A stretch of 57,780 bases of DNA from Alloascoidea hylecoeti (lineage: Eukaryota): contig BCKZ01000008.1 in assembly GCA_001600815.1 (NCBI GenBank), positions 1,023,885 to 1,081,664 on the forward strand. Reading direction: 5' to 3'. Numbering within the stretch: the stretch's first letter is position 1; the number at the start of each line of letters is the position of its first letter. A model generated the notes under the pieces. It worked only from the letters and a program-made list of their open reading frames with translations, searched no databases and was not told the origin of the DNA. Made by a program: the position numbers and the translations under genes. Of this stretch, positions 1 to 57,780 are shown piece after piece.

Positions 1-248
1 TTTTAGAACCTAAGTTGAAAGGGAAACTTTATAATTCGATTGAAAAAGTTTTCATTTCTTGGGAAGCAGTTTTATCCTTTTGGCCACATGGATTTCCAAA
101 AGCTAGAAGTGGAGAATTAAAAGTATCAAGAGAGCTGCGATGGTTTAAAGCTGAAAGAGTTATTTATGATTATAAAGAAATAGAAGACGAATTTATACAA
201 GATATGCAACCCACATTTGGTGGGATTAATGAGAACTCAAAGATCTAG
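1..248 (+). CDS. 3' end of a gene truncated by the window edge; product not recognised
   Basis: Frame is open from position 3 (LEPKLKGKLYN...) to TAG at 246-248. The listed start at 15 is TTG, so the true start is probably upstream of the window. Confidence 0.55.
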   Translation, partial: LEPKLKGKLYNSIEKVFISWEAVLSFWPHGFPKARSGELKVSRELRWFKAERVIYDYKEIEDEFIQDMQPTFGGINENSKI

Positions 249-306
249 TTAGCTTGAGATGTATATATGATAACATAAATATATTTATTAGGGCTATTTA
301 AATTAT

Positions 307-481
307 TACCATTTTTAGCAACAGATCTGCTATAATTTTTCAAATCATCATTGTTCGTACGTATGATCAATCTATGGTGTTAATTAACCCATTTTCAATG
401 TAGTCAACTTTCAGTGCTTACAGTACCAATATTTAATAGTTGCAATTGAAATCAAGAAAACTGAATTTTGTATGGCAATTG
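307..481 (-). pseudogene. Decayed duplicate of an internal fragment of the neighbouring DAHP-synthase-like gene
   Basis: Aligns with 1404-1574: taccatttttagcaacagat is identical; actttcagtgcttacagtaccaata vs actttcagtacttgcagtaccaata; both end in gcaattg. Indels are present. Confidence 0.8.
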
Positions 482-483
482 GG

Positions 484-664
484 ATATTATTTTACTTAAT
501 TTAGGCCATTCGGATTACTAATTATCGGCTATTCCCATAATTAATTTTAGACCACCTTATGGCACATTCATATGCAGTCCCATTGCAGGATATGGAACAA
601 CTCCAGGAGCCAAATTCGGCCAAAACTAGGTTAATTGGAATGGCCTAAAATAAGTAGAACGAGT
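484..664. mobile_element. MITE-like element with terminal inverted repeats
   Basis: tacttaatttaggccattc (493-511) and gaatggcctaaaataagta (638-656) are an 18/19 inverted match. The core resembles other copies at 7072, 11172 and 43667. Confidence 0.55.
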
Positions 665-993
665 CCATTTAAATCCAATTGGTAAACTTTTAAAAGATCA
701 TGTTAGAGGAGAAACTTTATGTAGATCCATTGAAAGTTTTCATTGGTTGGGAAAATATCATATAGGTATGCCATTCGGAGATTCAGAATCCTGAAATTAT
801 ACTACTACAATAAAAGCGGTATACATGTAAAGCTAAAAGAGTTAGTGAATAGGGGTAGAGAAATAATAGATATAAGAATATATCTCATTGAAAATTTAAA
901 GATCTAGTAAGCTAGAGATATAGTATTGCATAAATTAAAACAAAAATCTATTTTTTTAAAGTCACATATATATATATAAAATCATTACTTTTT

Positions 994-2121
994 TCAATTC
1001 CATTTTTCAATAGCACCATTTAAAGATGTTAAGATTTCAGTTGTTTGATTCCAATTTATACCATTTCTTGATAAACTTTCACCAGATTCAATTAATAAAC
1101 CTAAGACATTTTGATTTTTTAATTTATTATTATTAATATTTTCAATTAAATTATTAATTATTGATTTAATATGATTATAATTTGAACCACCACAATTAAT
1201 CATAACTCTTTTACCAGGGAATTTTTCATCATTTATAATATTATCATATTTTAAATTAATATCATTTTCATTTTTATTTTCTAAATTTAAATTTGATTCA
1301 TCAATAATAATAAAAGAATCTTCATTACCTGTTGTTCCAATAACAGCAGTTGTACCATATTTAGTAACAGATAAGAAATAATGTTCACTATTAATACTTT
1401 CCATACCATTTTTAGCAACAGATATACTATAATTTTTTAAATCACCATCTTTAGTATGAAAACCAATTGGATATGATAATCCACTTGCTAATTCTCGATG
1501 TAATTGACTTTCAGTACTTGCAGTACCAATAGTTGTAAGTGAAATTAAATCAGATAAATATTGTGGAGCAATTGTATCAACTAATTCACCACCAATTGGT
1601 ATATGTTGGGTTAATTCAAGTAATAGAGATCTTGCTATTGTCATTCCGGTATTTATTGTATATAAGCCATTTATAAAAGGATCGGAGATTAAACCTTTCC
1701 ATTCATTTTTACTAGTTACATTTCCATTTCCATTCTCAGTTATATTATTGTTATTGCTATATTGTGAAGGACGTTGATGTAAATTTGTCCTCATTATTAA
1801 TATTAAATTTGGACATAATAATTGTAAAGATGATAATTTTTTAGAAAAATCAATTGCTAAATCTTTTGAAAAAATAGCATCAGGTCCAACAACAATAACC
1901 ATTTTTTGAGATAACCCATGTAATGATTTAATTATTTCATTTCTTGAGCTTTGAATTATATCATAAGATTTTTTAGAAACTGGGAATTGAAATTGAAGAG
2001 TTTCTGGTGACGCGATGGGTTGTGAAGATGCCGGTTCCTTTTTTTCATAATATAAAGAATTTGGATCTGAAGAGATTGGAAATAAGGGGTTTAAAGTGGT
2101 ATCGTTGGGAGGAATGGACAT
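994..2121 (-). CDS. Class I DAHP synthase (Aro3/Aro4)-like protein with degenerate active site
   Basis: Retains WKGLISDP, ESQLHRELASGLSYPIGF, HYFLSVTKYG and TTGNEDSF. Lacks GPCS Cys, KPRT, GART Arg, GFKN Lys, LRGG, DxSH His and TDAC Asp. Confidence 0.85.
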   Translation of the reverse strand: MSIPPNDTTLNPLFPISSDPNSLYYEKKEPASSQPIASPETLQFQFPVSKKSYDIIQSSRNEIIKSLHGLSQKMVIVVGPDAIFSKDLAIDFSKKLSSLQLLCPNLILIMRTNLHQRPSQYSNNNNITENGNGNVTSKNEWKGLISDPFINGLYTINTGMTIARSLLLELTQHIPIGGELVDTIAPQYLSDLISLTTIGTASTESQLHRELASGLSYPIGFHTKDGDLKNYSISVAKNGMESINSEHYFLSVTKYGTTAVIGTTGNEDSFIIIDESNLNLENKNENDINLKYDNIINDEKFPGKRVMINCGGSNYNHIKSIINNLIENINNNKLKNQNVLGLLIESGESLSRNGINWNQTTEILTSLNGAIEKWN

Positions 2122-2260
2122 TTTGATTTAGTTAATGATGAGAATGGGATCAAATAAGTCAGAAGAGGAGAAAAAAATTGAAAAATGGAAGTTTAATTTT
2201 TTTGTATATTTTACAATGCTTGGATGACTAATCTTATAGTTGATTCACTACACCATCGCA

Positions 2261-2768
2261 ATGCAACAACGAACGACGAGCAAACTGATTCGTATGTTTC
2301 CACAGGAGAATATTGGCAGGATGTGGATATTAACATTGGCACAGAGAAAGTGGATACGATAGTCGAACAACTTCTGTCTCGCTACACAAATATCATCGAC
2401 CTGTCTTCCGTAAGCAACCTCAGTGTATTTGCAATACGACAACTATACAACGACACAAGGAACTAATACTAATTAATGATTTGCAACAGGTTTCCGGAAA
2501 ACCGCAAAGCCGACAGGCCGCCGAGACGTATCAAATGGAGGTCAACGTTCAAATGATTATAAAACTGGCGGAAGAATTGCTGGTCATCACGCGGATTTTG
2601 AAGGAGACGTGGGTTCTGGGCCAGACTCAGAGCACCCAGACAGCCAACACAGGTAATCCTGCGCCCGACCCCACGGACCCCACGGACCCCACGAGGGTCG
2701 CCCAGAATTTGGACCGGTTGCTGGCCGTTCTGGGCACAGACAGTCACGTGGCCGAGGGCTACAGATAG
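2261..2768 (+). CDS. SRB6: Mediator subunit Med22 (Srb6); exons 2261-2291, 2345-2409, 2490-2768
   Basis: Intron 1 is 2292-2344 (GTATGT...TATTAAC...CAG); intron 2 is 2410-2489 (GTAAGC...TACTAAT...CAG). Splicing is in frame and gives MQQRTTSKLIQKVDTIVEQLLSRYTNIIDLSSVSGK...QMIIKLAEELLVITRILKETWVLGQ, matching the Med22 pattern. Confidence 0.85.
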
Positions 2769-2952
2769 GCAGAATGGATGTTATTTGTTTACTTTTGGCG
2801 TTGCCGCGCCAACTCTTGCGTGCGTAGACACCCGTGCACCCTCCTTCGTAATCACCACTTTTGTAGAAAAAAGATTCCACACAAATATAAAATATAATAG
2901 ATATATATAAAAATCCTTTGGCTCCATACTTTTTTCACAGGAGAGAAAGAGA

Positions 2953-5598
2953 ATGCCCAGGACTAAGAAATCCGTGCCCGCAATTACCAAAATACGGAAA
3001 AGTCCTCGATTGTCGCGTAAATCAAAATCAATTTTAAACTCACCACCAACAAATAATAATCAAAAACAAAAAGAAGATACTAAAAATAATAATAATATGA
3101 AATCTTTGAGAACTAGAAAATTACCTGTTTTAGATTTCAATGATGATTTCGAAGAAGATGATGGTTTTGCTTTTAAAAGAGTTTCCAAAAATAAATCTAC
3201 AACAAATAATTTAATTAACAATAATCTAGATTCAACTTCTATAAAGATCAATACAAGAACAACACGATCTACGAAAAAAAATAATACTACTGCTAAATCA
3301 AATATAGTCCCTTCTAAATCTACACGGAGTAAAATCAATAAAAGAACGCGAAATCTCGATGATGTTGATAAAGGGGTTAATGAGGTTGACACAGATCTAT
3401 TACAAAACGGTAATTCTATAAACGGGAATGGAATCGTAGATGATACAGAAAGTTTGGAACCTCCTCGGAAAAGGGGAAGAGTTTCTAGAAAAAAGCCCAC
3501 AACTGAAACGTCCACTACTACTACTACTACTGCTGACGTTGATGTTACTACGAAACCAACAAAGACAACAAAAGCGAAAGCTAAGAAAGCTACAACAAAG
3601 GCCAAACCAGCTAAATCAACCAAATCAACCAAAGCAACTAAAGCAACCAAATCTACAAAATCAACTAAACCAACTCGTACAACCCGAACAACGCGAACGA
3701 CTAGATCTAAAAAATCTCAAGAGGTAGATGTGGAGGATGAAAATGAACATGAGAATGAAAATGGAAATCAATCAAAGGAAAAAGAAAATCTTAAATTAAC
3801 AAATGGTTCTTCTGTCTTAATGAATGCAATATCTTTAAAATTACCACAACTTCCATCTCCTCCAACACCCCCAAATTCATCTCCAATTGCTGAACCTATC
3901 CATATAAATCTACCCACTCAAGATAACAATAACAATAACAATACTAAGAAATTAAAAACGAGGAGAGGTAGGGTGTCGAAAAAGCAAAAGGTAAATCAGC
4001 CAATTCAAGAAGTTAAAAAGCATCATACAAGACAAAATGATTTAATTCAGTCGCAACCACAAGAAGAACAACAGCAAAAATTTCAATTAAATTTATTAAC
4101 TCCTAAGGTTCCACATATAGAATTAGCAATGGATATTGAAGATGAAAATGATATTGAAGAAAGTCCACTTGTTACTAAAGCTAAAAAGGATAAAGTTACT
4201 AAAAAATCTGCTGTTACTACTAAAATTCCAAAAAATAAAACAAAAACAAAAACAAAGCAAAGTAAAGAAAAAATTATAAATGATGATGAATATAATTTAA
4301 TTGATGATATGGAACCACTATCGGATTCAGAACCTCAGCAAGAACCAATACAACATGAACAAAAATCAGAAACAGACAATGAAAATGAAAGTGAAAATGA
4401 ATATAAATATCATTCACGACCATCCGAAGGAATCAAAATTGCTTTACCATTTTCCGATACACCAATAATTCGTCGAAATAAACAATTAAGAAATGAAGCA
4501 AAAGGTCCTAGACGATCATCATTAGGCCGTAGGGGTAAAAGAGCAAGTTCAATTGGTAATGGATTCGTTGCAATACCACATGAATCAATCCCTGATAAAG
4601 AATTTTATAAACATTTAGATGTTGATTTACCAGAACCTCATAGAATGAGACAATTGGCTGTTTGGTGTTGCAGACGAGTATTAGATTCTTTTATAATTCA
4701 ACAAAAAAAATTAAAAAGACAACAACAAAAATTAATTAGAACTCATTCAAATTCTGTTCAAAAGGCAACTTTATTATCTGATGATATATCAGCAATGGAA
4801 ATTGCAAAAGTTATTAGAGAAGAATTATTAAGAGAAGTTAGTGATGGTAAAATAAATACAAGTTGGTGGGGTAGAGATAAAGATAAAGAAAGTAATACTA
4901 ATGAATCTGGTATTAATGAAAATGAAATTAAAATTAAAATGTTACCAAATTCACAAAATTTAAAAAATCAAGAAAATTTAATTGTTTTTGAACATAGATT
5001 AAAACAATTAGAAAATGAAAAAAAATTATGGGATGATAGATTAAAAGAAATTAAAGATTCAAATAAGAATTTATTTATAGACAAATTATCAAAATTATCA
5101 TTAATAGATTCAGAACAATCAACATCATCATCAGCATCAACATCGGCATCAGCATCAACTTCAACAAATCCAATACCGAATCAATTTAAATCAATTACAA
5201 ATGAATCAATAATTAATACATTAATAACACAAGAATCATTAATTTCACAAAAAACAAAACAATTAGAATATAATTTAGATAAATTAAATCATTCAACTCA
5301 TTTAATTGATTCAATTGATAAAATATCAAATGATTTTGTTGATAAAAAAATGAAATATATTTCTTCAATTTTTAATAATCAAAAAATTGATGATGAAAAT
5401 TTAAAACTTTTCAATTCAAAATCAAATCAAGAAGATAATGAAAATGATAATAAAATTGAACAACAAAAAAAAACACAAACACAAAAACAAAAACAAAAAG
5501 GGAATGATAATGGGAAAAATAAAGCAAAAATAATTGGTTCAAGTGATGAATTTCGAGATGTATTACGGGCTATATCACGAGTTGATAAAGCAACATAA
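2953..5598 (+). CDS. DSN1: Kinetochore MIND/Mis12-complex subunit Dsn1/Mis13
   Basis: TPIIRRNK, RRSSLGRRGKRASS (Aurora B sites) and PHESIPDKEFYKHLDVDLPEPHRMRQLAVWC, followed by a C-terminal coiled coil. Confidence 0.88.
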   Translation: MPRTKKSVPAITKIRKSPRLSRKSKSILNSPPTNNNQKQKEDTKNNNNMKSLRTRKLPVLDFNDDFEEDDGFAFKRVSKNKSTTNNLINNNLDSTSIKINTRTTRSTKKNNTTAKSNIVPSKSTRSKINKRTRNLDDVDKGVNEVDTDLLQNGNSINGNGIVDDTESLEPPRKRGRVSRKKPTTETSTTTTTTADVDVTTKPTKTTKAKAKKATTKAKPAKSTKSTKATKATKSTKSTKPTRTTRTTRTTRSKKSQEVDVEDENEHENENGNQSKEKENLKLTNGSSVLMNAISLKLPQLPSPPTPPNSSPIAEPIHINLPTQDNNNNNNTKKLKTRRGRVSKKQKVNQPIQEVKKHHTRQNDLIQSQPQEEQQQKFQLNLLTPKVPHIELAMDIEDENDIEESPLVTKAKKDKVTKKSAVTTKIPKNKTKTKTKQSKEKIINDDEYNLIDDMEPLSDSEPQQEPIQHEQKSETDNENESENEYKYHSRPSEGIKIALPFSDTPIIRRNKQLRNEAKGPRRSSLGRRGKRASSIGNGFVAIPHESIPDKEFYKHLDVDLPEPHRMRQLAVWCCRRVLDSFIIQQKKLKRQQQKLIRTHSNSVQKATLLSDDISAMEIAKVIREELLREVSDGKINTSWWGRDKDKESNTNESGINENEIKIKMLPNSQNLKNQENLIVFEHRLKQLENEKKLWDDRLKEIKDSNKNLFIDKLSKLSLIDSEQSTSSSASTSASASTSTNPIPNQFKSITNESIINTLITQESLISQKTKQLEYNLDKLNHSTHLIDSIDKISNDFVDKKMKYISSIFNNQKIDDENLKLFNSKSNQEDNENDNKIEQQKKTQTQKQKQKGNDNGKNKAKIIGSSDEFRDVLRAISRVDKAT

Positions 5599-5690
5599 AA
5601 ACCATGATATAGAATAATGTAATATATCTTTTCACATTTAAACATTCGTTACAATTACAATTTCAATTTCAACTTTCATTTTAGTTATGA

Positions 5691-5778
5691 TTTTGTTTTG
5701 TTTTGTTTTGTTCTGTTTTGTTTTGTTTTGTTTTGTTTTGTTTTGTTTTGTTTTGTTTTGTTTTGTTTTGTTTTGTTG
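5691..5778. repeat. (TTTTG)n microsatellite, ~17 units
   Basis: Directly visible pentanucleotide run with one TTCTG variant. Confidence 0.97.
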
Positions 5779-7496
5779 CTTTGTTTTTGTCTTCTATTTC
5801 ATCAATTTAATCGTTTAATGTCCAATTATCATATAAAATCTTTATGTTTTGTTTGTATTGATTATGTTTCTTTGTATTCTTATGTCTCGTTATGAATTAT
5901 ATATATTGTTAATATTTTATCAATTTTGTTATTTCTAGAGAAAGGTTACTTCTTATTACTTATATATATTGATTATAAATATATAATGGTTCTAATAACA
6001 TTTTATTTTTTATAACCTTCATATGATATTATATGAAGGTTTGGTCATTTTAAATTTACTTAATTTTCGAATTCTATCGTATGAGTTGTGAAGGAATTTC
6101 CAGTACTGGCTAGGTAACTATATATGGAAAGTGGTATCACCATAGCCTATAGTTTTATAAGATGATGGCTTCTTATAGTTATAGATATAGCTTTCAATAT
6201 TATATTTAGACAGGAAGTTTAAGTATTAGATTCATCATAGTATTCCGGTTCCCGGCACAACTTTCCTTTTTGAAGACCTATGATTTTTATATATTAATAT
6301 CATCAAAACAATGTATCATATTATCAATTAAAATATATATATATTAACCACAATAAAATTTCTTTGTATGTTTATGGCTAAGTGGAATTTTATCAAGGCA
6401 AGTGTCACAGAGCAAAGCTATGACTATGTATGACTAAGAACAGGCGTGGACTATATCACACATCCCACTCTAACATAGAAAATCGAGTGACGTACCTTCT
6501 TTAATTCTTTCATGTAAAGTATTACTTTTATTAACTTACCAGTCTGCTTGTTATAGAAACTTGATAAGCCCAGACGATGATCTCTTTTTAAATATTAATA
6601 TCCCTAGTTTTAACGAGCTTTCTTCTTTCATTCCTGTGACATCGCCAATGTCCAGAAGAAAAAAGAAAGGCATGTTAATTTCAGGTAAAATATTAATCAT
6701 AGTCTCTGATAGTTTATAATTACTGCGGTGTTGCTAATCGATATACAAATCTCTGGTTTTAAAATGGTTAGCATTTTATTATTATCCTTAGATAATAAGA
6801 TACTAAGGAGTAGGTGAGATATATATTTAAAGAACATGTATTTAGATGAATGAATATACAAATTAGTAGAAAAAAAAGAAAATTAATTAATAGGGAAGGT
6901 ATAACCGGGAATCAAAGATTACCGCATGTCTTATTCAACAATTGCTATCCGCCTATAGTCACCCTCTCACAGATACACGTGTATCTCCATTCTAAAATAA
7001 ATATTATCATCATTAGATAGTGAGTTTTTGTTATTAATTTTTGTTATTTGGCTATAACTTATAAGATGATGCAGTGATTCCACTTAGTTTTGGTCATGTT
7101 TGAGCTAAATATACTTGGATGAGGTATATGCCATAGACTTTTAACTCCAATCGGTATGCAAATTCATAACTAGCGCTAGTATATTCTAAGGTTATAGCTA
7201 AGCTTATAATTAAAACATATTGTTTTATTAGTTGATATATCCATATATTCATTAACATTAATTGAAAAAGCAGAAAAATAAAGGCTATATAAGAGCAATA
7301 TATAGCAAATGACAATAATAAAGAGCATAAATATTAATATAACAAAAAAAAAAATTGATAGCACGATTGGATATTTCGGTTAAAATGGCTTGTTTTTCTG
7401 AAGCTTCAAGAAGTACCCAAAAAATTGTCGTGGAGAGAGAAAATTAAAAGCGTATAATAATCAACAATTTAAATTCAGAACAAACCTGTACCTCAT

Positions 7497-9113
7497 TTAA
7501 ACATTTAACGGCAGATCTTCAATGTGTTCTATGCTGCTCTTCCGTTCTGCCATCTTTTCATTAATAAAATCAATTTGATCTTGCGTAGCAGCATCTCCAA
7601 AAACGTGTGCAACCTCTTCTAAACTATATCCTCTTGTTTCTGGGAACAGAAAATATGCGACAACTATTTCAAAAGCTAAAAAACAAGTCCATACAATGTA
7701 ATACCTCCATTCAATAGCATCCATTGCAATTGGATTAATAAATCCATTAAATACTGAGGTTAGTTGATTCATTGAAAAGAAAATTAGAACCCCTTTAGAT
7801 CTAAGATTATATGGCAAGCATTCTGTAAGATATAGATATGGTAATCCACAAAGCCCAATATCATAGGCAGCATAATATAAGAAGATCATAGCAAGTACAC
7901 CATTAGCCAAAGATTTGTCTTTGAAGTCTCTTTGTTGGTTTATTGCAGAAAGAGCAGTCCAAACAATGTAACAACACATCATCGAAGACAAACAAGTTAA
8001 AAACATTCTTCTCCTATTAACTTTGCTTACAAAAGTAATCGCAACCCAAGCAATAATCATGTTATATAACATCAAAATAGCATTTATAATTAATTGTTTT
8101 TTACTTGAAGTTATACCAATTGATATTAATACTTTGACTAAGTAATAACTGACTAGTGAATTTCCGGAGAATTGCATCATAATAGGAACAGTAAATGCAA
8201 TCAAAAATCTATGAAAATTAGCTTTGGTTTGAAAAAATGTCTTGAATTTGGCTTGTTTTTGTAACTTTTCTATTTCAATTGCTTGTTTTATTTCGCCTAG
8301 TTCAAACTCTATAAGTGCAAGAGATTGTTCTGATTGATCATTACCAGTATGGTACTCCATCAAAACCTTTTTTGCATCAGCGATTCTTCCTTGAGCAACA
8401 TAATAACGAGGAGATTCAGGGATTAAATGAGTAAAGAGAAGCTGAATGAGGCATGGTAATCCTTGTATTAATGATGGGATTCTCCAAGCCCAAGATGAGC
8501 TATGCATGAAGTAAGTACCAAATGTCACCCATGCTGCTATAGTCGCACCCAAGTACCATAAAGTATTAAACAAGGCTGTCATTATTTCACGTTGCCTTGG
8601 ATGAGCAGTTTCTGAAATAAGAGTCGGACTTCCAACACCGGAGGTACAAGCTCCAGCACCAATAACAAGTCTACCAACTAAGAAGCATGCATATCCATTA
8701 GCTGCTGTCTGTATTATGACTCCAATTAGCATTAGGCTAGCACCAACATATATACAGATCTTTCTACCATATTTATCAGATAACCATGGTGAAAACCAAC
8801 AAGTAAATATAAAACCAAGAACAAGCCCGTTTGCTAAAGCTCCCAGAACCGCACCTGTTGGATCACCCATAGTATGCATGAATACTGTCAAAGATTGTAA
8901 ACCATTCAACAAAGAACCATCATAACCCGAAGTAGCAGACGTAAGCATGGGGATAGAAAGAGCACAGTTAAGTCTTAAAAGGTGCTTATATTTATACCAA
9001 GGTTTTTCCAAAGGGGTTAAGAGGTCTTTGAAAGCTTTGTCTTTTTGAAGCACCGCAGCTTTGTTATCATTATTAGTTTTAGGATCATTTGAAGACCCGT
9101 TTTCGGAACTCAT
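7497..9113 (-). CDS. MFS sugar porter, Lac12/cellodextrin-transporter-like
   Basis: GYDGSLLNGLQ, SDKYGRK, ISETAHPRQR, WRIPSLIQ, IPESPRY, QFSGNSLVSYY and PETRGYSLEE; 12-TM hydrophobic pattern. Confidence 0.92.
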   Translation of the reverse strand: MSSENGSSNDPKTNNDNKAAVLQKDKAFKDLLTPLEKPWYKYKHLLRLNCALSIPMLTSATSGYDGSLLNGLQSLTVFMHTMGDPTGAVLGALANGLVLGFIFTCWFSPWLSDKYGRKICIYVGASLMLIGVIIQTAANGYACFLVGRLVIGAGACTSGVGSPTLISETAHPRQREIMTALFNTLWYLGATIAAWVTFGTYFMHSSSWAWRIPSLIQGLPCLIQLLFTHLIPESPRYYVAQGRIADAKKVLMEYHTGNDQSEQSLALIEFELGEIKQAIEIEKLQKQAKFKTFFQTKANFHRFLIAFTVPIMMQFSGNSLVSYYLVKVLISIGITSSKKQLIINAILMLYNMIIAWVAITFVSKVNRRRMFLTCLSSMMCCYIVWTALSAINQQRDFKDKSLANGVLAMIFLYYAAYDIGLCGLPYLYLTECLPYNLRSKGVLIFFSMNQLTSVFNGFINPIAMDAIEWRYYIVWTCFLAFEIVVAYFLFPETRGYSLEEVAHVFGDAATQDQIDFINEKMAERKSSIEHIEDLPLNV

Positions 9114-11171
9114 TATCGTTTAAATTAGATATATATTATTGTTGAAAGATGTTTTATACCAGTTAAATGAGAATTGATATATTTAGTAGACTTGGTGTTT
9201 ATATGTGTACCTTATATATGAAATAACGTAAGTATTGAAGAATGATAAGTTTTGATAATATCACAGCAGCCTTGTGTTGCTCCGCGTAAAATAATTGCTA
9301 TTATGTATAAGGCAGCTAATTAAGCATATGCATATCTGCATATGTATTTGAGAATCAGGGAAATTGGAATAAATATTACGGCGCTAAGGTTTTATAAATA
9401 TATTAACATAATTATAACAAGAGATAATTGGTTATTTTGCTTGTGCTGATATCTAGATATTGAGACCGGATAAATAAAACCACTAGAATACAAGCTTAAG
9501 TTGTATATGATTGCATGCAAACTTTTCAGTGGAATATAAAATGTGGGGTAATATATGCAGCTGGGTATACTTCTCGATCCAGTAATCAACTATATTATTA
9601 CTGTCGGCGTCATGATCTTTTCTCTATACAGCTGGAAATTTTATATAACTATAGCTAGACTCTGAGACAGATAAAACTTCTCTCTGGATTAACCCTATGA
9701 ATCTATGATCATGATCGGAAATAAGCCTGAACTTCTGCAAATTAATAAAATGTATGCTTATATTTAAATATATTCATCAATTTTGAATTTCAATGATTGA
9801 TATTCGAATTCGGTCATATAACTCGGAAAATTAACATATATTGTAATGTTTCAAGTTTCCCCAGATTCTCCACAAATTTTCCGTTTGCTCGTAAGCTGCG
9901 ACGATGACCTTATACATCTGCAGTTTTGCCAAGACTGATCATGGTTACTACGGACATAGGATATAATATTCATATCGGTAGATTCAAGCTGGAGTCATAC
10001 ATAGTTGGTATACTCAATTTAATACATCTTTATCAGCTGGCAACAAAACTCTTAAACTTATATATGAGATGACTTGACTTTCTTGATAGACTGGCAATCA
10101 GAGAAGAATTGCTAAATTCTACTTGATCGATGCCATCACATTATTGCCGTTGAAACCATTGTAGTAGTCACAAATTTTCAAACATCGCAACAACTGCAGA
10201 GACCCTGATTGTGCTGATTAACTGCGGAAACAGAAGAACTATATATTGATATATGAACAATATGCAAATGTAGTACTAATTATAAACATGCAACATAGAT
10301 GATTCTAACCTCTAATCCGAAATAAAATAGATTAAGTTCCTACATGTACGCTTAGTCCATTAAAATTTGCATATTTCTCACTCCGATCCAATGGAATCAT
10401 AACATTAAAATCGCCTCAATCGTTGTGTGTTCAAACAGGTCCACTTGTTTAGCTATAATTAGTATTACGTGTGGTCCATGATTGCTTTGAAAGTCCTCAT
10501 CCTTTAACGCACTAAGAACGAAGGGTTATAAAAACTACTGATTTATTATCTTGAAGTCTCTGCAAATAGGGGCCACGGATTATTTGGATGGGGAGATACA
10601 CTTAATATTCGGTAAACACAGAAATAATTGAACGGTAGAAATTTCAATAATTCAATGGTCAACCATCGCAGCGCATTCCGAACCTTTTCCCCGGTATATA
10701 TTTACTTGCATTCAAACAAGCGTGGAATCCGATGCGATATTGATCCATGGCTATTATGCATAGTTAACCACTATATTGCAAATCTGTTCGGGTGTCTTGG
10801 AATTGTAGCCTAGTTTAGGAGCCTTTTTGGAACGTTTCATTTGACTTGGCCACCGAATTTCCGTCTCATATATGATTTCTTGTTGGACCTGAATATAAGG
10901 AAAACCCAAGTAATTACTGTTGATATCGCAATGTATTTTGGAAATAGAGTGCTTTGTAATTGGATATATATATTTATCCAATTTGAAGATTAGTGACTAA
11001 TTCTACCAATAGCATTGAAAAAGAGACATTTTAAATTTAATAGAGGTTATAATTATAATTATTAGATGTAAATATATTAGACTCTATCATTATATTATAA
11101 GTTTATCATAGTAATCGATGAATCAACTTCACGGCTAAGTATAAGATTACCGTATACGTACACTTAGGTTG

Positions 11172-11418
11172 TAGTGTTTCCGCTTAATTTAGACCATATA
11201 GCACATTGATATTAAGCCATAATGTGTACTTTAATGTTATACGATACGCCATAGTATACGGCCACCTGATGTATTAATATTCGACGACATGATAAAATAA
11301 TTATCGGCCACTTTTACGCTCACTTGATTGACCAAATATTCGATCATCCTGCTTGAAAATTTAGTCAATTACATGGTAGAATATTTGACTCAATAGGTCA
11401 AAATTAAGTGGGATGGAG
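11172..11418. mobile_element. MITE-like element (same family as 43667-43811)
   Basis: Left end tagtgtttccgcttaatttagacca; right end ggtcaaaattaagtgggatgg (inverted). Internal aattatcggc is shared with the 484-664 copy. Confidence 0.5.
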
Positions 11419-12366
11419 AGTTATTTCTAAAGTTTTATGTAGGCTCTACATATTTCACAGTACGCTCATTAATATATTTGTTATCTATCCCTTCCTATAA
11501 GTTATACATTTGAGACTGTGTGCGATAACAGAAAAAAGCTATAAAGCGATTTACATACATTTATAGTGTAGGTAATATTTAGTCTTGGGTAGTTATCTGA
11601 AAAGGAGTTGCTTTTGTTTCACGTAACGAATTCACTTCACACTCTCGCAATGTACTACGTAAAGTTTTCAAAAATATAAGATCCTGATAAGTTAATTGAC
11701 CTTGCACTTCCCAAGCTTCAAGTAAGTATTACAACAAGTATTGCTAATTATTGTACATTAAAATCTATATAAATCATGCTTATATAACAATAAGATTAAG
11801 AATGAAATTTTAAATATCAATTGCAATGAAGTAAAGTGATTGCCCCCAAACCCAACCCTCTCTATCTTTATATAATAAATTTTCAAGCCCACATATCCTT
11901 CTTAACCATCACATAAAACAATAAAATATAACCCTAACTGCGAAATATCACCTCCAAAATCGAAAACAGGGAGTTGTTTCATTAAAAATGGTGATTTGTG
12001 CTCGTATGATTTGTACAATATGAAGAACAAAATAATGAGGCGATTTAGGGTCTTCCGCTTTTTGAGAAGTGATAAAATCGAGTGTTGAATAATATAATAT
12101 TTGTCGGTATATGAAATAAATTAAAGGGATTACCTGTGAACCGATGTAGATACTAGAAAACAAAATATACAAAAATAGATACCAGCGATGTATCCTTTAC
12201 TCCAACGAAGAAAATATTAATTAAGCCAGTTGCAAAAACATAAAAAGAATTAACACGATCGTGACCATAATCATGAAAATGGTTGATGAAAATTCCATGA
12301 ATTTACAAACCCCAGAATAACATAAAATGTGATAATAAAATGACGAATAATTACGGTTATGAAGCT

Positions 12367-12933
12367 TCATATCAACAGCTCATCAATTAAATCTGAACTG
12401 AGATAATCATCACCATTTAAATCTTTCAATGGAGATAACCAATTTTGCTCCTGTATTTTAGTCTCTAATATCCTTAATGCTTGTGATAATTCATCCACTT
12501 TTTCCTGCATCTTTTTGGGAGAAATCACACTAATGATCTTAATTTCTGTTTTTGAATAATTATTACTCCAAATAGTAGCACAATTAGCCACCTTTCCATA
12601 CATTGTCCTTCGTTTTTTCAAGATTTCCTTCGTCGCCAAAGCTTCAGTAATAGAAAGCTTCATTATCTCATCTCTACCTGGGGCATTTGTTGTCGGTGCA
12701 GCCAAGGAATTACTTTCAATTCCAATAAAGGTTTTTGAATTTGTTAAGTTAATACAAGCACTAAGAAACCTAAGTTGTTGAGAAAGAGATTCATATGTTT
12801 GAATTAATTCATTTATATCATATTGGGGTTCATCACCTTCCTGAACCTTACATACTTCCCTAATACGATTGTTGTAACTCTGAAGTCTTTTATCAATATC
12901 AGACTTTAGCTTTAAAGCTTCGGCTAAAAGCAT
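12367..12933 (-). CDS. DIP1984-family (bacterial-type) coiled-coil protein, 188 aa
   Basis: First ATG is at 12933. MLLAEAL, KVQEGDEP, INLTN, YSKTEIKIIS and LETKIQEQNW match the bacterial pattern MKLAEAL..VQEG..P..IN.TN..YSRSEIK..LD..IQ..NW. Confidence 0.8.
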   Translation of the reverse strand: MLLAEALKLKSDIDKRLQSYNNRIREVCKVQEGDEPQYDINELIQTYESLSQQLRFLSACINLTNSKTFIGIESNSLAAPTTNAPGRDEIMKLSITEALATKEILKKRRTMYGKVANCATIWSNNYSKTEIKIISVISPKKMQEKVDELSQALRILETKIQEQNWLSPLKDLNGDDYLSSDLIDELLI

Positions 12934-13415
12934 GTGTAACCAACCTGAATTATTATGAAGCTGAGATATTTGCAACGAAGATGTATTTGGACTTGTTACA
13001 AATTGCTTGCAGATTTGTCTCCTTTTAAATCAAACGAATATTACATTTGACCATTAAAAAATACAAAATGATTAATTTCGACTCATAAATCACAAATATT
13101 TAAAATTTTCTAAAAATCAGTAGTTCTCCAAACAATTTGAATGTGGGTCGAACGCTGGGGTTATGCTTTAAATAATTGATTACTAAAGATGTTTATTTTC
13201 CGAATGTCTCCGACTATGCTATCCGAAGGCAAATAGGTACAAAATTTACCCCACAATCCTAAAAACCACAGCTATGGGCAAATTGGTAATAAAATTTGCC
13301 TATATATGATTATAATCTAACTTTATTGTTTTGTCTTTAAAAAACGATATTTTAATGCAAAATCCCTAATATCAAACTTCCATATCAATTCGTATACCTA
13401 ATAGAAAGCGCTGCA

Positions 13416-14430
13416 ATGACAAACTGACAATGTTCAACCATGCTTGTTTAGATGCAAATAATCAATGAGAAAAATATTCCAGAAAATGGGTAGATAAATA
13501 TTTCAATTCGGTTTCTAGAATAAACAATTTGAAAGCAGAACTACCTCAATTGATTAAAAAAATGGATGCTTCTGTTATTCTTGTACTGGGAGCAATACAT
13601 CTATAAATAGTAAATCAAATATTATAAGAGGTAACTCTGGTAAATAATCAACTTCAAACTCTATTGTTGATACTTCAATACTATCACAATTAACTCGACC
13701 TACTGAAAAATCTGGTGTAATTCTCCAAATGTGTAATAGAAAGTGGAAGTTACTTCATCACCATCAACAACCATTATCATCAAGTTCTCAATTATCAACT
13801 CATAATCATGATAGTTCTAGTAGTAATAAAAATTTTAATACTAAAATTATTAAAAAAGAATTTTACCCGAGTAATGAAATATTAAATGAAGTGAGGAGCA
13901 ATTTATTAAAAATATATCTCAAATATTGACATTGAAAGAATTTTGTTTACTAAAAAATAAAGCTGGAAAGATATTTAACTTGGTAAAGTTCACCAATCGA
14001 GGAGAAAGCGATGGCACACAAAAGGAAGTGCATTTTTATTAGTGGGTAAGTGCTAACACTAATTTACTCATTTACTCAAAAAACATAATTGCCACATGTG
14101 GTATAGGTCAATTAGTATAATTAGAAAAAGATGAAAGAAGAAGATAAAATATACTAATAAATATTTGGTCTTTCAGCGTTAAAATTAGCTCCATTATCTC
14201 TACATTATTATTACGTTTAAAAAGTTATTCGTCATTACAGTTACAACTGGTTTAGTTTCCAATGATAAACTTAAATTAGATGAGACAGTAACTTTGTGAT
14301 TAACATTGTAATTAATGTTTAATTACAATTCAATGTTATCTGGTTTCATTGGTTTCATTTGTTTCACAGATGCACCGAAAGAAGATGTTGAAAAAGTAAT
14401 AAATTAAGCTAAAGAAGATAAGATTTTGTA
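13416..14430 (+). pseudogene. Highly decayed cofactor-dependent phosphoglycerate mutase (Gpm1/2/3-like)
   Basis: Collinear fragments in shifting frames: KLTMFNH (~KLVLVRH), NEKNI..WVD (~NEKNLFTGWVD), SQLTRPTEK (~SKLSRAIQT), PLSSSSQLS (~PIDASSPFS), YPSNEILNEV (~LPETESLALV), QLV*LEKMKEED (~LVKHLEGISDAD), TGL..KLDE (~TGIPLVFELDE). Many stops. Confidence 0.5.
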
Positions 14431-15760
14431 GCTGAAAAAATTCATTCTTGTGAAGTTATGAAAATGATTGCAATTAGAGTAATGATATTTTAATAAAAAG
14501 AACGGAAGGGAAAATATTATCGATATTTCTATATATTTCCATCATTATTTTGATATTAGATATATATAACAGTAAGTAAATCCCAATTTATTTTTAATTT
14601 GTTTAATTTAGCTCGGTACAGTATCATAGTCATAGAAGCATATGCATATGTATTCAAAGTATTGACTCAAAGTTCCATTTAATATAATTGTATATGCCCA
14701 TATTACATTCTTTCTATGATTTACATCAATTAATAAATAATTCATATAGAATTCATCTTCGTGAAAAGTGATAACAAGTGATTACAAGTAATTGGTTTAA
14801 TATCAGTGCCTTTTGAAATTCAAAGTGGTAATGGGTTTGAGTTTCATTATTAATTTTTGAAATTGAAATGGGGTCTATTCATATCACAATATGTTCTTGT
14901 ACATCTTTATTTATTTAAAATTTTGGTTGAACTGTATTTATGAGATGTTCCTTCAGTATCAGCGGTGGTATATTTAAAATCAATCTATGTGTAGAATTAT
15001 TTCTTCCAAATGCCACATTTTTATAGGATTTGTTGTTAGAGGTTACATTCATAGTTATAAGTTTATGCTTGGAGTATGCATGCCTAGTAATTTAAAAATT
15101 CAGAAAGTTCATCGCGATCGGTGCCCTTCTTACCCATATATATGCGTAATCATTTAGATTTACTGTCAAACGGGTTATAATGAGTCACACACTTTATACT
15201 TTACAGTTGGTCAATAAGCAAAATGGGATTGATAGATTTTTGCTTTTAATAATTTTCTACGTATATATGCATATAAGTAATATTTTTACATTGGGTGATT
15301 ATTACCCCATAACAATCTACCATATCATGTGATAATCATCCTTATAACTAAGTTATATAAAGTATAAGATCCTATATATACCCTACATTAAATATATAGT
15401 AAGTTGTAACATTATAAAGTACATATATTGACAAAACACAGCTGCCAGAACTCCCAGGTTATTCTTATAATTACGTACTATCGTTGAAAACTAAAACTTG
15501 TTGGCAAAACCAAAACTGTAAAGATTTTCGAATTCTAGTCAATACATTTCTGCTATAGTTGATATTTAACATTTATTACAAGAGGACCCAAAATCAATCT
15601 TACCACCACCACTCTAACTTACTCATTCGCATACATTAATAATCAGATTTATATATAATTACAAAACAAAAAGCCCTCTTCGAATATCAAAGCAAAAACA
15701 TTTAAATCAAAACATGAACAACAAATATATAAGGATACAAAACATATTACTTATATATAA

Positions 15761-17308
15761 CTATAAAGTATATCTGAATTCTTTGTTTTCCATATCTGTT
15801 AAATCAGCGAAAGCTTGTTTCATTTCATGACCATAATATCCCTCACCCGTCATATCACGACGTCTATTCTCTCTCCAATTCAATAAGTACATAGCTGGAA
15901 AACACAGTAAACAAACAGCATAGCATGCCATAACTCCAACTTTTGCGGACACATAATCGGGCGCTTCTTTGTCTCGAAATGTTTGTGGCCCTACCATATT
16001 GCCAACAGCGTATCCAATTAAGTAAACTGCATTCACAGTCACCTTCTTTGTATGTCCAGCAACATTCGAAGATACAAGTGCGAACATAATCATCATTGCA
16101 ACAGGCGCAACAACTAATATATAATAACCAGCAAGTTCAACGTGGACATTTTCGGAAAATGCCAACATAGATGATCCAATTAAAGAAATCGCAATCGCAA
16201 GCCCACCGGTCAACATTCTTTCGTCTATTTTATGGCAGAAATAACCGAAAAATAGAACGCCCACAAATTCAACAGCACCAGAAGGCATGTTCATTAACAA
16301 AGTTTTTAGAGTGGAGTATCCCATTGATTCGTGAATAAGAATTGATGCAAAGTTACTAATAGCTCCATTAGGTATATTTAATGAGACAGCAGAAACAAAC
16401 ATAATCCACGTCCTGGGATCTATGAAGGCCTCTTTAAATTGATATAATTTAAATGTCCTATTACCGACACCTTGCTGATTAGCTCTTAACCTTTTCACTA
16501 CGAGTTTCTTTTCATCATAGTTCAAAAACTTGGCTTGCAATGGTGAATCTGGAATCACAATTAACACAGCACATGCAAAAATAATAGTTAGAATACCGAG
16601 AAGGATAAATAATACCTTCCATGCCTCGACTTTAATCTTATCTTCATTATATGCAAGCGCATACCCAATAGAGCAAGCTATAATCTTACCAAAACCATTA
16701 GAAGATACCCAGAAAGATGTTCTCAACGTCTGTTCCTCTCTTCTATACCACTGAGATGTTAGAAGTACAAATGCTGGACTAATACCAGACTCTAACATTC
16801 CCAGCAATGTTCTACAGGCAATAAAACCAGCATAATTGCAGAAAGCAGTGCAAATCAAAATTATACCCCATAATACTAAAAAAACAGTGATTGTTTTTGC
16901 AACTGGGAACCTTTGAAGAATAAAGCAAGCAGGAAGAGAGAAGATAAAATACCCAAGATAAAATGAGGTACCAGCCCATGAATACATATTTCCTTTCATC
17001 CCTAAATCAGTTCGAAGACCCATAATTGCAGCATACGAGGAAGCTGTTTTGTCCATAAATTGGATAGCATAAACAAGGCACATCATCGGACATAAGATCA
17101 AATCTGTCTTTAACACTAGTTTTTTTTCTTCAACAGGGTCGATTTCTTCATCGTCATCCATTGACAGATAATATGCTGGGTCGAATCCTGTCATCGATAC
17201 TGATTGAGAAGCTGTATCATCATTGTTGGTAGCATTATGATGTCCCATCTCTATTATACTTGAGGTTTCTTGTTCATTGTACCATGAACTATCTTTTCGT
17301 ACTAGCAT
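15761..17308 (-). CDS. MFS anion:cation symporter, Dal5-like allantoate/dipeptide permease
   Basis: QFMDKT, RTLLGMLES, SQWYRREEQ, PDSP..AKFL, NVAGHTKK, GNMVGPQTF, ENRRRD and FADLTDMENKEFRY. Confidence 0.92.
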   Translation of the reverse strand: MLVRKDSSWYNEQETSSIIEMGHHNATNNDDTASQSVSMTGFDPAYYLSMDDDEEIDPVEEKKLVLKTDLILCPMMCLVYAIQFMDKTASSYAAIMGLRTDLGMKGNMYSWAGTSFYLGYFIFSLPACFILQRFPVAKTITVFLVLWGIILICTAFCNYAGFIACRTLLGMLESGISPAFVLLTSQWYRREEQTLRTSFWVSSNGFGKIIACSIGYALAYNEDKIKVEAWKVLFILLGILTIIFACAVLIVIPDSPLQAKFLNYDEKKLVVKRLRANQQGVGNRTFKLYQFKEAFIDPRTWIMFVSAVSLNIPNGAISNFASILIHESMGYSTLKTLLMNMPSGAVEFVGVLFFGYFCHKIDERMLTGGLAIAISLIGSSMLAFSENVHVELAGYYILVVAPVAMMIMFALVSSNVAGHTKKVTVNAVYLIGYAVGNMVGPQTFRDKEAPDYVSAKVGVMACYAVCLLCFPAMYLLNWRENRRRDMTGEGYYGHEMKQAFADLTDMENKEFRYTL

Positions 17309-19045
17309 CTTGGTTTAAATTTGTATCGACCCTTCAAAATCTAAAGGTGAAAACTATTTTAATGAAGGGAATACCTTAAGATGAAGTCACCAAATTGAAG
17401 GGATAATGGTTGTTTTAAATATGTAACCTTTGTATTGATATAATACTATTGACAATTTGATATAATAGTAGCTAAAAATTGTTCTAATTATACCAGAAAC
17501 GTCAACTTTTAATACACCAAGGCGAATATATATACAGCATATTCAAACCTCAGAATTCCACTGAGAGGTTCGTGCAGTGATGTTTTATAAATAATCGTTG
17601 TTTCAAGACTTTTATACAATGATCTACACTGATTCTACAGTAAACTTTTTCCTAGGTTGTCATAATCTGCAGGTATGATCCAGCAGTATACGTACCACTT
17701 CCCATAAGCCATAACGATCATTATCCCGAAATGTCTCATAATTATTGATTATAGCGCTATTGGATCAGTGATCACGAATCACGATCATGCGTTTCCAAGC
17801 TCAAGAATAAAGCTCCTTAACCTTAAAAAGAGTTCTGGAGCTCATTTATTATTGTGAAATTGCGGATTTATAAACATGAAATATAAAATATAATATGATT
17901 ATGCATACAACGTTAACCCTTCATATTCATCACCTGAATACATATATAACGTATGTCATAACACTCGTTGAAGAATTTACTAAACTATTACTTCTTTCAG
18001 AAATATTAGTAATTTAATTTATATATATATTGTTACCAAAAATTTCTACAATTATTTTTGGTGACAATCATTTATCAATTAAATAGTCTATTTTTCAGTG
18101 CTAAATATAATGTTTAGCAGGCCTAAACCAAATTAATTTGCAAATCGTAAATGAAATAAGAGGCTTTAAACCTTTTGATCTTAATTATATATATAAGCTA
18201 TTCCAAGATACATTTTGTAGATATTATTTATATTATTATTTCAAGCTCAAGCGCAGCATAATGTGGGCATCTGAGACATGCATTAGTTAATATTATAAAA
18301 GATCGAAAATTTGAAATTGGTTCAATATTAGTATTATATTACCGTATCAATAACTTCAATTCTAGGATCGATATTAAATAATACTAATGTATATGATTAT
18401 AACTGTAATGAGAAGAACGGATGGTTTTTATCATCAAATGCAAAGCCATGAAGAACTATTTTATGGCTTATAGTCTACAATGACTCTACAGATATAGAAC
18501 TATATTAGATTCTATAGCAACTTCTATCCGTCGGATTCTGTCTCCCGGCTTCTAATCTAATAAGTTTAAGCTTATATTATAGGGGCCGGCTTAAAGTAAT
18601 CCAAGAAATCATGACATATCCGATTGCTTTCATATTTGTTTTCCTATGATTGCCTACACTATTTGTCTTTCAATATTTTCTAGGATAGGAATATATATTA
18701 GCTCATAGCTAGCTGCTAGCTAGTAAAGATTAGAATATGTAAAAACTAGACATCCCCGTACATTTATAGTATTATTACTAATAAATTAATCGAGATTCTT
18801 TTTATTTCCTAACCAGATTTTATAATTATCTTATTGTACAGTTTACAATTGCAAGATGGAAGATAAATTCAAGATATATAGTGTTGTATTAAACAATTGC
18901 AATTAAATGAAACTATGCAATTCCTGTGTTTAGAAGTCTAATAGAAGCCGGTATAATATAGCTCTCCCGGCCATGTATGCATCCATGCTAAACACAACGT
19001 ATAGGTATTATAGGTCTACACGCAACACCATCACAATATTCAATC

Positions 19046-19088
19046 TTTTCAGTTTTTCAGTTTTTCAGTTTTTCGGTTTTTTGTTTTT
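19046..19088. repeat. (TTTTTCAG)n short tandem repeat
   Basis: About 4 degenerate 8-bp units are visible. Confidence 0.7.
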
Positions 19089-21130
19089 ACAATCTATCAG
19101 ATTTTATTTTTTAAAAGTTTGCGTACTGTTTCTTAGGGTCAGACTTACTTGTGGTGTCAAATGAAATGGAATCCCCAAGTGTGACAAACACTCCATCATC
19201 AAACAGTCGGTAATACATGTACCACCTACAGCAAGATTTATTTTCACGACATACACCACAACTTGTCTTTTCACAATTTCACAAGAGGAAACCCATCTAA
19301 TCCCATCATACAGCTAAACTCAGATTGTTAGTTCACATTTCCGACCATAGTCATAGGTTCTACCTTGTTCGCCTCACATAACATCTCAAAGTTTCTGTTC
19401 CCAAGATTCACTTTTATTTACATTTGTAGCTGCATGTGTACGCAAACAACAGATAGATATATAGACATGTTACTTATATATGTATGAAGATAATTATAAT
19501 CACACTGCTTGATATCAGTAAAGAACTTGTGAATATTATGTATAAATAGTTTAAAGTTATAAATATAAGGTCCTTATATATATATATATATATTTATTCT
19601 TGCAATTGGACATAGTATTTTTGAACGATGTGTTGTCACTGTTAAAATTTTTTAATTATATTCTGTAGCTCATTATTTAATATATTTATTCGTCTTTTGA
19701 ACCATATAAAATAAATCTGTCAAATTTTAACTCATGAGTATTAATGATAATTATAATTATAAAGTTATTATACTATTCTTAATTTTTTTTTTTTCTTATG
19801 CATATGGCCGTATATATAAATATAAGATCTTATACATGTATTGTTTTTAGACATTTTTAAAACATTTTTATTGTTGCAATTAAGAATCAAATATTAATAT
19901 ATAAATAACTTGATTTTATATAGATCTATCAAATTATTTGCACTTGTAATATATACATAGCAAGACCGCAGCCAACTATATAATTTATCACCAGCTAGCT
20001 TTAAATCTAAAGGTCGATGTTTATAATTTATGATATTTTTAGCTATACATGTATATACAGCTTATATATGCCCATATATATGCATAGTTAAATTTAAACT
20101 TGATTATAGATATATCATATACCATTTCTTGCAATTGGAGCTATAACTTTTAAGATATATATATATGGCTAGGGAAGCTACAACATATACGCCTAAGTAT
20201 ACTCGCATTAATATGGTACACATATATGATAATACATCTTAATTATATACATGTATATTTTGATAATTATATCAGATCTTTTTCTAATAATTTTATACCA
20301 ATAATTACAATTTTAATTGATTATTAAGTAATATGCATAATATATCGATATCTTCATAAATAACTAATTGATCTCAATTAGATTAAAGCATATAATTAAG
20401 CTTATAAGACATATATATATATTATTTAGGTATATATTTACACAATGGCATTAATATTAGTCTTATAAATATTAATCTCAGTCATAGAAATATGCATGTC
20501 TAAGCTTAAACTTAAAATGGCAATACATTGAATACAATTGCACTAATAAATCCATCTTTAGTTTTACTTATTCACAATTACGAAATCAATACCAACATAG
20601 GCCTAGGTTATTAATTGATATATATAGTATATACACAATATTCTAAATGGATCGCGTACGTAGTCATATAGCTATAGTGATGTTTATTGGAGACGTAAAT
20701 TTAAAGACTGGCTATATGGTCGATATCAATTAAGTCATATATAGTCTATATATAGATAACTATTAATTAGTCTGTTACAAGTAAATTAAAGGAACAGGAT
20801 ATATAAGATACTACCGGTATTTGGTATCACTTCTTCTTAAAATACAATACTCATCTTAGTTAAAAAAAGTGGATCCCCCAGCATACTAAATTACAATCTT
20901 ACGAGTTGACAGATATCGATACAATTTCATACAACCAACTTATTTTATATCATTATTGTAGCAGGAGTTTGATTTCTATATATAATTATGCATATAACTT
21001 CAACGACCTGCAAAACAACATTTTTCTCCAGATGTTAGAAATAATCCTATAGCTAGGCATGCGCAATGCGCAGTGCACTATTTTTCGGAGACATTCGATG
21101 ATTATTTTATAATTAAGCTTATATAGAATA

Positions 21131-21258
21131 CAGTCGAGTGATTAATTATGGTCCGATATGAAGACAAAACAATTGGACCGATATGCAGACAAAACAATTG
21201 ATACAATTTGAAGACTAAACAATTGACACTATGTATCTTCCCTTTCAAAGCACGACTG
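21131..21258. mobile_element. Short Tc1/mariner-like non-autonomous element containing three 25-bp tandem units
   Basis: TA|CAGTCG...CGACTG|TA termini. Internal units: ggtccgatatgaagacaaaacaatt (21150), ggaccgatatgcagacaaaacaatt (21175) and gatacaatttgaagactaaacaatt (21200). Confidence 0.5.
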
Positions 21259-22719
21259 TATAATAGTGTATAGTTTATACTTAAACAGATGTATGGTTTC
21301 ATTGTGAAACGCTCTAGTTTCTAACTTTAAAATAAGTTTACTGATTAGTGATTAGTACTGATGACCTATCTCCACTTAAAATAACAATATCCACATATAA
21401 TAATAATAATATATAGTCCATTCCAGACTCGTCGTATCATAATATACATTTTAATATTGATTGTACATATTACATTTATATGTTATTGTAATTTTCTATG
21501 CATACCTGCCCTCATTTTGAAAAAGTGATGTATGAAAATATAGGACAATATAATATAGCGGCTAAGTTATTAAAGTAAAATTGAATATCTAGGTTATCAC
21601 AGTTATGTCCTTAAAGTACGTACGTTTCAATCGATATATAATATTATAACAATTACCACAACTAATTATAACTTATGTGTATCATCGATATCTTATATCA
21701 TATCTCGCTAAACATTTAGCGACACAAATATAATAGTTAACGTTAACATGTTCTAGAATACGGCTGTATAAATATACGTTGTTGTTCACTTAGATACCAC
21801 GGAATCAGGATACCTATTACTTAGATCCAGAGTATGCTTCATAATATATTATTAAAGTTGACAAATTTATTTATAACATGTTACATGCATGCACTATATA
21901 ATACCTAATTCCTATAAGATCTTATATATAGTATAAGTATAGCTTAAAATAACATCCCCGCCGTCAGCCGAAGCAGACTAGTATTTAAGCCAGGATATAT
22001 GTTGAGAATAATATTAATTGAAATTTATAAAAAAAAGTTATTTTGATGGTATCAGTTACAAACTACAGGTATATAACTTATACGGAGTTGAAACTGGTTG
22101 CAATTGATATAATTATATAGGAAATGACACCACAGTTGCAAAGTAGTTGCTCTAGAGATCTCAGACCATGGCCACCTAGTTCGTTAATAACTATGTACCA
22201 TTGTACCCCAATTTGTGTACATTTACTGAAACATTTTATGGGGATTAATCAATTAGAGTAACTCAATTGCAATTACAATATTAATAGTAAGTAATGCAGT
22301 CGATAAGAATTTACGTTAGATCATATGTATACTATTTCAGTACTTGCAAAATCTTGATCAGATAACAAATAATTGCAAGTTGAGGATCAATATTAATATT
22401 GATATAAAAGCTTATACTTATACCTATATTACTTATGCTAATATACTTTAATTCACAACTCCAATATTAATTGCAAATTAATTAAATAGTGATTTCTAAC
22501 CATCTGCAAAGGTAAGTTTAAGATATTAATTATATGATACCCTAAAAATCAGGGCCTAAATATAGTCACCCTGATAGATAATATCTAGATATATTTGAAC
22601 TTGCACATTTAGATTCCAATTGTATTAAATTCAGTTGCAGTTATAATATATATATTATATCATAACTTACAAGGTAAGTTCCAACGAGGACTCATGCATA
22701 TGCTACCATTATGCATGAA

Positions 22720-23560
22720 AAACACAAAAACTAAAAGATTTTTTAGAATTCATCAAAATTATTTATTGTTTATAAAAAACGTACTCCTTTTTCGTGAGAC
22801 AGGAAAATCTGGCAGTTATTTTCTTATATATTTGAGAAGTCTTTGGTGCCGTTCAGCAGGTGGAATACGTTGTAAAGATGGAGGCATGTTCTCCGCATTG
22901 ACCATGTTCCGTAAAATGTTAAGAATAGTGTTATTAGGCACAATCTTGACAAGCTCCTTCACACCTGTATTAATTCTAGAACAAAGCTTATCCAAGTTTT
23001 CTAGTGGATAATTGGGTGCTTTGGGTGGGTTTGTTACTTCTATAAAGTAACTCTGATAGGACTCAAACATATGTGACAGATGACGGAGATGAGTCTTCTC
23101 ATTGTGATCAGAAATCGAGTATTTTCCCACTGACCAACCACTTCATATTTTGTTTTTCAGTCTCATTATTTAGTCCTTCTTAAAGTTACGTAAATACTTT
23201 TAATCGGTTTAGTTGTTATCTTCAATTACTGAAATTCTTCAAGACTTCTTCTGGATTGAATGGGGAAATCTTATACCTGTTCTTATAAAACCAACAATTA
23301 AGTTTTAGACGTCAACATCAGGATGTCAAAATTTTTGGCATTTGTTACTTATAGGTGCCCGTTTGTAGATTTTTTGAAACTTCTGTTATTGTCGGGCTTG
23401 TGTCCAATCTTTTCATTGGAAATAGCCGAGGGTTGAGAATAGCTTATTCTAAATTTTGAGCCTTTCTCTGTTTCTGTGACCTTTTGTTTTTGTTAAACGT
23501 TATTTTAGTAAGGAATTGGGTATTTTAAACAGTTAAACTAGAATTTTCTGAACACGCGGT
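22720..23560 (-). pseudogene. Decayed coding-like segment of unknown origin
   Basis: 104-codon ORF (22816-23130, GTG start) whose frame stays protein-like past the stop (..KYIRK*LPDFPVSRKGVRFL*TINNFDEF). It is less AT-rich than its surroundings. Confidence 0.3.
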
Positions 23561-24644
23561 TGGTACCTCACTTTTCCTAGTATGTAATCGTATTAATATA
23601 TATATGGTAGTATAATGGTACATGTAAATATTAAGTTATTAACATAAAAACTTCTTCTAAGAAGAATAGTATCGGCCCGCAAACCCACATATTAATTAAG
23701 TCTTTCGCTTAGTATTCCGATATTCCTACTATATCTTGTACGGATTTTGTGGTATATAATGTTATATTCATAATCAATATATATTGTACGTTTATTAAAG
23801 CCTGGGAATGTAATAACTTCAGCCTCAGTTGGGATATACCAGTACCCACTTAATACAATTATAAGCCTATAGTAAGTTTTACCAAACATATACCATGTAA
23901 CTTAATCATTCGAAACCTATGAACTTTCGAGCGTATCATTTATATATTCAATTAAAATATGTTAACAGGCCTAGATTGTTGTATTTAGCCCTATAGCCCT
24001 CTATGTAGTATGTACTAGGTGCTAGCTACCCCCAAGTTCAGATATTCACTGGGATCCTAGGCCTAACTATAGATATGTATAACTTACAGAGTTGCAGATA
24101 CTTGTATTCATAATATTGAATGCATTGAAGCTGAAAAATCCGGGATAAATTCGTTTGATATTATAAAGTTAAATGTTTCCGTTTAACTTCAAAGTCCTTA
24201 TTTACTAGGGAAATCGGTAAATAATTGAATAATAATTCAGGAAGATTGGTAAGTGAATTCGATAATCAGCTTGCCATTTATTGGTAATAAATGTAATATT
24301 GATACAATGTAGAATGTTCAGCAAATGTGATTGTAATTCTTGTTACCGGGGTGATAGATTTTCAGTACCACTCGTTATTTTTACCACTGCTTTCTAGTGA
24401 CAAAAATTAAAACAGCGCGTAGCTACGTATAAGCTTACATTATATATATTTGATGTCATGGGTAGTGTAACTAGTGTTTTACGTATACGATGTTCAGCAT
24501 CAATATCTATTATCATAATAAGACTTAAACTTAAGGTCATTATGTTAGTTAATTATTGGTATAATAAATAGTTAAAACAGGAATTTTTGTAAAGGATAGA
24601 ATCATTCGTATAACTTATATACGGCTCGATCTATAAGTAAATTT

Positions 24645-25415
24645 TTATTGCAAATTGACAAACATTCCACCATCTACTAAGATTTGTGCACCAGTGACAT
24701 ACTTGGATAAATCAGAGGCCAAAAAAATAGCAGGACCAGAAAGATCATCTGCAATACCTAATCTGCCTAAAGGAGTTCTGCTAATCATGTAATTTCTCTT
24801 CTTTTGATCGCTTAGGTCTTCCTTATTAATATTTGTTTCAATTGTTCCTGGGAGAAGAGCATTCGCTCTGATTCCATACTTTCCCATAGCGCAGGCGGTT
24901 GACTGCATAAGAGATAGAATACCAGCTTTTGTTGGAGTATAATGACATTGTTCAGCACCACCTACCAGTGCTGAAATACTTGAAACACCAATAATACTTC
25001 CGCCTTTTCCTTGTTTCTTCATTTGTCTAGCGGCTGCCTGGGTTGTATACCAACAACCATCCAAGTTTGTAGCTCTAGTTCGTTGATAAACTTCAATTGG
25101 CATCTCTGTAAATTCAGAAAATGGGCAAATACCTGCATTTGACACAAATACATTTATTTCACCAAATTTCTTAACTGTTTCATCAATAAGATGGGGTCCA
25201 GTCTCTGGGAGAGCAATATCGCCAGAAACTGCTAAAAAGTTATCAGCACCTATAAGTTTTGTCATTTCTTCAACAATTTTATCATTAGAAGAGCTTGCCC
25301 TATGATTAATTGCAACCTTGGCACCTTCTTTGGCCATATCAATTGCAATGGCATAGCCAATTCCATGAGTAGCACCAGTAATAGCAACAATCTTTCCTTC
25401 GAGTAATCCAACCAT
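24645..25415 (-). CDS. LRA1: L-rhamnose 1-dehydrogenase (SDR)
   Basis: Close match to Scheffersomyces Rha1/Lra1 motifs: GEINVFVSNAG, KQGKGGSIIGVSSISALVGG, HYTPTKAGILSLMQSTAC and C-terminal VDGGMFVNLQ. Confidence 0.92.
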   Translation of the reverse strand: MVGLLEGKIVAITGATHGIGYAIAIDMAKEGAKVAINHRASSSNDKIVEEMTKLIGADNFLAVSGDIALPETGPHLIDETVKKFGEINVFVSNAGICPFSEFTEMPIEVYQRTRATNLDGCWYTTQAAARQMKKQGKGGSIIGVSSISALVGGAEQCHYTPTKAGILSLMQSTACAMGKYGIRANALLPGTIETNINKEDLSDQKKRNYMISRTPLGRLGIADDLSGPAIFLASDLSKYVTGAQILVDGGMFVNLQ

Positions 25416-27633
25416 TTCAATTCAAGGGATTATTTTTGTAATATATTAATTAAGATTTTATATCAATCTTTGATGTGGGTAAAAGATAAGACAACTTATG
25501 GGGGTTATAAATAATTTTTCAAGCCATGGTTCTCATTAATCCTTAATGTTATGTTTGTGTCCACGGACGAAAGCTAACCCGAGAGGGAGTCATATTGAGC
25601 CGGCTTCGGTGTCACATCACATTTCTGTATTTGAATATATTTTATATATATCATGATATAGCTTGTAATTTTCCGATGATGATTTATAAAAGATCATCCT
25701 CAATTAATTAACCATGACTAATAGAATCGCTATAGGATCATAATAATGGAAAATTGAATTATAAATGTCAAACATCAACTAACTACTTAATTAATTACTC
25801 TACTGTATAGCAAAGAGCGGTTAAAAAGCCTTTAAACTTGTAAGTTGAGAACACACAACTCTTTATTTTTACATATGATTTAGTAAGATATCTTCATTTT
25901 TGTTCTTATCCGATGGTGCACGTGGCCTCGATATTGGCTCAGGAAGATTATTTGAATATTCAATAAACGTCAATGATAGAACATATGCTGTTATCTTCTT
26001 AAAATTCATATTATAGCTATCGATATCGATTTCCTTCAGGTTCCCCATAAATGTCCACGATTACTGGCGGACTAACTGGTACAGATCTACACATGGCCCT
26101 AATTTCTTCGGCTTCTCATCTTATGACCAGCTTCACTGGATTCGGAGAAATATGAAAACTATGAGACGTTATTGCTTTGTATTTAGCTATATTTGCGAAA
26201 ATACTGTTATGGATTCTAAATTTAACCTCCTAAGTTTCAAATACAACTAGCCCCTTGAATAGGGGTAGCCCATCAAAAATATCCTAGCCCGATATTCTTC
26301 TTAAACATCTCCATATACTGACTGAAGGTTTCAAATAACTTATCTAATCTAGTTCCAAGAAATATTATCCCCTTAAGAAGATGTCTAGGCAGTCCTGAAC
26401 ATTTACAAACGGTCTCATATTTTCCATAAGTTACATTTACTTTATCTTTTAAATTTTGATTGGTTAGATCATCTAAATTTACATCATTATTACTAAGTTA
26501 CAACATTGTTTTTAATATACTATGATTGGCCCGGGGGATGATTGAAAAGTTTACCTCGGGTGGACAACTGAAGTATAATACAATTTTATTTTTATCTATA
26601 ACTAAGTAATAATAGCTTCACTAAGTCAGTTGGGAAGCTGGAACTTAGCGAGATTGGATTTTAAGAACTAATGGTATTTTAACAAGCAGAGAGCTGAAAA
26701 GAGAAAGTATTTCCATGGAATGAGATAATGAACCAGTTAAATTTTTGAGTAACTAATAAGGCTTGGATGTTAAAATGCAGAATATCAACAGTATTGTTAC
26801 TAATATATTATAAGTTCAAATTTTCTTCCAATAGTCTGGCTATTATGATTCTCGATATTTTGCTCACATGATCAGTCTACTCAATTAAATTTAAATATAG
26901 GTAGTCTTGATGTAATTATATGTGACTGTAAGAGTAGGCTGTTACTCTCTACTCTCTAGATATAGAGTTTATATTTATTTGGATTTCACTTCACAACGTT
27001 AACTCTAAAAGTTTGTGGAGAGTTGGAGATGACTTGTCTTTTTGGCCCGTATTAAAGGATATATAATTACACAGATGGATTATAAGGTTGGATTGATACC
27101 AATGCTATACCCAAGCTTACGGAAAGTATTGAATCTTTATTCTTTCAGTTATCATTTATAGAACTTATACTGGGGTAATCGGTTAGCAATAGGAATCGCT
27201 TGAAGGGAAAACTGAAGGAATAAAAGCAATCTTATTACTGGAAGATTACGAAATATTTAAATATTTACTGTGATTGTGGGATAATAAGGATCTTCTTCAA
27301 TTTTTACAACGGCTGATTTTATCCGATCCGATAATTATTGAGGAGATGGTATATTCTTAAGTAAACGTTTTTTGGTCAGTCTGCACATAAATTATTACCC
27401 CACATTTAAAATAAAGACCCGTGTTTATTATTGACCTATAGGTATATTTAAGCAGCTTTTAACGTAGTTGGGTCATCCGATGGTCGATTTCATAAGAAAG
27501 AAACCCGTAAATGTGGGAGTTACATTTTTTTATTATATTCTAAACTCCATTAACTTTGCTTTTCTATAAAAGACCCTATATCACCAGTCATTAAAGTCAA
27601 ATTTTAACTATTATCAAAAGTAATTCTTCTAAA

Positions 27634-28743
27634 ATGCATGATATTCAATCAAGTTCAAAAATTGATGACCTTTCTTACGGTTTTATTGGGCTAGGTCGGA
27701 TGGGTTTTCATATGGCCGAACATATTATCAAGCAACATCCATCTTCTCCGAATTGCAATTTTAAACTGTATGTTTATGATATCAACCAACAGTCAGCAAT
27801 TAATTTTTCCAATCACATTAATGATAAATATAAAACTTCTACTGTTACGGTCTATTCATGTTCTACACTAAAAGATATTGCCGAGAATTGTTCAATTATT
27901 TTCACAATGGTTCCTAAACCGGAACACGTTCTTGAAGTCTATGATCTAATAATATCAGATATTAAGCAAAATGATGATACCGATAGTCAATTGAAAAGAA
28001 TTTGGAATTTTCAAAAAGATTCAGAATTACCATTCTCAAGAATATTTATTGACTCGTCAACAGTGGATCCTACAACTTCTAAAAAGCTATTTTCAAAAGT
28101 AGCTAATATCAAACAATTAAATGCTACATTTATTGATGCTCCTGTTAGTGGTGGTGTAAGAGGGGCTGAATTAGGTAGTTTAACGTTCATGTTAGGAGCC
28201 TCTGATGTTATTACACAAAATGAAAATCTTAAAAGTAATATTGAACCTATTTTTAAAAATTCAGATGGATCTTTGGGTATGGGTAAATCTGTTGTTTGGT
28301 GTGGTAATACTGGTACTGGTGCTTTTGCAAAATTATGTAACAATTATGTTTTAGCTGTAACAAATCTTGCTACTTGTGAAGCATATGCTTTGGCTCATAA
28401 AGCTGGCATAAAAGATGAAGTGTTTCATGAGATTGCTAATACAAGCTCTGCTCAATCTTGGACAACCACCGTTAATACTCCTGTTCCTAATATTAATAAA
28501 AATTCTCCTGCTTGTCGTGATTATGAAAACGGATTCGCGATTTCACTTGTTAAAAAGGATGTTGGGCTTGCATTAAAAGAGTTTGAGAACGCTACTAAAG
28601 ATCACGGTGACGATAAGTTATTATTGCCTGCTTTAACTTATGATATTTATGATAAATTAGATCAATTAGAAGATGAAAAATTAAGCCAAAAGGACCTTGG
28701 TGTTTATTATAAACATATACTTTCCAATAATTTCGATATCTGA
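27634..28743 (+). CDS. 3-hydroxyisobutyrate dehydrogenase (beta-hydroxyacid dehydrogenase family)
   Basis: GFIGLGRMG, FIDSSTVDP, DAPVSGG..GA..G.LTFM, AKLCNNY (catalytic Lys), N.PVP and GFAISLVKKD. Confidence 0.88.
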   Translation: MHDIQSSSKIDDLSYGFIGLGRMGFHMAEHIIKQHPSSPNCNFKLYVYDINQQSAINFSNHINDKYKTSTVTVYSCSTLKDIAENCSIIFTMVPKPEHVLEVYDLIISDIKQNDDTDSQLKRIWNFQKDSELPFSRIFIDSSTVDPTTSKKLFSKVANIKQLNATFIDAPVSGGVRGAELGSLTFMLGASDVITQNENLKSNIEPIFKNSDGSLGMGKSVVWCGNTGTGAFAKLCNNYVLAVTNLATCEAYALAHKAGIKDEVFHEIANTSSAQSWTTTVNTPVPNINKNSPACRDYENGFAISLVKKDVGLALKEFENATKDHGDDKLLLPALTYDIYDKLDQLEDEKLSQKDLGVYYKHILSNNFDI

Positions 28744-29250
28744 AATATATGTATATGTACCAAATTAGGCTTAGCTAAAAATCAATTCTATATTAATGGT
28801 TATTTATATACACAGCGTTATATATTAACGATGTGCATTTATAAATCTAGGCTCTGTATTTTGTATTTGCCATTAAACTCACCCCCAATTGCTCTTTTAC
28901 ACCACATATTGTGTCACAAGTCATTTACGATTCCTTACTCTACTTTTGATTTCAGATTTCGATTTTGATACAGCAAATTGAACTAGTTTCTTGTATATTG
29001 AAGGAAAACTACTTTTTTTTTTTTTTTTTCAACTGGCCATTAAGGCTCTATCTTAAACTTCTATATCTATAAATACTATATCTATAAATACTATATTTAT
29101 AACTACCAAAAAATTGTGAAAATAAAAAAAACCTATCACTAATGTTATAGGTTCACTCTTTTTTGAGTAATGTTGTTACTTTTTATGGTATTAATGTCAC
29201 TATTTCCTACACCGCGTCCATTTCTTTTTATCCTGAGCGAAAAAAAATAA

Positions 29251-29331
29251 CGACACCAGCAGGACTCGAACCTGCGCGGGAAATCCCAAAAGATTTCTAA
29301 TCTTTCGCCTTAACCGCTCGGCCATAGTGCC
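29251..29331 (-). tRNA. tRNA-Ser(AGA), intronless
   Basis: GGCACTATGGCCGAGCGGTTAAGGCGAAAGATTAGAAATCTTTTGGGATTTCCCGCGCAGGTTCGAGTCCTGCTGGTGTCG: A/B boxes, long variable arm, AGA anticodon. T-run Pol III terminator at 29240-29247. Confidence 0.97.
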
Positions 29332-29559
29332 TTAGTTCTAGATTTAGGATCACATATAATATTTTATTTGCTATTAGTAAGGTTTGAACTCGGGACAGAA
29401 TTTACATAGTTTCTAGCTATATAATTTAATTGGAAAATATATGAAAAGTTAAAAAAAAAAAAAGGGACAAGATTACAATTTAATACAACAGACAATTTGT
29501 AGGAATTAATAACTAATAAGTAAATGAATAAACTAACAATTAATCTGTTTAATAACTAA

Positions 29560-30180
29560 CTTACAAACTAATGAATCCTTCTCCTATAGGGAGGGAAATT
29601 GGGGAGCTTATAGGCATATCACACAATTAAAACTGATAACGACTAGGCATTAAAGATCCTCCTCCTCCTTTTTTTGGAGGAAGTATTTAGAGTGCAAAGA
29701 GGAGAGGAAGTCACAAAATTATTCCAATAATCTGTCAGTCAAAAAAAGTATGAAAAAGCTAAAGTAATTGTACCCAGAATTGAAAAATGAAGATTTGAAG
29801 CAATAGTGGAAAAATATCAAGGAAGCGTACAAGAGGAACCCAGAGGAAGTACAATGAATTTATTTGCTTACCGTAGGATATATACCCTATATATGATTCA
29901 ATCCAATAAAAACGCAAAAACTGGTGATACAAATCAGATGTGTGGTATGTTAACAAGGAAAAAATGATGTTTGAAGAATGCTCGACCATAAAAATACTAA
30001 AAAAGAGAAAGATGCTATGATCCGACGGAGTAGGAATACTAGGAGTTAACATTGATGATAAATGCTAAAGAAAAAAAATATAGAAAAGAAGTGCCAATTT
30101 ATAGAAAAGGTATTAGAGAAATAGAATAAGATATGCAGGGACACAACATTTATGCATGAAGTATATATAAAGTCAAAAAA
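29560..30180 (+). mobile_element. Possible decayed non-LTR (L1/Zorro-like) retrotransposon ORF2 3' remnant
   Basis: Strongly A-rich + strand. Fragments LGIKDP (~GGLGI.D post-RT motif), *WKNIKEAYK..IYLL..GYIP, then CVVC and MFEEC in adjacent frames (~CCHC knuckle). Many stops. Confidence 0.3.
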
Positions 30181-30889
30181 AGTTAAGAACTATTGTCTTA
30201 GGTTATTTACTTATATTAATAAATAGTGCTAATATATCATTTAAAAAAGTGATAAAATAGTGATTCTTATTTAAAATTCACTAACTTGGAAATTAAAAAA
30301 AGAAAACTAACCACAATGGCTAATGTTCAGGATATGGTAGTTTCCGACGATTAATATTTATTATTTACTATGACAACATCTAAGATTAATGAAACTTCGA
30401 AGATGATGGAGAGTTGTATAAACTTCTCTTTATTTCATTTTCATTTAAATTTTTTGTGTTTGTGTTTGTGTTTGTGTTTGCAATTGACACCAATACGCTC
30501 GAGGACTTGCTAGTTAACTTTCTTGGTTAATAAAGGGATTAGAAATGCCATTTAAGTTCGCTTATTTTGCTGTTGTAGTTGTTATCATAGCTATATGCAC
30601 AAAAAGTTTTTCATTGATTATATAACACACCAGTGATTGCGATGAAATCAATGGCGCTAACTTATCGGATGAGAGATTACAATACAAAAGTTCACTTATT
30701 CATTTAACTTCAAAAGAGTGATTAACTATAAATTTATATCAAATACAAAAACAATAGATAATTAAAACATTTATATATACCAATGATAACATGAAAATAA
30801 ATATTTTTTAGAAAAAACAATAAACAATCCCTAAACCACATTATTATATACTAAATTTAAAAAAAAATAGTGAGCAAATTGAAATAAAA

Positions 30890-32656
30890 TTACACAATAG
30901 TTGGATACAATGATTTTTTAATAGTATCTTTCTTAATTTTAATTGGTGTTAGAGAAGTTTCTTCTTTTTGGAATTCATCAGATAGTAATAGAGATGCAAT
31001 TATTTGTCTTATTGCATTAATTGTTCTCCTATGATTTTCAATAGTTATTGTATCATCTTTAGTTGTATCTGTATTTGAAATCTTTAATGATCCAAAATCT
31101 GAAAGTAAATCTCCTATATCCTCTTTTTCAATTATATCATGATTTTTCGTAGTATCTTCCTCACTGACAGGATCAGTATCATTATCATGAATACAAGATT
31201 TTTGTGATATTCCAAATATTGATTTACGACTAAGTTCATGTGTAAATTGGGGATATTTTACAGTTGTAGGTAATATATCTTGTGGTTGTATAGGAGGTAA
31301 TGAATGACTATTATTACCACTATCAATATAATTATTAGTTCTATATGTTGTCGTGGTGTTGATTGAAGGATATAATGCTCCTGATGAAGGTTTAACTGGG
31401 TTATGATCAAGTGCCGTTGAAAGAGGTGGTAATACATATTTCTTTGATGAACGGTATGGATCTGTGCTGAGAGTTGGAGCCACAGCAGCCGTAGGGGTGT
31501 TTGAAATTAAAGTTGAAGTTGGGATTGTAATTGGGATTGTAGTTGGGATTGTAGTTGGTATTGGTTGTTGAAATGCCATAGTATATGCTGAAGCCTCGTC
31601 ACTACTACTTTTAATATTTGTACTGGGCATATTGTAAGATAAATTGGATAGAAATCTATCAGCGTATAAGAGCTCTTGGCGTGCATTGAAGTTCAAATTT
31701 TCTGGAGGTCCGGATATTGGTACCGAAATATTGGAGAAAGGAAGAGGATGTATAGGATCCATGCTGGGATTCGTGGATGTGTTGAATAAAGAATTGTTTA
31801 AAACTGAAAGTTTTGAGGCTATATCTGGAGTATATTCAGGAGCTGATTTTGTCCTTTTAACATCTCGACAAAAGTTACTAATCATGTCGACAGTTTCTTT
31901 ACGTTTTAGAGAAGTCTGAGGTGACGAGTGATTGCTCTCGGAGTCCATGTATTGAGTGGGAATGGATTGGGGAATAGTAGGCGTTGTTACGTACTGTGGT
32001 AATGGAGGAGATAATACCTCGCTAGTACCAATAGGGCGATAGTATGAAGGATTGACAACCGGAAAAACTTGAGCTCTAGGTTGCTGTAAATAAGAATATT
32101 GTGGGATCTGAGGAGAAACTTGATAAGAAAACATAGTATTTGGCACATAAGGCAGTGCGTAATAGCCATAGGAAATAGCTTGAGGGCCCCCTAACATGGA
32201 CGGCGAATTACTAGTAAGGTTTGGATTTATATCATCGGTAGGGTTGAGTAGTTCCGATTCATCAGCATGTATTTTCAGATGTTTTTTCAAATCTTGAGGT
32301 CTTTTGAAACCCTTTGAACAAACATCACATTTATATGGTTTAAGAGGCACATGGACTCTAATATGAGAGGTTATGTGATCCCTTTTAACCGTATGAATAA
32401 CACAGTTATCCCAACAACAGTTCAGCTGGAGGTTATTGGTTGATTTCCTACCCACATGGGTCTCACACAAATGAGTGTACAAATCATCAGGAGAGAGGAA
32501 TTGGAGGTCGCACTTGTCCCATTTACAAGTGAACATCTCTGGGTTATCATGAGGAGGCGAGTTAGATATAGATCTTGCGGTAGGTGGAGAAATAGACATT
32601 TTGGGCGAGGGATACGTCGTGGAGCCCGAGAGAGCCGAGAGATCTTTATTGGCCAT
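30890..32656 (-). CDS. RIM101: pH-response C2H2 transcription factor Rim101/PacC
   Basis: [66 protein letters not shown]. Rim20/PalA-binding YPxI motifs LYPSI and C-terminal LYPTI. Confidence 0.96.
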
Positions 32657-32736
32657 TTTGTTTAGGAATAAATTATGGTGGTTAATGTTGCTTTGTGGAC
32701 CTTTTTGGAGAAGATCGATGCATATGTAATGAGGAC

Positions 32737-32765
32737 TGCCAAGCTTTACAAAAATCTAGCTTGGC
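32737..32765. promoter_or_regulatory. Pair of inverted PacC/Rim101 sites (GCCARG) upstream of RIM101
   Basis: TGCCAAG at 32737-32743 and CTTGGC at 32760-32765. Confidence 0.65.
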
Positions 32766-32794
32766 GCCCGGTCTACATACGAGGTGCATGACGG

Positions 32795-32930
32795 CACGTG
32801 ATGAGGGTTGGACCCTAAATTAATTTTTTTCGGCTGACCTGATCTGCGCGTATATTCAGTACCAGTCGTACGTGTATATAGGTATATAGGTCTAAACCCT
32901 ATATACACACAAACAGAAAATTCAGTCACA
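32795..32930 (+). promoter_or_regulatory. Ribosomal-protein promoter module: Cbf1 E-box, Tbf1-like palindrome, Homol-D
   Basis: CACGTG at 32795-32800; TGAGGGT-tgg-ACCCTAA at 32802-32818; CAGTCACA at 32923-32930. Confidence 0.65.
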
Positions 32931-33055
32931 TACGCACTCCACTCAGTAAATGACAGAATGATCTATATAAACCGATTTTCCACCTTCAATATTTAACTCA
33001 TCACAGTCGAAACATCCACCCGGACATACCAAATATTTGGAAGACTTATTAAACA

Positions 33056-33706
33056 ATGTCAAAAATTACTGCCGCCGGCGTTAGAGGTAACGTCAGGGAG
33101 CTCTTGGAGCATTCCCAAACAAAAAAGAGAAACTTTTTGGAAACTGTTGAATTACAAGTTGGTTTGAAAAATTACGATCCTCAAAGAGATAAGCGTTTCT
33201 CTGGTACTTTAAAACTTCCTCAAGTTCCAAGACCTAACATGTCTATCTGTATTTTTGGTGATGCTCTTGATGTCGATCGTGCTAAATCTATTCAAGTTGA
33301 TGCTATGTCTGTCGATGATTTGAAGAAACTCAACAAGAACAAGAAGTTGATTAAGAAATTAGCGAAGAAATACAATGCTTTCATTGCTTCTGAAACTTTG
33401 ATTAAACAAGTTCCTCGTCTTTTGGGCCCACAACTTTCAAAAGCTGGTAAATTCCCAACCCCAGTTTCCCACAATGATGACTTATATGCCAAGGTTGAAG
33501 AAGTTAAGTCTACCATTAAGTTCCAATTGAAGAAGGTTTTATGTTTGGCTGTTGCCGTTGGTAATGTTGAGATGGACGAATCTGTCTTGGTTAACCAAGT
33601 TATGATGTCTTCTAACTTTTTGGTTTCTTTGTTGAAGAAGCACTGGCAAAACGTTGGATCTTTAGTTATCAAATCTACTATGGGTCCTCCATTCAGAATC
33701 TACTAA
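33056..33706 (+). CDS. RPL1: 60S ribosomal protein uL1 (L1/L10a)
   Basis: [47 protein letters not shown] and [11 protein letters not shown]; strong codon bias. Confidence 0.99.
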
Positions 33707-34097
33707 ATGTTCTTTAATATATGTTAGTTTATTTATTAGCTTAAATGAATTAAATTTTAAAATATGTTAAAAATTATTTGGTGTGTATTGTATATAATTT
33801 AATGTTAATGAAAACAATGCAATCTTTTGTCTATAATTAAGTGCCTCTAATTTTGTAAATTACATGTTTATTGATTACATGATCTTCTATATTACAAGAG
33901 CAATTAATAAGGATTTTTTTTGCCTATTTACGTTTAATTATAGTAGAACTTCTCACAACTTGTTACAACATTGTAAAAATTTTAACTGTAAGCTTAAGTA
34001 AACAAATAATACTTTTAAGGTTACTGATTGATATAATATTACCCGGACTTTAGATATATCAGTCTAACTGCATTAATAGTGTTATGCCATATTCTTC

Positions 34098-37000
34098 ATG
34101 GATTCCTTATTTATTCAAGATAATGATAATGATGATGTTTCCTGTAGTGAGGGAAATAAAGTAGCAGGAGAGGTTGGAAAGTCTGCAACTCCCTTCCTTG
34201 AAGTAGAAAAAGACTCGGTACAAGATTTAGCTATATCGAAATCAAATACAGATGTAGGTGATGATATTTTAGAACCATTGTTTATTATGGATCATGATGA
34301 AAATAAACAGGAAGATGCAAAAGAAGAAGAGGAATTGGAGCTATCGGAACCTGTTCATGTTAGTTTAAACCTTCCTTTACGGTATCAACAACAAATTACA
34401 CAGGAATTATTAAAAGAAGATGGTCTTTTATTATTAGCTCGGGGTCTGGGTATAAATAAAATCGTTGCTAATGCTCTTCATGCTTTAAGTACACCTGCTA
34501 TTTTTCATAAAAAGAATCATAATGACAATAATAATAAGACAAATCTATCATTTTTTGAAATAAAGAAAAAGAGTCTAATTCTCTTATTGAATGCAAAAGA
34601 TGATGAAACAGAATATATTTCTTCTATATTAAATGAATTATCATGGATTGATAATCTTTATGATCCAGATTTATCATTTGATGAATTAGATACAACAGAA
34701 AATTTAAAACCTTATCGAAAACCACATTTTAGAGTATTAAAAGGTGATTCTCCAACAATTGCTCAAAGATCAAAATATTACAATGAAGGTGGTATAATAT
34801 CTATTACATCTCGAGTTTTAATCGTTGATATGTTATCACATATAATTGATATAAATACAATAACTGGTATATTTATAGTTCGCGCGGAAAATGTATCAAT
34901 TAATTCAAATGAATCTTTTATTTTAAAATTATTTAGAGAAACTAATAAATGGGGTTTTATAAAAGCCGTTTCTGAAGAAATTGAAAGGTTTTCAAGAGGT
35001 TTTGATCCTTTAACAAAAAAATTAAAACTATTAAAAGTTAATAAAGTATTTTTATGGCCAAGATTTCATATTGAAGTTACAAATTCATTATATAATATTA
35101 ACAATAGTAACAACAACAATAAAAAAGATTCTTCTGCTAATTCAACCTCAGTTATTGAAATTAATGTTGAATTAACTGATCTAATGAAAGAAATTCAAAC
35201 TGCTATATTACAATGTATTGAAGCATCTATATCGGAATTGAAGAAATTAAATCAATCATTAAATATAGATATGGAAGATTGGAACGTTGATAATTTCTTA
35301 AATGATAATTTTATTCAAATGATTAGAACTCAATTAGACCCACAATGGCATAGAATTTCATCATCATCAAAACAATTAGTTACTGATTTATCAACATTAA
35401 GATATTTATTAAATGATTTACCAACTGATAATTGTATTTCGTTTTATAGATCAATTCAAAATATGATTGATGAAGCAAAAGAAAAGAAAAAATCAACTAA
35501 TGATTTACCTTCATTATTTTTATTAGATGCTTTTTCAACATTAGTTTCAAAATCAAGAGATAGAGTTTATACTTTAAAAAATAATATTAAAAGAATTAAT
35601 GAAGGTGATGTTGAAATCAATACTAAAAAGCAAAATATTAAAAATGTAATTAATGATGATAGAATTGTTGCTGTTTTAGAAGAACAACCAAAATGGGAAC
35701 AATTGGCTTTTATACTAGATGAAATTGCAAGTGAACAAGAAAGACAACCTCAATCAATTTCTAATAATTTAGGACCTATATTAATCATGTGTTCAAGCCA
35801 TTATGTTTCAAAAGATATTCAGTTTTTCTTATCAACAATGAAAGAAGATAATACCTTGAAGTCGGAAATTAATGGATTACAAGGGAAACATTATTTTTCT
35901 TCAAAAATGATGGTCAATAAATTAAAGCAATACTTCAAATGGAGGCAATCAATGTCGAAAGCAACTCCACATTTCAGAAAACCAGTAGATCCTTCATCAT
36001 TGCCCTCATCATCTGGAAATGTTACCCATACAGGTGAACACTCAAGATCTGCTAACGATTCATCATCAGCAAATCCTCCATCTAATAGCAATAATAGAGA
36101 TATATTATTGAGGAATACAAGACGTCCATTTTATAATAAACGACGGAGAACTCGGGGTGGTTCCACTGCCGTGTCTTCTTCTGATAGAGCGCAACTACTT
36201 ACTGAAAATATTTCAAAGGAAGACAAAGATATTGAATTTCTACTAGAAATAACAAACGAATTGCCATCTGAAGAAGAAGAAGATGATGATGATAATGAAG
36301 ATGATGTAGTTGAATTGTCTGACACCAATGAGGATATTGAAGTTGATAAAGAATCACCAATTTTCCGAAATTCTGATCGGAATAATCAAATAATAGTAAA
36401 GCCCTATAATATTGAATTAGATGATTCATTTTTAGAAGAAATAATGCCATCATACATCATTATGTTTGAACCAAACACTGCATTTATTAGAAGAGTTGAA
36501 GTTTATCAATCGATCTATAATAATATCTACTCAAAAACTTATTTTATGTATTATGGAAATTCAACAGAAGAACAAAAATATTTAACTTCAGTTCGAAGAG
36601 AAAAAGACTCATTTACAAGATTAATTAAGGAAAAGGCAACAATACCATTAGATTTCACAACTGAAGATGATTCATCAATTAAATTCCGCCGGTCCAGAAA
36701 TATTAATACAAGAATTGCTGGTGGTAGTGGTAGTATTAGTAATAATAAATCATTGGTGATTGTTGATACCCGTGAATTTTCATCCTCATTACCATCGTTA
36801 ATTTATTCTGCTGGAATGACAGTTGTTCCATGTATGTTGACAGTTGGTGATTATATAATTTCACCGAAGATTTGTATTGAAAGAAAATCAGTTAGCGATC
36901 TGATTGGAAGTTTTAAAGATGGTAGATTATATTCACAATGTTTATCAATGCAAAGACATTATGAAATCCCAACTTTATTAATTGAATTTGATGAAACGAA

Positions 37001-37469
37001 ATCATTTTCATTGGAACCATTTTCCGAAAGTCATTCTGCCTCAATAGCAACAGTTTTAAAAAGATCAACTCCAAAATTTTTACAAGATGATATTCAAACA
37101 AAATTAACTTTATTATTATTACAATTTCCAAATTTAAAAATTATTTGGTCTTCAAGTCCTCAACAAACAGCTGAAATATTTATGGAATTAAAATCAAATC
37201 AAGAAGAACCAAATATTGATATTGCAATTAAATATGGTGCAAATAATGATGATTTTGAAAATTATAATACACCAATTTATAATCATTCAGCTATTGATAT
37301 GATTCAACAAATACCTGGTATTAATTCAACAAATTATTCATATATCATTCAAAATGTTAAAAATATACAAGAACTTGCTGAAATGTCGAAAGAAGATTTA
37401 TCAAAATTAATAGGAAAAGAAGCTGCAAATAAGGCTTACCACTTCTTAAATGAAAACGTTTTATCCTAG
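34098..37469 (+). CDS. RAD1: Rad1/XPF structure-specific endonuclease
   Basis: Helicase-like N-terminus (ITSRVLIVDML, LWPRFH, LEEQPKW), ERCC4 domain (VDTREF, VGDYII, IERKSVSDL..GRLYSQ) and C-terminal HhH. Confidence 0.97.
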   Translation: MDSLFIQDNDNDDVSCSEGNKVAGEVGKSATPFLEVEKDSVQDLAISKSNTDVGDDILEPLFIMDHDENKQEDAKEEEELELSEPVHVSLNLPLRYQQQITQELLKEDGLLLLARGLGINKIVANALHALSTPAIFHKKNHNDNNNKTNLSFFEIKKKSLILLLNAKDDETEYISSILNELSWIDNLYDPDLSFDELDTTENLKPYRKPHFRVLKGDSPTIAQRSKYYNEGGIISITSRVLIVDMLSHIIDINTITGIFIVRAENVSINSNESFILKLFRETNKWGFIKAVSEEIERFSRGFDPLTKKLKLLKVNKVFLWPRFHIEVTNSLYNINNSNNNNKKDSSANSTSVIEINVELTDLMKEIQTAILQCIEASISELKKLNQSLNIDMEDWNVDNFLNDNFIQMIRTQLDPQWHRISSSSKQLVTDLSTLRYLLNDLPTDNCISFYRSIQNMIDEAKEKKKSTNDLPSLFLLDAFSTLVSKSRDRVYTLKNNIKRINEGDVEINTKKQNIKNVINDDRIVAVLEEQPKWEQLAFILDEIASEQERQPQSISNNLGPILIMCSSHYVSKDIQFFLSTMKEDNTLKSEINGLQGKHYFSSKMMVNKLKQYFKWRQSMSKATPHFRKPVDPSSLPSSSGNVTHTGEHSRSANDSSSANPPSNSNNRDILLRNTRRPFYNKRRRTRGGSTAVSSSDRAQLLTENISKEDKDIEFLLEITNELPSEEEEDDDDNEDDVVELSDTNEDIEVDKESPIFRNSDRNNQIIVKPYNIELDDSFLEEIMPSYIIMFEPNTAFIRRVEVYQSIYNNIYSKTYFMYYGNSTEEQKYLTSVRREKDSFTRLIKEKATIPLDFTTEDDSSIKFRRSRNINTRIAGGSGSISNNKSLVIVDTREFSSSLPSLIYSAGMTVVPCMLTVGDYIISPKICIERKSVSDLIGSFKDGRLYSQCLSMQRHYEIPTLLIEFDETKSFSLEPFSESHSASIATVLKRSTPKFLQDDIQTKLTLLLLQFPNLKIIWSSSPQQTAEIFMELKSNQEEPNIDIAIKYGANNDDFENYNTPIYNHSAIDMIQQIPGINSTNYSYIIQNVKNIQELAEMSKEDLSKLIGKEAANKAYHFLNENVLS

Positions 37470-37679
37470 TTAATTCTATGATTATATAATTGGATATAGA
37501 ATTACACATACTGTACTACTTTCACCTTCCCCCATGAAATATACTGTATATACATGTTAAATTATTTACTAGCTATAGTCTTATTATATAAAAATGTGTA
37601 TTTGATGATGGTAACCCAATTGAAAAACATCTTAAATTATGACCACATCACCAATTATAATTGAATTAAGCTTTTTTTT

Positions 37680-40478
37680 CTAATCTAAAAGAAATTCTAA
37701 TAATAAATTAAATGTAGTTGAAACAACCCAAATTCCAACAAGAATCGACCCAGCTCTTTTATCCAACATCCATTTATTCCAAGGAACATAAATTAAATAA
37801 AATATCATCGTAAACACTAAAGTACCTGCAGAAATACGTAAACTTCTTTCCACCTCAATTTTAATTGATCCGTTAAAATTACCAATTGCATTCGGTTGTT
37901 GTAGTAGAGTGAGTAAACCACTTAGGCCGATACCAACTAAAATGTTTAACATTGGCCCACCAAAACAAGCACCAAGCGCCATTATTGGGAAACCTAATTT
38001 CGCAAACGTTATATCAGATATCAAATCTCCAAGACTATTACCAAAGGCAAATACTGTTATTCCAAGTACAGCTTCTGATAAATTAAGTATAATTCCTGCT
38101 GACTTTAATAATCCAACAACTTCATTTGCAATTTGATAGACCCAACATAAACTACAAAGAAATCCTAATAAATTCGATAATAGGGGATCATTTGATTTAT
38201 TTTTGTAGATCATTAAATAAAAGCAAATGGCAAATAATGTCATACCAATAACAGCAGCAAGACTTATAATGGGTATAAAGTAAGTATTATCCCAAAATAT
38301 TGTAGAGATAAATATTGGACACATAAAACAATGAACTAATTGTAACCATCCGGATTTAGCTAAATCTACAGCTTTGTCTTTTTTCGAATCTGCATTTTCT
38401 TCTTCTGATGGATCATAAACTGGTATAGTTATTGTAAGTATAAAGATAATTGGGGCCTGAAATAATGATATCAGTTTGCTATACCATGGTTGTAACTTAA
38501 AATCAATAAGAGTTGGGAATATTGTTGAAAAAATATTAGCGAATCGTTTCGAAAAATCATTTTCTAATTGAGTTTGAACATCAGCTAATGTATCTCGGCG
38601 CCCAAATATATTATTGTCCATTGGACTTGTCTCAGCATCTTCCATTATTAGTTCAATTGAAGCAGCTGGCGATACTGGTTCAGAATCAAGATTTGTATTA
38701 ATCTTAGGAAGTTTCAAAGGTGAATCTGTAGATGTATCATCGCTTGTACGACTCGTAGCACTTGAACTACTAAATGTTGGAACAGATAAAAATGTATCCA
38801 TGGTATGTGCGGCTGGTTCAACTTCAGATATTTTTGTAATATTTCTTGTATTCTCCTGAGAATTATTTTGAAAATTATTCATTATAGCCTCTGTATCCAT
38901 CGCAATTGATCCATCAAGTGATGCAGCTCTTTTAAAATTATTAGCAGATCGAGATGAATTATGATCAATTACCCTTTCCATTTCAGATAAATGAATGACA
39001 GAATTCGCTCTAGCCCTGAAATCAGTCAACCTTAATAAAGCAGGCGTTGAAGGGCTTAATAATGAATTACCATGCATTGATCTTTCTTGAGCTTGCCGTT
39101 TTTTCCTTTCTGATTTTGTCTTATTATAGATCGATAACAATTTAACAGCATCATAAACCGATAATTTTAAATCTATTGGATATAAACTGCTCCTTCTCTC
39201 TCTTCGGGGTCCACTAATACTAGCTCGATGTAATTTTAATTGTGAAGAAAATTCTCGAAATGCTTCCATTTCTGACTTTAGTTGTGAGCGGTGACGATTG
39301 CCAGTGCTTCTTTTACTGTAAACTGAACTGGCAGGGCTTAAAGACGCTCCGGGCCCCGGGCTAATCAGATTATCATTAATATTACTTGTAGAAAATGATG
39401 GCATATTAGATAAATTGTAAGGTCTTAAAGATAGATTATCCGATGACTGCCTTGGTGAAATATCTATATGTATCCTTGAATCAATTGATAAGTGATCAAC
39501 ACTTTCATCATCATTATCATCTGGTTCCGCATTTTCTTTTCTATTCATCCAAGTAACAGTAGAAACATAAGTGATATACGTCACTAACATTACAGTTGAA
39601 TCTAGTGGTGACAGTTCACCATCACCGACAATAAACAAAACAATTGTTACAACAAATAAGAAAAAGGAGACATCCCTAATAAACTCCTGTTCCGAAACTT
39701 TAAATGGATTAACGATGCTCATCATACCAACAACCATTGTTGTCACAAATGAAGCAGCACCCAGTAGTTCACCGATGGCTAACGAGCCGCTGTTATTTTT
39801 CATGGCAATATAAGTACTGAAGATATCAGGCGAACCGTTTCCAAAGGCTAAAAGTGTCAAGCCAGCTACATTTTCAGAAAGTCCACAAATATTGGCTAAG
39901 CTACTAAGATTAGGACATAGAAAATCAGCAGCTGCTAATCCGATAGTTGTAAATAAAGTAATTAAAACAATTCCCATGAAAAGTAAAGAAACCGATTTAT
40001 TTGAATAATTTTCACAGTAATATACTGAAAGATAATCAATTACACCAGATTGGCTATCAGCACAATGTCCATTTATAAACCCACATAAAAGTGAATTATT
40101 CTGTGTTGTAAGCTCATATTTATGGATATCTTTACACTCTAGCAATTCTAGATTTAGATTTAAAGAATTGTTGAAAGAAAAAGTAGAGTTTGATAAAGAT
40201 GCATTTAAACTTTTATCAGCCACAGACGCGCCTGTCGGAATTAAAGATGTGCTTGTATTTGAACTGGTAAGATTCCCAAGACCTGCGAAAGTTATATTTA
40301 AGTCTTTATTGATTTCCAATTCATTATCAGCCTTATTATTAAAAGAGCTATTAATGGTACTTGTGGGTTTCGAAAATATGGCCAATATAAATACAACGAT
40401 TAGTCCTAGAACAAAAATGAGCGTAAGTTTTGGCCTCCTGAACGACCATTGTCTAACATTCAAAAATAACCACCTCAT
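37680..40478 (-). CDS. CaCA-family cation/Ca2+ exchanger (Ecm27/YDL206W/NCLX-like)
   Basis: Alpha-1 GLTLLAFGNGSPD and alpha-2 GITVFAFGNSLGD..ACFGGPMLN repeats with a large central loop. First ATG is 40478 (40481 is GTG). Confidence 0.93.
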   Translation of the reverse strand: MRWLFLNVRQWSFRRPKLTLIFVLGLIVVFILAIFSKPTSTINSSFNNKADNELEINKDLNITFAGLGNLTSSNTSTSLIPTGASVADKSLNASLSNSTFSFNNSLNLNLELLECKDIHKYELTTQNNSLLCGFINGHCADSQSGVIDYLSVYYCENYSNKSVSLLFMGIVLITLFTTIGLAAADFLCPNLSSLANICGLSENVAGLTLLAFGNGSPDIFSTYIAMKNNSGSLAIGELLGAASFVTTMVVGMMSIVNPFKVSEQEFIRDVSFFLFVVTIVLFIVGDGELSPLDSTVMLVTYITYVSTVTWMNRKENAEPDDNDDESVDHLSIDSRIHIDISPRQSSDNLSLRPYNLSNMPSFSTSNINDNLISPGPGASLSPASSVYSKRSTGNRHRSQLKSEMEAFREFSSQLKLHRASISGPRRERRSSLYPIDLKLSVYDAVKLLSIYNKTKSERKKRQAQERSMHGNSLLSPSTPALLRLTDFRARANSVIHLSEMERVIDHNSSRSANNFKRAASLDGSIAMDTEAIMNNFQNNSQENTRNITKISEVEPAAHTMDTFLSVPTFSSSSATSRTSDDTSTDSPLKLPKINTNLDSEPVSPAASIELIMEDAETSPMDNNIFGRRDTLADVQTQLENDFSKRFANIFSTIFPTLIDFKLQPWYSKLISLFQAPIIFILTITIPVYDPSEEENADSKKDKAVDLAKSGWLQLVHCFMCPIFISTIFWDNTYFIPIISLAAVIGMTLFAICFYLMIYKNKSNDPLLSNLLGFLCSLCWVYQIANEVVGLLKSAGIILNLSEAVLGITVFAFGNSLGDLISDITFAKLGFPIMALGACFGGPMLNILVGIGLSGLLTLLQQPNAIGNFNGSIKIEVERSLRISAGTLVFTMIFYLIYVPWNKWMLDKRAGSILVGIWVVSTTFNLLLEFLLD

Positions 40479-41249
40479 CACAATATTTCAAACGAGTATT
40501 GGTATGAAGGAGAATCCAGAACAAGACAAAAGAAGTAAAAAGAAGACGAAGAGATTTTTGTGATTTCTCTTGTGTTAGGATATCTGTAGAGGAGGGTAAT
40601 ACGGTAGCAATACGTATATTCTAAAAGGGAAGTTTTGTCATTAGCATAATTATGAAAAATATTAAATATTAGATCTCAAATATGTGAAATATATCTCTAT
40701 TTCATACTTATATACATATATTCTACAGCTACAGGTTTGGTGGGCATAGAAAATATAGTAAAATAACGGGGTTCGCACCACTGATAGCGTGCTACACATC
40801 GATATATCATTATCATATGCATATGCAAATGAGCTTTAAATTCAAATATTGTCAAGATGAATAAGAGAGTAACAAGTATTAATATTAATTTAAACATATA
40901 TGACAAATTTAAATGAATCTATAACTATCTAAATAAACTGACAAAATTTTATTTTATTTTATTTTGATGTCCATGATGATCCTCTAATTATAGTTGTAAT
41001 ATGTTAATATAATCGTGATGTCAATTGGGTTGTGTTCACAGCACCCTATTTTTTGTTTAGTGTTCACGGTTCATAATTATTGTACTTTGAGTGTAATTAC
41101 TATTCTCAAATGGTATAACTTGACTATAAATAATTTTTTTATTTCCTTACAATTAATTCTTCTTTTCATCTGGATACATATAGTGAGGATTAGAGTTAAA
41201 TTGAGGCTTGAATATTATATCAAGAGGGATCTTTAAAGAAAAATTCTGC

Positions 41250-42524
41250 TGATTAGAAATTAGATGGTTAGAGAGAAAGTATTGCAAGTTGTCTTTTGGT
41301 GCCTCTATAGCAATGTTACTTGCAGCACTTTTTTCATCGCTAGTTTTTGGTGGTGGTAGAATTATATGAGAAATTATTTTTGAATCCTTTTTCTGATTTG
41401 TGTTTTAAACATAAACTTGGTTCATGTAGTTGATGTCCCAATTCAACCCTAAGTTCTAACTCATAATATCTTGATAAGAAACAGTTGTGAAAACTCAGAT
41501 TAAATCTCCAGCTAGTGTGACACGACCAGATTCATCTTCTAAACTCTGCGCCCCCAATTTTCAATATCCGATCATATCGTAGTTTCCACATATCTTTATA
41601 ATAGAATTCAAGGTTAGTGATACTAGTGAATGCACGGCAAACATAACATAAGGATCTTGAGTCGGGGTGAAGTTTCGCAACATTAATAGCGTTTTAATCA
41701 TTCTTGGCGTCGTTCTGATAAGTCAAAGCACATTCTTCTGAAATTGTACGGTAAAAGGAAACTCCAAGATTGGTAAGAATATTTAAACGTGGTTTCACAG
41801 AAGTAATAAGAGGTGGAGCTTGTGGTACTCCATCAATTAATACCCGACTATAAATTAGCTTTAACGAATAGAGTCCACAATTACCTACAAATTTGGATGA
41901 TTGATCAATCATAGTCCTTTATGAGTCAATATGATCATATAATATTAGTTCAGGACGTGCAACCACTTTAAAATAAATAATGCGAACCTCCATATCAGAC
42001 ACTGAACCTGGGTAGAAAAATCCATTTGGTCTAAGTATAGCAGCAGATTCAGCGGTAGGGCATAAACTTTCTCGAAGGAGAACTTTGGGATTATTTGTTA
42101 ATTTGGCTTTTTTTTTGCCGGGAGCACTCTTTTTATCGAAGGGCAACTGATATTTGTCCTGAAAACTCGGGGGAGGTGCTTATCACGCAAATTATCGTCG
42201 CATGTTGGTTTTGATAGTTTTTTGGAATATTGAAGCTAAATGGTAATCTATAAAGTTCTCTAGAATGTGCGATATTATGTTGGAAACTTATCATGAAACT
42301 TTTCCAGTAATATAGAATCGGATACTTCTTTCTTCTTCCCAGATTCTTTGTAAATGAGCATTCCTTTCATACAGAGTGTGATCTTATCGTGTGGTTTTAG
42401 GGGTCTATTTTAAAGGTCTGGGTATTCATATCCTTATGGTAACAAAACCTTCAATGACATCTCCTGGAATATAAAATTCTTGCTTACCATTGATACTAAG
42501 TTTTAGTTGCTGTGGAAGAATCAT
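41250..42524 (-). pseudogene. Arrestin-related trafficking adaptor (Art10-like) pseudogene
   Basis: LKLSINGKQEFYIPGDVIEGFVTI (arrestin N-terminal start), PPPSF, RIIYFKVVARP and SFHNCFLSRYYELELRVELG (arrestin C-terminal). Split over several frames by stops and frameshifts. Confidence 0.65.
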
Positions 42525-43666
42525 ATTTCTATAATTCAAGCCTGACTGTGTCTGTAATGAATTTCCTTTTAATTTTAATTGGAGAGTTATAAAAAAAAGA
42601 GAAGTGAGTAATTCAGAAGAATATATAATATTTTCTGAAAATTTCTTAATTGTTATATATTCTCTAAATGGTTCCTGCGTATGTCTGCGCATGCAAACAT
42701 TCAATATGGACAATTTTTTATTTTAGCAAGGGAAGTTATTCAAATACAAATATACTTATAAATATTCAGAGAATTCATTCATTGAATTTCGAGTTAAGTC
42801 TTGTAAGGTAGAATAAACGTATTTACAAATGTTGGATGCTAAAGTTTCCTCGACATTACTCGTATACCTGCGTGAATACAACAATGCATGCACGTTATTC
42901 TGTAAATGCCAAAATTATTTTTGGACCACCGTGTGAACTCTAAATAATTGTTAATTTATTAAACCCGGGTAAAAAAAATTGGAGTCGAAATATCTAAGGC
43001 TTTAAACTTTAATGTTGTTCATGGCCGAAAAATAGTGTGTTTACTAAAACAACCACCTAATATCACGAATCCACTAGATACTCTGTATATATAAACCTCT
43101 TATCCGGTTACATTTTCTTGACTTATATTCACTCATTCTCTTGTTCTCAGCTCAAAGGTGAAGAGTTTCTTCTTTGTTTTACCTTTTTTTTGTGTTTATC
43201 TACAAGCGTTCCTCTTTCCATCTAATCACTGCTATTATGTATGTTACCCAGATTGTCGATGTAATCACTAAATGAAATTGATATCATTACGGATCTGAAA
43301 GCATCAATGTCAGTCCGTCCTTGTTATGTGGGAACGCAGGGATAGAAAAAGATAGAGTACATATGAGCCTTGCTTAAGAAAAAATAATAAAATATTATAA
43401 AAAATGAAATTCTAATTATAAATCGTAATAACAATGCCTTAAACAAAGTCAAACCGAAACTCAAACTCCAGAAATAATCATTTTCAAAGATTGGAGATGT
43501 GTCATTCCCACAACTTTTATGAGACATCAGATTTCAAATGAACAGAATACTAGCCACTGAAGTTAGAGTTTCTTTTTGACTTTGTTGCTAATGTTAATTA
43601 ATATGATTTAGAAAATTTTAATACAACTATTTTCTCTTATAAGCAGGGCTCATAAAGCTTAATATG

Positions 43667-43811
43667 CAGTCATTCCACTTAATTTGGCCCACAAGATAAA
43701 ATACATATTCGCCTACTGATTATATTAAATAATAGGCCTTGGAATTATGATTTATTCGCTCATGATTGACCTAAATAATAGACCAGTATCCGAAATTTAG
43801 TGGAGTGACTG
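43667..43811. mobile_element. MITE-like element, pogo/Tc1-type CAGT termini
   Basis: cagtcattccacttaattt (43667-43685) and aaatttagtggagtgactg (43793-43811) are a 17/19 inverted match. Flanks are TG/TT rather than a perfect TA. Confidence 0.6.
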
Positions 43812-44010
43812 TTATATGGAAAGTATAGTATTTCTGGTTAGATATATATAATCTTATACATCTAATTATATAATGACCATTCCAATAGAACCATTAATGT
43901 ATTTTCATCTTTTGGGTACATACGCACGTTTTTCACACATTCCAATTAAATAGCTCGACGATGTCTTCTACAATTGTTAAATTCTCCATATATATTGTGA
44001 TCAACAGAGA

Positions 44011-44865
44011 ATGGCACACATGTTTAGCTATACTTTGAACTTCTACGATGATCCCTTGGAGTATTATAAGCTGCCTTACCTTGACGCGATAATATCCTCC
44101 CGGTACTTCTTTTCTCCGACGATCAAAGAACATCTTCATGAAGTGATATATTCTACAATATTTTATCAAACTATATTTATATTATCTCGTGGGGTTTTAA
44201 GGTATTTCTTCAAGTCTTACAACAATTATGAATCTATAAAAATTGGATTTTGTTCACATGTAGTATCTATGGTTCAATGTGTTTTAATCATGACTATTTG
44301 TTTCCCGGTTCTATTTGATCAATCATTACTAGAAAACCGGGTATTTGCTTCAACTCCATATGGTGAATTTACTGCTTCAATCTCTCTTGGGTATTTCATT
44401 TGGGATTTTTTATTCTCGGCTTATTACATAGACTATGCTGGAATAGGTTTTGTTATTCATGGACTTGCAAGCTCTTATGTTTATTATTTTTGTTTATCTA
44501 GGAAATTCATTGTTTATTATGGTTCAGTATTTATGTTTTTTGAAGCCTCGACGCCTCTTTTAAACATTCATTGGTTTATAAATCACCTTCCAGAAAACAC
44601 AATTACCATCTCAAAAAATTTCTTCAAGATAAATGGTATTTTATTCATAATTATGTTCTTTTTATGTAGAATTGTTTGGGGTTGGTACCACGCTATAAAT
44701 ATTATTATTGATTTTCTAAATGTTTGGGATAAAGTTAATATTTATCAAGTTTCAAGTGTTATTATACCAAATATGATATTAAATTGTTTGAATCTTTATT
44801 GGTTTATTAGAATTATTATAACTGCAAAAGAAACAGTATCATCAGAAAAGAAAAAAACAGTATAA
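44011..44865 (+). CDS. TLC (TRAM/LAG1/CLN8)-domain membrane protein, Tda4/YPR114W-like
   Basis: HVVSMVQ, GYFIWD, FVIHG, FEASTPLLNIHW, NGILF..FFLCRIVWG and LNLYWF. Confidence 0.9.
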   Translation: MAHMFSYTLNFYDDPLEYYKLPYLDAIISSRYFFSPTIKEHLHEVIYSTIFYQTIFILSRGVLRYFFKSYNNYESIKIGFCSHVVSMVQCVLIMTICFPVLFDQSLLENRVFASTPYGEFTASISLGYFIWDFLFSAYYIDYAGIGFVIHGLASSYVYYFCLSRKFIVYYGSVFMFFEASTPLLNIHWFINHLPENTITISKNFFKINGILFIIMFFLCRIVWGWYHAINIIIDFLNVWDKVNIYQVSSVIIPNMILNCLNLYWFIRIIITAKETVSSEKKKTV

Positions 44866-45130
44866 ATGTTTTGTATATGAAATTAATAATATTAGTATAT
44901 AAATAGAAGAAAAACAATATGAAAGCAAAATAAAGTCTAATAATAATAATAATTATATATATCAATTGCAATATGAATAAGATAAATTATATAAACATCT
45001 ATTTAAACGAAAGTTTTCAATTAATTATTCTAAGAGTCATCATTAAAAATTCGTTAAATATAATCATCTTAGGGCTCATATATTATATAGTCAATGTTGA
45101 TTATAGTTACAAGTTGTAATGAAATTTAAG

Positions 45131-47158
45131 CTAATCACTTAAATCAGGATTAGCAACAAATAGTCTTAAGCCACCTCCTTCATTTTCAAGGCTACTATTA
45201 TTACTATTTGATCTGTCCCTTGCTATTTCTCGATTGTCAGTAGATGAAATACTTTCCAAATCTTGATTATTCAAATCATCCACTTCCCCTGATACATTAA
45301 TACTAGTTCCAGATGCAGAAATATTATTAGTGATTGAGTCATCAGCTTCAGGTTTTGTCTGTTGTCTATATAATGATACAAATTCAGATTCATCATCATC
45401 TACTTCACTTGCTAATAATCTGGGTTGTAATTTAGCATGTCTAGTATCCATTTTAGTTAAATTACCCGAAAATGATTGATGAAATAATCTGTTTTTCCTT
45501 GAAGCCATTGATGATGTATGAGCATGAGTATGTACCCTTCTTCCACCTTTTACTTTTGTTAAACTAATTGGTAATGGCCAATTTGGTGGTTGAATTTCTG
45601 AATATGAAGTACCTGCTTTTTTACGTATTAATTGAATATATGTTGATGGTTGTCCTTTACCAAGTATCTTAGGTGTAGATGGTTTTTCTGATTTTGTCTT
45701 TGATTGTGGTCGTGATCGTGATTGTTTTGAATATAATGATGATCTATCAATAGATATATTATCATTTGGTGGTGGTTTCCTTCTTGTTGATAACGGTGAT
45801 CTTTCTCGTTTTATAGATGAAATTCTATGAAAACTTGTACTATTATCAAGTTCTGTTGGTTCATATGGTGTTATACTTTCTGATGATTGTCTTGAACTTA
45901 TATTTGTAATTGATGAAGAGTTTATATTGTCTTTGTTATAAATAGGAAATGAAAATGAATCCGTTGGATGATTATTAGTTTGATTATGCGATGGAGTATC
46001 ATCATTAAAATGAGATGGTAACAAAGAGGAAGAGTTTGTACCATTAACATCAATATTAGCATTATCATTACTATTATAACCTTGGTCAAATTTATTAATA
46101 TCATTAGATACTTTTAATGGTTCCCATTGATTTTCATAATGTGTTGGTTTAGTAAACCCATAACTATCCCCACTTTCATAACTAACCACAGAATTTGAAT
46201 GATTATGTTCATTCTCATCATTAAAGCTATGAACTCCTAGTGTATTGTCGGGTATATCCGATACACTCGGGTTAGACGAATACATAATTGCAGAATCACT
46301 TGTTAAAACCCGATGGTGTAAAATTGAAGGAGAAACTTTAAGATGATCATGACCATTTTCATGGAATTGATTAGAATATGATGAAGAATGAGAAAAAGGC
46401 CTTTCCAATAAATTATCAATTTGAATATTTATTGAATCAATATCAACATTGTCGGAATCTAGTGTATAATTATGATCCTGAATATGTGATGGTTTGTAAG
46501 ATGAATCAGGTGAAACGTTCTGAATTACCGATGGGGATATTGAGGATTGTCTTCCTTTATCTCTAGATGAAGTAGATGATATCATAGATTCAGGACTCCT
46601 GCTCTCACTCTTTATTTGATTTCGAGTACTATTCTCAGGTTCTATTTTAGGAACATCCTGAACTCGGTTATTATAATCACTAGGAGGGGGTTTTCTTCGT
46701 GGTGGTGGTTTCCGTTTAGGGATCGTGGACATCGGATGTAACCTATCTTTCGAAAGACTTGGTGTAGATTGCAATTCGCTTTGTTTTATACTGGAATGCA
46801 TTGAAATAGGAGTTGTCGAGTAAACACTTGAAGATAAAGAAACCGAAGAAAGATCACTTGCAGTACTCGTATTTGATCTTATTGTATCTGTTCTTACAGT
46901 AATCGTTGGATTGTTTTTGAATGAATTTTCAGTGATGGTTTTATTTCTATCGCGTCCTGGATAATAGTCGGCTTGTGGTTGACCATTGTTTAGTCCTGCA
47001 TTGTTGGTATTAGATAATCTTGGGATTTGCCTGTTTTGTCCTATTTCGGAATGGAAACCGAGATTTGAAGCGGTTGATTTAATATTAAGACCATTCAATG
47101 TCGATTTATTGCGTTTGTCTGATGGCTTTGATGTTGAAGTTGTAAATAATTTATTCAT
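45131..47158 (-). CDS. Ser/Asn-rich, likely disordered protein with RKPPP motifs and C-terminal LxVxNPD
   Basis: 675-codon ORF with no TM segment; three (K/R)RKPPP motifs, LQPRLLASEV and terminal LRLFVANPDLSD. Confidence 0.8.
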   Translation of the reverse strand: MNKLFTTSTSKPSDKRNKSTLNGLNIKSTASNLGFHSEIGQNRQIPRLSNTNNAGLNNGQPQADYYPGRDRNKTITENSFKNNPTITVRTDTIRSNTSTASDLSSVSLSSSVYSTTPISMHSSIKQSELQSTPSLSKDRLHPMSTIPKRKPPPRRKPPPSDYNNRVQDVPKIEPENSTRNQIKSESRSPESMISSTSSRDKGRQSSISPSVIQNVSPDSSYKPSHIQDHNYTLDSDNVDIDSINIQIDNLLERPFSHSSSYSNQFHENGHDHLKVSPSILHHRVLTSDSAIMYSSNPSVSDIPDNTLGVHSFNDENEHNHSNSVVSYESGDSYGFTKPTHYENQWEPLKVSNDINKFDQGYNSNDNANIDVNGTNSSSLLPSHFNDDTPSHNQTNNHPTDSFSFPIYNKDNINSSSITNISSRQSSESITPYEPTELDNSTSFHRISSIKRERSPLSTRRKPPPNDNISIDRSSLYSKQSRSRPQSKTKSEKPSTPKILGKGQPSTYIQLIRKKAGTSYSEIQPPNWPLPISLTKVKGGRRVHTHAHTSSMASRKNRLFHQSFSGNLTKMDTRHAKLQPRLLASEVDDDESEFVSLYRQQTKPEADDSITNNISASGTSINVSGEVDDLNNQDLESISSTDNREIARDRSNSNNSSLENEGGGLRLFVANPDLSD

Positions 47159-47670
47159 TTTGATTTTTAGAAGGTAGGTAAAATTGAAAGAAAAAATATA
47201 TTAATAAAAAATAGGTAATTATGTCTTAGCTAAATTTAAATCTAAAACATCCTGGAAGACGTTCTCGGAACCGGATCTGAAAAAGGTTATATTTAAGATA
47301 TTTATTATGTCATTTAGTAGCTATAGAGAATTTGTCATTATTGTAATTATATTAGTTATATAACACATAAATATTTAAATCATGGTTTTAATTCATATCT
47401 TATAGGTATTACAAGTCGTTGAAAATTTGATTTTAAAATTGGTTCTATAAATTCGCCAGCTATTATTAGAAGCAATGCGCGAAATTACGTTAACGTTGAC
47501 CCTGGAAAAAGTGCCCTCGATTATTAATCACTAAATTCAATACATCCGTACACTCAACACCTTCATGTTTGTGTCGATTTATATATATATTTCAATTCTC
47601 TGGTAAATAAGTATAAATACTATATTGCAATTTCATAAATTGTTAATTGATATAATAGAATAAAGTAAAA

Positions 47671-48355
47671 ATGATTATTTATTCTGTTTATATCTTAAAT
47701 AAAGCCGGTGGACTTATATATCAAGTAAGTATATTAAACTTATACAAAAACCCTATACAGCACCATATCTATGTATCATTCGGCTAACACTTTTTGACTT
47801 TACTATTCATAGAATGATATAAACCCTGGGTTAAACAAACTAAGCTCAAATGATTATTTAGTACTAGCTGGCACATTTCATGGAGTCCATGCAATATCAA
47901 CTAAGATATCACCCCTTTTAAAATCAACTGGTATTCAACAAGTTCATATGACATTTTTTTCAATGTATTCTTTTCAAACAGTAACTGGTCTTAAAATACT
48001 GATTATAACGAGTCCTGTTACTTCATTGGATGATGAGTTTTCAAATACACCGTTATCATTTAATGGTACAAATGGTCGTAATATGAATAATGATTCAATT
48101 ACAACAACAAGTAATTTATCATTTAGTCCAACTCAACGCAATTCTCTACCTTCATTAAGACAACAACAACAGCAGAAAACAACAAGTATTGGTAGTGCAA
48201 ATCTTGATGTTAATAGTATATCTGCCGATTTAATATTAAAAGAAATTTATATGGCTTATAGTGATTATGTTATGAAGAATCCATTTTATCAATTAGAAAT
48301 GCCAATACGGTGTGAATTATTTGATAGGAAATTAGATGAACTATTAAAACAATAA
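47671..48355 (+). CDS. TRS23: TRAPP subunit Trs23; exons 47671-47724 and 47813-48355
   Basis: Intron 47725-47812 (GTAAGT...GGCTAAC...TAG). Spliced product MIIYSVYILNKAGGLIYQ|NDINPG..NDYLVLAGTFHGVHAI..FQTVTGLK..YSDYVMKNPFYQLEMPIRCELFD. Confidence 0.95.
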
Positions 48356-48489
48356 TAAATATATATGTATTTTTTTTTATAATGTTTACTTGTAGTGTAC
48401 CATTTGTGTCATATTCAATCGTAAAACCCAATCATCAGATATCACCACATTTAAGTATTTCTTAAATAAATTTCAATCAAGTATTTAAT

Positions 48490-49377
48490 ATGTTATTATA
48501 TAAATCACAGACAAGAATTGGTATAAGATCTAATATACTACTCAGATTTATTTATGCTAATTACAATCAGAGACGTTTATTTTCAGTTAAGAATGATGGT
48601 GATAATTTAAAACCTTCACGATCAACAACAGAACCATTATCAAATAGATCAACAAATCTATTTCGTTCATCAATTGGAAAAACACCACCCCCACCAAAAC
48701 CAATATCAAATAAAAATAATAAACCATCAAGAGAAGAAATAATAATTAAAAAAATTCCAAAAGGTTTACAAAAATATTTTCAATCATTTTTAAAATCACC
48801 AATTTCTCATACAACAAGTTTTTTAATACTTCATGAATTATCAGCAATTATACCATTATTTTCATTATGGTATATATTTTATAAATATAATTTTTTACCA
48901 TTTGAATTATCAAATTCAATAATTGAAAGAGGTACTGATTATATTGCATCAATTTTATCAACTATTAATCAAGGTTCAACACCTAATGATATAGAATCAT
49001 TAAATATGACTGAAACTTCATCATCTTCATCATTATCATCATTTTCATTATATAAACATTTTCAATGGATTCATGATTTATCATTATCAGAAAAATCTAA
49101 TTTAATTATATCTGGTGCATATTCATATACAATTATAAAACTTTTATTACCAATTAGAGCATTTTTAAGTCTTTTATTTGCACCATGGTTTACAAGAAAT
49201 ATTTTAAATCCAATAATTAGATTATTTAATTTAGGTGTTAAAATTATTTTACCAAAAGATGCTTATTTATGGTTTAAAAAAAATAGTGGTGGTGATTCAA
49301 AAGTTGCAAATGAAATGAATAGAGAATTATATCGTGTTAGAAAAAGAGAGAATGACTATATTAGTAAAGGAAGATAA
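48490..49377 (+). CDS. MRX11: Mitochondrial FLILHELTA-family protein (Mrx11/YPL041C-like)
   Basis: SFLILHELSAIIPL signature, AYSYTIIKLLLPIR..SL..APWF, and an Arg-rich N-terminal targeting-like peptide. Confidence 0.82.
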   Translation: MLLYKSQTRIGIRSNILLRFIYANYNQRRLFSVKNDGDNLKPSRSTTEPLSNRSTNLFRSSIGKTPPPPKPISNKNNKPSREEIIIKKIPKGLQKYFQSFLKSPISHTTSFLILHELSAIIPLFSLWYIFYKYNFLPFELSNSIIERGTDYIASILSTINQGSTPNDIESLNMTETSSSSSLSSFSLYKHFQWIHDLSLSEKSNLIISGAYSYTIIKLLLPIRAFLSLLFAPWFTRNILNPIIRLFNLGVKIILPKDAYLWFKKNSGGDSKVANEMNRELYRVRKRENDYISKGR

Positions 49378-49595
49378 TATATGATTCTATATTGAAAGGG
49401 GAGATCTATATAAAAGATAAAACATAAACATAAACATAAACATAAAAACATTATAACTAAGCTAAGTGATATTGATTATTTACAACAACTTGTATATATT
49501 TTAAATAAATGATTTTGAAATCGATATGAAATTGCTATTAAATTCTTTTTCTTCTACATCTTCTTCTACATCTCTTTTAATCATCTTGAAATTGA

Positions 49596-50321
49596 TTAAT
49601 ATAAATTATCATAAACTTTATCAATTGTTGATTTGATTTCGTCAATAATTTCAAATGGATTTTTATCATCCGTATCAATTATAACCGAGTTCCCACTTTC
49701 AACAGTGCCTATGTTGAGATTATCAATCAATTCATCATCTTTTGGTAATTCCATTATATCAAATTGTGATTGGACCATTGTTGATTTCATATAATGATTT
49801 TTTCTTTGAGCCGTTCTTTTAATTATTGTATTTTTATCAGCATATAAGAATACATATAATATATTAATTTCTTTAACAGAATTATCCATTGAACTTGTAA
49901 TATTTTGTAATTGTTCAGTTATGTATTGCCTATATTTACGTTTCAGTATAGAACAAGTAACAACGGTAATATTTTTAGTATTTCTTGTACGAACGTTTAA
50001 TAGGTCTTCAACAGCAGAAATTGTAATGGATGATAACCAAGACCATCTATCTTCATCAGTAAGAGGAATATTTTGAGACATTTTTTCAATGTTTTCTAAA
50101 GAATGTAATTTATCACCTTCAATAAAAGAACAGTTTAACTGAGTTGCTAATTTTGAAGCGGTTGTAGATTTTCCAGTTCCTGCTGGACCCCCAATGACAA
50201 TAATTAGCGGGTTTATAGGGACACTCTTGAGTATTGGAATGTTTTTTTTGTAATTGCAGTTGCAATTGGCATTAATTATGTAGTTGTTGAGCTCGAGTCT
50301 CTTGGAATTGGTCTTCAACAT
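49596..50321 (-). CDS. Gluconokinase (GntK/IdnK, YDR248C-like)
   Basis: P-loop GGPAGTGKST, EGDKLHS..NIEKM..IPLTDEDRWSWL, CSILKRKYR and RKNHYMKSTMVQSQFDIMELP. Confidence 0.95.
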   Translation of the reverse strand: MLKTNSKRLELNNYIINANCNCNYKKNIPILKSVPINPLIIVIGGPAGTGKSTTASKLATQLNCSFIEGDKLHSLENIEKMSQNIPLTDEDRWSWLSSITISAVEDLLNVRTRNTKNITVVTCSILKRKYRQYITEQLQNITSSMDNSVKEINILYVFLYADKNTIIKRTAQRKNHYMKSTMVQSQFDIMELPKDDELIDNLNIGTVESGNSVIIDTDDKNPFEIIDEIKSTIDKVYDNLY

Positions 50322-50339
50322 TTTAATTTTTTAGAATAT

Positions 50340-50640
50340 ATATCGGAAAGTACCAGTTAATACGGTCATAAATACACGATATATATATTATTTGATAAAC
50401 ATCATATTTCTCGACTTTTCTATTTTCCGGCGGTCTTTTTTTTTTCCATGTTTATACATTTTGTTGGAGACCCCCATGTTACGCAACGGCAGAAAATCCG
50501 TGCATGTGGCTTTCTTGCACAAAACAACATTAGTCGTGGGGTTACATGTATACGTTAAACGTGGGGAATCACTCTCCGTTCACAATTTCTATTTAAACTC
50601 CTTTATCTGTAAAAATCTTTTGGATCCGCCGCACTCTCCA
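50340..50640. promoter_or_regulatory. Bidirectional promoter with CGG-triplet (Zn2Cys6-type) and Mig1/CreA-like sites
   Basis: 377-bp divergent spacer. CGG-N8-CCG at 50487-50500, several further CGG/CCG triplets, and two CGTGGGG elements (~50535, ~50560). Confidence 0.4.
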
Positions 50641-50698
50641 CTTTCAATTTTAATTGTAAAAAAACTGTAAATTCCTCAAAATAAATAAAAAAAATTCA

Positions 50699-51712
50699 AT
50701 GACAAAACCAATCGCACTTCTGATTGGGTCAATCTTTTACGCTCAAAACGAATGGAGCGATTTATCAAAATATGCTATTCTGGAAAATTTAACTGGTGGG
50801 GAAAGATCTGAGATAATTGAGAATTTTAAATCTGGTAAATATAATGGAGTTGTTGCAATTTTTAGAACTTATGAATCTGCTGAGTTCACTGGAAATTTCG
50901 ATAAAGAATTGATTGATTCTTTACCTGATTCTGTCAAGTTTATATGTCATAATGGTGCTGGTTATGATCAAATTGATGTTAGTGCTGCAACTGCCAGGCA
51001 AATACAAGTAAGTCATACCCCGGGTGCTGTTAGTAATGCAACTGCAAACGTTGCTATGAAATTAATGTTATTAGCGTTGAGAAGAGCTTGGAAACCACAA
51101 TATTCTTTACGTCAAGGAAAATGGAGAGGTGAAAATATGGAATTGGGTCATGATCCTGAAGGTAAAACTGTTGGAATTGTTGGTATGGGTGGTATTGGTA
51201 AAGCTTTTGCTAAAAAATTAATGGGATTTGATGTTAACATTATCTATTATAATGAATTTCCAAAAATTGTTACTGATTTACCTGCTGGGGTCAATGCAAC
51301 TCCTGTTACAATGGATGAATTAATCGAGAAATCTGATATAATAAGTTTACATGTTCCTTTATTACCATCAACCCGTCATTTATTATCAAAAGATCAATTT
51401 AATAAAATGAAAGATGGTGTAGTTATTATAAATACTTCAAGAGGTCCTGTTATTGATGAACAAGCATTAGCTGATGCTTTAGAATCAGGGAAAGTTTATT
51501 CTGCTGGTCTTGATGTATTTGAAAATGAACCAAAAATAAATTCTGAATTATTTAAAAATGATAACGTTATAATGTTCCCACATATTGGAACGTGGACTCA
51601 TGAAACTCAATATAAAATGGAACTTTTAGTTGTTAAAAATGTTGAAAGTGCTTTACGTTTTGATAAATTATTGACTAGGGTTCCTGAACAACGTACAATG
51701 TCTAAATTTTGA
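50699..51712 (+). CDS. GOR1: D-isomer-specific 2-hydroxyacid dehydrogenase (glyoxylate/2-ketogluconate/2-keto-L-gulonate reductase-like)
   Basis: HNGAGYDQID, GIVGMGGIG, and the catalytic Arg/Glu/His triad in INTSRG, GLDVFENEP and PHIGT. Confidence 0.85.
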   Translation: MTKPIALLIGSIFYAQNEWSDLSKYAILENLTGGERSEIIENFKSGKYNGVVAIFRTYESAEFTGNFDKELIDSLPDSVKFICHNGAGYDQIDVSAATARQIQVSHTPGAVSNATANVAMKLMLLALRRAWKPQYSLRQGKWRGENMELGHDPEGKTVGIVGMGGIGKAFAKKLMGFDVNIIYYNEFPKIVTDLPAGVNATPVTMDELIEKSDIISLHVPLLPSTRHLLSKDQFNKMKDGVVIINTSRGPVIDEQALADALESGKVYSAGLDVFENEPKINSELFKNDNVIMFPHIGTWTHETQYKMELLVVKNVESALRFDKLLTRVPEQRTMSKF

Positions 51713-53971
51713 TTATATTGCTTAAAATTATGATTAATATAATGGTTTATATTTTTTTATTTATTAATTATTTAGATCTCTAAAAATTACCAAATTTTTA
51801 ATATAGAAGATGATTATGAGGACCTTATAAGTATAAGTTAATTAGACCCATGAATATACTAACTGTATTTCTAGCTAACCATTTGAATCGAAATCTGTGG
51901 ACAAATATTAGCGGTATAAAAAACTAGAACAAGTGGTTTGGCAAAATTTGTGAACTCTCTCGTAAGTCTGATTCAATTGCTGAAATTAGCCAGAAACAAT
52001 GTATATTATTAGCTTAAAAGACTATGCTTAAGGAATCTATCACCAAGTGGTTCTAAATTACTTATAAGATCTTTTGTTTAGAGTTACAAGCTACAACGAA
52101 CTGATGTCAATTAATTTTCAATCTAATGTAAAACTTTATTCAATTACTAAATACTTTACTTTAAAAGTTCACTAAATTTCGGCCAAACTTAACTTTAAAT
52201 TCGTGGTTGTGATGGAATCGTCTTTTCTGGTTTCTGTTCCATTACACTATGGTTTCCTCTTGGAGCTGAAAAGTGAAGACCATGTTGAACCATTAGTGGT
52301 GATAAAAATAACCAATACTTCTGCTAATTAGATCAATTGCGTAACTTGGATGGAATGATGCATTCCTATTTGGATATGAATTAATCGTGGAAGCTGTAAG
52401 AAATATTTAGAGTAAATAAACTACTTATAATGCACTTCTGGTAGACTTATCGTTAGATTTTATAATTAATTAGGTGTCATTTTATATATTTCAAAATGAG
52501 CAATTCGCATATAAGCTGGTATCAAATTCATCTTCGAGAAAATTCATTTTTGCAATTTTATTTAGCCATACAATTGCAATATTAATATTAACAGATTCTC
52601 AAAATTTAAAGGTTTTATAAATTTTAAAGTGATAACAGTAGGGTAACACCGCTTAGATTATTAAGATTCTATCAACCATACATTAACCAGATACTTATAA
52701 TGCCAATAAAAATCTATTATTTGACTATTATACTCAAATAAATGGGTAACGTTGCCGATAGTACCATTTCTGTATGTGTCGTACCTTCATCGGTACGATG
52801 AATCCAGTTGTAGTTTATGTAAGAGTCATATTATAAGCCTATACATGAACCTTCACAACCTTAATTGGATTCATATCACCTTTTTGATTGTATACTTATA
52901 TGTAAAATATGAACGCGGTCGTCAATAATAGAACTAGTCTTATTTGGAATAGCGAGAAGAAAAACCATACTAACCTGAACTGAATAATAACCGTATAACT
53001 GAGAACAGGCGTGGAAATCAGCACTAAAATCGCAAACTACACTGTCTCAATATTGAAAAGTGAAAGAGAGTGATAATATCAGTGTGTGAAACTGAGAGAG
53101 ATAGTAGATACATGTACAAAATAGTACAAGATCTAGTTAGTGAGGCCAGGAAGATAGAGAAAAATAAATGGGGTGAAAAAAGATATCGATCGCGATTAAT
53201 GTGTAAATCGTATTATTAATACATACTTCTCTTCCAAAATAAAAGTAAAAAAGTCTACCGGCTTTACCGAGTACATTAACAATATTGAAAACCTGTAATT
53301 ATAATTATTCATGGATTCAATTGACTACGTGTATAATTTATATAAAACTATAGAATTCAAGTGTCAAGTCATTTGTAGTAAGTAAGCGCCGGCTTTGTTA
53401 AATTAAGTATTCCGCGCATCGCCGAGCACTCGATCGAGAATCTAACTCTCCAAACAGGCTATCGATCCGGTTCGACCCTAATTTGTGGTTTGGTCGTGCA
53501 TTTTCGAACCAAAATATTTTAGGCTATGGACATGGGTGGATATACCTCAAAAAGCATCAGTACTTCGTTAGTTGAACAAAGGAAACGTATGGATACTATA
53601 TGGAATGGATGGAAATTCACAACCTTTTAATTGCCATCGCCGTCAAAATTAATTAGATTTAAAATATTTTAAAAATTATTGCAATTGATGTTACAAAGCT
53701 CCATGGCCACCCGTTCATTTTGCATCCTTGTGTCAATCTATTTCTAAGGTGTTCAGATCCGGACTGGTACGATATTCACAGACATATGCAGAAGCTTAAG
53801 CTTGTGTCGATCAATTGAGATTTAGCCAGGTATTGTATATAGTACCAGTAAATGTATAACATCTCATTCGTTTAAAATTGTTGAGTGAAAATGTATAAAT
53901 ACTAAATTTATTGGATCTACGAATTGAAAAAATTCAACTACCTTCAACTACTAGAGCAATTGGAAATTAGC

Positions 53972-54754
53972 ATGGCTAGTATAACGTCTATATTTGATTT
54001 GACTGGGAAAGTAGCCTTATTCACAGGTTCCTCTAGAGGAATTGGTGCTGCAATGGCTTTAGCTCTTGCTAGAGCTGGTGCCGATATGATTTTAGTTCAA
54101 AGATCCCAAGCTAAAACAGATACCTATGAAAAAATTAAAGCATTAGGTAGAAAAGTTTTCATTGTCAATGCCGAATTGAGTAACAGAGAGCAAGTATCGG
54201 AAATTGTTCCAAAAGCAATTGAGTTATCACCAACTGGACAAATTGATATTCTCGTTAATAATGCAGGAGTTGCAAGAAATGCAGAACTCTCAGAATATCC
54301 TTTAAAATATTGGGATGAATCTCTTGAAGTTAATCTTACCACACCTTTTATTTTATCAAAAGCTGTTGGTACTCATCAAATTGAAAAAGGTATTAAAGGT
54401 AAAATTATAAATGTTGGATCTNTTTGGGGAATAGCTGGTGGGCTTCAAGNNGTTGGATATGCAGCTGCAAAAGCAGCATTAATTCACATTACAAAATCGA
54501 TTTCAAATGAATGGGCAGGTAAAGGAATCAATGTTAATTGTATTGCACCTGGACTTATTGAGACTGATATGAGTGCACCATTAATTACTGGTGAAATGAA
54601 AGATCTTGGTGCTGCTATTACAGCAACAACACCAAAGGGTAGAGTTGGACATCCAGAAGATTTTGATGGGATTGTTTTATTCTTAGCAAGTGGTGCCTGT
54701 GATTTTGTTACGGGATCGACTATTGTTGTTGATGGTGGTAAGATTTATGTGTAA
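53972..54754 (+). CDS. SDR, KduD/gluconate 5-dehydrogenase-like, copy 1 (260 aa)
   Basis: FDLTGKVALFTGSSRGIG, LVNNAG, YAAAK, SNEWAGKGINVNCIAPG and VDGG. First ATG is 53972; N bases at 54422 and 54450-54451. Confidence 0.88.
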   Translation: MASITSIFDLTGKVALFTGSSRGIGAAMALALARAGADMILVQRSQAKTDTYEKIKALGRKVFIVNAELSNREQVSEIVPKAIELSPTGQIDILVNNAGVARNAELSEYPLKYWDESLEVNLTTPFILSKAVGTHQIEKGIKGKIINVGSXWGIAGGLQXVGYAAAKAALIHITKSISNEWAGKGINVNCIAPGLIETDMSAPLITGEMKDLGAAITATTPKGRVGHPEDFDGIVLFLASGACDFVTGSTIVVDGGKIYV

Positions 54755-54798
54755 ATAGCTTATACTGGGTATATAAAGTGTTTTTTTTATAGTGAATA

Positions 54799-55004
54799 CA
54801 ATATTTTCACTTAATATCGGACGCTTGATCATTAAATAATCCACCACTTGAGGCACTAAATATTCGAACATGTGATGAAATAATATTCGGATATTCGAGG
54901 TTTCCAATCGGGTATTTTAGTAAACTCCTCTGTATTCAGAAGGTCCTTTATCCACTAGATTCGGGTTAATGTGATCACATGTCCGAATAATTATAAAAAT
55001 ACTG
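54799..55004. mobile_element. MITE-like element with TA flanks between the two SDR copies
   Basis: TA|CAATATTTTCACTTAATATCGGAC ... GTCCGAATAATTATAAAAATACTG|TA, with internal repeated (a)atattcg motifs. Confidence 0.45.
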
Positions 55005-55788
55005 TATAATAATGGACACTTAACATAAAAAATGTTGCGAAATGGTAGCTAATACTAGCGATATCTCTTAAAATTTGATTCTAGTCCAAAATTCTACTAT
55101 CTATACCAGTATTTGAATAGTAATTTAATGCTAATCACAACTGTTGTTATAGATGGGGTTACTCTACTCTTGGTTACAACAAACTCCTATTATAATTTAT
55201 ATTCCAAAATATATGTCGCAAAACAGCCTTACTCTAGTTAGTTAACCGTAAAAGGGTTCATTCATGATGCTAGTGCTTTAATATTTAGGATTTTGGATGA
55301 TGATCCAGCCTTAGAACAAACATTATATTATATATTATAATTATATGTACAGGTTTATTTTCAGCCTTAAGGTAATAGCCATCGCTCTCAAAATTAATTA
55401 GCTCTTCAAGATTTTAGAAATGATTGCAATTGATTATTGATCATTATGCTTCAAAGTTTCAATCTCTCAAAATTGGGAATATTTTTCATCCTTGTGTCAA
55501 TTATCTATTTCTAATTATAGGTGTTCAGATGTGTTCATATGCAGATTCATAAGCTTAAGTATGTGTCTATCAATTGTGATCTCCTGTTATATGGCTATCT
55601 GGTGCCAGGTCTTGTATATGTATTTATTTTGTGCCAGTAAATGTATATTAACATCTCATACTTTTAAAATTGTTGAGCGAAAATGTATAAATACTGAACT
55701 TATTGGATCTCTAAATTGAAAAGATCTAACTACTTCCAACTTTGAAAACGGTGCAACACTTGAAGTACTAGAGCAATTGGAAATTAGC

Positions 55789-56571
55789 ATGGCTAGTATA
55801 ACGTCTATATTTGATTTAACTGGGAAAGTAGCCTTATTCACAGGTTCCTCTAGAGGAATTGGTGCTGCAATGGCTTTAGCTCTTGCTAGAGCTGGTGCCG
55901 ATATGATTTTAGTTCAAAGATCCCAAGCTAAAACAGATACCTATGAAAAAATTAAAGCATTAGGTAGAAAAGTTTTCATTGTCAATGCCGAATTGAGTAA
56001 CAGAGAGCAAGTATCGGAAATTGTTCCAAAAGCAATTGAGTTATCACCAACTGGACAAATTGATATTCTCGTTAATAATGCAGGAGTTGCAAGAAATGCA
56101 GAACTCTCAGAATATCCTTTAAAATATTGGGATGAATCTCTTGAAGTTAATCTTACCACACCTTTTATTTTATCAAAAGCTGTTGGTACTCATCAAATTG
56201 AAAAAGGTATTAAAGGTAAAATTATAAATGTTGGATCTATTTGGGGAATAGCTGGTGGGCTTCAAGCAGTTGGATATGCAGCTGCAAAAGCAGCATTAAT
56301 TCACATTACAAAATCGATTTCAAATGAATGGGCAGGTAAAGGAATCAATGTTAATTGTATTGCACCTGGACTTATTGAGACTGATATGAGTGCACCATTA
56401 ATTACTGGTGAAATGAAAGACATTGGTGCTGCTATTACAGCAACAACACCAAAGGGTAGAGTTGGACAACCAGAAGATTTTGATGGGATTGTTTTATTCT
56501 TAGCAAGTGGTGCCTGTGATTTTGTTACGGGATCGACTATTGCTGTTGATGGTGGTAAGATTTATATGTAA
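55789..56571 (+). CDS. SDR, KduD/gluconate 5-dehydrogenase-like, copy 2 (260 aa)
   Basis: Near-identical to copy 1. Visible differences: DLG/DIG, GHP/GQP, TIVV/TIAV, IYV/IYM. Confidence 0.9.
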   Translation: MASITSIFDLTGKVALFTGSSRGIGAAMALALARAGADMILVQRSQAKTDTYEKIKALGRKVFIVNAELSNREQVSEIVPKAIELSPTGQIDILVNNAGVARNAELSEYPLKYWDESLEVNLTTPFILSKAVGTHQIEKGIKGKIINVGSIWGIAGGLQAVGYAAAKAALIHITKSISNEWAGKGINVNCIAPGLIETDMSAPLITGEMKDIGAAITATTPKGRVGQPEDFDGIVLFLASGACDFVTGSTIAVDGGKIYM

Positions 56572-57780
56572 ATAGTTTAGGGTAAATAGTAAAATAGTAA
56601 AAATATGGCTTTTAAATTTACAATGATATAAATTTAAATTTAGCATCAGTACCTATACCCATTATAATTTTAAATAAGTTTGATACATTTTTATTTTTGC
56701 TTCAATCTTGCGACTGTATTCCCTGATCACCAATATCTTCTTTCTTAGGAGTGGTTACGTCATGCATCTTTCTTGAATTCTTCAAACATACATCGTGGAA
56801 TACGTGTTGAGGATCGAGAACATATAAGAATCATCACACACATTCAAGTAATATAAAAAATGTGTTGCGGGATGGTAGCGATATATATTTTATATTTGAA
56901 TGAAGCCCAAAATATTCTACTATCTATACGAGTAAAAATTGTATTAATAATGTTGTTTTTCGGAAATTTTCAATTTGTCACAAACACAATGGTAGCATGA
57001 AAATCTACATTTGCCTCCTTTCTATGGCGCACTAAATAATAAAATTATTATAAATGGACATAAGCATCGATATTCTATACCATATATTTGATATCTGACA
57101 TCAATACCCAACACCATATATATGAGTTTGGAACTTAATACCTCTTTTGTATATGGCATCTTTAAACTGTAGTTATTATCTGTATATTATTGTATATATA
57201 TATATATATCTGTCTTATAAAAACAAGTAGAAATGGCTGACTATATAGTAACTACTATATATCGAGCCTCACTTCACAACAAACCTTAATATCTAACAAT
57301 ATTCAATTCATCACGGAAATGAACTATTCATTTATAATTATAAATCACCATCCAGATTCATTTCGTCAGATATTATATTATTAAAGGATGAAACGATCCC
57401 ATGGGTACACCGGCAATACACCCTCGATATTCTCACGATATTATTATTTCCAAAAGAGATAACGATACAATTATGTATGTGTTGAATAGAATTAGATGAA
57501 GATTCTTGTTCGCTCATAGTTAATTGATGTCCTCAGATTGTATAAACACGTTGTTCTTAAACTCTTGGAAATTAAATATTAATATACTTATTATATTATA
57601 TTTTTACGATACTTTCTAAAATTGTGGGAATTCCTCCATATTTATTATGGAATCCCCGAAAACTATTTAGTCTATAAATTTGTTCCACCATGTTCTTGCA
57701 TATAATCAACACTCCTTCTCAATTGTATTCAAGTCACTTAAAGTGAGTTGTTCAATTTATCTCTTAATAATAGAAATTCA

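Follow-up and report, generated by a model that had tools for sequence, protein, structure and literature searches.

An intact DIP1984/DUF6847 gene of a yeast-specific clade, probably of ancient bacterial origin, in an AT-rich ascomycete yeast

DIP1984 of Corynebacterium diphtheriae, whose structure is solved (PDB 3kdq), represents a large protein family with no known function, and a misleading toxin label, 'septicolysin', has spread through the yeast and Acinetobacter literature on it. On OXA-24 plasmids of Acinetobacter baumannii, a gene once called 'septicolysin' today bears the annotation DIP1984 family protein (PMC3358182, PMC10889530); the two names would appear to denote one Acinetobacter gene, which is bacterial and plasmid-borne and has the family label in common with the gene described below. 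Septicolysin-like genes of Malassezia are reported as bacteria-to-fungus transfers of variable copy number (Ianiri et al. 2020, bioRxiv 10.1101/2020.01.28.923367; PMC7426719; PMC12239588); they are likened to the yeast gene by database label only, and their hosts are Basidiomycota. Acinetobacter and Malassezia papers repeat the label and state that the role is unknown (PMC3358182, PMC7426719). Budding-yeast homologues are annotated as PGUG_03586 (Meyerozyma guilliermondii), DEHA2F27258p (Debaryomyces hansenii) and CANTADRAFT_329243 (Suhomyces tanzawaensis), and further genes are found in Scheffersomyces stipitis, Diutina catenulata, Hyphopichia burtonii, [Candida] anglica and Saccharomycopsis crataegensis. 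Among the papers searched, none names DIP1984, septicolysin or DUF6847 in Saccharomycotina, or the yeast locus tags; supplements of large yeast horizontal-transfer surveys may list these genes. To the transfer visible in these public annotations, the window (the whole 57,780-nt stretch of DNA that we analysed) adds a divergent subgroup, with a longer loop and an acidic tail, from a poorly sampled yeast.

The preliminary description of this DNA had linked the family to bacteria, and it is indeed overwhelmingly bacterial: 534 of 590 pattern matches on bacterial contigs (one genome per species) encode a family protein, at least six phyla are represented among 78 proteins taken from the 80 best loci, and an exhaustive search returned 785 cluster representatives at E≤0.001. 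A metagenome scan with an alignment of the window's subgroup recovered six loci, all bacterial-type, at 26–29% identity and on contigs of 48–50% GC. No conserved operon partner emerged when the nearest ORFs of at least 80 aa on each side of 25 loci were compared (50 proteins, no family in more than two loci); PhdYeFM, GNAT, esterase, FMN_red and YcaO/OsmC neighbours occurred at two loci each, and 24 of the 50 had no Pfam family. PADLOC assigned 0 families to seven family proteins. The bacterial genes are followed by a conserved, covarying structured RNA of ∼200 nt, for which a search of Rfam gave no match. Downstream flanks matched one another by blastn in 1590 of 2775 pairs, compared with 62 of 2701 pairs of upstream flanks, and compensatory changes were present in 27 of 28 predicted base pairs of the RNA. 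Motifs delimit this RNA in 64 of 78 bacterial loci, a model of its 3' half finds 33 of 35 held-out loci, and most copies contain a tRNA-like GGTTCGAATCC arm. Because the gene is almost always followed by this RNA, the bacterial protein probably works with it.

The yeast gene and the features around it are collected in Table 1. The ORF is intronless and uninterrupted, as first described; the stop-to-stop frame around it spans 220 aa, and the initiator methionine of the bacterial proteins aligns with its first ATG. A host-like AT content had also been claimed, and both the GC (0.33) and the GC3 (0.265) of the ORF fall within the span of 17 neighboring ORFs (GC 0.23–0.385, GC3 0.05–0.37).

Table 1. 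Features of the locus, in window coordinates.
Feature	Position	Strand	Remarks
Sugar transporter, flanking host gene	7497..9113	minus	PF00083, 287.9 bits
Unexplained G-tract GAGGGTTGGGTTTGGGGG	11836..11860	minus	507 nt downstream of the stop codon, same strand; similar to the motif at the 3' end of the bacterial RNA
Intact DIP1984/DUF6847 gene	12367..12933	minus	188 aa, ATG to TGA, stop codon counted in
Acidic C-terminal tail LKDLNGDDY...ELLI	12370..12438 (codons 166–188)	minus	Short predicted helix 181–186 (AF2 model)
Lineage-specific insertion, helix2–helix3 linker	12661..12717 (codons 73–91)	minus	Flanked by two short predicted strands
Upstream non-coding region, presumed promoter	12934..13400	minus	11-nt insertion/deletion polymorphism at 13152
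MFS transporter, flanking host gene	15761..17308	minus	PF07690, 146.3 bits

Membership in the DIP1984-like family, proposed originally from motifs, was confirmed by profile, motif and fold comparisons alike. Both family profiles were matched over essentially their whole length as a single domain of ∼150 aa: NF038048 (NCBIfam) at 135.3 bits against a cut-off of 70 (residues 3–166 on profile positions 2–146 of 149), and PF20935 (DUF6847, Pfam) at 124.5 bits against a cut-off of 27 (residues 10–166 on positions 1–138 of 141). The core motifs of the family (MKLAEAL, QEGxxP, INxTN, SxEIK and RxLDxxIQxxNW) all have their counterparts, in the order reported, as MLLAEAL (1–7), VQEGDEP (30–36), INLTN (61–65), YSKTEIK (126–132) and L156xxxIQxxNW165. 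Among 119 bacterial rows, 29 columns are at least 85% conserved, and the window protein is identical in 23. In the six that differ, K10, K102, E103 and E157 are conservative replacements, and Y38 and N125 are not, so that the bacterial-conserved E38 and R125 are lost. The sequence itself matched PDB 3kdq at E 2.6e-17. An AF2 model (pLDDT 91.3, pTM 0.82) is all-helical with a four-helix fold, and when this predicted model was compared with 3kdq, Foldseek gave E 1e-8 with a TM score of 0.72–0.74 by query and 0.88–0.90 by target, while VIA gave Z 14.4 and an rmsd of 1.7 over 151 residues, where the level named for helical bundles is about Z 13. Past 3kdq, both fold searches found only generic helical hairpins (Foldseek next E 0.11, VIA next Z 8.7), and the ESM Atlas returned bacterial DIP1984/'putative Septicolysin' clusters only, along with one phage cluster at 0.90. 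The product is predicted to be a soluble, acidic, four-helix protein (pI 5.4, GRAVY −0.41). Modeling also predicts a symmetric homodimer formed via helices 2 and 3 together with the two conserved loops, QEGDEP and SxEIK: the dimer scored 0.63, compared with 0.00 for the best of three controls, with runs agreeing in at least 92% of contacts and a partner pLDDT of at least 81. Of 30 proteins solved as pairs, 21 attain the same mark, as do 0 of 23 solved as single chains. Because 3kdq holds four chains, this pass may reflect memory on the part of the predictor.

What distinguishes the window protein from DIP1984 itself, apart from its eukaryotic host and the two lost residues, lies in the linker, in the tail and downstream of the gene, where no partner RNA was detected. 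The preliminary description had noted an insertion of ∼15–20 aa and a short acidic tail, and both are present. The linker between N65 and A98 has 32 residues (bacterial median 13, range 7–27, n=119) and exceeds both this median and the DIP1984 linker by 19 aa, corresponding to ESNSLAAPTTNAPGRDEIM, residues 73–91; the AF2 model places strands at 69–73 and 90–94, with lower pLDDT (67–84) in between. The 23-aa tail contains six acidic residues and one basic residue. It is common to P0002, P0208, P0218 and P0060 and absent from the remaining yeast or bacterial rows, and the three relatives with which the window protein groups have both its insertion site and its acidic tail.

A maximum-likelihood tree of 65 rows (IQ-TREE; unrooted, with Malassezia genes left out, about one-quarter of the database proteins named and the bacterial side an open comb) placed 28 yeast-type rows and 37 bacterial rows on opposite sides of one branch with support of 100/98, and grouped the window protein with P0002 and P0218 at 100/99. 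For only 10 of the 28 yeast-type rows is there a named yeast record, either their own or one in their cluster; apart from the window, the remaining 17 were placed by clade and features. In a larger FastTree analysis of 315 rows, a set of 43 rows with support of 96 contained all 10 named yeast rows. The named members belong to Debaryomyces, Meyerozyma, Scheffersomyces, Suhomyces, Diutina, Hyphopichia, [Candida] anglica and Saccharomycopsis, every one a member of the Saccharomycotina, with a patchy distribution. Shared characters point to the same clade: R8 occurs in 26 of 28 yeast rows and 0 of 119 bacterial rows, C28 in 21 of 28 and 2 of 119, a linker of at least 18 aa is found in all 28 yeast-type rows, and the clade has lost the bacterial-conserved arginine at the site of residue 125 of the window protein. 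The annotated yeast homologues have the long linker, and most have C28, R8 and Y13; they differ from the window protein in their 30–44% identity, in lacking the LKDLNGDDY tail and in their linker sequences. The window's yeast also seems to read CTG as leucine (three of four CTG codons of one gene fall in Leu/Ile-dominated columns), unlike the yeasts of the annotated homologues, which belong to CUG-Ser lineages. It has no close named relative: a search with the Na/Ca exchanger gave nothing above 33% identity across most of that protein's length.

We therefore read this ORF, with a probability of roughly 0.75, as a real nuclear gene, present in one copy, of an ascomycete yeast that is AT-rich and poor in introns, and as a member of a yeast-specific DIP1984/DUF6847 clade derived from one ancient bacterial transfer. 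The tree, together with shared derived characters, shows the clade; the direction of transfer would be from bacteria to yeast. Most likely, a single ancient transfer into budding yeasts founded the clade, and duplication, many losses and perhaps yeast-to-yeast spread would have followed. The bacteria-to-yeast transfer that had been proposed would be an old and shared one, not private to this lineage, since the window protein nests in a yeast-only clade. Broad occurrence in fungi, which had been named in advance as speaking against a transfer, was seen in part: several yeasts share the gene, but its distribution is patchy, its named carriers are all Saccharomycotina, and its tree is not simply vertical. 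Because the bacterial rows form an open comb in the tree, we name no donor.

Two other histories have to be set against that one. A separate, direct bacterial transfer into the window lineage alone would fit the word-index matches, the best of which outside the small subgroup are bacterial-type proteins of 150–167 aa at no more than 37% identity, and the donor side of the tree lacks resolution; but the window protein is grouped with 27 other yeast-type rows, has the long linker and C28 in common with them, and in the exhaustive search the next-best matches after its own subgroup include the yeast-type P0062, P0063 and P0064 at 41–43% identity, which makes a private event very unlikely. The patchiness itself may have arisen through secondary transfers of a 'yeast-adapted' gene between yeasts, and not through vertical descent and losses, a reading that we regard as a real but minority possibility. 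The gene tree departs from taxonomy: the Debaryomycetaceae are split between its two major subclades (Debaryomyces, Scheffersomyces, Diutina and Hyphopichia apart from Meyerozyma, Suhomyces and [Candida] anglica), and Saccharomycopsis, of the Ascoideales, sits inside a set of Serinales. Copy number varies (several accessions in [Candida] anglica, two in Saccharomycopsis), and the apparent difference in CTG decoding between the window's yeast and the named members, presumably CUG-Ser, points the same way. Old duplication with differential loss would give an equal pattern, however, 17 of the 28 rows have no species label, and a repeat scan and Pfam searches of the flank fragments found no mobile-element signature at the locus.

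That the ORF is an assembly chimera or a bacterial contaminant is extremely improbable. The one observation in its favor is that all three Logan assemblies break at 11816–11870, a 55-nt segment ∼500 nt from the ORF where k-mer depth is about twofold; a short repeat lies at the break, and depth is unchanged across it. Read depth over the ORF equaled that of the left flank in assemblies from three studies, all of which may be the source of the window DNA itself (59.4 versus 57.7 in X1, 9.41 versus 10 in X3, 9.86 versus 8.0 in X4). Single contigs of 13,093 nt (X1) and 6,100 nt (X3), covering 11841–16500, join the ORF to the 3' part of the MFS gene (15761–16500). In these runs the ORF is physically linked to host genes, and its depth and composition resemble those of the host. 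Fungal genes lie elsewhere in the window (MIS13, ERCC4, ribosomal L1, FLILHELTA and TLC), and the protein bears the characters of the yeast clade. Contamination is unlikely because of these fungal neighbors, the host-like GC and the flank-equal read depth. Scans for bacterial promoters, terminators and repeats around the ORF returned nothing above chance. The surroundings had been called decayed sequence, a view that we could not uphold: the 3.2-kb and 2.8-kb flanks contain no ORF of at least 100 aa, eight ORF fragments from them had no Pfam match at E≤0.01, and no pseudogene came to light; they have the look of extended intergenic sequence rich in AT. The isolation of the gene in a 6.6-kb stretch free of other ORFs of at least 100 aa would nonetheless suit a non-functional ORF, intact by chance and heading to decay, as would the state of its near relatives, of which two of the three closest look split or truncated in some assemblies: P0060 is a 99-aa C-terminal call only, and P0070 and P0217 are two parts of a call that is split on a single contig, with P0218 as an intact form of that protein. 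Some lineages may thus be under weaker constraint. Against decay stand 188 open codons in 30%-GC DNA, a start and an end that align with the family, the conserved columns and the conservative nature of most changes in them, the confident AF2 model and the full length of subgroup proteins at 49–53% identity, and we consider it unlikely. The intact ORF and these columns are also what remains of the proposal that the gene is kept by selection, which they favor indirectly.

Cholesterol-dependent cytolysins are secreted, beta-rich proteins of ∼500 aa with a thiol-activated cytolysin domain. The window protein has none of these features, and the identity that the septicolysin label implies, a pore-forming toxin that is secreted or inserts into membranes, is highly improbable. 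Databases and literature attach that label, and UniProt names yeast members 'Septicolysin'; but DUF6847 is the only Pfam family above cut-off, the modeled protein is all-helical, 3kdq is its sole convincing structural match, and its hydropathy peaks at 0.84 over 19 residues with no hydrophobic N terminus or segment. The membrane-active role raised in the preliminary description found no support in these values. The Meyerozyma homologue was found in a soluble proteome, and the Debaryomyces cluster, made up of clade members and not of the window gene, includes a transcript record.

The yeast gene shares its protein family with the bacterial loci, but the RNA that directly follows the bacterial gene went undetected in the window: two half-length models located no such RNA directly 3' on the same strand. 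The 3'-half covariance model gave a best E of 3.6 in the window with nothing near the ORF, the 5' covariance model a best E of 0.72, at 35404, and nhmmer with the RNA only a G-tract piece at E 1.1; the folding z-score was −0.12. A copy may lie at some other place in the genome, or have diverged past what the two half-length models detect. The G-tract lies in the 55-nt segment where the three assemblies break, and a pattern set a priori, GGGYGGGNNNGGGG, with at most one mismatch, matched once compared with an expected 0.02.

We tentatively propose that the yeast protein acts in the cytosol as a stress-responsive dimer with a binding or scaffold role, not as a pore-former; it would have kept the family core and lost its coupling to the bacterial RNA, and its lineage-specific loop and its acidic tail would mediate contacts specific to the host. 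The stress element comes from one proteomics table and scattered bacterial neighbors. That the clade has kept the gene through deep splits among budding yeasts speaks for a useful role of the protein on its own in a eukaryotic cytosol. We hold it doubtful, though worth stating, that the yeast protein is the domesticated protein half of a widespread but undescribed bacterial RNA–protein module, which has lost its cis RNA and binds host RNA (tRNA or T-arm RNA) or acts RNA-free; were this so, the G-tract would be the last remnant of a co-transferred RNA, and the genetically tractable Debaryomyces, Meyerozyma and Scheffersomyces would offer a clean system for studying the function of the family. 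The yeast members present a natural separation-of-function case: a conserved structured RNA accompanies the bacterial genes, and none was detected beside the yeast gene of this window.

Two smaller observations concern sequence records of the locus. A metatranscriptome (X8) matched in two pieces of ∼20 nt only, both from one 154-nt contig, which has no bearing on expression. In the presumed promoter region, the contigs of X3 and X4, and not that of X1, have 11 additional letters behind position 13152.

The preliminary description placed the yeast ORF in the DIP1984-like family from its motifs, all of which we found in the predicted protein and in the listed order. Profile searches bore out the assignment: the protein scored 135.3 bits against NF038048 (NCBIfam DIP1984 family; cut-off 70; profile positions 2-146 of 149) and 124.5 bits against PF20935 (Pfam DUF6847; cut-off 27), and it carries the conserved residue at 23 of the 29 columns whose conservation among 119 bacterial rows is ≥85%. 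The frame is uninterrupted, as had been described; from stop to stop it spans 220 aa, and M1 of the bacterial proteins aligns with its first ATG. Also as described, there is an insertion, of ∼19 aa (the N65-A98 linker has 32 residues; in 119 bacterial rows its median length is 13 and its range 7-27), and an acidic C-terminal tail (residues 166-188). Composition is host-like, with GC 0.33 and GC3 0.265 inside the spread of 17 adjacent ORFs. We found no support for the claim that the gene lies among decayed sequence: its flanks have no long ORFs, and a Pfam scan of eight flank fragments gave no matches. The small hydrophobic ORF that overlaps its stop codon has no Pfam match and is probably a chance product of AT-rich DNA.

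Features of the window and of the bacterial loci (L numbers) that carry a DIP1984 gene
Feature	Position	Strand	Details
55-nt piece	11816-11870		
G-tract GAGGGTTGGGTTTGGGGG	11836-11860	(-)	507 nt downstream of the DIP1984 ORF, same strand, in 30%-GC DNA
Small hydrophobic ORF	12221-12370	(-)	49 aa; its ATG overlaps the DIP1984 TGA stop (ATGA)
DIP1984 ORF	12367..12933	(-)	188 aa, ATG to TGA, no interruption
Insertion/deletion	13152		11 nt; 219 nt upstream of the DIP1984 start codon
Third short-chain dehydrogenase (SDR)	24645-25415		
Na/Ca exchanger	37680-40478	(-)	932 aa
ORF	45131-47158	(-)	675 aa
SDR, tandem copy	53972-54754	(+)	260 aa
SDR, tandem copy	55789-56571	(+)	260 aa
Bacterial partner RNA	∼+5 to +255 nt past the stop		L001-L080; e.g. 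L016:4464-4685, L003:4461-4669
tRNA gene array	L013:7-1760		16 tRNA genes; Acidobacteriota
tRNA gene array	L016:43-2640		23 tRNA genes; Acidobacteriota

By sequence, the sole solved relative is 3kdq (E 2.6e-17), a Corynebacterium diphtheriae protein annotated as a functionally unknown conserved protein. An AlphaFold2 model built from a 147-row alignment (pLDDT 91.3, pTM 0.82) has four long helices (3-27, 40-67, 95-119, and 139-166), two short strands flanking the insertion, and a short helix at the C terminus. This predicted model superposed on 3kdq with TM 0.72-0.74 by query and 0.88-0.90 by target; VIA gave the pair a Z of 14.4 (rmsd 1.7 over 151 residues), and its next row, at Z 8.7, was generic for helical proteins.

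The gene sits among fungal genes, including Mis12-Mtw1/MIS13, ERCC4, ribosomal L1, FLILHELTA, a TLC-domain protein, and sugar/MFS transporters. We placed read-run assemblies from three studies (X1, X3, and X4), one of them a wood-decay metagenome, on the window; they contain 98-100% of the words sampled from 8 kb surrounding the ORF, although the three are not fully independent because each was flagged as a possible source of the window. Physical linkage to yeast genes was confirmed with the same caveat, as single contigs of 13,093 nt (X1) and 6,100 nt (X3) run from 11841 across the DIP1984 ORF into an MFS gene at equal depth (ORF versus flank, 59.4 versus 57.7 in X1 and 9.41 versus 10 in X3; 9.86 versus 8.0 in X4). 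The ORF is identical in all three assemblies, and X1 differs from X3 and X4 by the insertion/deletion upstream. All three break at the 55-nt piece, whose k-mer depth is approximately doubled and which is therefore a short repeat; the organism does not change at this break. The exchanger has no close relative (among its best 120 matches, none exceeds 33% identity over most of its length), so the organism seems to come from a poorly sampled, fast-evolving lineage. Three of the four CTG codons in the exchanger gene fall in Leu/Ile-dominated columns, and this yeast therefore probably reads CTG as Leu, a reading that touches only codon 186 of the DIP1984 ORF. Elsewhere in the window, the tandem SDR copies have near-equal Pfam scores and are a recent duplication, and the 675-aa ORF matched no Pfam family at E ≤ 0.01.

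Homologues proved not to be confined to this yeast. A word-index search found P0002 (187 aa, 49% identical), the remaining matches being proteins of 103-167 aa at ≤37% identity. An exhaustive search of 1.84 billion representatives returned 785 proteins at E ≤ 0.001, of which three reached E ≤ 1e-30: the window's own protein, P0002, and P0060, a 99-aa fragment that shares 70% identity with residues 95-187. Several further matches have long linkers and a Cys ahead of VQEGDEP. Through cluster look-ups and a profile search, we named homologues in Suhomyces tanzawaensis, Meyerozyma guilliermondii (PGUG_03586, UniProt name "Septicolysin"), Meyerozyma sp. JA9, Saccharomycopsis crataegensis (two genes), Scheffersomyces stipitis, Debaryomyces tyrocola, D. 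hansenii (DEHA2F27258p), D. fabryi, Diutina catenulata, Hyphopichia burtonii, and [Candida] anglica (several accessions). NCBI taxonomy puts the three Debaryomycetaceae species checked in Serinales and Saccharomycopsis in Ascoideales. One protein labelled Naganishia cerealis (Basidiomycota; P0211) shares the 90%-identity cluster of the M. guilliermondii protein (P0064), and it looks like the product of a contaminated or mislabelled assembly rather than a basidiomycete homologue.

The preliminary description proposed an old bacteria-to-yeast transfer, a reading that holds for the kind of event but not for its scope: the probable transfer is ancient and common to several yeasts, not private to this one. 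In a FastTree analysis of 315 rows (326 minus 11 outside 140-230 aa), a 43-row set with support 96 included all 10 named yeast rows. An unrooted IQ-TREE (LG+C20+F+G4) of 65 rows, comprising 28 yeast-type proteins, 15 from named bacterial loci (78 thinned to <62% identity), and 22 further bacterial proteins, parted all 28 yeast-type rows from the bacterial ones (100/98). At the level of sequence, the derived characters agree with the tree: R8 occurs in 26/28 yeast versus 0/119 bacterial rows, and C28 in 21/28 versus 2/119; every one of the 28 yeast rows has a linker of ≥18 aa, and only two of them keep the bacterial R at position 125 of the window protein. Debaryomycetaceae fall in both subclades of the yeast clade, which points to a history of early duplication, of transfer from yeast to yeast, or of the two combined. 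The bacterial rows form a comb that singles out no donor. Direction from bacteria to yeast is inferred, the tree being unrooted, because the family is wide in bacteria (534 of 590 pattern matches on one-genome-per-species contigs encode it) and its RNA linkage, described below, is general there. The 78 proteins from the best 80 loci include Acidobacteriota (25), Cyanobacteriota (22), Chloroflexota (15), Bacillota (9), Pseudomonadota (5), and Planctomycetota (1).

Within the yeast clade, the window protein groups with P0002 and P0218 (100/99). Its subgroup (P0002/P0208, 187 aa; P0218, 181 aa; and P0060; 49-70% identity) has in common the insertion position (IE.NNS..P) and the tail LKD(L/I)NGDDY...LLI. 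P0060 covers only the C-terminal half, and the P0218 gene, intact in another assembly, was called on one NCBI contig as two pieces (P0217, 51 aa; P0070, 115 aa); these may reflect pseudogenisation in some strains or an assembly or gene-calling artefact. Bacterial transfer of a "septicolysin-like" gene into Malassezia has been published (bioRxiv 10.1101/2020.01.28.923367; PMC7426719; PMC12239588), and the likeness of that gene to the budding-yeast clade is one of database label. For Saccharomycotina, the literature library that we searched holds no paper describing the family or naming the genes. Yeast DIP1984 genes have long been present in public annotations, so the window adds a divergent new member, in a lineage-specific subgroup, to a known type of event.

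The most interesting by-product was the difference between RNA-linked bacterial genes and an RNA-less yeast gene. The 320 nt downstream of bacterial DIP1984 genes gave blastn matches in 1590 of 2775 locus pairs, versus 62 of 2701 for upstream flanks, and they hold a structured RNA, 189-255 nt long and conserved across at least five phyla, that follows the gene directly. In a 48-element alignment, with lengths of 189-235 nt, 27 of 28 predicted pairs have compensatory changes. Conserved blocks include GGTAGCC, GAAGCGAGCAC, and a CCAAC/GTTGG hairpin; most copies have a tRNA-like (T-arm-like) GGTTCGAATCC arm, and the 3' end is G-rich (GGTGAGGGTGGGTnnGGGG). None of 14 loci matched Rfam at the gathering score, nor did one element at E ≤ 1. 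When we searched 35 held-out bacterial loci with a covariance model of the 3' half, 33 gave the element immediately 3' of the gene and on its strand; both missed loci have <225 nt of flank.

In the window, half-length covariance models gave best E values of 3.6 and 0.72 with no match near the ORF, nhmmer aligned the G-tract alone (11860-11823, E 1.1), and the 537 nt downstream of the ORF folded no better than shuffles (z -0.12). Within the window, therefore, the yeast gene has no detectable cis partner RNA, and a copy may lie at another place in the genome. The G-tract matches the bacterial 3' motif (one match versus 0.02 expected) and sits in the 55-nt piece, which has further copies in the genome and is the site of the three assembly breaks; it could be an RNA remnant, a telomere-like repeat, or chance.

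The label "septicolysin", or cholesterol-dependent cytolysin, is unsupported: DUF6847 was the only Pfam family above cut-off in this small, all-helical, acidic protein. Its pI is 5.4 and it has no hydrophobic segment, and the Acinetobacter paper through which the label became popular gives the role as unknown (PMC3358182). Multimer modelling predicted a homodimer (0.63 versus a best control of 0.00 among three), with runs agreeing in ≥92% of contacts and a partner pLDDT of ≥81; this mark was reached by 21/30 proteins solved as pairs and 0/23 solved as single chains, and the predictor may have reached it by memorisation of 3kdq, which holds four chains. The predicted interface is formed by helices 2 and 3 together with the conserved loops at 27-36 and 131-137. 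A transcript record in the Debaryomyces cluster hints that yeast clade members are expressed, and a proteomics table hints at a possible link to stress. The yeast protein might, tentatively, be a cytosolic, dimeric, stress-responsive binding protein uncoupled from the ancestral RNA. Bacterial neighbourhoods held no conserved protein partner and PADLOC made no finds; an RNA-related function is a testable lead. In two loci the tRNA gene arrays directly precede the DIP1984 gene, and neighbours elsewhere include RtcB (L029), an RNA ligase (L022), and a tRNA U5-methyltransferase (L066); the bacterial genes may have an RNA-repair or tRNA context.
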